This document shows, one piece after another, positions 1-64,000 of a stretch of 64,000 bases of DNA. This DNA is from Paragordius varius (taxonomy: Eukaryota > Animalia > Nematomorpha). Position 1 is the stretch's first letter; the number at the start of each line of letters is the position of its first letter. The stretch lies in NCBI GenBank assembly GCA_964247055.1, contig OZ176056.1:7874001-7938000 (forward strand), given 5' to 3'. Under the pieces are notes generated by a model. The model saw nothing but the letters and a program-made list of their open reading frames with translations. It was not told the origin of the DNA and searched no databases. The translations under genes were made by a program, and so were the position numbers.

Positions 1-3000
1 TTGTGTTGATAGAATCTATGTGGAAAAACACTTAATTTAATCTAAACAAGAATAACAACCATTACCTTTAGGGTAGTTTTATATCCCAACCGATTTGTAA
101 TTTATATATCTTAAAAAGTATTTTACCTATTAAGCCGAATATGAAAATATGCTTTCTTGTGTCTTTTACGCGCATCATACAAGATTTTTTTCAAAAAAAC
201 GTATTGTAAAATATCCATATCTCAAATTTTTTCGCCATTTTTTTATTTTTTTAAATGGCTAATGAAACAAAGAAAGTATAATGTATAATATGTTTATGTT
301 AATGATTATCTTAAAAATTTTAACTACAGCAAAAACTTGATATATTTTGATTTTAATATCAGCAGTTCTCAATCGTATCGGAGTGTCCCATTTTTAGACT
401 CCCAAACTGTGATAAGCTTTTTTATATACATGATATAGATACTTTAGAAACTCTAGTTTATTTACAAAATTGAGCTCCAGGATATAACTACCCCAAATGT
501 AATCTAGGACAAAAAAAGGTAATTAAATTTTATACTGTCATAACTAAAGTGATATGCACTTGATAATATTGGTTAATTTAAATTTTTTGCCAGTTAAGCA
601 ATGTATTAAATATAAATTCTTGGCCAAAGGTTTTTATGTCGAAATACTTTATTGATAAAAGGTTCTTAAAGGCCTTATAATGCATTTTTATAAATTTGAT
701 CAATATGATAGAGTTAATGGCTGAAATTGTCCGGGATAATAAACTAACAAGTATATAAAATAGTTAGCTTAATAACTGTTGAATATTATATTTTGCACCT
801 TTATTTTATACCATATTATATAAAATGTTAGCTGGCAAAAAAATTAGGTAAATATTGATTCAATAAAACTATTTGATTTACATACTAGCTACAAATCAAG
901 ACTATAAATTGAAATAACTTTTCAACCTTGACAAGTTTGGCTCAGGGCCAACAATTTTAACAAAAAAAATTTTTTAAATTTTACTATCACGTACGCAAAC
1001 ACATTTGCGAGCTAAACGCACTTACTCACCCCATTTTTATTTGTATATAATATATAAAAAAATATGTGCTAATCATCTATATAAGAGACTGTTATAAAAA
1101 TGTTAGAAACAGAATTATAATTGTACAAAATAATTTGTTCAATAATCTAAATTCTACATTTTTAGCGTTTTCATTCCCGTAATTAACACTTGTATAATTT
1201 TATTCTAAGATATTATGATCGTCTTATTATTAAGTTCGGTTGAGTTTGACAACTATTCAATCAGATAATGTTTTTCTGAAGAAAAAAAACTTTTTATCAA
1301 TTTATAAAACTCTAATTTAAGTCATAATGATAGACATATTATAGACGCACTATATATTGATTTGTAGATTTATCAAGTTAAGTGCTTTTAACCGTACAGG
1401 ATAACATGAAATATATTTTAAAACATTAAAATATATTCAAAATATCCTAAAACCTAAATTTTGACTTTGCATACCGTAACGAATCCGAATTTATTATATA
1501 TAGCGGCATTCAATCATTCATAAATAATGTCTATTATAAGTTAAAGCTGGGGGCGCACAGTTTAAACTGGATGGGACGCTGGTTTTAAAAAAATCCCTCA
1601 TGTGCATTATGTTAGTAGTTTATTTTGGCCTACCAAAAATTGTGCATTTTTCAATATAGTGTGGAGAAGGTTATGCCAATTTTTTTGAGATAAGGTAACA
1701 GTTGTGGTTACTCTAACGAGGGTTTTATTCAAATATAGCTGCCCAAGGTGTTATTAACAATGTAGAATTGTATTTAAGGATATTTATATTTATCTAAACT
1801 TTTAGGGTAATTTTTTAAATATAAAGAACAATGATTTCCACATCATTTATATTACAAACCCTCGTGGTTACCCACTCAAGAAAAAGAAAGATATCAATAT
1901 AAATAACATTATTCGTAATAACATAACACACATGTTTTTTTAGTTTCATTTCTTAATATATATTTTTAATTTTTAATTTAATTTTTTCGTCAGAGATAAC
2001 TAGTAATCGAAAATTCACTTTAATAAATTCATTCAATTTTAGCTGAATAATCCCAATATTAATTTGATTATCATTATTATACGTATAAAAATATTATTGT
2101 TAGGAGGGTTTAGGGTGGTTTACTCATTATAAAGATTAGTATCAATACATATTGATACATAAATTCTATGAAAGGTTCCGATATTTTAGCAGGAATCACC
2201 CTAGTCTTATTTTCAATTTCAATGGTTTTTATATGTTTTTATCTTTTAAAAATACAATATATTTTTAGTTGTCCAACACAAATATCTTCGCGGCGCCTTT
2301 GATAATTTTTGATTTTATATTTATTTTGAACTGAATTTTGCATGATATTCTTTTAAATAATCGTAAAATTTTGAATGGCATCCAATATTTTATTTCTTCA
2401 ACATTTTTTCAACAAATTTTACTTATCGAAAAAAAGCGTGTTTAACATCCCTGATATATAAAATAAGAACATTTATCGGGAATATTATTAAAAATAACTT
2501 CTGTTATTAAACAATAAACTTGGAGTCTAATAGCTTTGAAAAAGGGTAAACAAAATCTTTTTTGCCTACTTATATCTTAAAATTAAAAAATATAAAATTC
2601 ATAATCCCTAAATTGCAACAATTCCATAAATTAGGGCAGTGGTTTATTTTGTCTCAGGGGCCGGGCCTGTCACCACATAATGGTAAAAACTTCATAACTG
2701 TATGACAAATTTGCAGAGTTTTATATACAAAATAAGTACATCAAAAATTTTAATAAATACTTTAGAGCCATAAAAAGGTACTTTTAGGGCCGCGGACTAA
2801 ACGAGAGTGTCCATAATTAATTACACATAAAATAAAAATATATTAATATTGTATATTAGTGGTATTCCAACTGGACCCACGGGCCGCATAAAGCCCTTAA
2901 ACTCATTTTTTCTGTCCACAAAAAATATTAATTTTTTATTGTATAATGTTACGTGAGCTGTATATATTTCGGGTCACGAGACAATATTATATATGATTTT

Positions 3001-3110
3001 AGTGCCAATACAATAAAAAACAAGGTTGCCATTTTCGTAATGTTTAACCTTTTAGATTGTTTGACAACCAAGTATTCGTAATATAAATTGTGGCTTGCAC
3101 TCTGAATTTA
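1..3110 (+). repeat. Segmental block A, copy 1 (non-coding, built from old TE remnants)
   Basis: 1-~1800 aligns colinearly with 34213-36090 (direct); 1-3110 aligns with 50640-53240 (inverted), e.g. atatcttaaaaagtattttacctattaagccgaat near 105-140 vs the reverse complement near 53105-53145. A fragment also occurs at ~27600-27900. Confidence 0.85.
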
Positions 3111-3179
3111 TAAAGGAAGCCGCGAATTTTTTTTGTGAGTACCTTTACTATATATTTATTTTCCTTCATACCTAAAATT

Positions 3180-5373
3180 GGTTGGTTGGTTGGTTGGTTT
3201 TCCTAAGTCGTAAACGACTTTTTGGATATAGTTTTAACTATTTCTTTCCATTTTTTCCTATCTTTAACCGCTATATTGAGCTCTTTCAGTGTCATTTTGG
3301 TCTCTTCTTTTATCATATCCAACCACCTCATCGGTGGTCGGCCTCGTTTCCTTTGCCCTTCTACCTTCCCAAACATTGTATCTTTCTCCAGAGAATTCGA
3401 TCGCATGACATGACCAAAATATGTTAACTTTCTTTTTAGAATTATCTCCATGATGTTTGTTTTAGGTTTTATTTTTGTAGTTAGACTTTCATTCTTAATT
3501 TTATCCTTCCAGGTGTATCCTAGCATCCTACGCCAGCAGCTCCTTTCAAAAGCCATGAGCCTTTCTTTGTCCCTTTTTTTGAGGGTCCAACTCTCACATC
3601 CATATGTGGTGACCGGGAGAACGAAACAGTAGAGTAATCTTTTTTTGGTTTCAACTCCTACGCTTTTGTTTTTCCAAATCTTTATTAATTTGGTCATCGC
3701 TTCTCTACCCAATCCTATTCTCTTTCTGATGTCAGGAGTTGAAGACCCATCCTCTGAAATTATTGCGCCCAAAAACGTTAACTGTTTAACTATTTCTATT
3801 TCTACTCCTTCTATTATAATTGTAGGCTTTTTTCCTGTACATAATATTTTGGTTTTGTTAGGATTAAGCCTAAGACCATACCTCAAACTTTCCTTTCGAA
3901 CCTCTTCAATCAATTCCTTCAAATCATTTGCACTTTCAGCTATAAGAGTGGTATCGTCTGCAAACCTTAAATTATTGATTGTTCTCCCTCCTATTCTTAC
4001 TCCTATATTTTTACCATCCAACTTCCTCATTATCATTTCTGTGCACATATTGAACAGATAAGGGGATAAGCAACACCCTTGTCTGACTCCTTTCAAGATT
4101 GGTATTTCGTCTGTGTCCCCCGCTGGTGTTCTAATAATCGCTCTTTGTTTTACATACAGAGAGCTAATCAATCTTATTAAGTGAGACGATACCCCTACTA
4201 ATTTTAATGTTTCCCACAAGGAGTCATAGTTAATTGAATCGAATGCTTGTCTGTAATCAATAAAACACATGTATAATTCTTTCTGGAACTCTTTTGATGT
4301 TTCCATTATCCTTCTCATGTTTGAGATATGGTCTCTTGTGCTTTTTCCCTTCATAAATCCAGCTTGATTTTCTGGTATTTCTGTCTGTATGATACTGTGC
4401 ATTCTGTTTTGTATTACTTTTAGTAAGACCTTACTAGCGTGGCTAATAAGAGATATGTTCCGATAATTCTCGCATTGGAGTACATCTCCTTTTTTATATA
4501 TTGGGAGATATACAGATGATGCCCAATCGTTTGGCCACTCACATGTTTCCCACACCTTTTGACATAGCTGGTGTAACTTTTCAACGGGAATAGCTTTTAT
4601 GAACTCTATTGGGATATTGTCTAATCCCGTCGCTTTGTTGTTAGGAATTTGTTTTAAGGCTAATTCAACCTCCTCTCTTAATATATCTGGATAACGTTCT
4701 TCTTCTTTTAATTGCAACACCTTTGTTTGAGGAGCCTGATAGAGTTTTTGGGTGTATTCCTTCCATCTTTCTCGTACTTCTGTTTGTTTGCACAATATGG
4801 TGCCATTCTCTTTTTTAATCTTTTGTGATGATATAAAAGGTTTATGAGTCATTTGCTTCAGTTTCTGGAACATTGGTTGCATTAATCCTTTTTTGTTATT
4901 TAATTCCACTTCCAGACATTGTTTATTAAGAAAATCTTTGTAATCCTTCCTTTGTCGTTGAAATTCTTTGTTATATAATTTTACCATTTTATTATCACCT
5001 CTTGATTTAGCTTTTCTCCTCTTTTCTGCTATCTCTATACTCTTTTCTGATATCCATTTGTTATCTTTCCTCTTTACTCTCTGCACTTTTTCTTTTGCCA
5101 CTTCATTAACAACATTTTTTATCGTTCCCCATAATTGTTCTGAGCTACATCCATTGTCCAATCTTTCTAATCTATCTTTGGTTTCTGTTCTAAAACTATT
5201 TGGAATGTTCCGAGTGTCATATCTGTATATCTGTTTAACCTTATTTTTATTATTTTAAGTTTAATTTTGGTTATTAAAAGCTCATGATCGCTAGAGCAAT
5301 CGCTGCTTTTGCTTGTTTTGGTATCAATTATAGAGCTTTTCCATTTTTGAGGACACATTATGTAATCAATTTG
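3180..5373 (-). mobile_element. 5'-truncated RTE-clade LINE with 12-bp TSD and (AACC)n tail
   Basis: ATACCTAAAATT at 3168-3179 and 5374-5385 flanks the element; (GGTT)n on plus at 3180-3199; RT ORF plus APE C-terminal remnant (QIDYIM...SDHELL) at 5167-5373. Confidence 0.95.
3203..5161 (-). CDS. RTE reverse transcriptase ORF (652 aa, uninterrupted; endonuclease truncated)
   Basis: Motifs KATGLDNIP, YRNISLISHASKVLL, QAGFMKGKST, FIDYRQAFD, GVRQGCCLSPYLF, LRFADD, YGCESWTL, RGRPPMRWLD. Confidence 0.95.
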   Translation of the reverse strand: MDNGCSSEQLWGTIKNVVNEVAKEKVQRVKRKDNKWISEKSIEIAEKRRKAKSRGDNKMVKLYNKEFQRQRKDYKDFLNKQCLEVELNNKKGLMQPMFQKLKQMTHKPFISSQKIKKENGTILCKQTEVRERWKEYTQKLYQAPQTKVLQLKEEERYPDILREEVELALKQIPNNKATGLDNIPIEFIKAIPVEKLHQLCQKVWETCEWPNDWASSVYLPIYKKGDVLQCENYRNISLISHASKVLLKVIQNRMHSIIQTEIPENQAGFMKGKSTRDHISNMRRIMETSKEFQKELYMCFIDYRQAFDSINYDSLWETLKLVGVSSHLIRLISSLYVKQRAIIRTPAGDTDEIPILKGVRQGCCLSPYLFNMCTEMIMRKLDGKNIGVRIGGRTINNLRFADDTTLIAESANDLKELIEEVRKESLRYGLRLNPNKTKILCTGKKPTIIIEGVEIEIVKQLTFLGAIISEDGSSTPDIRKRIGLGREAMTKLIKIWKNKSVGVETKKRLLYCFVLPVTTYGCESWTLKKRDKERLMAFERSCWRRMLGYTWKDKIKNESLTTKIKPKTNIMEIILKRKLTYFGHVMRSNSLEKDTMFGKVEGQRKRGRPPMRWLDMIKEETKMTLKELNIAVKDRKKWKEIVKTISKKSFTT

Positions 5374-5606
5374 ATACCTAAAATTAAGCACATATTATAT
5401 TAGCCACGAAACCATTTCAAATCTGGACACTTTCAAAGGGGATACTAAAATAATACATAAATAAATATATCAGCAGGAATCGTATTTATTCAAATCATTT
5501 AGCATTCATTAAAAATTATAATTATGGTACAAAAAATATTTTAATTATCCTCAGAGCAAGCTAATACTTTCAAATCGTACTGGAATATTTAATATTTTAG
5601 CAATTA

Positions 5607-7942
5607 CTAGCTGGCCCTGTCACGCTTCGTTGTGACGCAGTCTCACCGATAATCATTCTTAATTTGCAATAAAGGAGATAAGAAATTAATAAAAAAACAT
5701 ATTAAATAAAAAGAATGTCTTAAATTATTTTTTTACGGATTTCATATTCTAAAATATTGTTTACTCGAAATTGACCATATTTAAACTGTCCATTATTATT
5801 AATGATCAACTATCATACGAAATCATAGTAAAAAGTTTTATTTTTGAATTGTGTTCACACATCTGTGATCAAGGGATAAACAAAGTTTATCATTTGTGGT
5901 TTTTTTTTTAAAAAAAGAATGATATTATTTAAATTCCCCAGAAATGAGTTTAACTGAACTCGTATGGCTTCTTATGTTTTTTGAAAATTAGCTCCAAAAC
6001 CACACCATTTTTGTACGGCGTCTCAGTTTTAAACCGGTAGACCCCTACCCATAAACTTAGATAGAAAAAGCGTTGAGTTAATTCTTTGCCTTTATAGGGG
6101 AAATATTTAGAATCATTTTTGATACCTGCGTCTCATCGGTTTTTAAAAATACCTCAACACTAAATAATCGTTATATGATGGCGTATTTTAAGGGCTTAAA
6201 GACCCCAAATTAATGGCTAATAACAAAAAGCCTGACATTTTCCCCTAGTTACGGGTAATATTTCAAACTTTTAATGAGCTCATATGGCTTCATAAATTTT
6301 CTGTAAATTACCTCCAAAACAACGCAGTTTCTATATAGTGGCGCAGTTTTTGGCGGGTAGTCCCTAACCCAGGGGAAGGTATAAAAAAAGCGTTGGCCAA
6401 ATTTTTACCTTTATATGGGGATTATTTGAAATTATCATGGATTCCATATGTTTCTTTAAGGTTTTCCGAAATTTGGCACCAAAGGCATGCTGTATCGATA
6501 CGGTGAAGCAACATTACGCGGGTGGCCCTTTCGGGCGAAACAAAAAAACTCTCGATTAAAACTTTCGTTAATTCGGGAAATACCAGAAATCATGATTGAT
6601 TCCATATGCACTCGTGTGGTTTTCGAAAAATTGCCTGAAAAATAAAAAATTCATGGTGGGGCATTTTTCAGGGCCAAGTTCTAATTAAGGGGTAACTTAA
6701 TAAAACCGTTCTTACATTTTTGCCTTTTTACGGGTAATATTTTAAGCCCCTATTGAACTCATATGGCCTGATAAGTTTTATAAATTTGCCTCCAAAGTCA
6801 CGCTGTATCGATATGGAGGCGCAGTTGTTGGCGGGTAGCCCCCTACCAAAAGGCCAATATAAAAAACGTTCGATAAATTTTCTTGCCTCTATAGGGGAAT
6901 ACCTGAAATCATTTTTAACCTTTATGTTCTTATTGTTTTTGTGGCTTGACTAAATTATAGTTCCATGATAGCGCATTTTTTAGGGCCTAAATGGCCTAAT
7001 TGGCAGATCTATAAAAACCGTCGGCTTAAATTTTTGCCTTTTTGCGGGTAATATTTCAGGCACCTTGTAAGTTATGTGGCTTGATAAATATTCTGAAAAT
7101 TAACTCTTAAACAACGGAATTTCGATATGGTGGCGCAGTTTCAGGCGAATAGCTCACTAACCAGGGGCTGATACAAAAAAGGGGCTTGATAAAATTTACC
7201 TTTTTACGGAGAATAACTGGAATTATGATTGATTCCATATGCTCTCATTAGTTTTTAGAAAAATTGCCTAAAAACTAAAAAATCATTCTATGGTTGTGCA
7301 TTTTTGAGGGCGTGAAGGGCCTAATCAACGACTATTTTAAAAATGCCGTGCGACCTAATGTTTTGCCCTATTACGGGTAATATTTTAAGCATTTATTGAA
7401 GTCGTATGACCTGATAGGTTTCTGAAATTTAGCTCCAAAACAACGTATTTTCTATATAGTGGCGCAGTTTTTGGCGGTTGGCTCCTAACCCAGGGGCAGG
7501 TATAAAAAAGCATTGGGCAAAATTTTTTGCCTTTTATAGGGAAATATCTAGAATGTTCATTAAATTTTTACAGTCCCATACCCTGAGCGAAAAATAAAAA
7601 ATGGCATTTTACGGGGGGGAGCCGGTAAAAAGAGGGCCTAAATTAAAAAAGCGAGCCGACTATGGAAATAAACAAAAATCATGTTTGAAATTGAATGATC
7701 CAACACATTTTCCGAAAAAATTGTAAAGACACGATTTTTGTGGACTTCTTTTTTTAGAAAAGCCGTTTTTTACACGGGGGAGGCCTGAACTGGAGGCCTA
7801 ATTCAAAAAAGGGCGAAGCTATTGTCGGGGCATTTATATTATATTTTTTCGACATTTGGATTTGAATGAGTTTACCGGTTTTCCGGCAAATGCTCACAAA
7901 GCCAGCATTTTCCTACTTTAAAAATATATAGGTAGATATAGA
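5607..7942 (-). mobile_element. Non-autonomous Helitron, copy 1
   Basis: On minus the 3' end reads gtcac-aacgaagc-gtgac (hairpin) agggccagCTAG|T at 5607; 5' end TCTATAT... near 7942; homologous to 43347-50580 and 57473-57875. Confidence 0.8.
5940..7560. repeat. Diverged tandem array inside the Helitron (~160-bp subunit, ~320-bp higher order)
   Basis: Anchor gcgcagtttt..gcgggtag..cctaccc recurs at ~6020, 6341, 6819, 7132 and 7461 (spacings ~320, 480, 315, 330). Confidence 0.75.
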
Positions 7943-8129
7943 TAGATTAAAATCACCACCTACGAAAAAAAGACCGAATTTCTTGGTGAAATAATTTATT
8001 TTATATTTTATAAATATTTTCTCCATTGAGAGGACAGTTAATACAATTACACTCATTAATATTTTAGTTATACATTTGAGTATTTAATTTTTCCACTAAG
8101 TTATGCATTGATTAATAAAATAATAAAGA

Positions 8130-8200
8130 CTATTTTTTAATTAAAATTCCAATTATTAATTTTCGAGTGACATAGTTCACTCTTTGTCAAATAAACATTA
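8130..8200 (-). ncRNA. Candidate non-canonical type I hammerhead ribozyme (U3/A8 core); second copy at ~9965-10012 plus
   Basis: Minus strand: ttat-TTGACAA-A-GAGTGA actatg TCACTC-GAAA-AT-TA-ataa. Perfect 6-bp stem II; stem III register is short and atypical. Confidence 0.4.
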
Positions 8201-8343
8201 TATGGTAAATTTATGTTGCTTATATAGATGCGGGAAAGGTAATTAATGAAAAAAAACAGTAAAAATATGATTATACTGTAAAAAATAATTACCCTTACAA
8301 TAACTTTGTTAAATTGTGTATGTGTATAATGTGTAATAGTTTA

Positions 8344-9509
8344 CAGTAAATGTTAATTTTTAATATCAAGAATTTTTTTTTAATCCATGTGGCATTTTTT
8401 TATTCTTTTAAAAGTTGTTTTACAAGCATATAAAAAATAACACTTACATATATATTTAAATGTACTTACATGTCCCTTTTCGGTACACATATATGAGAGA
8501 TATATTAACATTGCAATATGTTCCCCTTTTCGCTACACATCTCATTAAGAAATGGTAACATTGCATATGTGTTGTGCCTACTTCATTAAATAATTTTTTA
8601 GGTTTTATATATAATTTTTTTTTATAAAAAATTAAGTTTATAATAATTAATTAAAAAATATTTCAGAAAAGATTATAAAAAAATATATTTGAAATTAACA
8701 TATAAATCGCTTATGTGCGTAATATAACTTGTATTATACAAATTTAAATATTGATTTAATTTTGCTGACTTTTTTTGAAAACACTATATCACCTAAAATT
8801 AGTTAAACTGAGAAATGTCACGAAAAATGGTAAAATAATACCATTTATAATTAATTATTTTACAAGTGGTAATCTGTTAGCAAATATTTTTGACAATTTT
8901 TTTGGTGTGCTCATAATACTTAAGAAAATGAAGGTGCTGAATATTTTCAAGAATTTTTAAGTTTTCAATTAATTCTTCCACATTGAAATGGCATCTTTCC
9001 TGACTTTTTTTGGTCTCTGGAGTCTGGGTTATTAATGTGCCATAGTTTGAATCTGATGTTGATGGCAAACTTTCATCTATACTATCTTCTTCACAAAAAC
9101 TATACATTTATTCTAAATTTCTTTTTGACAAAATAATAAAACTTAATATTTTTTATAAAAAAAATATATAAACTTATAAATTAAAAATCAAAGTATGCAC
9201 AACACATAACATACTGATTAATACCTAATTTTATAAAAAATGTTATATCAAACCTAAATATTTATCAAAGTAGGCACAACACATATGCAATGTTACCATT
9301 TCTATAATGAGATATGTAGCGAAAAGGGGAACATATTGCAATGTTAATATATCTCTCATAAATGTGTACCGAAAAGGGACATGTAAGTACATTTAAATAT
9401 ATATGTAAGTGTTATTTTTTATATGCTTGTAAAACAACTTTTAAAAGGATAAAAAAATGCCACATGGATTAAAAAAAAAATTCTTGATATTAAAAATTAA
9501 CATTTACTG
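8344..9509. mobile_element. Non-autonomous Tc1/mariner-type element with ~240-bp TIRs
   Basis: TA|CAGTAAATG...CATTTACTG|TA; 8344-8585 is nearly the exact reverse complement of 9268-9509; TIRs contain duplicated cccttttcg(g/c)tacacat motifs. Confidence 0.85.
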
Positions 9510-9511
9510 TA

Positions 9512-9905
9512 TATGTATAACAATTATGATAATGCGTAGTGCCAGATTGACGACAGCCATCGCGTCTGTTTAGACTAGCTTTGCGTTTCTTAATTTTGAT
9601 AGCTTCACGTATGTGTTGCTTGATTGGGTTATCGATGTTTGTGATTACTCTGTTTCTATTACTTGGTGATTTTCTGTGCATATATGTTTTGATAGACCAG
9701 AAAGTGGTTTAATATTGCGAATGTATGAGTTGTGTTCATTGAGTCTTGTGCTAATTCTTCTTCCAGTTTCTCCAATATATATTTGGTCACAGGATGGCTT
9801 GATATGTTCCTGGTAATCGGTCACATAAGATTGGATTTTTGTATTTCATGTCATGTTTAATTTAGACATTGGTTTAAAAGCTGTACAAATATTGAATTTG
9901 TTCAA
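9512..9905 (-). pseudogene. Penelope-type GIY-YIG endonuclease remnant
   Basis: Translates with frameshifts as KFNICTAFKPMSKL...PGTYQAI/CDQIYIGETGRRISTRLNEH...SGLSKHICTENH...IREAIKIKKRKASLNRRDG. Confidence 0.85.
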
Positions 9906-10070
9906 TACTGTTTTTTTCAATTACGTTTTCCCAAACCTTAAGAAACAGAAATTTACCATTTTATACAATCTTTATTTGACAAAGAGTGAACTATATCACT
10001 GAAAATTAATAATTTTAATTTTATTAAATAAATTGCATTTAGTCTTTACTATTTTATTATTAGTAATAAT

Positions 10071-10566
10071 TAGGTTTGACTGCTTTTTTAAAAAAGTCCG
10101 GTCAGACCCGCTCAGACCACCATGCGATATTGGATTATGAAATTACTTCTGAATTTTCAAATACTCGCTTTTAATACTGAATATTTCAAATAAAATTTTT
10201 CATGTTTCTTTTACACTTTCTTTGATCATTGAAATATCCGATTATAAAATTTTCATTTTACTAGTTCACACATATGGAAAAATTGAATATTTTATAAAAA
10301 GATAAATTGTTTTCTTTTTCGAAATAATTGGATATGCTTAAATGCTAATGTTCATGTTTAACATTTTAAATTTTTAAATAAGCAAATTTAAATATTTATA
10401 TATTTTTTTTTATAATATATTAAAAAATAACTTATTATTTTTCTTCCAAAAAAATATCAGCAATTTTTCAAAAATCAGCTGAAATGACCATGGTCAAAAT
10501 ATAAATAGTCACTGACCTGGTCATGATCCGGTCACTTGACCGGGTCATGACTTGGTCACAACCCTA
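10071..10566. mobile_element. hAT MITE, copy 1
   Basis: Termini TAGGTTTG / CAACCCTA; perfect 8-bp TSD GTAATAAT (10063-10070, 10567-10574); subterminal GGTCATGACC palindromes; second copy at 45165-45667. Confidence 0.9.
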
Positions 10567-11009
10567 GTAATAATGCATTTTTGTTTTATAGACTATATGT
10601 AATGATTGTTATATAAATTGTAATAAGTTGCATAAAAAATAAAGTTAGGTTAGGTATATCTAATTGGAATCGGCAAATGTAAACAACACCTTCCGTAATC
10701 TTTAGATTTTTAAAACCAACCCGTTATCGAATCACTAGGACACCGTTTCTTAAAAACAATACCGGTTGCATGTTCGAGTTCTGAAGCAGGCTTGTTCTGA
10801 TTGGAGTTTTTCAACCCGAATCAAAGGCCTGGAAAATAGCAACGAACATACACAAATGACTGTTATGACATTAAAGACATGTTGAATAAACCCGAAAAAC
10901 CCCTAGTTTACAATATTTTTATGTATGGCAGGCATCAAATGGTTGCAATTAAACAAATTCCCTTTATTTTATTAATTATGTTTAATTAATTATGATCACA
11001 ATAAATTCA

Positions 11010-11250
11010 CAGTAGCGTATAGCATAAAACATTATTAGTCCATAAAAGAATAAAAAAAAGTTTTTAAAATAAGACAATATATCCACATATCCATAATATC
11101 CCCTTGTTTTTTAAAAAAAACATTTTTTTATTATTTTATGGACTAATATTGTTTTAAGCCATACGCTACTGTAAATACAACTAGGTTTTTTTTAAAAAAA
11201 CACTTTTTTATTTTTTTATGGATTGATAATGTTTTATGCATACGCTACTG
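11010..11250. mobile_element. MITE family with CAGTAGCGTAT termini (one unit 11010-11171 plus a duplicated right half)
   Basis: Inverted ends cagtagcgtat / atacgctactg followed by TA; relatives at 36176-37522, 37639-37804 and 41788-42576. Confidence 0.75.
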
Positions 11251-11269
11251 TAAATAATTACAAACTTTT

Positions 11270-12605
11270 ACCACAATTTACATCTTAAACTCATGTGCTT
11301 TTACCTTAATCTGTTTATGGTATTAATTAAAAAATATTGACAATCATTTATAATAAATTAAGACACGGTTTTAAATATATATTATAAGATGAAATATAGG
11401 CGCATATTCTAAAAAAATTTATATTGTAAATGGACAAATGTTTATTTACTATTAATGTTTTCGATTAAAAACATTTTATATGGTGACAAACAAGATTTCG
11501 ACAAAAATAGGGCAGCTTCGTCCAATATCTCAAAAGAAGTAAGGACTAAACAAATTAAAAGAGCCAAAAGTTACCTAAACAACCTAAATATCTTTTAGAG
11601 AAATATTTTTGGACACCCGAAACTATTGAAAAAGCTTATTAAATATACTCTGATCCAGAAAACTATGAATGTCCCGTCAAGGATATAGCCAGTTTTTTGG
11701 GGTTAACATAACAGCACATTTACAAATTTTAAGATACTTAAGGATCAAAACTCAAACGGACAGATCCCTATATAATTGCCAATGTCAAAATAATTATGGA
11801 TCAATATCACGGATCAACTCTGCAGGATATCTTAAGACGACTCCCGGATGATTGTAAGATTTGGATGAGGACTCTATCAAAGATCGCAAAATACCTTAAT
11901 TACGATAAAATGACAAGATTATATAAAAGACCGTTAAATGGAAATTCTTCTGATGCTATAGATAGTAATAAATTATACTTGTTAACAGATATCAATATGA
12001 TTTTAAAATAAAGGATGTACCATGTGAAAAATTGTTTTTCATCGATGAAGCCATATTTAATTTGGACTCACATCAAGGTTTTGAGAAACAAACGATGAAT
12101 AAACAACATAACGTTTTTTTTGACACCGAAAGCTGGATGTGTTAGTTTGCTCTGTTTAATAGGTATTTCTGGCGTCATCGGTTACCACATAAAACCTGGT
12201 GTAATTAATTGTGCAGATTTTAAAGTTAAATTACATATTATAATGTAGACTTTTTTGATAAAACGTCTCAACACACGTGGTAATTAAGATACAATGGTAT
12301 TAGATCAATCTCCAATCCATCGTTACTCTGCAATTAAACCGTTTTTTAGGCGTTTAACATTTCTACCTCGTTACTCTTCCCAATTAAATCCTGCCAAAGC
12401 TTTTTTTGATTTTTGTAAAAATCAAGTTTTAATGTTAAAGCCTTCCAGTGAATACGAATTGCATTAATTATTGAATGTTTTAACGCTCAAAAGATACAAT
12501 TCCTGAAAAATTACGAGAACACATTCAAAATTTTAACAGATGTTGCACTCGAAAAGGAAAAATTATATAATGACACTTAGAGCAATATGATGTAAAAAAT
12601 TTGTG
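11270..12605 (+). pseudogene. IS630-Tc1-mariner (DDE_3-type) transposase relic
   Basis: FIDEA (~12038-12052), MVLDQSPIH (D at 12303), FLPRYSSQLNPAKAFF; stops and frameshifts upstream; partial second copy at 41510-43080; weak inverted similarity between ends. Confidence 0.8.
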
Positions 12606-13759
12606 CAATATTTAGAATAAATTCAAAATTATTTTTTTATTTAAGAAAGTCTTTGTATGATTTATTTCAGTTAATAGATTGACCGAAGCGGAATCTTAGT
12701 AAATCAAATTATTCATTGTTAACATTTTAAAAATGCATACACCCTCCCAAAAACGTTATAATGGCCATTTAAACAAGCAAAAATGAATTGACATTTTTGT
12801 TTTTTTGAAAATGAGTTTGGTGCGAAAAAAGACCATTGTATATTCATCATGCGAGTGCTCATATAGTATTAGGTGAATTCCTAAGTCTTTAACATTTTTT
12901 TAGTATAACCACATGCAAATATATCCATTATTATACATTGTTTTCTACACATATCTATTGATTATTTTTTATGATATATGCAATGGTTCTGTGTTGTTAA
13001 GGAATCATTATTTAATAATCTTCCAAATCTGTAAAAACCAAGTATATTGTTAATCTCATGCATACTAAATGTTTTAGCCAGCACTTCGACAGCCTTTTCC
13101 TTTTGGCGGCGATGCGTGTATCAAATTCCCTTTAGCCAAAACATTCAACATGATTACATGATAAAATACGAATTTTTTGGTTAACTCAACTAGTGTTGTT
13201 TGTCAACTACAGTAACAAAAACAAATGTTTATTATAGAAAAAAAAGAAAAGTTAAGAGAAAAAAGATTAGCACATGATTAAAAAATTGTGTAAGTAGAAA
13301 CAACAGAAAGTATTTATCAAGGGTCGTACATGGTGTAATTATTAGAAAAAATGTGTATTTTTACTAAATTTGAAAAAAAACAAGTTGGTGATAATTTTCC
13401 TATAAGATATTTTTTATAATTTTAGAGTTAATATGGCAAGAATTTTGATTTACCATTCAATCTGCCACACTAGGTTGCAGTAAAAAATTTAAATAAATAT
13501 TAAATTTAACTGAAAATGGCAAAAAATAACAAACAATTGTTCGCTTGTTTAATTGATTTAGCACTAATTTTTATGCCATATAAGCTATTGTGTTTACAAA
13601 TTCAACCATTCCATTAATTTTCTAAACAATGTTTAGTTAAACGGTTTATATTTTAACACGGTGCAAAACATATTTGGAACAATATTGCTGAATAATGACG
13701 TTAAGTGAGGAGTTATTCCCAAATATTTGCAACTAGAGTTGGTTGGTTGCGAATTTGTA

Positions 13760-14960
13760 GTTGATTACGACCCTGAGCGATTTTATATGAAAACTTGCTC
13801 CATTCGGTTCTATAGGTTTTTAGAAATAGTTTTTGCGGGGATATTTGGAAAGTAGGAAATTATCTCCATTTAATGAATTAGTCTTCAGCCTCTTCCTCTC
13901 TTGCCATTTACTTTTCCTAATTTTATATCATTTTCCAAAGAATATCCTCGTATCACGCAGAGTTATTAGTGTGTTGATTTGCGCAAATATGTTTTTAACT
14001 TTGTCCATGTTATACCAAATATTTTCCTCCAGTAGTAAAAATCAAAAGCGTTTATTCTTTTTTCGTCATCGTTTTTAATGATCCAACTTGAACAACCATA
14101 TAACATGATCTAAAGTCGCTTTTTAATTAACATATTGCATGAAAGATTTCTCCAAAGATCTTTTTTATGGGCTTGATACCTCAAGAATTTAGTTAATCAA
14201 TTTGGGCCCCACGTTTAAAAAAATACTCATTCAATAACTAACATTTAATAATGGTTTAGTTAAAACTTTTCCATAGGCTCGGTTCTGTTACCCTTGAGAC
14301 AGCCTGCCAGATATATATAATATGTTTTCATATTTTTGCGATAGTAACATTTTACGAAAAATATAATGCTATTTACCTGTCAAAAATAATCTCGTATCCT
14401 TAGCTTTGGAATATATTAAATTATTTAGTTTTCCTAACATTAATACAATTTATAATAATTACTTTACAATTAATTGTATTCATCATTGGCCAAAATTGAC
14501 ACATAAGTCATATGATATATGCTTAAATCCTTTTTATATGTTGAGGTTGAGACTAGACTTTTTAAATTATTTTTCAGTGGATTTTTACGTTAATCTATTT
14601 AAAATCACATTACATGTCCACATGATATAAAAAAAGTTTGTTATTTGGATTTTGTCATTCTCTATTAAATTTTTGTCTCACATAATTCTATTCATTTCAT
14701 AAATTATTTAATATAAAGATGCGAAAAGGATTTAAATTGTTATGTGTCTTTTTACTGTTATGCAGTATTATGTAAGGCTTATCATATAAGCCAGTCGCCA
14801 GAAAGTTCTTCTGTAGAAACCACATCGGTTCATTCTGGCGTCTAAAAAATATCTCCCAATGAATACGTTTCAATGAGGCTATGGAGTACGGTACGGGTCA
14901 GGAACCCACCCAGATGCATTATCACATTTTTTTATATTTTTTCCACATTATAAACAAACG
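13760..14960 (-). mobile_element. Old RTE LINE 3' remnant (homologue at 61330-62570 plus)
   Basis: Inverted similarity to 61330-62570; that copy reads GYFEHII..SLEKDI..KVNGKRGRG, the RTE C-terminal motif. Confidence 0.7.
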
Positions 14961-15459
14961 TAAATTATTGTTCGTTAGAAAACGGGTTAAATAAACTTGT
15001 TAAAGTGCGGCTGCTAGCTAATTTACAAGAGAAATCAGTTACCTTAAGCAGGTTCACAAATTACAAAAATTATTATGCTAATTCTAAAAAATCAAGTCAT
15101 CCTGGGCGTAATAAATTATTAGAAAAGGCACTTTGTATTTTCCATGTGATTAATCGGATGATTAGATGAAATTTTACATTGTTTTATCCTCAAATTTGCT
15201 ACCACACTACTTTTAAAATTAACATACCACAACATTCATAAATCAACCATTCCAATCTTAGCCCTTGTTAGTATTAAACGTCATCTTTTAACATACTTTA
15301 ACCATATTATATCCAAATCAACGACATAAAATTCATACCTTATACCTCTAAACAGACTCATAGATAACCATTCCGTAAGTAATTATAAAACTGAGTTTTA
15401 AACGTTTTTCTATCCCTTACGACACACAATATCTGCTGCAAACCAACCTAAATGTCGCA

Positions 15460-16040
15460 ACTTGCAATTTCTTATGAATGCATGGAACACTTGGTTCTAC
15501 TGACAAAATAATATTGTTATGAAAAAAATAAAAAAACTTAAAATCGAAATTCTAGGCCAAATCCCACATTTCTATAGGTCATAGTGAATTTAATAATCAC
15601 ATCCTATTTTACACAAATCACGAAACACTCAAACGCAACGGTGTGGTACTATGAACCAAAATGTTTGATTTTAAATTCGTAACCGAATTAGTCATCAATA
15701 CGATTGAATTCGATTCCTCACCAATTTCTGTATTAAAGTTTATGCCCCCACTAATTCTAATATTGATGATGACTGCGAACATTCTGTGATGTTCTTACAC
15801 CGCTATCAAAAAAGTACTAAAAAAAAACACCATTAAAAAGGGTGACTTTAATGCCATCATTGGCACGGATACTACATATTAAATAACTGGTGGAATCGGA
15901 CTTGGTATAAAAACGATAGAGACGAACGCATAAAAATCTGCATGAAGCACAAGCTATACATTTCAAACTCTTTTTTCCACCCGCGCAAAAGAAGGCTTTA
16001 CACATGGATCCTACATGGAAACCAGATTCAATTTATACTA
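15460..16040 (+). pseudogene. RTE AP-endonuclease remnant
   Basis: AWN..., YAPTNS, KGDFNAIIG, GGIGLG, SNSFFHPRKRRLYTW, NQI, with frameshifts. Confidence 0.75.
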
Positions 16041-16286
16041 GGGATGTAATGATACAAATCTTCCTGTGCAAACAGCATATCCTGTTCCGACGGTTTTTTC
16101 GTAACATATTATAAGTTTTTATATGTGACTCATAAAAACAGAATACAAAAGTACCACGTCTTTAAATATCTAAGTGTGTATAAATGTAAGAGTTGTCCTG
16201 TGTGGAAAATAACGATGATAGATATCAACCGGTATGTTATTTTTATCGTACTAATCTAACCTAGAATATAATTTAAAACTCTAAAA

Positions 16287-16900
16287 CAGGTGGCCAACAT
16301 TTTTTTCCCGCGGGCTAATTTTTCGGAGAAAATTTCAAGCGGGCCCGCATGAATATTAAATATCAAAATATTTTATCACTTTAACATGACTGTGGTGACT
16401 AGCACAAGCTATAATTAAGTTTTACGAAGACCAACGTAAACAGTGGACTAGTCAATTTGAAGCGATTACAAGATTTTATATTTTCGTGTAAAATTTCGAT
16501 AAGATAAGATTATCTCCTGTCCTCATTAATTTTAGAGAGAGATAAGCTTTTTACTGATTTTATAATATACTTTTTGCCTCCTAGCACTTTAGAAGCTTTA
16601 ATAAAAGCTTCTTTTCAAATTTGTCCGTCCTAAATGTTTTTGTTGTTTTTTATTAGGATTTTTTAAAGTTGTAATTATGGAATATTTTAGCTGTATTTTA
16701 AATGCGGTGTTTCTAAGCATTTAACTGCTCTTTCAATAGTTTCTGAAATGTATTTTTGATAGTTCAAGTGAAGTTCAGTAACGCGTTTCTGGACATTTGC
16801 TTTTTTAAGCAAAGCTAGGGTGAAGTTGCATATCAAACAAGTATTATTAATTATAAAAAATTTCCATTCCTTTCTATAACGTTATAAATTAGCATTGGTT
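16287..16900 (-). mobile_element. hAT (Charlie/SPIN-like) remnant
   Basis: caggtggccaac TIR-like end at 16287; minus strand reads NNTCLICNFTLALLKKANVQ, similar to the TCLICNSTVALPKKSNIE N-terminus of the 38782-41493 element. Confidence 0.6.
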
Positions 16901-16912
16901 TGATTTTATACT

Positions 16913-19900
16913 TAGGGTGACCAGACGTCCCGCTTTTGGCGAGATAGTCCCAATTTTTACCAGTTGAATCTAGATAAATTTTATATTAAACTCATTATTT
17001 TGATCTTTTTTGTGTTCGTACTGCTAAATTAACAGTCAAATCAAGTCTGCTACTTACGCTTACAATAGAAATTATAGTAAGTAATTTATTTACATCGATA
17101 TAATTTATTTTAGATTAACAAAATGAATACGAAAAGATGTAAACTCACTAGATTTATGTAAATCTTTTATCAAAAAATCTAAAAAGGACTACATAGTTAT
17201 ATGTCGAACATGCAACGGCGAATTCAGTATTTTCCATGGCGCAAAGAATGATATATTAAAGCATTTGGAGACAAAACATAATAGATGTTTGAATACTGCT
17301 GCATCATCTTCCAAAATGCCAGATTTTTTATAAAAAACAACTTATGGAGATAAAGAAATTAATTTAGAATTAGCAGAGGACCTATATCATTTCATGCTGT
17401 TAATCACAGTCATTTCTTAAGATTCATGGATTGTACACATCAAAAGTCATCAGAAAGCTTTTTAATAATAAATTTAGCTGTGCTAGAGCAAAGGCCGAGG
17501 AAATAGTGTGTTATGTGATTCCCCATATGCATTATCAAAAATAAAAAATAATTTACAAAAAAATAATTTTATATCCATATATTCTGACGCATCGAATCAT
17601 AAAGAAATAAAATTATTTTCAACCATCATAAGTATTTTTATTCACATACTGGGGTTAAAATTTTAAATTTTATCTGTTTACACGGTGAATAAAATAATTA
17701 TTAGTTCTATTATTGATAAATATTTAAAACGAAAATTATCTTATACTGTGCAGACAATACGAATACTAATTTCGGAGGAAAAGCGAGAAAAAGCACAAAT
17801 ATTATTTTTTATAAATTAACGAAAGATCTGAATCAAAATATTATTGTTGTTGAGTGGCACGCATATAATACATAAAGCTATTCAAACAGCTGCTGACTTG
17901 TTACCAGATGTGAAGAACAATGTTGTTAAAATATATTTTAATTTTAAACTGATACTTGTACTAAAGACGAAAGACAAACGATACCAAATAATTCATAATC
18001 AAACACGGTATGTGGGAAGCAAAAACAGCACGAGCACATGCGGCACATGCGAAATGGGATATGAAACTGATAGTAAAATATGACTAAAATAAAATTAACA
18101 TGCTCTAAATAAATACTTATGTCCCATATCATTAAATATAATAAAATGTGCAAATAACCATTAGGCCGGTACACAAATAATATGTAAGTACATATGGACA
18201 TTATAGATACCAAAAAATAAAAATAAAAAATAATACCATAAAAATAAAATAAATTATTGTAAAGTTATCAACCTTAATTATTTATAAATTACATTTTGAA
18301 TATTTAAAACGCAAACTAACCGCTACAACGCCAACTCTGACAAACACACCTGCAATAAAATACATAATAATATCATAATAATCCAAGGACATTATACTAT
18401 TAATCCTTCCTTATATATCACAATGACACAAATACTACTACGCTTTGCAACCTGGAACATACCCGGCATACGAAATTAAATGGGCGAGGTTAGAACGATA
18501 TGCCTAAAAAATAACCTTCAACTCCTATGTGTACAGAAAACCCGGTGAGACTATAATGGTAGAGAGAGATTCGGCCAAAACTTCACATTATTCAGCAGCA
18601 AGGACAACGGCAATTCCGGAGGAGTCGGCTTTCTTGTAAAACGCAATATACTACGCCGAGTAACAGACTTTATTCCACACTCAAATCGCCTAGCGGAATT
18701 ACACATCACCATCAACCAACGACAATACGTGATAATAAGTGCTTATCAGCCTCACAACAAAACCGAATTCTCAGCGCTTCTCCTCACCCTAGGGGTAGTT
18801 TATGACATATCCCGCGCTCGTGTACGCTACTGATATGTGGAGACCTAAACTGTTGTGTTGGAAGAAACTCAATGTCATGGAGCATCGGCAAATATGCCTT
18901 AAACACATCGTCATCTTGTGGCAAACTATTGATAGAGTTCTGCAAAGGGAGACATCTCCTTATCGGTAACACCCACTTCAATATTAATGATAAAAGCCCG
19001 CACACACGGATGGCCAGAGGCGTACGCTCCTCCCAAATTGACTTCATCCTCAGAGAAAAGGACTTAGGAAGGTTTGGAAGGATATTCTGCTTGGATTACT
19101 ATTAATTACTAAGCGACCACTTGCCAGTTTGTGCCGAGGTTAAGGCTAAATGGAAACCATTAAAGAAATTCATTGGACCTAGGAATGAATGGGAATCTGT
19201 CCAACATAATCTCATCACACGCGAAAGACGACGACCGACACTTGCTGAAGATTGGATGTCTGACGCTATGAAAAGGTTTCTTATTGCTACTCGAAATAAA
19301 TGCTGCAAGAGCCGCAGGAGGGCTTGGATAAGATACAAGATGGACAAAATGAAGCAGAAAGACCGAACTGCTTTCGTCAGTAAATTCTTCTCAACATTAG
19401 CCTCAAACGCTAAGACCTCCGTATACAATACTTAATGATACGGTTCCTCCTACGCAAGCCCAGAATATCGACAACCTTACGCATAGATGGCACCTTAAAT
19501 AATTATAACGAGGTTAACTTAAACGAACTACACAAACATTACACCCGACTGCTTGGAGATGACCCTGAAAATGAACAAAGAATTACCTCAATGTACCCCT
19601 AGTCCATTAAGCCTAACGATTCGACATTCTCAGCATGCTAAAGAGACATAAAAAACCTGGTCCCGACAGATGCCCTACAAACATGTGGGTTGATGAGATA
19701 AGCAAGGAAAATATAATGCCTGTGATGGAGAAACTGCTTGAAAATGGTACTTCTGAGGGAATGGCTTGATTTTGACATAATAAACATAGGTAAAAACGAA
19801 TTTGCCGACACAGTAGATGGCTATCGGGTCATCGCCCTTATAAACACAGTCTACAAAGTGCTTTCCAACATTGCGCTCGACCGACTTAAGGATGTGGATG

Positions 19901-22483
19901 ATACACACCATGCTATATGTGGGTTTCGAAAGGGCCGTGGTACCACCGACCTATTTAGCGCGCTCATTATATAAATAAAAAGTAGATGGTGAAAACACCT
20001 GCTGTACATAAGCTTCGTTGACATCAGAAGGCATTTGACCTTATAGACAGGGACCATATCGTCAGCTTGCTCGACACTTTGAATATGGAGGAAATTTTAA
20101 AAACTTTATGGTACATTTTATTAGCCGGACAAGGTGTCGAGTCAGCCTTGAGAACGCTAGGCCGGACCACATTTACCCTACAAGATGCCTTAAACAGGGG
20201 TGCCTACTCTCTCCTAAGTTATTCAACTTGGCAATCAACAAAATCATTGAAAATCTCTACGCTGCATTAAGTGATAAATTCTTCCACATCCTATATTATG
20301 CGGATGACCTCTGCATCATCACAGACTTATAGGAAGTGTTGCAATTAGCCCTCAACAATCTACAACACGAGCTAAATAATATTAACTTATCAATCAACTT
20401 CCCCAAAACCAAAGCCATACGGGAGATTACTACAAACCTTTACTATCCTTAGATGATGGCGCCATTGAGGTTGTTAGCAGGTTTCGCTACCTGGGCATAG
20501 AGATAGATAATCAGGGCTGTGTCGTGGAATGCTGTCCCAACAGATTAGGCATGGTGAACCTGATCTTTAACGGTCTTGGTGGTTTGTGGCAATCGAAAAA
20601 GGTAGGGTTTAAACTGAATCTCAAAATTTTCAAATGCTAAATTATTCCCCGCATAACATATGGCTTCTCAATATGGCGCACCACCCATAAACACACCCGA
20701 AAAATACAGGTCTTCATAAATAAATGCCTCCGCCGCATCACTGGCGACACATACACGCCGTCGAAAAACTCGCAACTACCCATTTGCTACCTCCACAAAA
20801 AAACAACGATGCTTCCCATAGGCCTGGCTATTCCCCTAGCTGGTCTGAACATAATGACCCACCAAATTCGACATAGTAGTAGAAGCTTGCTGCGAGACGC
20901 ATTGGAATGGAGGTTAGATAACGCGCATTGGAAATACAAACGATCATGGTAAATCGCGATTATCCGATAACAAATTCGTTGATGCAGTGGTGAATGGGAC
21001 TTAAAAACACCTGAGCGGGAAAATAAAGAAGGAACTTATTGGAGAGGAAATCGTTTTATATAAGGATAAAAGAGAACGAAAGCGCCTGCGTCGCCTGGAG
21101 CGAGCTAGAGCGCGAAAACGGGAGAGAAGAAGGGCAACAATTAAGGACTCCCGACAATTACCCATATCCGCAGACGCTGATCCTAATGATAGGCCCACAT
21201 GCAGTGACACACCTATAACCCATTATAATGATAATATCTGGATGACCAACACATTAATGACATTATTAACCCCTTGAACAATTATGCTATCATTACAGGT
21301 AACAACACGCACATATGGTTTAACCTACAGAGTATAGGAAATCTTATCACTATTGCATATGGCTATGATTGATTTTGAATCACAAATAGGTTTTGTATTG
21401 GGAGGTTAGCAGTCTAAGATTGATATGCAACCTAAACATTCATTTACTACATATGTAAACTTACTTAAGCAAAAATTCATACTTGCATGTCTATATATAT
21501 ATAACTTACCACTATACCTTAGATGCAACCCCACCCCCAACGCTACTAGACGGCTGCCACTGAACCACCATTTGGTGTATGGAAGGACGGCAAGGGACGT
21601 CTTTTGTGGACAGTGGCCACATGGGTCTGCTACACCCTTTTCTTGATACACTTTGATATATACACTGTAGCGTTGAAATGCTTAAGGAATTTTATGAAAA
21701 TGCGGAAGTTTAATATCAGAAGCTTGGATACTGTAAAACGCGTTGGTTAGCTCTTCTGTTGAAAATGTGTCCCTCAAAATCCTAATCGCAAGACAAATAT
21801 CCTACAATTTTAGAAAGTTTTTTTGAAAATTTTTCAAAAATATGGCTAGAGTTACTACAAAATCAAGGTTCTTTGTTTTTCCAAAACGTTATATAACTCT
21901 TTGAAGGTACGAATTATCTGCAATCAAAGTTAATAATATAAAATACTAATGTCAAGAGAGTTTAGAAATAATTTTCTGCTATTTACTATTCGGAATAGTA
22001 TAAACGAGCTAGAAAAGCTAGGTGCAATAAACCGTCAGGATATCATAAACCTTATAAAAAGATTATATACCAACTGCAAGATTATACACGGTACATATTT
22101 AATGATATTGATCAAATTTATTGGATTACATTAAAACCAGACTTGGTACGATGTTCAAAAATCTTTTGATTAAATTTATCAAAAATTCCCATCTTAATGA
22201 TCGTTTTAGTGAAGTATAATTGGTTGGGCATCAGAAAAAATAACAGTAGAGGACAAGTAGTTGAAAATTTTATATCATTTTGAAACAAACTACCTTCCTT
22301 ACAATAATGTTTTAAAATTGTAGAATTCGCGCACTCTCTTTACTACGATATTGTTTTTTGGAAAATTTTTGATGTAACATTGTGTATAAAGGGCAAATAA
22401 TATTAAATTAATAAAGGTTTGCCTCAAATCCAAAATTATGTTATTCTTTCACGTATAAATGTACAAAATTGACAACTACCCTA
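16913..22483 (+). mobile_element. Degenerate hAT (Blackjack-like) transposon split by a ~3.7-kb insertion
   Basis: TIR TAGGGTGACCAGACGTCCCG at 16913; BED-finger-like CRTCNGEFSIFHGAKNDILKH, DASNHK, DNTNTNFGG and HIIH at 17120-17940; frame resumes at ~21655 (VEMLKEFY, YCKTRWLALL, QDKYPTIL). Right TIR and TSD not confirmed. Confidence 0.75.
18430..20950 (+). pseudogene. Degenerate near-full-length RTE-like LINE (APE + RT)
   Basis: LRFATWNI, GGVGFLVK, SSQIDFIL, SDHLPV, GFRKGRGTTD, LKQGCLLSPKLFNL, YADDL, KIQVFINKCLRRI; many stops and frameshifts. Confidence 0.85.
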
Positions 22484-22575
22484 TTTTAATTTAATAAAAT
22501 AAATTTTATGATATAAAAAGAGTAATACACAATATTTGCAATTTTCCCAAAAAATAATGAGAGCATATGGAATCA

Positions 22576-25500
22576 AATGTATGTTCAGTAATTTTATTGC
22601 CAGTCAAAAAACATAAATGGTTTATCCAATGCGTAAAATACTGACCCACGAAATTATTTTGTAGTACACATATGAAAGAGGATTGACGTGAGAATTAACA
22701 AATGCTTTAATTTGATGGATATTTTGTAATGTTAAATTTTCAGAATATTATAGCAATTTATGTTAACATTTGTAATGTTGTTGTTACGTATTTAGATGCG
22801 GAATTTTGTGGGTTTTTATCTTTGATAAATTAATAAATAGTAAAATACGTATTTTAAGATTTTTTATGTTAATTATTCCTAAAAATAATAAATATTTTTC
22901 AACATGCTAAATACTTGTATTAATCAAATTGGTATTATAATTTTATATAGTTGTTATTACTAATTAAAAAAACACCGGTAATTATATATTTGTGAAAATT
23001 TGAGTAGATTTTAGATTTTTGTCTTTTATGTTTCGCATTGTTAATTATTAATAATTTTTAAGTATTTCAGACGTTTTAATCAGGCAAAAATTACGGTTTT
23101 TAACAAATTTAGTAATTTTTTTTTGTTTTTTAGGTTTTGCATTTTTAATTGTAATTAATTACTACATATTTTGGACATTATAATAAATACAAGTAAAAAT
23201 TGGGGTTTTTAGTAAATTTAGTGAAAATTTAGTTTTTTTTTCTTGTTTTTATATATTCAATTAATTACTAAATATTTTGGACATTATAATATATACAGGT
23301 AAAAATTGCGGTTTTTAACAAATTTAGTAAAAATTTAATTTTTTATTGTTTTTTTATTTAATATTGTTAATTGTAATTAATTACTACATATTTGGAAATT
23401 TTAATAAATACAGGTGAAAATGGCGGTTTTTAACAAATTTCAAATGTAACATTTTTTTTATCATTGTTATTTAATTAATAACTAAATATTTTGGACTCTA
23501 TAATAAATACAGGTAAAAATTGCGGTTTTTAGTAAATATAGTAAAAATTTAGTTTTTTTATTCAACCTTGCTAATTTATTTATCACTATATATTTGTGAA
23601 ACATTGATATATACAGGTAAAAATTACTATGATTTCCGGTTTTTTAAATTTTTTAAAATATTATTTTTCTTGTTTAACATTGATAACCAAAATATTAATA
23701 TAGTTAACATATCTGATACAGGTAAAAATGCATGTAACGGTTTTAGGTTTGACATTTTATTTTCCAAATCAACTATTTATATTTTACAAACACCTTATGT
23801 CACCAAAGATTGAAAATAAGATCAAGATATATAAAACATCTTTTAAAGTATCTGAATATCGCCAAATATAAATAAATTTATTTTAATTATAATACAAAAT
23901 ATTCATAATATTATGTTTGAAATTAACATTCTTCTATATTGCGGTGTGCGTCATGATGTTCATATTGAAGAATAGTATGAGATGCAATAATTAAATGCAA
24001 AAAATCCTGAAAATTTCAATCACCATCATTTTCTAGGTAGATTCTATCAACTAAAATATAAGATAATTAATATATTAGAAAATTGATACCTGGATTCTAG
24101 TATTTTCAACATATGGGGGCTAAAACATTTAAAGTTTGAAAGAGTACTAAATAAGGTTGACTTGGCTTTTTAACAACTAAATTTGCAAAAAAATATTTTC
24201 TTCATGAAAAAATTCAAAAATGATACTTTATGTTTTTGCGTTTTCGTTCTACCATCTTAAACTATAAATATAAAAAACATTCTTCACCAAAGCAAACAAT
24301 GTTAGTGTTGCTTTGGAATGCTGTTGCATTCAAAGATTAAAATAAATATTTGTTTCTATTTTCTATTTGACGTCATTGGTATGGTGAAATCATATAAGCC
24401 TTTTCATATTTATAGTTTAGGATGGTAAAACGAAAAAAACATAAAATATCATTTTTTGAATGGAAAATATTTTTTTGCAATTAGTTGTTACCAAGTCAAC
24501 CTTATTTAGTTCTCTTTCAAACTTTGAATGTTTTAGCCCCCAATTAATGTTGAAAATATTTCTAAAATTCAGGTATCAATTTTCTAATATATTAATTATC
24601 TTATATTTTAGTTGATAGAATCTACCTAGAAAATGATGGTGATTGAAATTTTCATTATTTGCATTTAATTATTGCATCTCATACTATTCTTCAATCTATA
24701 TGATCATCATGAACGCACACCGCATCGTATATCAATTATATAAACAAATTACCTGTATTAATATCAATAAGAAGAATGTTAATTTCAACATAATATTATA
24801 AATATTTTGTATATTATACATTTATAATTCAAATAAATTTATTTATATTTGGCGATATTCAGATACTTTAAAAGATTTTATATATCTTGATCTTATTTTC
24901 GATCTTTGGTGACATAAGGTGTTTGTTAAAATCTAAATAGTTGATTTGGATAATAAAATGTCAAACCTAAAACCGTTACATGCATTTTTACCTGTATCAC
25001 ATATGTTAACTATATTAATATTTTAGTTATCAATGTGAAACAAAAAAATAATATTTTAAAAAATTTAAAAAACCGCAAATCATAGTAATTTTTACCATAT
25101 CAATGTTTCACAAATACATAGTGATATATAAATTAACAAGGTTGAATAAAAAATTTAAAATTCTACCAATTTATTAAAAACCGCAATTGACAGCAGTTTT
25201 ATAAATGTCCAAAATATTTAGTAATTAATTAAACAACAATGATACAAAATACAAACAATGTTACATTTGAAATTTGTTAAAAACCGCCATTTTCTCCTGT
25301 ATTTAATAAAATTTTCAAATATGGTAATTAATTACAATTAACAATATTATATATAAAAAACAGAAAAACTAAATTTTTACTAAATTTGTTAAAAACCGTA
25401 ATTTTTACCTGTATTTATTATATTGTCAAAAATATGTAGTAATTAATTACAATTAAAAATGCAAAACTCAAAAAACAAAAAAAACTAAATTTTTACTAAA

Positions 25501-26354
25501 TTTACTAAAAACCGCAATTTTTACCTGTATTTATTATAATGTCCAAAATATGTAGTAATTATTACAATTAACAATGCAAGACCTAAAAAACAAAAATAAC
25601 TAATTTTTTTCTAAATTTAATAAAAACCGCAATTTTTATCTGTTATTATAATGTCCAAAATATGTAGTAATTAATTACAATTAAAAATGCAAAATCTAAA
25701 AACAAAAATTTTTTACTAAATTTTTAAAATCTCAATTTTTACCTATATTTATTATAATGTCCAAAATATGTAGTAATTAATTACAATTGAAAATGCAAAA
25801 CCTAAAAAACAAAAAAAAATTACTAAATTTGTTAAAAACCGCAATTTATACCTGATTAAAATGTCTGAAATACTTAAAAAATTTTAATAATTAACAATGC
25901 TAAACATAAAAGACAAAAATCTAAAATCTACTCAAATTTTCAAAAATATATATTTACCTGTGTTTTTTTAATTAGTAATAAGAACTATATAAATTATAAT
26001 ACCAAAATTAAATAATACAGGTTAGCATGTTATATATATTATTAAATTTAGGAATAATTAACATAAAAAATTTGAAAATACGTATTTTACTATTTATTAA
26101 TTTATCAAAGATAAAAACCCACAAAATTCCGCATCTAAATACGTAACAACAATATTACAAATGTTAACATAAATTGCTATAATATTCTGAAAATTTAACA
26201 TTACAAAATATCCATCAAATTAAAGCCTTTGTTAATTCTCACGTCAATCCTCTTTCATATGTGTAATACAAAATAATTTCGTGGGTCAATATTTTACGCA
26301 TTGGATAAACCATTTATGTTTTTTGACTGGCAATAAAATTATTGAACATACATT
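22576..26354. mobile_element. Foldback-type palindromic element, ~3.8 kb
   Basis: 22576-~24276 is the reverse complement of ~24400-26354 around a ~125-bp spacer; arms hold ~110-bp tandem units (about 6 left, about 8 right); no ORF; no TSD found. Confidence 0.85.
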
Positions 26355-26479
26355 AAATGCATACTGTAATGCGGTAAAATCATGCAATCTAATGTTTTAA
26401 CACCATAATCTTTTGGTAAAGTTTATCACAATTTGGCCGAAATATGATTTTAGCCTTGTAAGCGCATAACACTAGGTGC

Positions 26480-27600
26480 AAAAAAGTGGGTTTTTTTAAC
26501 AAATTTTTTTTTCATAGATAGCTTATAACCAGCGAATTCATTTGCCGTTTTTATTTGTTAATGATGTAGTTATAAAAATATTAGAGAAAATGGAAATTGG
26601 GCGAAAAGTGAAAAATAAGGATTAAGATAATTTAAAAAACAATGATAAAGCTTGAGATATTATGGTTTATTATCTTTTAGCAGATATTACAATTTATAAA
26701 TAGCCCAAAATCATATAATTGGAGTTTTTATAAAAATCCAGATCGAAAAATCGCGTTTTTTTAACATACTCAAAATACAAAAATATTTTTATGAAACTAT
26801 AAAATAATCTTTTCAATTATTTACTAGCTAAACTCACTAAAATCTTAACATTCATATTTTTTCAGTAAAAAAACTTTATCAAAATGGAACTTTAAATTTT
26901 ATTTTTTTGTCATCTGTTTATGAGTGTATAAACAATTTACTGCTTTATTTTGAAATACAAGAGCGGAAATTATAAATTATATAAATTAATACAAAATATG
27001 ATTTACAAGTAGTGGAATATCAACCAAAAGGCCGTAATAAACCCAATAATATTGATTTGTGTTAAAACAAACCTGTTTTGGGATTATACGGAATGTTGAT
27101 TGATATTCCACAACTTTTGAATCCTATTTGCCCAAATTATATACTTACCCGCTCATGTAAGATTCCAAATTTGACAGTAAATATTTTCACTCATAAACCA
27201 AATGACAAAAAAATGAAAAAAAAATTTTAATATTGTTTGGATATATATTACTAAACATAATATAATTAATATTTTAATAGTGAGTTTAGCGGGTAGATAA
27301 ACTAAAAAAATTATTTTGATATCTTAATAAATTATTCTTTTAAGTATGATAAAAAAAACCTTTGATCTGAGTTTTATCTATATGATTTTAGGCTTTTTAT
27401 ATATTGTAAATGTCTGCAAAAAAATAATATAACTTAATTTCTTTATCATTTTTCGAGCTTAATTATCCTTAATTTTCACTTTTGGCCAAATTTTAATTTT
27501 CTATCAATATTTAACAAGGTCGTCAACTAATAATTTTTGCGCAAATTAATTCCTGGTCGTAAGCTATCAAAAAAAATTATTTTGTTAAAAATTATTCACA
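26480..27600. mobile_element. ~1.1-kb element with long imperfect inverted arms (family Y), copy 1
   Basis: gctaaactcacta (~26828) vs tagtgagtttagc (~27278); gatagcttataaccag vs ctggtcgtaagctatc; direct homologue at 36275-37425. Confidence 0.7.
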
Positions 27601-28161
27601 GTGTAATACAAAATTTTTAAATTTAAATTTGTTAAAAATCCTTATGATCAAACTTTTTCGCCACCACTTTTCTCTAAATTTTTTTAACCTCGCTATTACA
27701 ATAGATAGCTTTCAGATTGCATACCAGCAAAAACTTGAATCATACATGAAGAACAATGATTTATAATTAAATTTTAACTAAAATAAATTACGTAGTTTTA
27801 AAAATGGAGCTCTAGGATATAAATTACTTCAATATGTGAACTAGGACAAAATGTAAAGGTATAGTGTTAAAATTAAAGGTATTAGGTACAAGTTTTTATT
27901 GTCTACAGGGATTATTAGTATATAATAAAATTTAATAGAAATGAAAAAGGGTCAGTGGTATCTTGTACATATTAATGTGCATACGTGATAGTTAAACTTC
28001 AAAACAAAATTTCTTATCCGTTGACCCTCGACCAAAAGTTTTAAGCTAAGAAAAATCAAGTCAATTCGATATATTAACCTACAAACAGGTCATTCAAGTA
28101 ATTGTATTTAACTTGTATATTAAGTATTATTGAATTAATATTTACTTTTTTTCGTTTAAAC

Positions 28162-28471
28162 CAATGGTTTCCAACCTTTTTTTGTTTAGGCCCCACCAAA
28201 TTAAAAATATAAATTCTTCCCTCCCCCTCTCTAAAATAAATGCGAAACTTATTAAAATATTATAAGAATTATAACCAATGAGATCCTTATATTTGAGATC
28301 GCTGAAATATTTTCTGTACATCGGGGAAATGTTGCTATTCACCTGAGATCCAGATTAACCTACAATTGTTTCTAGTTTTATCTCTTAATTGTATTATCCA
28401 AATTTTTCGCCGCCTCTCCATAAAATTATACGCAACCCTAGAAGGGCATTGCCCCCTTTTGGGAACCACTA
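28162..28471. mobile_element. Old hAT MITE
   Basis: caatggtttccaac...gggaaccacta ends; degenerate TSD gtttaaac / acttaaac. Confidence 0.6.
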
Positions 28472-28999
28472 ACTTAAACTATCATTTTATATAAAAAATA
28501 TTCCATATTAAATAAAAACTCCAATTAAAATACTCGTAACCTTATTAACACATTATTTTAAGGTAATTTAGGGAAAAAATATGAAGTTAGAAATCAATGC
28601 ATTCTTTTCTTTAACCGCATTTTACAAATATAATATCTCAAAACATAAATCTCACAAACTTTGGAGTAAATTTTCCAACTTCTGCCAAATAATCAAGTGG
28701 CAAAATGCATGATCAATTAAAAAATAATTAACTTTATTCGTTTTTATATTATTTTTGAAAAATAATTATTAGTTTCAACTCTTTGCAAACTTTAAATGTG
28801 GACTCATCTCAAAATTTTTGCTGCTTTTGAATGATAAAATTATATTGTATATAATGATTAAAATGTGGAAATCAAAAAGATTATGGTGAATGGACTATCT
28901 AAAAGACACCAATGCGTTAACAATAAAAAACAATGCATGGAAATGTTTAATTAACAGTATTAAAAAAAATTAACCTCGACTACATCCATCTAAGTAAGA

Positions 29000-29700
29000 A
29001 ACCAGATGAGGTACGACTATACAAAGCCTGCGGCAGAATATTTGGACCCATATAGAAAGTAATCTCACTAGATGAGTGAAAAATCGCAATAAGTAGTCAC
29101 CCTATTACCGGAATTTCAATACGCTGACATAGGAGCGGCTCTATATGTAAATATATACATATGTTGACTAAGGACAGTTTTAACTGGTTAGTAGTTATTG
29201 ATATCACCACTCGTGGGTTGAAGTGTGCTGAAACTAGTTTCAACTCATATTTATTCGATACCGGAAACAATCACCAGATTATTTCTTGGTCAAATGACAA
29301 CTGACAATACCAGCTGCTACTTCACACCAAAAGAATTCCAGTGCATTCTTCACATTCGACCATCCACAGTGTATAAAGAGTAAGACAAACCTTAAAAAAT
29401 AACTCCATTCAAGTCGAATCAAAGCCTGCTTATAAAGTAATGAGCTGCGTTTTATATTCCTACAAAAAAGTTTCCACGTGTCGTTAAAAAAGTATTCTTA
29501 TTTGTTTTTAAGACATTAAGTTCACATTATCTTATAACATCGACCCCGGACCTAATATAACACGAATAAAAAACCTATTTCAATTACCAAACACAGTTTA
29601 TGATACCACTCTCAACCGGAAAATAATTCCATACAATTCAATCCCTAGAAACAACCCAAACCCTTTGCGCCGATATATGATAGAAAAAACGTACATTATA
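29000..29700 (+). pseudogene. Gypsy integrase remnant
   Basis: DSFNWLVVIDITTR and TTDNTSCYF resemble DNFNWLVTIDSSSR and VSDNASYF of the integrase at 46386-47042. Confidence 0.55.
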
Positions 29701-29959
29701 CTATGAACACATGCTTTTATATAGATATAGAAATATTTATGCGTTAAACACATAGAGAGCAAATTGGATTATATTGTACTGTTAAAGTAATTTAAGTTTT
29801 TTACATATGTATGAGGTTCACCGGTAGTTGAACGCTTAAGAATGTATTTGTACTCTTTATTTAATGTATAAATGTTTTATTAATCTTATGCTCGTAAATT
29901 TGGAATGATATATTATTTAAAATAGGCCTTCTTTTTTACCATCATGCCAATTTTGTTTA

Positions 29960-32900
29960 AAACTTTCGGACTTAATAAAACCAACATTTATTATCAACGT
30001 TCCAATTATGTACCCGTATCATCACAATAATCCATGTAATGATGTTTAAAATGAGTAATAATTAAATTTAATTTTAGTTGAATTAAGAATGAAAAAACAA
30101 TTTATACTGTTTTATTCGTAATGCATTGGTCTAACATATAATTTATATTGATTATTAATTATTTCAACACGATCTCCAGCCGATAGATGCAAATTTCTGC
30201 AAGAATAGGCTCCACATTGGAATGTCGATTGGTAATTTAATCTGGCATTATACACTGTCATTCTCGTGCTATATTGATGTGGTAATAGGTAGGATTTAAT
30301 CTGATCCCATGTGCTTACACTATTGTTCCATTCAATATCTAAAATAGTAAATATATTATTTTAATATAGGGATAAAATAGTCATCTTAAATGTTGTGTTA
30401 ATTAAGCACCATAGATGGTAAAATTGTTAAGTCATTATAATAACATACAAGCTTTTTTTACAAAATATTTTTATCTTAATTTCATAATGAATGCTAAATG
30501 CATTCTCAGCTGTGACCATCAAAAAAATTTATGGAGGAGTCTAAAATGCGATTTGCGTTTTGAATATATATAAGATGTTCATGAATATTGGATTAAAAAT
30601 TAACTATTATCATTATTTTATATATTGTTTTCTAATTTTGCGAATAAACCATTAATTAACAATAGAAAAAAGATACTTTTAATACATAAACTATTTTAAT
30701 TATATTTTTGTGTAAATAAATACCACCGATTTTGTGTACAATCTAATTACTTTGTTAAAGATATATTAAAAAAAGGGATATTATCTTATCTTTTACTGAT
30801 CAATTTTATAGCTAATATTATCTTAAACCTCTGGGCATTATATGAAACCTTAAAAAATACTTTTAGAATTGGTTTTGCACTCTTGTGGTTCCAATTCGAT
30901 CTTGTGGATAGAATTTGCCTTTTTGAGATAAAGCATGCTATGTTTGGATATTTCTGATTTTGGGCCAGTTATTACCATTTTATTTTTGTCCATGTAAGCA
31001 TCTAATTTGGTCAAATATTCCAATGAAGACCCCAAAAACTCAGTCTCTCCAACAGGCCAGCCAAGTGTTAAAAAACTTACGATTTCTTCGCAAGTATAAT
31101 AACGCCTCACACTTTTGGCTATAAAAAATAGGTGTAATAATTGTTTTTTATGATAGATAATTATATATTATAATTTGCTATATCATTACAATTGTTTCAA
31201 AAAAAGATGTTTTATGTACGACTAGATGGAAGATTTTTGGTGCAACGAATGCCATATATTTTTTTGATAAATGGCGTCTTTATTTATAATAAATTATAAT
31301 TAAAAATATTTTATTGTTTCATAAAATATTAATATTTACTTTTTAGCTCAGATGTTAACTGTTTTAGCGCGGAAAAATTATGAAGAATGTTGGATAAAAT
31401 ACAAAACGCTTTTTTATACTTTCCTGAGCGACTCAAAGGCCCTAAAACAAAAACCTATTATAAAGACCTATAATTTTGTTTTTAATGTAAAGCTTTACTT
31501 ATAAAATATATCAAGTTTATTTAAATTGGATTCGTTTGTTATTGCACACGTGTCCAAAAGATAAAATAAAATAATTATTTAAAGCTCTTTAAAGAATTTC
31601 TTGGCAAAAACAGTTAATACCGCAATATTGAAAATTTGCCTCACACCAAATGTTATTTGTAATTACAAAAATTATTTATAAAACTTACATGTAACAATCT
31701 TATTCATTGCAGAACTAATTCCATCTGTGTCCCATATTTCTATAAATGTATTAATATGGATATAATCAATAATTTAATTAAATACAAAAATGATATACCG
31801 ATTGGCTTAATAAATGTGGTCAAGTAATGTATATTATTAACGTAGAGGTGCAAATTGGTTTCTCTGGTCACAGTTCTATTGATTTTAATTGAATATTTGG
31901 ATCTTTGTAAAATTGAACCATCATCACCCTTTAAAAGAAATTGACAATTTTTGGCCAAATTTCGGTCTTCAAACAAAGTGGAACAATCTTGTTGAAAAAT
32001 GTATTGCCCTCTGTACGCCACATAAGTAGTTGACCAATTGCTTACGTCGATGAACACTTTGAGTTTTTTGCCATTTATTGTTATGTTTAAGTATCCAGCA
32101 TTATCGTAAACCCCGACTAGGGTAAATATTAATATTGTTTTATTTGTCACTTTGAATGGAACTGGTTTTCCATTATTCGCAATTAGTTGAATGTTTAGAT
32201 GAGTTTTATCTTTATTATCCATTTGCCAATAATCTTTCAAATCGAGTTCCCGCTCTGAGACACGATTAGTTTGTATCCATCTTGTGTGAGCATGTTCTAG
32301 TTTAATAAAATTAATAATTTGTCTAGGAAAGTTTAATTTAGTTTGAGAATACAAATTAATTTTAGGTAATACAAAGCTAATGAATGACTTAATATTGACA
32401 TATCATATATTATTAAAATAAAGCAACATATTTATGTTTGATTAGCAACGCCTACAAATTCACAAAATAATTGACAAATATACTTACCATCTATAGAGAT
32501 ATTTCCATGCCTTGTTATCACACCATTTCGAGTAACGGAATAAGGGCCATCAACCAGGTTTAATTTTGGTGTAATTCCTTGATTAAGGAATTGGGTATAA
32601 TTGACATTTTTGTAAGAAAATGTTTTATAAGCAAATTTGACAGTTATGTTAGCTTTTCCTTTGTACTCATCCACTAGTTGATTGTAAAATTGTTTGCGAA
32701 ACCTAACCGTAAGATCTTTGGGAGGTGGTAATTTTTGGGCTATTATACTTTGGCACCCAAATAGAAGTAAAATAATTGGGATATACATTACTTGGAAAAC
32801 TAAAAAATTATATATGATTAATATTAAAAAATCTTGGTTTATATAGACTGTATTAGAAAAAAATATTTACATCATTTTTGTCACCTATGATATTTTTGCC

Positions 32901-35900
32901 GGGTGATAAAATAAATATTATTGAAATTCGGTCCGCTATAAACCATTATAAATGAAATTATTGATAACATATAGTTTGAAGCTTAGTTTTTTTACTCAAT
33001 AACAATTTGTAAAATCATTGTAGGTTAGACAAATAACAAAAATGGCAATAATATACCCAATGCATTTTTCCAAATGTCAATATTTACATATTATCATAAC
33101 ACCTTCCTCGTCATACTTTTATTACCAAATCAAAGCGCATAACTGAAAAAATAGCATTAATTTTATTTATAAAAATATTAACATTTCATATTAAGAGTAC
33201 GATGTTTCAAGGTTGAGTAAAATAAATGTGTTTTTATCAAAAATTTACCATATGCAAATATACCCTTTCATCAAAATTGACTTAGTATGTTGAGCATCAT
33301 AGTAAATAAAAAACGTGCTTAAATTGTTTTTATGCCCTCCCTCCATGCTTCAAAATATAGTAATGTTTAAAATTTCATATTATAATATATTTCATAATCT
33401 GACATATGTTAAAACATCTTATCCCGCAATCACGGCATTTCTGCATTTATTTTATAAAAAAACGGCCCGTTTTAAAGAGGGCCTAAAATATCTTTCGGAA
33501 CGTACAGCTAAAACTTAAAATTTGAGATAAATAAATTTATGCTTATATTTAATAAATTTGGTATTAACCATCTAGCATTTGCTAAAATTTTTTTATTTGA
33601 TATAATGTGCGCTAATTTAGTCACTTTTCGTTATCCAGAAGCTCTAAGGCCCAAAACCAAAAGCATAATGATAATTATCATACATATTTCCATCTATCAG
33701 AATAAATAATCCATTAAGATATTGTTCATCCCCATTTTCAACACTGTGTATATTAAAATAATAATATATTATATACAGTCTGAAATTTTGATATATTAAA
33801 ATCGATTTGGACAACTTGCTAATCCTAAAATATTTTACCCATATATTTTTTATTTTTATCAGTTTACCAATTATTTTTTGGAGACGATTTATTTTTTTAA
33901 GGAACATAAGTTAACATTGTAAATAACTGTATTAAAAGGTTTTGGTTATAATTTACTTAATTCTCATGCAATAGATAAGCTAATATATTATTGTAAATAC
34001 TGAAATTTACGATGGGATAACTCAAAATCCAATTTAAACGAACAGTTGATTATAAAGTTGATAAAGACTGCCACCAAAAAGTAAGATAGCTTTTTAAAGT
34101 TTATCAATTTATAACCATAATAATTATTTTATTTTCCTGTTAAATTACCGATTCAAAAAATCCAAGGAAAAGTATGGTGGCAAAAAAATCAAATAGATGA
34201 AGATTTATTTGATTGTGTTGATAGTTAAATTTGGAAACACTTATTTCATTTAGAAGAACTGATTAACACTCCATCACCTTTTAGGGTAATTTTATAACCC
34301 AGACCGATTTGCACTTTAAACATCGTGAAAAGTATTCTATACGAATTCAAAGATATGCTTTCTTGAGTCTTTTCGCGAATTTACAAAAAAAAATTATTGT
34401 AAATATTCCTCATCTCAAACTTTTTGCCGCCATTTTTTATAAATGATTTTTAAATCGCTAATGCAACAAGGAATAGTGTATATTATGTTTAGAAAAATGT
34501 AAATAATTAACTTTAAAAAGCTTCCACTTGATATATTTGATTTTAATGTCAACTGTTCGTATCAATCTAGAGCTGTCACAATTTTAGACACTAGGTCAGG
34601 ATCTGCAAAAAGAAGATTTTTTTAAATACATGAGTATAATGTTTTATAATTAAAGTTTAACTAAAATTTTCATAACTTTAGTTTATTTACAATATTGGGC
34701 TCTGAGATATAAAACTACCCCAAATGTTTAAATAAAGAAAAGATAATGAAGTCTTAAATTATAATGCGAAATTTGCTGTCATAACCATAGTAATATGGAC
34801 TTAATAATATTAGTTTTTAATAATTTTTTGCCAGTTAAGCCATTTATCAAAAAAAATTCGCCAAAGGTTTTTATTTTGAATTATTGTATTTGTAGGTCCC
34901 TAAAAAGCCATGCATATTTTTAAATTTGAATCAATGTCATAGAAACTTTTAAGTCGATGGTTATTGTCGGATATAATAAACTACCATTAATATTTTAGTT
35001 AGCCTAATACCTATTTAATATTATATTTTCATCTTTTATTTTATACAATATATTATAAAAAATGTTAACTGTATAAATTATGTAAATATTGATTCAATAA
35101 AATTACATACTAAATACAAATTAAAGATATAAACAGTATAGAGGCTTTAAATCGGGCAAACCCATAAATTTTTATACTTAGTTCGACTAGGTTTTTGGCT
35201 TAGGGCCAACTGTAATAACAAAAATTATGTTTTTAAATTTGAACTATCACGTACGCAAATACATATTTACGAGCTGGACGCACTTACTTACCCCATTTTT
35301 ATTTAATATATGTATATATTAAAGGTTTTTATGTGCTAATCATCTATATAAGACACTGTTTTAAAATGTTAGAAACAGTATTATAATTGCACAAACTAAT
35401 TTTTTCAATAATCAAAATTAAATACGTTTTTAGCGTTGTCATACCCGTAACTAACACCTGTGTATCATTTATTTCCAAGATAAATTTATATAGGCTTTCG
35501 ATAAGTTTGAGTACGGCAACTATCCAATCAGCATATAAAACGTTTTTCCGAAAAAAATACTTTTTCTCAATGTTTAAAACTCTAATCTATGACATAATGA
35601 TGGAAAGACATTATAAGCCGCAATATATATCGATTTATAGATTTATCGAGTAATTAATTGCTATTCACCGTATAAGATAACATGACATATAATTTAAAAT
35701 TTTAAAATATTTTAATATAGCTTAAAACAAACATTTCGGCTTTGGATACCCTGATGATCCCAAATTTTACATATATAGCGGCATTCATTTATTCAAAAAA
35801 GTTGATGATCATAAATTTAAAGCTTGGGGAACAGTTTAAAACGGAAGGCAAACCTTGCTTGTATTAAAAAAACTCTCATGTGCATTTTCGGTTGTGTCTG

Positions 35901-36090
35901 TTTATTTTGGCCTACCGAAAATCGGGCATTTTTCAAAATAGTGTGGAAGGGTTTCACCAATTTTTTTGAAATAAGGTTAACGGTTGTTGTTACTCTATTC
36001 AAATGTAGCTGCCGATAGGCGTTATTAACAATGTAGAATTTTATTTACGGATATGGATTTGCAAATATTTATCCTAAACATTTCAAGATA
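29960..36090. repeat. Left arm of ~6-kb inverted segmental duplication
   Basis: Colinear reverse-complement similarity to ~51490-57470 through exons, introns and 3.3 kb of upstream DNA. Confidence 0.9.
30112..32788 (-). CDS. Unknown secreted glycoprotein, copy L; six exons (32788-32488, 32296-31799, 31739-31689, 31656-31621, 31118-30861, 30338-30112), 456 aa
   Basis: Signal-peptide-like MYIPIILLLFGCQSIIAQ; exon lengths 301/498/51/36/258/227 give one open frame to TAA; all introns phase 1 and GT-AG except the intron 3 acceptor (CAA); junctions match copy R. Confidence 0.8.
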
Positions 36091-36175
36091 ACACAGACGT
36101 TACAAAAAAAGACAAAGCGCAATCATTTTTTTGAATTTAAATAAGGATTTTTTTATATATGCGATGGTTAATATA

Positions 36176-37522
36176 CAGTAGCGTATGGTATAAAACAATA
36201 ACAGTCCATAAAAGAATAAAATATGTTTTTTTTCAGAAAACAAGGTAATATTATGGATATGTGTATGTGTGGAAAAAACGTTAATTTTTTTAACAAAAAT
36301 ATTTTTTTTCATGAGATAGCTTATTCAGTTAATTGCTTTAACGCAAAAATTTTAATTTGTTGACGTGTTTTTTAAATATTAAGAGAAAATCGAAATTGGG
36401 CAAAAAGTGAATATAATTAAGGTTAAAAAATAACGATAAAAGTTGAGATTTATGGTATGTTATGATTTTAGGAGATATTTTTAATATATAAGCCTAAAAT
36501 CATCTAAATAGAATTATAAAATCTGAAAAGATGGCGTTTTCTTTTAACACACATAAAAGTCAAAAAAATATAAAAACTGTGTTAAAATAATTTTTTTATT
36601 TATTTACTAGCTAAACTCACTTAAATCTTAACATTCATATTTATTCAGAAAAAAAAACTTTATATCAAAATAATAGAAAATATTGTTTTTTATCTTTCAT
36701 TCTTTCGTCGGCTGGTATGAGATAAAAAATTTACACTTTTATTTTGGAAATTTACATTAGTCGGAATTATAAACTATATAATTTGTACAAAATAGGATTT
36801 AAAAGTAATGGAATATTAACCAACGATCCTTACAAATCCCTGTAACAACTTCGTTTAACACAAATTAATATTTTTACTGGGATATGTGCGGATTGATTGA
36901 TTTTCCAATTTTATTTTATTAATTTATGTATTTTATAATTCTGGCTCTTGTTAAATTCCAAAATAAGACATTAAATTCTTAATACCGTAATAAACCAGAT
37001 GACAAAAAATGTAAAAATAAAGACAATATTTTTTAGTTCTATTTTGATATTGATATTTTTTACTGAATAAAATATGAATGTTAAGATTTTAATGAGTTTA
37101 GCTAGTAATGATTAATAAATTTTTTAATGTTTTTTTGTTTTTTAAGTGTGTTGAAAGAAAGACCATCTTTTCAACTGAGATTTTATAGATAAATAATTTT
37201 AGGCTATTTATATGAAATCTCCATAAATGATATTAAAACATAATATCTCAATTTTTGTCATTATTTTTAAATTATCCTTTATTACCTTATTTTCACTTTT
37301 TGCCTAATTTCGATTATCTATCAATATTCAAAAATCTAGGTCGTAAATAAATAAATATTTTTACGGCAAATGTATGCGCTGGTCATAAGGTATCTCAAAA
37401 GAAATATTTTGTTAAAAAAATTATTGTAGACAGTGTGTATATACAATTAGGCTTGTTTTTTTTAAAAAAAACATTTTTTTATTCTTTTATGGCCTAATAA
37501 TGTTTTAAGCCATATGCTACTG
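36176..37522. mobile_element. CAGTAGCGTAT MITE carrying nested family-Y copy 2 (36275-37425)
   Basis: TA|cagtagcgtatgg at 36176 and catatgctactg|TA at 37522; interior matches 26480-27600. Confidence 0.7.
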
Positions 37523-37638
37523 TAAACAGACTTATTCTTTTAACTTATACATTTGGTAATTAATTTATTAATCTACAATTGTTGATGTGGTAAATTATGG
37601 ATTGATGTTTTTGTATAACAGTTGCTAAATCCGTAATA

Positions 37639-37804
37639 CAGTAGCGTATGCAGTAAAAGATTGTTAGGTAATCTTAAACAGGGGGACAATTTTCATATAT
37701 TAATTATCATTGAGTCCTATTTATAAACATATCCATAATATCCCCCTGTTTTGTGTTCATTAAGATTATTTTGCACTAACAATCTTTTACTGCATACGCT
37801 ACTG
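37639..37804. mobile_element. CAGTAGCGTATG MITE
   Basis: TA|cagtagcgtatgcagtaaaagattgttag...ctaacaatcttttactgcatacgctactg|TA. Confidence 0.85.
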
Positions 37805-37809
37805 TATAA

Positions 37810-38200
37810 TGATAATTGAAAATAAATAGAAAATTAATAGAAAGATAATTATTAACAGAAATTATAAACGTTATGTGAAACCCTTTTGTCAATAGTAATC
37901 GCAGACTAGTTTCGTGCTTGTTAGCACTCATCAGTACGAGCTATTTGACTTGGGGTTTTCACACAACTTTGCATTTTGGTAAAAATGCAGTTGGTTATAC
38001 CAATTTAAATTAAATTTAATTGACATTCATGAAAATTAAACTGAAAATATGAAAATAAATTAAAAATTGATTGAAAAATTCATCGCAATAATGAAAAACT
38101 TGTCAGGAACCGTTAAATTTATGAAGGAAAAAAATTGTTCCGGGTTCCACTTGGTTCTTATCTCGGTTTCAAATTTTATGAGCCTTGATTGTATATTAAA
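37810..38200 (-). mobile_element. 3' end of a second Penelope-like element
   Basis: Minus strand reads LE..Y.IKAHK.(L)NRDKNQ, a decayed GIY-YIG C-terminal LNRD motif, followed ~200 nt later by a hammerhead ribozyme. Confidence 0.55.
37875..37962 (-). ncRNA. Type I hammerhead ribozyme, canonical core
   Basis: gtgaaaacccc-aa-gtcaa-atag-c-tcgta-CTGATGA-GTGCT-aaca-AGCAC-GAAA-CTAG-TC|tgcga-tta-ctat-tgac-aaaa-gggtttcac; predicted GUC cleavage between 37904 and 37903. Confidence 0.92.
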
Positions 38201-38212
38201 ATTCTAAGGACC

Positions 38213-38550
38213 ACGAGGATGCTAGGATTCACCTGGAAAGATAAATTTAAGAATGCAAATCTAACTGCGGAAATAAATCCTAAAACAAATGTCTTGGATA
38301 TAATCCTAAAATAATGTTAACATATTATGTTCATATTCTGCGATAAAATTCGCTAGAAAAAGATACAAGGTTTGGTAAGGTCGAAGAACAAAGGAAACGA
38401 GGACGACCACAGACCGATGAAGCGGTTCGACATAAATATGATTAGATGACATTGAGCGATTTGAATATAGCGGTAAAAGTTAGAAAGAAGTGGAAATCAA
38501 CAATGAATATTATATACAAAAAGTCGTTAACGACTTAGGAATAACCAACC
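38213..38550 (+). mobile_element. 3' fragment of the same RTE family as 3180-5373
   Basis: Aligns with the reverse complement of ~3180-3530 and ends in aaccaacc. Confidence 0.85.
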
Positions 38551-38781
38551 CAAGGACCAGGCTGGTTCTTATACCTGGTTGGATCATGGGAAATAGCAAT
38601 GATTATAGACAAAGTACGGTTTTACGAAGAATAAAGACAAATAATCGATTAAACTCTTTACACCCTTCATTTAATTTTTAGTTTTCAATATTTTAATGTT
38701 TAATAAACGGTTGCAATCAAACAATTTTTTTCCCTACATTTATCATTAATTTAATTATCCAAAGATGGACACGCTATACAC

Positions 38782-41493
38782 CAGGGGTGGCCACACTTTT
38801 TTTGTCGCGAGCTTTTTTTTGGCTTTTTTGTTAAAAAAAGAGTTCGCGGTCACCCAGAAATATTTATCAAAAAAACTCAATCAACACTTTAAATGATGTA
38901 TATACCTGCTTTACAGATTAGAGTGACTTGTTTAAACCATTTTATTGTAATTTTTTTCTATCAACCAAATACAAAAATAATTTTAATTAAAAGACAACGG
39001 GTTATTAACTACCTTAATTTTTTAACCAACATAAAACACTTCAAAATATTTATTTATTAAATTTCTATTATATGAAATTTTACAATATAAAAATTTAAAC
39101 AATGCATTTGAAATTACAGGGGAGAATACATTATGATACAAAAAATAAAAGAAATAAAAAATAGCATTCCAATTTAGAACCATAATTTGAACATAAATAA
39201 GAGTACATTAAAATTGTATCAGTTTTAATTCTATCCACATATTTTTTAGTAAATCGGCTTTTTCCTAAGCGAAAATACAACTCGATAAACATCCATATTT
39301 AATAAAGAAAAAAATATTTAAACGCCCGACTGCGAAAAAATTCAGAAAGTTTATCTAAATTAGGTTCAAATGAAGTCAAAGCAATCAAACATGATTCTAA
39401 ATGTTTATTAGTTAATTGTGACCTCTGTTTAGTTTTAATAGCATTCATAATTGAAAAAGCCGATTCACATAAATATGTGGATCCAAAAAAAGAATTGAAT
39501 AATGCAGCGGTTTTCCAAATATGGTGGTATTTATCTTTATTTATAAATTTATATATATCTGATCCTAATGATTTTAGATGGATATCGCATTTAACATTTA
39601 TTAATTCTTCTTCCAACTCTGCTAAATTTGGTACACCAAGAAAGTGGGTGAGTTTTTGAGCAATATATTCAACATTATTATTATTATTATTAAATGGGCA
39701 TGATAAAAAAATAGCGATGTCTTCAAGTTTATTTACAGATGAAAATCGTTTTTCAAAATCATTAATAAGCAGACCAATATCATCTGCATATTTTTCAAAA
39801 GAGAGATTCTCTATTTTTTCAGACACCGCTGCCAGATTAAAAAAATGTTTTAAATCTCGGTTTTTTAATTGTGTTTCTACTACTGTTAGTGTTTCATTAG
39901 GAGATATTAAAGCACCCATCATATCCATTATTGTTTTATCTTTTCCTTGTAATTGGATGTTTAATTTATGCAATTTTTCCGTGATATCGCATAAAAATGC
40001 AAGATCAAGCAGCCAATCCTGATCTTTCAATTCAGGGTATGAAAATTTAGAATTCTCTAAAAAAATTTCTATTTATGGTAAAAGTTGCCTAAATCTAATT
40101 AAAAATGCGGCACGACTCAACCACCTTACATCAGTATGTAATAAAAGTTCTCCATATTCCACGCCGCACTCATTTAACAAAATTCGAAATTGGCGGCGGG
40201 ACAAGCTTTTTGTTCGAATGGCGTTAACAATTTTAAAACAGGGGTTCATTACATAATGGTATTTAAAAACTTTTGAACATAAAACTTGATTATGGATTAT
40301 ACAATGGTAATCAATGAACTTGGGAAATGCACTGTGATTTTTACATAAAGCGATAAAGCCGTTGTTAACGCCAATCATAGCTGGAGCTCCATCAGTAGTT
40401 ATAGATGCGAGTTTTACGATGGGAAGTTTCGATCTGTGATAAATTTATAAAAAGAATCAAAAATATCCTGCCCTCTGGTTCGTTCGTGGAGAGGTATTAT
40501 AGTTAAAATTTCTTCTTTGCAGATAAATCACTAAATATCATACGAATAAAAATGCATAATTGGGCGATTCCAACATAATCGGTGGACTCATCGAGTTGCA
40601 AGGAAAAAAAATACAGTTATTAATATTTTCATGTAAAATTTCATCAAGATTATTACTAATATCTTCAGCCCTGCGCATAACGGTATTTCTCGATAAGCTT
40701 ATGCTTTTAATAGCTGTCATAATATTATTTTTGTTATCAAAATTTTCAAATAAAATATCACAAGCGCTAATAAAGGCTTCTTTAAATATTTCACCATCTT
40801 GGAATGGCTTATTGTTCCGAATGAGTATTTCCGCTACCTTGAATGAAGCAATCGTAGCATTTTTATAGTCTTTGTTGTATTTAAGTATGCTATTTTGTGA
40901 GGCGGATAATTGTTCTTTTAATTCCTTTACTTTAATGTTGCGTCCTTGAGTTTGTAAGGGGTAGTTTTTGGAGTAATGTGGATGCAGAGAGCTATAATGT
41001 CTTTCAATATTTGACTTTTTGGGCAAAGCAACAGTACTATTGCATATTAGACAGGTGCATGTTTCATTTATCATAATAAAAAAGTATTCATGCCCCCAAT
41101 CTTTCTTGTATCTGTACAACTTTTTTTGGCTCATTCTAAAATATAAGTTTTACAAACCTACTTTTGGTGTATCAAATCAAATCTAACTTCACGATTATGC
41201 TTCTGATTTATGAATAAGCTTTGCTCAAAGTTTTGATATATTCAAGGGTAATGACTGATTTTAAGTTTTAATGCAAATGCTCCAAAACATATGAATTATA
41301 ATTAATAAAATAATTTTTTTACACCCTTTTCTTAGACGTTTTTTTTTAATTTAAACCGTATTTTTTTGTATTTTAAATTTAAATTCGCTCAGAAGTAGCC
41401 AACTATCCGAAAAAAATCAATAAAATTTTTAAAAAAAATATTTTCAGGCGGTCACTTTTTGAGTTGTCGCGGTCACCTCGTTGGCCACCCCTG
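38782..41493 (-). mobile_element. Full-length hAT (SPIN/Charlie, GTF2IRD2-like) transposon, 2712 bp
   Basis: TIRs CAGGGGTGGCCA / TGGCCACCCCTG; perfect 8-bp TSD CTATACAC (38774-38781, 41494-41501). Confidence 0.95.
39299..41134 (-). pseudogene. hAT transposase broken by frameshifts
   Basis: TCLICNSTV...ERHY, ITTDGAPAMIG, HCIIHNQVLC, HTDVRWLS, WLLDLAFLCDIT, FGSTYLCESAFS across three or more frames. Confidence 0.9.
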
Positions 41494-41509
41494 CTATACA
41501 CAGTTCAGT

Positions 41510-43080
41510 AATATCATTTCTTAAAACTCATGTGCCTTAACATTACTCCCTTTGTGGTTGGTTATAAATATTAGTAATTGACAATCATTTAATAAATTGA
41601 GACACATGGTATTTCTTTTATTTTCTATGGTGTATTTTTTATCAAAATAAAATATTGTTTAATTATGACAATAGGTTTTTTTACGGTATCATTCAAGAAG
41701 GAATTATAGGCGCATATGCTAAAAAATTTATATTGAAAATGGACAAATGTTTATCTATAATCAATGTTTTCGATTGAAAATATTTTACAGTAGCGTATGC
41801 AGTAAAAGATTGTTAGTGCAAAATAATCTTAACTAACACAAAACAGGGGGATATTATGGATATGTTTATAAATAGGACTGAATGATAATTAATTATGAAA
41901 ATTAAGGACATTTGGTCGGCACATTTGGTATTGAAAAGCTAATACATAAAATTTTTGCGAGAAATATTTATGATGTATTTTATTGAAAATTTATTGAATG
42001 TTTATGAATACTCAGAGAAAAATGAAGCCACAATACCAAATATTCAACAAACTTCTAGAAATGTATTACAAGATATATCCAATTTAGATAACCTTTTTAG
42101 AAGATTAGAAGTATGAATACTACAAAAAATTAAGAAAAATAAAAGTTTAGCAGTTAATAAGAGGTTAATAAATAATATAAGCAATGCATTTAACAAGTAA
42201 ATTTATGTAATTTATTTTTAACAAAAAACCCTTAATTTTAAAAATATTTCAATTTATCTCACGCTTATTCAGTTTTAAATAGATCGAGAAAAGCAAGTAA
42301 TAATTTAAATAAAGATCTTGTATAATTTCTAATTGTATTTGTAAACATTTCTATAATTTAAATCACAAAAATTAATATTTTTTTATAAGAAATCTGGGAA
42401 ATAATGTTTCACTAATATTTTTACAATTTTTCATCGCAATTTTACAAAACCAAATGCGCATTTTTACATATACCAAGATTGTCCCCTGATTTTGTCTACA
42501 CTATCCATAATATCCCCCTGTTTTGTGTTCATGAAGATTATTTTGCACTAACAATCTTTTACTGCATACGCTACTGTATATGGTGACATACACGATTACG
42601 ACGAAAAAAGGTAGCATTCAATATCAGCTCAAAGGAAGTAAGGAATTAACAAATTAAAAGAACAAAAAGTTACCTGCAAACCTAAATATCTTTTAAATAT
42701 TTTTGGACACCTGAAACTATTAAAAAAGGTCATCAAATCTCTGATCCAGAATACTATGAATGTCCCGTCAAAGATATAGCCAGTCTTTTGGGGTTAACAC
42801 AACACATTTACAAATTTTTAAGATACTTACGTGACAATAATGAATTTATTATAGACAAAAAAGGAACAAAACTTAAAGGGGAGATCCCTATATAACTGTT
42901 AACGTCAAAAAAATTATCAATGAATATCACGAATCAACTCTGCAGGATATCTTAAGACGACTCCCGGATGATTGTAAAATTGGGATGATGACTCTATCAA
43001 ATATCGCAAAATACCTTGATTACAATAATATGACAAGATTATATAAAAGACTGTTAAATGAAAATTCAGCTGGTACTATA
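41510..43080 (+). pseudogene. Second, 3'-truncated copy of the IS630/Tc1-like relic, with a MITE at 41788-42576
   Basis: Direct similarity to 11280-11970 (e.g. tctgcaggatatcttaagacgactcccggatgattgtaa); MITE inserted at a TA present once in copy 1 (ttttatatggtgac). Confidence 0.85.
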
Positions 43081-43248
43081 GAAGCCAGGTAACAGTGCCC
43101 GAGCATTTGCGGCGCCTGGAGCATAAAACTCTTATGCCCCCTTCCCCCTTTTTTTGAAAGCCAATAAAACAATTTAGAAAAAAATACAAACGTTTCAACC
43201 TAAACACCATAGAAAAGAGAGCACAGTCATATATATTTTAAATCTATT

Positions 43249-43250
<2 letters not shown>

Positions 43251-43279
<29 letters not shown>
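43251..43279. repeat. (TA)n microsatellite
   Basis: About 14 TA units. Confidence 0.95.
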
Positions 43280-43283
<4 letters not shown>

Positions 43284-45164
43284 CTAAATTTATTTTTATT
43301 CAAATACATACATGTGAACATTCTATTAAATTCTATAATATGGAAATCTATATATTTATAAAAATGGAAAAGGGTGGCTTTGTGATCTGTTTCCGGAAAA
43401 CCAGAAGACTCATTCAAATCCAAATGTCGAAAAAATATAATCATTAATGAATGCCCCGACAATAGCTTTGCCCTTTTTTAGGTCCCCAGTTCGGGCCCAT
43501 CCCGTGTAAAAAATGGGTTTTTGAAGCCACAAGAATCATGTCTTTGAGACAATTTACCGGAAAATGTGTTGATCCATTCGATTTCAAATATAATTTTTTT
43601 TACTTATTTTCGATTGCGCCGATCATAGTCGGCTCGCTTTTTAATTTAGGCCCTCTTTTTACCCGCTCCCCCCGTAAAATGCCATTTTTATTTAAAAAAA
43701 CTATGTCCACAAAAATAATTTTTTAACTTCTATTTTTCGCCCAAAGTATGACACCGGAGAAATTCAATAGGGATTCCAGGTATTCCCTGTTAAAAGGGAA
43801 AAATTTTAGTTAAGCGTTTCTTTGATGATAGCTGCTGGGTAAGAGATACCCGCTAAAAACTGACCCGTCATATCAAAATAGCGTGCCTTTGGGGCTAAAT
43901 TTAAACCTATCAGGCATGAGTACAATAGCTGCTTAAAGTATTATAAGCAAAAATTTAGGTCATGCGGTTTTTAAAATTAGCCGTTAATTAGGCCCTTCAT
44001 GCCATGAAAAATGCGCAACATAGAATGATTTTTTAATTTTGAGGCAATTTTTCCAATCATGATTCCAGGTATACTCCGTAAAAAGACAAAAATTTTAATC
44101 AAGCGCTTTTTTATCAGCCTCTGGATAGGGGTGACCCGCCTAAAACTGCGCCACCATATCAAAATTGCGTTGTTTAGATGTTAATTTTTAAAAAACTTAT
44201 CAGGCCATATAAGTTTTATAAGGGCCTGATACCCGTAAAAAGGCAAAAATTAAGCCGAGCGGTTTTTTAAATTAGCCATTAATTAGGCCCTTTACGCCCT
44301 AAAAATGCGCTATCAGTGAACTATTATTTAGTTTTGAGCCATTCTTTCAAAAATTATTAAGAACATATGGAATGAATGATAATTCCAGGCATTCCCCTAT
44401 AAAGGCATTTTTTTTTCGAAAGTCTTTTGTATATTGGCCTCTGGGTAGGGGGCTACCCGCCAACAGCTGCACCATATCGATACAGCGTGACTTCGAAGGC
44501 AAATGAAAATTAATCAGCCCATATGAGTTTAATAAGGGCTTGAAATATTACCCGTTAAAAGGAAAAAAATTATGTAGAGAGGTTTTAAATTACCCCATAA
44601 TTAGGCCCTTGCCCTGAAAAATGCGCCACCATAGAATAAATTTTTGGTTTTGAGCCAAGCCAATTTTTCGAAAATCCCACGAGAGCATATGGAATCAGTC
44701 ATGATTCCAGGTATTACCCGGATTAATAATCGAGCGTTTTTCTTTTCGCCTTAGGGGGCTACCCGCAAAAACTGTGACACTATACAGCCAGCCTTTGGAG
44801 CCAAATTACAGAAAACCTATATGTCCAATAGCAACATAAAAATCCATGATAATTCCAGATATTCTCCATATAAAGGCATAATTATGCTCATTGCTTTTTT
44901 ATACCTTCCCCTGAGTAGGGGGCTACCCGAAAAACTGGGCCACTATATAGAAATTGCGTTGTTTTGAAGCTAATATACGGAAAATTTATGAGGCCATATG
45001 AGTTCATGAAATGCTTGAAATATTACCCGTGACTAGGTAAAAAAGATCAGGCGTTTTTTATTAGCCGTTAATTTGGGGCCTTTATGCCCTAAAAATACGC
45101 CATCATATAACGATTATTTAGTGTTGAGGTATTTTTTCGAAAAACCATGAGACGATGGTATCAA

Positions 45165-45667
45165 TAGGGTTGTGCTGACCAAGTCATGACCCGGTCAGTG
45201 ACTATTTATTTTTTGACCATAGTCATTTCAGCTGTTTTTTGAAAAATTGCTGGTAATTTTTTTGGAAGAAAAATAGTAAGTTATTTTTTAATATATTATA
45301 AAAAAATATATAATTTGAATTTGCTTATTTAAAAATTTAAAATGTTAAACATTCATCCTTAAAACATTAACATTTAAGCATATCCAGTTATTTCGAAAAA
45401 AACAATCCAACTTTTCATAAAATATTCAATTATTCCATATATGTGAACTAATAAAATGAAAAAACATTTTATAATTGGATATATCAATGATCAAACAAAA
45501 TGTAAAAAAACAGGAAAAAATTTATTTGAAATATCCAGTATTAAAAGCGAGGTATTTGAAAATTCAGAAGTAATTATATAATCCAATATCGCATGGTATT
45601 TACTTAGGTAATGTGGTCATGACCGTGGTCATGACCATGGTCTGACTGACCGGACTTTTTTGAACTA
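45165..45667. mobile_element. hAT MITE, copy 2 (inverted relative to 10071-10566)
   Basis: Starts TAGGGTTGTG; TSD GGTATCAA / GCTATCAA (7/8); small deletion near the right end. Confidence 0.85.
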
Positions 45668-45888
45668 GCTATCAAAGATTCCCAAATATTTGCCCTATAA
45701 AGGTAATATCAACAAATTTCTGAGAATGATGAGTGTGCATTTAGTATGTAGTCTAAAACTTGTCACGTAGTATATAACATGTCACGTAAAATAAATAACA
45801 GAAAAGTATTATAAGTATGCATTGAATAGCAACGTAATATATAAAATAGAGTTATGTTTTGTTGCATATTATATAACATCATATCATA

Positions 45889-45900
45889 TCTCCCACCTTT
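45889..45900 (-). promoter_or_regulatory. Polypurine tract AAAGGTGGGAGA
   Basis: 2 nt before the TG start of the 3' LTR (45886). Confidence 0.85.
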
Positions 45901-48900
45901 AATAAGAAAGACGATCCGGAGCTTTTCGTTCCCGGCGAGGATAACGGCTTTGTACTTCTGTCAAGTTACACTCCGACTCCACAGCTTCCGTAACTGGGAT
46001 CTCTGGTACAATGTCAAGGGCGGGTTGTGACATAACAGACTTCTGTAGCTGATCGGCGTGTTTTCGAATTTTGCTACCGCCATCAGTCTTGTAAGATAAT
46101 AATCCTGTTCTTTCAATTACTTTTCCTTTCCGCCACCCCTCTGCTGTTTCATTTTTAATCAGAATAGCATCATCAACGTCGAATTCTCGTAAGGGGGCTC
46201 TAGTATTATCCGTAAAATTTGATGGTATTGTCTTTAACCATGACAAGGGACCTAACAATTCTCTTTTTAGGAATAATGAGCACGGTGTTGCTCTCGTTGC
46301 ACTATGAATTGCTTGCCGATAGCTCCACAAAATGGTATTCATTGCTTCTTGCGGAGAGATGTCAGCCCTCTTCGTAGCTTTATATTTAGTTTTCAATGTG
46401 TAAATAGATTTCTACCAACCCATTCGTTCGTGGGTGATACGGACTCGACATAACATGTTTGATGTTTAAGTGTTTAAGCCTTTCATCAAAATCGTGCGAT
46501 ACAAAATACGATGCATTATCACTTACTATTATTTTAGGAAAACCATATCTCGCAAACAATTGTTCTAAGCAATTTAAAACAGACCTGCTCGTAACTTGTT
46601 TCAATAAATTAACTTCCAGCCATCTGGACGAGCTGTCAATTGTTACCAGCCAGTTGAAATTATCAATGGGACCAGAAATATCTATGTGTATTCTTTCCCA
46701 GACGGCGGTGTTGAAATTCCATTTGTATGTTGGGTTTTCCTGGACATTAGGCTTGTATCTTTGACATGAGTCACATGTCTTCGCAAGCAATTCAATACTT
46801 TGGTCCAAGTCTGGCCAATATACACTGTGGCGCGCAAGGGACTTCATGGTACTTATCCCTGGGTGTCCAGTGTGAAAGTAGTTTAGGACTTTATTTTGCA
46901 TGGATCTAGGAACAATGAGTCTATCCTCCAAATAAACTAAACCATACGATGCTTGGATAGCGTTGCGATGTGATTGATAATTTTTTAGATCTGGATCATC
47001 CCAATTGTTGGAATTTAATGCAATTTTTAATTTTTTTATCACCGGGTCCTTATTGGACTGAACTAATACATTTTTTTTTATTAATGTTCAAATCGTTCAT
47101 AGATAAGAACCGAATTTTTTCAGCTACAACATGATCATCATTCATTTCAGGATCGTCAATTGCTAATCTTGATAGGGGATCAGCTAAATTTTGAACCCCT
47201 TTATTGAAATGAATGGTATAATCATACCCCGATATTTTATAAATCCAACGTAATAATTTTATATTAGTGACTCCGGTTAAGTTCCGGTCTTCCCCAAATA
47301 ATTTAATCAGTGGTTTATGATAGTCAATATTTTAAAAGATCTCCCATATATGAAAGGGTGAAATTTGTTTACCGCGAACAAAATCACCTTGGCCTCTCTT
47401 TCGATCGTCGAATAATGTTTTTCAGAATTTAAACATTTCCTGGATGCGAAAGAGATTGGCCGCTTGCCATCTTCGGTTACATGGAAAAGGATGGCACCCA
47501 AACCTTCGTTTGAAGCATCGGTCTCAATCAATAATGGCAATCGCGGATTGTACGGAATCAGTTCCACAAAATTTGCTATTAGTTGTTTTGACAGTGCAAA
47601 TTGTTTATCATGAATATTCTCCCATTTCCATGGCATTTTGTTTCCAGTTAAAGTGTGCAGATCACTTATGAGTGAATGTAATCTTGGAATAATGAAAGTT
47701 TAATAATCCTAAAAAGGACCGTAATGTTGTTTTGTCCTTTGGAACAGGACATTTCAAAATAGCCTTGATTTTTTCATCCGTTGGCTTAATACCTCTTTTA
47801 GATATTTCGTATCCCATGTAGGATACTTTTTCCTGGAAGAATTTCATTTTATCTGGTTGCAAACGGAATCCGGCCTGTTCAAGTTTCTCCAACACATGTT
47901 CAAGATTTGCTTTGTGTTGAGTGTCTGTATTGCCGGTTACCAGAACATCATCCAGATAAGCACAAACGCCTGTGCAATCATCCAGAATTTGATCCATAAC
48001 TCGTTGAAATATCATTGGAGCATTTGTGAGCCCGAAAGGTAATCGTTTATACGTAAAGTAACCTCTGTGTGTTGTAATTGTCAGAATATTAGAGCATTCT
48101 TTATCAACCGGTAGTTTTAAGTAGGCATCCTTGAGATCCAAAACTGAAAATGAATGTCCATTTCCGATTTTACCCAATAATTGATCAAATGTCGGAATGA
48201 TATGAGAATCTTTTGATAGATAAGGATTGATTGTGACACGAAAATCGGCGCAGATACGAGCCTCCTCATTAGATTTTAACACGTTGACCGTTGAGGTTGC
48301 CCAAGATATCTCAGTTGTTGTTGGGTCTATTGGTTCTATAATCCCTAAATCTAACAATCTATTCAATTCATTTTCTACCAATGGTTGCAATGGTAGAGGA
48401 ACTCTACGGCATGGAAAAGCTTTTGGTTTTGCATCCGGTGTCAAAAAATTTTTGATCGGATTGCCGTTGTAACAACCAAGTTCCTTTGAGAATAGTTTTG
48501 GAAATATTTTGGTCAGCTCCATCTTCTCATTAGAATTTATATTATTGATTTCACCTTTTGGAAAAGGTAGCTTGTACGCTTTTATCCAAGGTAATCCAAA
48601 AATTGGATCAAAATTGCTTTTAGTTACGATACATAACGTTTTCTTTTCATTGTACAACGTCACAGTGATCATAGTTTTCCCTAAGATTGTTATCTTATTA
48701 TTATCATACGTGGTTATTTGATCGGACCACGTTAACTTAGGGCTACCGATCTGCTTCCATATTTGTTGACTTATGAGACAGCAGTCAGCACCGGTATCGA
48801 AAATCATATCTATCATATTATTGTTGATCTTCACTTTTATTTTAGGGGTAGTGCCCGCTTTTATAGATCTAATTTGATCTAAATTTCTCACCAACTTTGT

Positions 48901-49784
48901 TTTGCACATTGAACTAAAGTGGTTATTTTTGTTGCAATTGTAGCACGTTTTGCCCCAAGCCGGACACTTGTTTCTCACATGCAGTGATCCACAATTTCTG
49001 CAATTTACTTTAGAATCATTATTATCCCGGACATCATTATTCTTATTGTTTTTATAATTATTATTGTTATAATGGCCCTTGTTAAAACTTCCATGAGGTT
49101 TTACATTTCTGGATCTATCCACTTTAAGCTTATTGATTTGCGAGGGAAGATTATCGGCTTCCTCAAAACTTAAAGCCATATCGACCAACATTTGTAGTGT
49201 CAGTGGTTTGTCATCTAACTTACCGAGCGGATATTTTATGTGGAGTTCTCTTTCTAATCTGGGTTGATTTAATCCAATCAAAAATATATCCCTGATTTTG
49301 TTAGAAATGTCCGAATCAAATCCAGAATTGTCGGCCAAAATTTTCAAACGTTCTAAATACAAAGAATAGATTCATTCTCACCACGACGAATACGATAAAA
49401 TGCACATCTATTCACCCATAGACTTTTGTCTGGGGCATAGATTTGAACTGCAATTTTATAGATTTCCGGCCATTCCAAATCTTCGATGGTATCAGGATAT
49501 AGAATATTTTCAATTTTGTTCAAAATTTTAATACCACCGAAAGCTAAAAATAATTTTTTTATATTGAAATCCGTGACAGGAATATCCCTGGCCGCGAGTA
49601 CCCTTTCTATGTGCTTGACATAATTTTTGAAATTGTAACATTCGTCAAATGGTTCAAGAATTATTCGATTTAGAGGATTTTGTGCATTACTAAATGATGT
49701 ATCTCCGGGATTTTCCATTAGGCAGAATAAATTTTTTTCTCGTCGCCAAATAATATCAGTTGGGTATAATTTATTATAACACAA
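45899..49784 (-). pseudogene. gag-pol polyprotein, frameshifted into five or more pieces
   Basis: Cys/His knuckle region CRNCGSLH...CPAWGKTCYNCNKNNHFSSMC, FDTGAD, YLDD, ETDASNEGLGA, H-GHPG...C..C, SDNASYF, NGLVE. Confidence 0.92.
49739..49748 (-). promoter_or_regulatory. Primer-binding site TGGCGACGAG (tRNA-Ser type)
   Basis: Lies 2 nt inside the 5' LTR end; complementary to the CUCGUCGCCA 3' end typical of eukaryotic tRNA-Ser(GCU). Confidence 0.8.
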
Positions 49785-52700
49785 TAATGGGAAAACACAG
49801 TAATGCCATAGACTTAAAGAAGCTGTTGTTTATATAGGTTATATTTAATTCCGAGAAATGTATACGGATCTTATTATATATTTTTATCGTGCATTAACAT
49901 ATACAAATTTCTGAGAATGATGAGTGTGCATTTAGTATGTAGTCTAAAACTTGTCACGTAGTATATAACATGTCACGTAAAATATTAATAACAGAAAAGT
50001 ATTATAAGTATGCATTGAATAGCAACGTAATATATAAAATAGAGTTATGTTTTGTTGCATATTATATAACATCATATCAAAAGGGAAAGAATTTAACTCA
50101 GCTCTTTTCCATATAGGTCTATGCGTAGGGGTCTACCGGTTTAAAACTGAGACGCCATACAAAAATGGCGTGGTTTTGGATCTGATTAAAAAACTTAAGA
50201 AGACATATGAGTTCAGTTAAACACAATTCTGGCGCATTTGTACATCATTCATTCCTTTAAAAAGGGACCAAAAATGATTTATTATTATATCCCTTGCTCC
50301 CAGCTGTGTGAACACAATTTCAAAATAAGACTTTTAACCATAATTTCAAAACAAAAAATCTTAAATTAAATCCAATGATTGAATATTAACTTTCATTAGC
50401 AGTTTAAATATGGCAATTTAGAGTAAACAATATTTATGCAAACTTGTAAAAAAATAATTAAAGATATTTTTTTTATTTAATATGTTTTTCATTATTTTAT
50501 CTCCATTACCTCTATTTATTGCAAATTATTAAGAATATTTACGTTGAGACGTCACAGCGAAGCGTTACAGGGCCAGCTAGTAATTATATATATGCTATGA
50601 TCATCAAAAAAATTCATGGGTCTTTTTATAATATTTTTTTCAAAGTGCACGCATTAACTATTACGAATATAGGCTCTTGAACAATATAAATAGGTTAAAT
50701 TAAGTATCACAAAAATTGGCTACCTTGTTTTTTATCATATTGGCACTAAATTCATACATAATATTGTGTTGTGACCCGAATTATATACCGATAATGTACC
50801 CAAAAATTAGTAGTACATTGTGGACAGAAAAAATGAGTTTAAGGGCCTTGTGCGGCTCGTAGGTCCGGTTTGAATACCACTGATATTATTATTGTTTATT
50901 TTTTGTAATTGATTAAGGATGTTCTAGTTAGGTGCTACTCCCACGGCCCTAAAAGTGCTTTTTATGGCCCTGAATTATTTATAAAATTTTGATGTACTTA
51001 TTTTAAATATAAAACTCTGCAGATGTGTCAAACAGCGAAGTTTTTACCAGTATTATATGGAATAAATATTAGCGGGTGTTAAAAAAATTGGTATGCATCT
51101 GTTTTATAATTTGCGTATTATGAAATTATTAAAAGTAGATACTTTAAAATTTTTGGAAGTAAAACATAAAAGAAGGCATAACCTGGGTAAAAGTATAGTA
51201 CTTTCTAAAATATAAGACTTCAAGTTTATGGTTTATTACCAGAAGTTTATTACATTATTATTGATATACGATAAATCTTCTTATTCAACACGCCCTTGTT
51301 CATTACTTAAAAGTGTGCTATAAAAAATGTTAAAATGGTAAATAATTGGATATCAATCAAAAATTTAGGAATATATAGAAGATATATCGTCCATTTGGCT
51401 CATAATAAATAGAAAATAACCAAAAATTATCAAAGAGCCACCAAAATAATTGTTTAACAATCCTGTTATAGATTATAAAAATCCACGCAAATAATTACGT
51501 CTGTGTTATCTTGAAGTTTCTAATGTAAATATTAAAAAAATTATGAACATTGCAAATCCATATCCTTAAATACAATTCTACATTGTTAATAACACCTATC
51601 GGCAGCTAGAATTAATAAAACCGTTTTAGAAATAACAACCGTTAATTTTATTTCAAAAAATTGGTATAACCTTCCCCATACTACAGTAAAAAATGCACAA
51701 CTTTGGGTAGGCCAAAATAAACAACTTTAACCAAAAATGCACATGAGTTTTTTTAAAACAAGCGTTTTCCTTCCGTTTTAAAGTGTGTCCCAAGCTTCTT
51801 TCAACTAATTGTGAACACCAATATTGAATAATTGAATGCCGCTATATATATATTAAACTCGGGATCATTACGGTATCCAAAGCCAAAATTTTGGTTTACT
51901 ATTTTGAATATATTATAAAGTTTTATATTATATTTGATGTTATCATATACGGTGAAAAGCAGTTACTCGATAATTCTATGGATCATCATTATATAGTGCG
52001 GCTTATAATACGTCTTTTCTATCATTATGTCCTAGATTATAGTTTTATACATTGATAAAAAGTCTTTTTTATAAAAAAAAACGTTTTATATGCTGTATAG
52101 ATAGTTGTCAAACTCAACCGTGCTTAACAATAAGACGATCATAATCTCTTAGAATGAAATTATAACAGGTGTTAGTTACGGGAATGACTACCCTAGAAAT
52201 TAGTTAATTTAGATTATTGTAAAAATTAGTTTGTACAATTATAATTCTGTTTATAACATAACAGTTTCTTATATAGATGATTGACACATAAATTTAATAA
52301 AAATGGGGTGAGTAAGTGGTCCAATTCGTAAATATGTATTTGCGTACGTGATAGGAAAATTTAAAACAATTTTTTTAAAGTTTTCCCTGAGCCAAAAGCC
52401 TTGTCAAGCCAAGGTAACAATTTATTTTTCCCGATTTATAAAACTGTTAATAGCTTTGATTTGTAGCTATGTAATCGAATGATATTATTGAATCAATATT
52501 TACCCAATTTTTTTGCCAGCTAACAATTTATATAGTATGGTATACAAAGATAATATTCAAAAGTTATAGAGCTCAATAAAATTATATACTTCGTAGCTTT
52601 TTACCCCAGATAATTTTAGCCATTAACTTTGAAATTTTCTATGATATTGATATAAATAATTTTGACATAAAAACCTTTGGCGAAGATTTTTATTTAATAC

Positions 52701-53814
52701 ATTGCTTAACTGGCAAAATTTTTAATATCAAGTGCATATGACTTTAGATATGAAGTATAACATTTCATAACCTTTTTTGTCCTAGTTTACGTTTTGGGGT
52801 AGTTTTATATCCTAGAAGTCAATTATGTAAATAAACTAGAGTTTTAAAGATATTTTAAACTTTAATTATATATAAAGTTATCTCATGTAGATAAATATAT
52901 AACGGTTTATGACTTTTAGAGTGTAAAATTGGGGCAGCTCCAAAACGATTGATACGAACAGCTGATATTAAATCAAGTTTTTGCTGTAGCTTAAATTTTT
53001 AAGGTTAATTATTAAAATTTTTTAAACATATTATACATTATGGCGAAAAGTTTGAGTTGAGGACAATTTACAATACTTTTTTTAAAAAAAAAATCCTGCA
53101 TATTTTTAAATTCGGCTTAATAGGTAAAATACTTTTCAAGATATTTAAATTTCAAATTCTGGGATATAAAAAAAGGTAATGAATGTTAACATTTCTTCTT
53201 TAAATGAAATCAAATTTTAGATTCTATCAACTCAATCTATTTGATTTTTTTTCGACACCATCTTTTCTTTATTTGAATTGGTAATACAAAAGGAAAATAA
53301 CATGTTTATTATGGTTATAAATTGATTAACTTTAAATAGCTATCTTACTTTTTGGTAGTTGTTGTCGTTTTTGTAGCTAAGACGGGGTCGATTTGCCGCT
53401 ATTTCGTAAGTGTAGTTACACCATAATATACGGTTAGGGATGGCTATCAACTGTTGCATTGATAATTTGGTTTCTTTAAATTATCGATCCAACGCATTGT
53501 AACAATCAATCAACTGTTCGTTCAAATCGGGTTTTGAGTTATCCCAGCAAACCCCAGAAGTTAACTGTATACATAAACTTATCTATTGCATGAGAATTAA
53601 GTATTTTTTATCAAAACCTTTTAATAGAGTTATTTACAATGTTAAGTGTTTTATTCCTTAAAAAATAAAATCGTTCCCAAAACAATGAAATGGTAAACTG
53701 ATAAAATAAAAATATATGGGTAGCTTATTTTCGGAATAGCGGGTTGTCTTAATCGAATTTAAATGTATCCAAATTTCATACTTTATAAATATATTATTTT
53801 AATATACACAGTGT

Positions 53815-54125
53815 AGACAAAATTCTAACGCCACTATTACAAATAAAATTAATCCGGAAATGTCACTACTAGGCAGAGCCTAATACGGGAAAAACTATCC
53901 TTTTTTGGCCACATTATGAGTTCTAACCCACTTGAAAAGTCACTGATGTTGGGAAAAGTGAGTGGTGCTCGTAAAGGGGAAGAAGACGAACTCGTTGGGT
54001 GGATAACATCCTCAAAGGAACCAACCAATCGATATCCAAACTAAACGCTAGATCCGGGTTCGCAATGAATGGAGAAATTTTTTAAGGTTGAGTTAGTCGG
54101 AATCGACCTTAGCAACAACAACAAC
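53815..54125 (+). mobile_element. RTE 3' fragment with (AAC)n tail, present only in the right arm
   Basis: PLEKSLMLGKVSGAR...RTRWVDNI; ends agcaacaacaacaac; flanks join directly in the left arm (~33735-33745). Confidence 0.8.
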
Positions 54126-54999
54126 TAGAAAATGTGGGGAACAAACATTATCTAAATGAATTATATATACTCTGATAGATAGAAAAATGTATCAAAATTA
54201 TCATTGTGTGTTGATTTTGGGCTTTAGGATTCAAGTTAATACTACTTTTGTGGGTAGCTGCTAACAAAAAGTGACTAAGCGCACATTATTAAATAAAAAA
54301 TTTTTTAGCAAATGCTAGATGGTTCATACCAAATTTAATTTTTTCTCAGAATAATTTATATCAAATTTAAAGTTTTGGCCGTAGTTTCAGAAAGATTTAG
54401 GCCCTCTCTTAAACGGGTTGTTTTTTAAAAATAAATGCAAAAATGCCGTGGCGGAATAAGTTATAACATATGCCAGATTATGAAATAAAATATAATTGAA
54501 AATTTGATTCCTTCATTTTGAAGCATGTAGGAAGGGTATAAAAACAATTTAAGCACGTTTTTTATTCACTATGATGCTCAACATTCCAAGTTTGATGAAA
54601 GGGTATGTTTTATGGTAAATTTTTGCAAAACATTCTACTCTTAATATAATATTTTTAATGAAATGTTAATATTTTTATCAATAAATTAATGCTATTTTTT
54701 CAGTTATGCACTTTGATTTGGTAATAAAAGTATGACGAGGACAGTGTTATAATAATATGTAAATAACATGTTTTGGAAATATGCATTGGGTACATTTATT
54801 ATTGATATTTCTGTTATTTGTCTAACCTAAAATGATTTTACGAATTGTTAAAGTAGAAAATAACTAAATGCCCCAAACTATATGTTATCAATAATATTTA
54901 TTTAATATTTTATAATGGTTTGTAAATATTTTTTTTAAATACAGTCTATATAAACCAAGATTTTTTTTATATAATATATATTTTTTAGTTTTCCAAGTT

Positions 55000-57320
55000 A
55001 TGTTTTTACCAATTATTTTACTTCTATTTGGATGCCAAAGTGTATTAGCCCAAAAACTTCCAGCTCCCAAAGATCTTACGGTTAGGTTTCACAAACAATT
55101 TTACAATCAACTAGTGGATGAGTACAAAGGAAACGCTAACATAACTGTCAATTTTGCTTATAAAACTTTTTCTTACAAAAACGTCAATTATACCCAATTC
55201 ATTGATCAAGGAATAACACCTAAACTTAACCTGGTTGATGGCCCTTATTCCGTTTCTCGAAATGGCATCATAATAAGGCATGGAAATATCTCTATAGATG
55301 GTAATTTTATTAGAAAATTGTTCTGTGAATTAGTAAGCGTTAATGTTGATCAAACACAAATATCTCGCTTTTGAAATGGCTGTAAATTTTACATCTTGCT
55401 CTTGATTTTAATACACATAAATGGTAATATAAAATATATAAATATGTCAATATTAAGGCCTTCATTAGCTTTATATCACCTAATATTAATTTGTATATGT
55501 TAAGCGTATTTACACTTTACTATACAAATTGTTAATTTTATTTAACTAGAACATGCTCACACAAGGTGGATACAAATAAATCATGTTTCAGAGCGGGAAA
55601 TCGATTTGGATGATTATTGGCAAATGGATAATGAAAAACAGACTCCTCTCAACATTCAACTAATTGCGAATAATGGAAAACCAGTTCCATTCAAAGTGAC
55701 AAACAAAACAATATTAATATTTACCCTAGTCGGGGTTTACGATAATGCTGGATACTTAAACATAACAATAAATGGCAAAAAACTCAAAGTGTTCATCGAC
55801 GTAAGTAATTGGTTAACTTCTTATGTGGCTTACCGAGGGCAATATTATTTTCACCAAGATTGTGCAACTTTGTTTGAAGACAAAAATTTGGCCAAAAATT
55901 GTCAATTTCTTTTGAAGGGTGATGATGGTTCAATTTTACAAAGATCCAACTATTCAATTCAAATCAATAAAACTGTGACCAGAGAAACCAAATTGCACCT
56001 CTACGTGAATGATTTACATTATTTGACAACAATTATAAAACCAATCGGTAAATCCTTTTTGTATTTAATTTAAATTCTTGATTATATCCAAATTAATATA
56101 TTTATAGAAATACGGGACACAGATGAAATTAGTTCTGCAATGGATAAGATTGTGACATGTAAGTTTAAATAATTATTATTATTATAGATAACATATGGTG
56201 TGAGGCAAATTTTCAATATTGCGGTATTAACTGTTTGATCAGAAATTGTTTAAAGGGCTTTGAATAATATTTTTATTTTATACTTTGGACACGTGTACAA
56301 TAATAAACGAATCCAATTGACTATCAAGTTGGTGTATTTTATAAGCAATACATTAAATAATAAACAAAATGGCGAATCTATATAATGGGTTTTTTTGTTT
56401 TGGAGCTTTTTAGTCGCTTAGGAAAGTATTAAAAAGCGTTTTTTTCAGCATTCTTCATATTTTTCCGCGCTATAGCATTTAACATCTGAGCTAGAATGTA
56501 AATTTCAATATTTTTAAATTATAATTAAAACCGCCATTTATCAAAATATGGCATTTGTTGCACCAAAAATCTCCATCTGGTCATATAAAAATTGAACACT
56601 TTTTTTAGAAACAATTATATTGATTTAGCAAATTATAATATATATCTATCCATCATAAAAAAAAATACTGCACATATTTTTATAGCCAAAAGTGTGAGGC
56701 GTTATTATACTTGTGAAGAAATCGTAAGTTTCTCAACACTAGACTGGGATGTTGGGGAAACTGAGTTTTTGGGGTCTTCATTAGAATATTTAACCAAATT
56801 AGATGCTTACATGGTCAAAAATGAAATGGTAATAACTGGTCCTAAATCAGAAATATCCAAACACAGCATGCTTTATCTCAAAAAGGCAAATTTTATCCAC
56901 AAGATCAATTGGAACCACAAGAATGCAACACTAATTCTAAAAGTAATTTTCTTAAGACGTATAAGGCCCAGAGGTTTATGATAATATTACCTAAAAACTG
57001 TAAAAATTATAAGATTATATCGCTTTTTCCAATATATCTTAAATACAACTCTTAAGGTGAATATTTTATTTCCATGTTATAATATATTTACTATTAGATA
57101 TTGAATGGAACAATAGTGTAAGCACATGGGATCAAATTAAATCCTACTATTACCATATCAATATAGCACGAGAATGACAGTGTATAATGCCAAATTGAAT
57201 TACCAATCGACATTTCAATGTGGAGCCGATTCTTGCAGAAATTTGTATCTGTCAACTGGAGATCGTGTCGAAATCATTAATAATCAATATATATTATATG
57301 TTAGACCAATGAATTACTAA
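55000..57320 (+). pseudogene. Unknown secreted glycoprotein, copy R (exons 55000-55300, 55550-56047, 56108-56158, 56188-56223, 56686-56942, 57098-57320); two 1-nt deletions
   Basis: All splice sites GT-AG; 87/100 aa identical to copy L in exon 1; aagatc-aattgg (~56907) and tcctac-tatta (~57148) each lack one base relative to copy L. Confidence 0.75.
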
Positions 57321-57472
57321 AACTTTATCAATTATGTTTTCATTATTAATTGAACTTAAATTAAATTTAGTTATTATCCAATCAAAAACAATATTATATG
57401 GATTAATGTGATGATTTAAATCAGTAGGTTATAATAAATGTTTATTTTATTGATGTTGATTCCAAAAGTTAA

Positions 57473-57875
57473 TCTAAATATTTATAAAAATGGAAAGTGG
57501 TGGCTTTGTGATCTGTTTTGGGAAAACCGATAGACCCATTCAAATCCAAATGTCGAAATAAAAATAATCATTAATGGATGCCCCGACAATAGCTTCGCCC
57601 TTTTTTTGAGTTAGGCCCCCAGTTCAGGCCCACTCCGTGTAAAAAACGGGTATAAGCCCACAAAAATCGTGTCTTCGAGACAATTTTCCGGAAAACGTGT
57701 TGGACCATTCGATTATAAATATGATTCTTTTACTTATTGATTGCGCCGAACATAGTCGGCTCGCTTTTTTATTTTGAACCCTCTTTATACCCCTTCCCCC
57801 GTAAAATGCCACTTTTTAAATTAATTAAGTCTTCAAAAATAATTTTTTATATCTAATTTTCGCCCAAGGTATGAG
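57473..57875 (+). mobile_element. Helitron 5' fragment, copy 3
   Basis: A|TCTAAATATTTATAAAAATGG; matches 43347-43750. Confidence 0.85.
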
Positions 57876-57959
57876 ACCATATAGTCGAGTGTTTCTTTTA
57901 TATTGGCTGCCGGGTAAGGAGATATTTCTTAAATAGCGATTAATAACTGCATACATAAT

Positions 57960-58240
57960 AGTTCCACATTCTTATTACCTTGATTAAAAACTCATCGATT
58001 CAAATAATAGGCTGAGATCTGATCCTTGTAAAGAGAAATTCCATCCAAAGATTTCACAATATCTATCAAATGACCCTTTATCTTCTCCAAATATTTTTCA
58101 TAACCTTCTCACTAAATGGATTGAATCGTAGTCTTTTCACGCATAAATCCAAAGTGGTCATTCTCTATGTTTACTACATCCGGGAAGGTCTATTTGGGTG
58201 AAGAAAATTGCTGCCTCGTGCAACCTTGGGAAAAAAGCAG
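57960..58240 (-). pseudogene. RTE RT fragment
   Basis: NDHFGFMREKTTIQSI..VRRL, a decayed QFGF..ST.DAI motif. Confidence 0.5.
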
Positions 58241-59770
58241 GTTTTAAGAATTTCATTCAAAAAATACACGAAAATATATCTCAAACTACAATAAAAAGCA
58301 AATTAATATTTTTAAAAATTTAACTTTTTAATATGGGCCATTATATTAAAAAAACACTAAAATGCCGTTACTGGATAAAAAATTGGACTATGCGCTAAAT
58401 TTTGATATCATCTAAATTATTTTTAAATGCAATTTCAAAAATAAAATTTTTAACAAACATATTGAAGTGTCTTCATATTTTTAAACATGATAGAAACATA
58501 TCGCTTTTAGATATTATAAAAATATTTGTAAATTTTTCAATGATTTAATGCTAAACATTTCTACCGCCTCATAATTTTGATTAAAATAATCGTTCGTCTT
58601 CAAATTTATATTATATAAAAATTGTTTTTTTAACAAAGATATCTCAAAATCAAAAATCAAAAAAGTCTGAAGAAGCGATTCAGTGTCATCGAATTATATA
58701 GAAAAGTTTATTATATATCTTAAACCGTTTTTAGAGCATTTCGATTATGCAAAATAGTATGAAGTTCGCTTGAACAACATTTTTAATATTTTTGGTTGAT
58801 ATCAAAGTTTAGAAAAAATCCAGGCATTTTCGCATTTATTTTGAGATAACTAGCCCATTTTAGAAGAGCGAAATAAATTGGAACTTTGTGAGCCAGCATC
58901 CAAAAATTGAATTATTGAAAAATATAGTTTTGCTTTTCATATTTGTATTATAGTGATATTGCAATGAATCATATAGCTCTACTAAATAATTATTTAAAAA
59001 AATATGTGCAAGTTTTGCCATTTTTCGATATGGATCAGTTACAAAAGTGATATTCTCATATCACCCGTAAGGGCCCAAACAATAGCAACATGATATTCGG
59101 GAACATTTTTCTATCAGAATACATATATTATATATATATTTCATCAGGATATTTTTTTATCTTCGATTTCGGGCGCAGCGTATATTACAATATAAAGCTC
59201 TACCACTGTGGTTCAAATGTTTACATAGGTGCGTTTGTCAACATCAGTAGCCTATACTCTAACATGCCTGGCATAATTTTTAATATATTCAAATTTTAAC
59301 TCCCTGTAGGTATATAAAACTACTACAAAAGGTCATGAAGTGCCAATTATCTTTAGCCGCTTTCCGGTTTCTTTATGTTCAAAAATTTTATACATAAAAT
59401 ATTAGCATGTATAAAGGTATATATAATGCTAAGTGGATCTCATATTTTAGCCCTACGCATATCTTGGGGCCGAACTATATAATACTGATAAAAAAAATTT
59501 AATTAGAAACACTAGCAGATATTTATAGTCAAAATAAATAATTCAGGGCCATAATAAAGCGCCTTTAGAGCACGATTTGAGTACCACTCATCCTGCTCAG
59601 TAAGGAACAAACATGCGCTGTTTGCATCAGATCTGCGCTTAAAAATATGTTTTTGAACTGGTCTAGGCTATAAAAATTAGTGTAGAAATAACTTTATACA
59701 ATTTAATTATATGTCGAGGAATTAAGTTTAATAACATTATTTTTGTTTTCTGTATCAATTATTATTTGTG

Positions 59771-60627
59771 TTAAGGACGGAAAGTTATCATTATATTTAT
59801 AAAACGAGGCTTTTTTTTAATGATAAAATCACAAGGAAATGCAGAGGATCCATTTCTTTCCGAATCTATATACTCAATGTTAAAATGATTTTGTTCCCTA
59901 ATCCACCAGTCGAATATACGTAAAACAACGTAAAATCGGAATTGATCTGGCGTTTGGATAAGACCTGTACGATACTTACGCATTTCGCATAAAAGGAGCG
60001 GAATATTTACATCATTAAGCCGTTCAATGTTAATTTGTCTCTTGATTATATAATCTATCAGGGAATATGTATCGTCATGGCTTACTGATGTAAAATTTTC
60101 ACTCCTTTTTTCCGGTAATGAGTCAATAGAGGTATCTTTTTCGTAAAATGTATGATCAATATTTTCACGTAATGAATTTTTGCCTTGTCGTTCTTATAAA
60201 CATATATCAATGATGATCAAATGAAGAACACAGTCTATAAGGCAAAATATGCCCGTTCGTCTAATACCAGCACTACAGTGTATAAAGATTGGGGAGAGTT
60301 CACTATTTGTTATTTTATTTTGGGTTTGTTAAATACGTTATCATTTATATCAAATGTTTGTGACGTGGGTATACATTTTTTCTAGTTTTTTGTTTGGATA
60401 GTTTTATAAGGGTTTCTTTTGTTACAACAGTAGAGAATTGAAAATGATCATGGGTGCTTTGCAAATCATTATTATAAAAATTAACGACAATGCCATTATT
60501 TCAATGAGATTCATTCTAATTTTAATGCCCTCAGAATCCTTATCGAGTAATAATTGTTGTGCCCAAATCTGCCTGTTTTCTTAACTATCGCCATAAATTG
60601 TATGAAAGAATCGGGATCACGAGGAAC
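59771..60627 (-). pseudogene. PTP1B/TC-PTP-like protein tyrosine phosphatase, C-terminal half, disrupted
   Basis: ttttcccacag|VPRDPDSFIQFMAIVKKTG; PIFIHCSAGIRRTGIFCLIDCVLHL; VNIPLLLCEMRKYRTGLIQTPDQFRFY; in-frame TAA at 60196-60194; stops and frameshifts in the insert at 60300-60540. Confidence 0.8.
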
Positions 60628-61329
60628 CTGTGGGAAAATGACATTCTGGAAAGCAATGTTGGAGCCCTGATATTTGAACAGGGCTGGACCAATCTTCGGC
60701 ATTTATGTGGCCGAAGTTGAGATTAAATTCAAAACAGGGTTAACGGTTATTTATCATGGGTTAGCGTCCCAGTTAAAGGTATAGCTGAAACATAGTCGCA
60801 CGAAGAGACAACGCTGACACTCATGTCTAATATCTCCAAAATTGGTCTACCTTACGCCCTACCCATTAAGAAGCAAATAAAGACACCTTTTAAACCAAAG
60901 ATAAGATATTAAAATAAAGTCGTCATTGACTCGACATAGACCTTTGACATTATATTGAGGAGTAAGGACCATACTGTTTGTACGGTTATTTTAAAATATT
61001 GTTTTTACATGCCTAACATGGCAAAATTAACTTTTCGTTATATATATATATATAGCTTATTAACCATACTAACTTACAATCACCTAACATAATGATATAG
61101 ATACCATCATCAAACCCAACCTCTGATGTGTTTCCCCCTGAAACTCTGAGCGTTAGGGGTAGATAGGGAATGCATTGAAGGCGTGGTGGACGACTTGTTC
61201 ATTTTTTAGACTCATCGAAATGCCATAATTTTTAACAAATTTAATTTAAAAAAACCCGTTTTCTAACAAACTAAAATTTATATTTATTTATATAGTGGGA
61301 AAAATATAAAAAATATCTATTAACCAAAT

Positions 61330-62570
61330 CAAAATTTGATTGGGATTGTGCACCTGTGTGGAGTGCTAACCCTTATTCCATAGCATCTTTAAAACGTAAT
61401 TCATCGGGAGATATTTTTAACCCAGAATGAACAGATGTGGTTTCTACAGAAGAACTTTCTGGGGACTTCTGGCGTTATGATGATCCTGGCAAAGACTAAT
61501 ACTAGAAATATACATAGCAATTTAAATCCTTTTCGCATCGTTAAATTGAAGAATTTATATAATATATATAATTATGTGAGACAATTTAATATAAATGGCA
61601 AAATCCAAAAAACAAACTCTTTTTATACCATGTGGACATGTAATAAAATTTTGAATAAATTATAAGAAAAAAGGTTCATTGAAATATAATTTATAAGGGA
61701 TAATTTATGTGAAAAGTCTAATCTCAACCTCACATAAAAAGGATTTAGGCATTATATCAAACTGCTTATGTGTCAATTTTAGCTACAGGAATAGAATTAA
61801 TTGTAGAGACAATTAATATATATTGTAATAAATAATGTTTCAAGGAAAACTCAATTTGCTTAATTTAGTATATTTTACGGAAATTGAGATTATTTTTAGA
61901 AGAGGTAAATAGCATAATATTGTTCGTAAAATGTTATTTCGCAAACATATTTAAAAATGCACATTATATATATATAACTGGCAGGCTGGTTTCTCAAGGA
62001 TAACAGAACCGAGCCTATGGAAAGGTTTTAATTGAGTCATTATTAAATATTAGTTATTGAATGGGTTTTTTTAAAAGATTGGACCCAAATTGATTTTTAA
62101 TTACTAATAAGTTAAGTTATGAAGTCCAGAAAAAGGATCTTGGGAGAAATTTTTCATCCAATATGTAAACTAAAGTATTACTTTAGTTACTCTATCATGT
62201 TATAAGGTTGAGTAAGTTCGACCATTGAAAACGATGATGAAAAGAGAGTATTCATATTTACTGCTGGAGGAAAATATTTGGTATAACATGAAAGGATAAA
62301 GTGAAAAACATCGATTTTGCGAAAATCAACAGACTAATAACGCTATATGATAAAATAACCAAACAAAAATTTGGGTACTTTGAACACATAATTCAAGGAT
62401 ATTCTTTGGAAAAGATATAAAGTTAAGAAAAGTAAACGGCAAGAGAGGAAGAGGCTCAAGGGGTAATTATTGGATGGAGAAAAATTTATCACTTTCCAAA
62501 ATATCCCCACAAAAACCATCTCTAAAAGCCCATGACAGAACCGAGTGGAGGAAGTTTTCCTATAAAATCA
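61330..62570 (+). mobile_element. Old RTE LINE 3' remnant
   Basis: RRKIFGIT*KDKV, KFGYFEHII, SLEKDI, KVNGKRGRG; inverted homologue at 13760-14960. Confidence 0.7.
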
Positions 62571-62583
62571 TTAAGTTCCCAAC

Positions 62584-64000
62584 TAGGGTTGTGCCCATTA
62601 GTCAATGTCCTAGGGTCATGACCTAGGTCAATTTTTTTATTTTTTTAATTTTACAATTATTAGGAAAATAAAATCTTATATTATTTATTGTATTATTTTG
62701 TTTTAAATATCATATGATACACTATTTTTCTTTACTTCATAAATCATCAGCCTTGTGAAAATTTTTCGATGAAAAAAATCAAGTTACATGCAAGAAATGC
62801 AATTACACTATATATTTAAATAATAATGAAGAAACATTTAAAATAAGTTCATGAAATAAATTATATGACAGAAGGTGATGGAAAGCAAGCTAAATATTTA
62901 ATTTCCTAAGTTTAGTCTTAAAAATTTCTGTATTCAATAAGAAATTAGCCAGAAACATTCAGCAAAAATTATTTTTACATCCTCAACTCTTAACATATTT
63001 GAAAATAAACATTTTTGGAGTTTCATTCATAGTTTAAACCGAATTATGCTATTTCAAATAGAAAACAAATTTCGGTTTACTAGATTTATGTTATGAAGAT
63101 ATAAAATTAGAATTGATGAAGTATGTAAAAATAATATTTCATTAATTGTCGATTCCTTTACCAATGTTCAGGGATCAAATAATATTTATATTAGCCAAGG
63201 ATCCCAAAAATCATTTTTTAAGTCTATTGACACATCTTATCATAGTAAGGCTGCCAATTATATCTATAACATAATGGAACCAATTATAAAAGATATTGGA
63301 AATTTAAATTTAACGCAATTTTGACCGATAATGCAGCGAACATGAAGGCTGGAATTTAATTAATAAAGAATATCCTAATATTATGGCATGGATGTCAATG
63401 TCATATTATAAATAATTTGATCAAAGAATATTAAACTTAATAAGATTACTGAAATTTTAAATGTAGTGCGCATGATTGTAGATTGCATTAAATCTAATAA
63501 ATCGTATCAAAAACTCCAAAGTATAAAAAAAACTTTGAACCATCCTAAGTTAACGTTATGTTCATGGACAGTGACTCGTTTTTACACGACCAAAACTCTT
63601 AATAGCTTTGTTAATGGAAAGTTAGTATTCAACAAATGACTATCGATCCTCTATGGCGTAACTTTTTGATGCCCAAAGATAATAAACATTATATAAACTT
63701 TCTTCTTGACGTTGAAGATAATTTTTAGCTTTCTGTGGTCGAAATATTAAGCTTTTTTAATTTTTACCGATGCTATAGACTGATACTTCCTTTATAACAA
63801 AATATATGATACATGGAAGAAATGTGAAACTCTGTTTAAGGAAAATACTTTTAGAGATCAGATAGATGAATCTGTATAATATTTTAAGAAGCGTAAAGAG
63901 CAAGCGACAACGGATTTAGTTTTCTTGGCTCATTTGTTATGTCGGAAAAAGATTTGAATAGCGAGGAAACTACAAAAGCACTTGATTCTCTAAAAGGTAT
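62584..64000 (+). mobile_element. Degenerate hAT transposon running off the window
   Basis: TAGGGTTGTG terminus with a GGTCATGACC motif; NIFENKHFW, NYAISNRKQIS, NAILTDNAANMKAG, GCQCHIINNLIK. Confidence 0.75.

Follow-up and report, generated by a model that had tools for sequence, protein, structure and literature searches.

The minus-strand locus at positions 30112-32788 of the window, by which we mean the whole 64,000-nucleotide stretch of Paragordius varius DNA analysed here, belongs to an orphan gene family with about 30 loci and, on balance, probably encodes a secreted, glycosylated binding or matrix protein with two Ig-like domains. As judged from its sequence, it is an intact and genuine protein-coding gene that was missed by ORF calling. 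The family is well defined by a conserved five-exon structure in which all introns are phase 1, and genes of this kind are largely missed by ORF-based annotation of the genome. The gene model presented below has been tested and can be used directly by annotators.

Gene model

The original prediction was a protein of 456 amino acids, encoded by six exons with uniformly phase-1 introns. This model could be rebuilt exactly from the minus strand at 30112-32788 and comprises 456 codons. Its exons are:

32788-32488 (-): exon 1, 301 nt; ATG-started open frame up to a phase-1 GTAAGT donor
32296-31799 (-): exon 2, 498 nt; acceptor ...AACTAG conserved in 3/3 close copies
31739-31689 (-): exon 3, 51 nt; phase-1/phase-1 micro-exon with W-D..G motif, AG acceptor and GTAAGT donor both canonical
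31656-31621 (-): putative exon 4, 36 nt, two Cys; doubtful, acceptor AA
31118-30861 (-): exon 5, 258 nt; canonical phase-1 AG and GT sites
30338-30112 (-): exon 6, 227 nt including the TAA stop at 30112-30114; canonical acceptor

All junctions are phase 1, with the junction codons GAA, GAA, TAT, GCC and AAT, and every in-frame exon piece translates without stops. Introns 1, 2 and 5 as well as the donor of exon 4 and the acceptor of exon 5 follow the GT...AG rule. The surrounding window is eukaryotic DNA of very high AT content, with 21-40% GC per 2-kb step. Exons 1, 2, 3, 5 and 6 are supported, and five of the six exons are thereby secure.

Micro-exons and introns of about 30 nt had been claimed for this gene as well. 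This holds for exon 3 with its 51 nt, while exon 4 (36 nt) and the ~30-nt intron preceding it are insecure, given the AA acceptor. The acceptor before exon 4 reads AA in the window gene (copy 1) and in an intact copy 3, and AG only in a frameshifted copy 2 (both copies are described below); the intron itself would measure 32 nt in copy 1 and 29 nt in copy 2. The sole downstream AG of copy 1 was ruled out as an alternative acceptor, since its use breaks the frame. Because all introns are phase 1, exon 3 can be spliced to exon 5 in frame, across a canonical intron of 570 nt and with the junction codon TCC, which would give a product of 444 instead of 456 amino acids. In more distant paralogues, exon 3 can likewise be joined straight to exon 5 in frame. 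A genome-wide search found the exon 4 element nowhere beyond three copies on chromosome 7, and it was also not found when looked for in a 64%-identical paralogue on contig 3. A 46-nt block at 31656-31611 shows a single difference between copies 1 and 2 (97% identity, with introns at 79-84%); apart from the five secure exons, no other block is so well conserved. Scanning the window for Rfam families and tRNAs gave no explanation for it. Exon 4 is possible but unproven, and we regard its existence as doubtful. The claim of a ~30-nt intron stands or falls with it. Consequently, the available sequences leave both this intron and one of the two claimed micro-exons unsecured.

Copies on chromosome 7 and their surroundings

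Two further copies of the gene were located on chromosome 7, one of them inside the window:

54746-57451 (+), gene at about 55000-57330: second copy, inverted, 82% DNA identity to copy 1
contig 7, 7869.8-7872.3 kb: third copy (locus L044), just upstream of the window, intact, 89% DNA identity

Copy 2 has suffered 1-bp deletions near 56907 (exon 5) and near 57147 (exon 6). Because these deletions do not compensate each other and leave the frame unrestored, copy 2 is probably a recent pseudogene. Its dN/dS relative to copy 1 still amounts to 0.15-0.47. Between both copies, the exons are 92-94% identical and almost free of indels, while the introns are 79-84% identical and contain many indels.

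The duplicated unit exceeds the gene and spans about 6 kb (29974-36100 vs 57451-51497 and 1-1803). Upstream of the gene, about 3.3 kb (33.7-36.1 kb) likewise recurs in the three chromosome-7 copies, at 70-81% identity. A segment of 357 bp within intron 5 of copy 1 (30399-30755) is absent from copy 2 and reflects either an insertion or a deletion; the ungapped-length match to L044 suggests that copy 3 possesses this segment too.

Other elements observed in the window are:

3203-5161 (-): retroelement remains, 652-aa ORF with a reverse-transcriptase domain
22500-27600: dense direct and inverted repeats, 70-88% identity
36174-37524: 1.35 kb matching its own reverse complement at 70%, also matching 26.5-27.6 kb
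39299-40030 (-): 243-aa ORF adjoining the Spin-doc ORF (next line), no Pfam match
40538-41134 (-): 198-aa ORF with a C2H2 zinc finger of the Spin-doc type (E 8e-9)
45899-49784 (-): LTR-retrotransposon pol region (zinc knuckle, protease, RT, integrase), split over several ORFs

An Rfam scan of the whole window at gathering thresholds returned no family, including at 37875-37962 and 8130-8200, where hammerhead ribozymes had been proposed.

A gene family under purifying selection

The three copies belong to a much larger set. Searching the 110.6-Mb assembly with exon 2 gave 35 matches, and a profile of exon 5 gave 33, most of them with open frames. About 30 loci carry exons 1, 2, 5 and 6 in the same order and on the same strand, with identities down to 25-38% in the remotest members; for exon 1, identity ranges from 35 to 89% across 29 paralogous loci. 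The largest array resides on contig 2 at 9.37-9.53 Mb, where at least 12 copies, some on either strand, follow each other at intervals of about 5-25 kb. It contains several near-identical pairs, and a few of its copies have stops or a truncated exon 2. Smaller groups are found on contig 2 at 5.3, 8.8, 12.4-12.9 and 14.4-15.1 Mb, and further small groups on contigs 3, 5, 7, 8, 10 and 11.

The splice sites are conserved along with the exons. Phase-1 GT or AG sites occur at homologous positions in nearly every locus for the donor of exon 1, both sites of exon 2, both sites of exon 5 and the acceptor of exon 6. In every locus inspected, this last acceptor is canonical and its position is unchanged. 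Exon 3 has homologues of 48-63 nt in other subfamilies, which share the W-D..G motif, the AG acceptor, the GTAAGT donor and phase 1. Such a recurrence of the exon set in about 30 loci, with open frames and conserved splice sites, is far beyond chance and bears out the notion of a genuine gene that escaped the ORF track.

Estimates of dN/dS (Nei-Gojobori) are mostly 0.1-0.5 in each of the four large exons, among close and distant pairs. Conservation within the family is highest in exon 5, with values of 0.1-0.4 in most pairs. For a few close pairs, exon 1 or exon 2 reaches 0.75-0.99, and no pair is clearly above 1. Of 300 pairs, 79% differ most strongly in exon 2, whose mean amino acid distance is 0.49 as compared to 0.36-0.41 for the other exons. 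Thus the shared exon order, the conserved splice sites, the dN/dS values and the conserved sequons and cysteines (see below) indicate a real gene family under purifying selection.

The locus might still be read as decaying repeat DNA or as the passenger of a transposable element, its frames being chance products or relics. Retrotransposon remains do lie around it, and a frameshift affects one of the three local copies. However, many pairs have dN/dS values far below 1 in four exons, introns diverge with indels while exons do not, splice sites keep their homologous positions even where loci share no more than 25-40% identity, and no likeness to transposon proteins emerged from Pfam. We therefore consider it extremely unlikely that no functional gene is present.

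Protein features and modules

The gene product had been described as a secreted glycoprotein without a transmembrane helix, and its features agree with this description. A hydrophobic N-terminal stretch resembles a signal peptide by eye and hydropathy and ends with a small residue followed by Gln at an LAQ motif, which is conserved in most paralogues. Apart from this leader, the window protein contains no second hydrophobic stretch or membrane span. Both predicted counts, eight N-x-S/T sequons and eight cysteines after the leader, were confirmed on the window protein. Four sequons are found family-wide; N47 is present in 11/12 and N63 in 9/12 members, and both are located in exon 1. All six cysteines of exons 2, 5 and 6 are conserved throughout the family. 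The protein is thus most likely exported and N-glycosylated.

Each of the larger exons seems to correspond to a unit of its own. Exon 1 encodes the leader, followed by some 80 aa that make up an N-terminal module. Exon 2 comprises an invariant Cys pair at exon residues 104 and 117, i.e., 13 residues apart, and exon 3 probably forms a linker. The 85-aa module of exon 5 has invariant cysteines at exon positions 9 and 80. Since they are situated at both of its ends, they suggest a self-contained, disulfide-closed module. Exon 6 provides a C-terminal module of 74 aa with a conserved Cys-x4-Cys.

Predicted folds

Structure predictions and searches were run exon by exon on single exons. For exon 2, AlphaFold2 with 15 paralogues as alignment predicted two Ig-like beta-sandwiches at residues ~10-84 and 85-165 (pLDDT 82, pTM 0.72). 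The best PDB matches obtained with Foldseek are two-domain Ig-like tandems, namely filamin C domains 14-15 (E 5.5e-5) and D1D2 of Tyro3. When the domains were treated separately with VIA-align, the first (10-84) matched filamin repeats (Z 5.6-6.5), and the second matched Ig-like domains of semaphorin, Tyro3, Izumo1 and LAG3 (Z 6-7, rmsd 2.3-3.3 over 72-78 residues). Overall, VIA Z-scores per domain range from 5.6 to 7.4. With Z under 8, these matches of a predicted model are of moderate strength and indicate a common fold and not kinship. A comparison with a viral structure library returned generic Ig-like proteins only.

Exon 6 was predicted with higher confidence (pLDDT 89) as a helix (residues 9-16) and four strands. 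Foldseek found no match for it at E under 0.3. The VIA list comprises one UvrA domain at Z 6.3, while the remaining entries stay under 5 and are mostly small beta-grasp-like and sandwich domains. Neither list contains a C1q/TNF chain. The assumption that exon borders are module borders is supported by these models, as confident folds were obtained for exons 2 and 6 when each was modelled on its own.

Search for relatives

No protein family had been recognised for this gene, and the searches performed here lead to the same result. Pfam, searched with the window exons and 12-15 members per exon, gave only scattered sub-threshold hits and no family common to most members; there was also no similarity to transposon proteins among these exons and paralogues. 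PDB sequence-profile searches with the four exon alignments revealed nothing meaningful. A word-based protein search with exon 2 and with the alignment of exon 1, covering proteins of 0.55-1.75 times the query length, found no match. A HMMER profile of exon 2 was compared with 1.84 billion representative proteins and obtained three matches. One of them is a translated satellite-like tandem repeat and was rejected as a relative. The other two are bacterial type-IX-secretion multi-Ig proteins, which were rejected as well, since the likeness is limited to one short strand motif, tvtvNGK (hhalign probability 4%). In the ESM Atlas, the best values were 0.89 for exon 5 and 0.85 for exon 1, both for unnamed bacterial clusters that provide no lead, and two metagenome scans with patterns of exon 1 and exon 5 retrieved no relative. 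Internal duplication of a module was not detected by hhalign comparison of exons 1 and 2, 5 and 2, or 5 and 1. A clear match to a known or TE-derived protein, named in the original prediction as the result that would speak against it, was sought by these exon-wise searches and not found. The family appears to be a lineage-restricted orphan that is detected only in this AT-rich animal genome.

Possible function

If the modules are put in order, the protein would begin with a cleavable signal peptide, followed by the N-glycan module of ~80 aa, the two Ig-like domains, the linker, the 85-aa two-Cys module and finally the alpha/beta C-terminal module. With a length of ~444-456 aa, it would enter the secretory pathway, become glycosylated and, since it has no anchor, be released. 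Outside the cell, it presumably acts by binding something. The faster-evolving Ig-like pair could then provide copy-specific binding, while the better conserved end modules could fulfill a shared function such as assembly or the contact to a common partner. The divergence of exon 2 fits such a variable binding part between conserved parts. However, as no pair has a dN/dS clearly above 1, diversification of specificity is only suggested by the relative rates. The effector or adhesive role originally put forward is a guess; recognition, matrix and interaction with another organism are all candidate roles.

One might envision a structural component of the extracellular space, such as cuticle, eggshell, sheath or matrix, that is made in bulk, so that copy number would reflect dosage and not diversity. 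This scenario would agree with the tandem clustering of near-identical copies, as seen on contig 2 at 9.37-9.53 Mb, with purifying selection throughout and with a beta-rich, predictedly glycosylated protein without anchor. On the other hand, structural matrix proteins are typically repetitive or of low complexity, which this protein is not, and the subfamilies differ by up to 60-75%, which is beyond the need of dosage copies. A bulk structural role is thus rather unlikely.

Alternatively, the protein might be exported against another organism or against microbes, as a factor at a parasite-host or immune interface that expanded in an arms race. An orphan, expanded and presumably secreted family that evolves fastest in its Ig-like part is what such a history might leave behind, and the few close pairs with dN/dS of 0.75-0.99 in exon 1 or exon 2 point in the same direction. 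However, dN/dS clearly above 1 was seen in no pair, and we judge this scenario to be distinctly unlikely.

A bolder idea is that of a lineage-specific recognition repertoire, formed by about 30 secreted receptors or opsonin-like proteins whose specificity derives from the fast-diverging Ig-like pair. In the three chromosome-7 copies, exon 4 would be an additional cassette that is included or skipped, by means of either a ~30-nt intron ending in AG or an unusual AA acceptor. If true, splice-level variation would exist on top of gene-level variation, yet we consider this improbable.

Taken together, we favor the reading as a secreted, glycosylated binding or matrix protein with two Ig-like domains. 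From a biological point of view, it adds another lineage-restricted family of presumably secreted proteins whose Ig-like fold is generic, and is of modest interest. This interest would rise if expression tied the family to a host, gamete, cuticle or immunity interface, or if an ultra-short intron turned out to precede exon 4 as a regulated cassette.

Comparison with known systems

Two faint resemblances had been pointed out in the original prediction, one to DSL domains and one to a strand of C1q/TNF proteins. Together they would allow a reading of the protein as a mosaic of shuffled known modules, DSL-like and C1q/TNF-like jelly-roll, with recognition of the Notch-ligand or C1q type. The short motifs and the fact that all introns are phase 1 speak for such a mosaic. 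The DSL domain (Delta/Serrate/Lag-2, PF01414) has about 45 aa and six conserved cysteines. In contrast, the DSL-like stretch, formed by exon 4 and the start of exon 5, contains only three cysteines and has no DSL match in Pfam. Furthermore, it rests on exon 4, which only three members of the family possess and which lacks an AG acceptor in the two intact ones.

The globular domain of C1q (PF00386) and TNF is a ten-strand jelly-roll of ~130-140 aa. The window protein shares with it a short strand motif of the L-x-L-S-A-G-D-x-V type near the C-terminus and nothing more. This motif lies in exon 6, whose module of 74 aa, instead of ~135, is confidently predicted as a helix and four strands; folded alone, exon 6 does not give a ten-strand jelly-roll, and no C1q/TNF protein emerged from the fold searches. 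Exons 5 and 6, taken from the window gene and from 14-15 paralogues, matched no C1q/TNF profile (Pfam up to E = 1, PDB profiles up to E = 10), and C1q, TNF and DSL are all absent from the Pfam and PDB profile matches of the window protein with 12-15 paralogues per exon. Profile, fold and exon 4 evidence thus largely refutes a mosaic of DSL and C1q/TNF modules, which we regard as very improbable, and the attractive resemblances proved not to be real.

Tandem Ig-like proteins, such as filamin repeats or Ig1-Ig2 of Tyro3/Axl, are closer in fold, as exon 2 is predicted to form two consecutive beta-sandwiches of the seven-strand type. However, exon 2 and its relatives (15 members) match neither Ig, I-set, V-set nor Filamin in Pfam. 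The canonical Ig core consists of Cys(B)...Trp(C)...Cys(F) with a disulfide between B and F, whereas the sole Cys pair of exon 2 is spaced by 13 residues. In addition, the three other modules of the window protein have no counterpart in these proteins. With respect to the immunoglobulin superfamily, the exon 2 model shows the beta-sandwich fold, but neither the profile nor the Cys/Trp core is present; with respect to the filamin/ABP280 repeat (PF00630), the profile is absent too and the resemblance is one of fold only. According to its model, exon 2 is best described as having an Ig-like fold, with membership in the superfamily not established.

With schistosome MEGs, the family has in common a putative signal peptide, the orphan status, clustered paralogues, exons that are all phase 1 on both sides (1-1) and a conserved micro-exon of 48-63 nt. 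The coding sequence of MEG-type genes mostly consists of many symmetric exons of ~36 nt or less. In the window gene, only exon 3 and the doubtful exon 4 are small, so that one, perhaps two, of six exons are micro-exons, and apart from the putative exon 4 there is no suggestion of cassette-type variation. Instead, about 90% of its coding sequence resides in four ordinary exons of 227-498 nt that encode folded domains.
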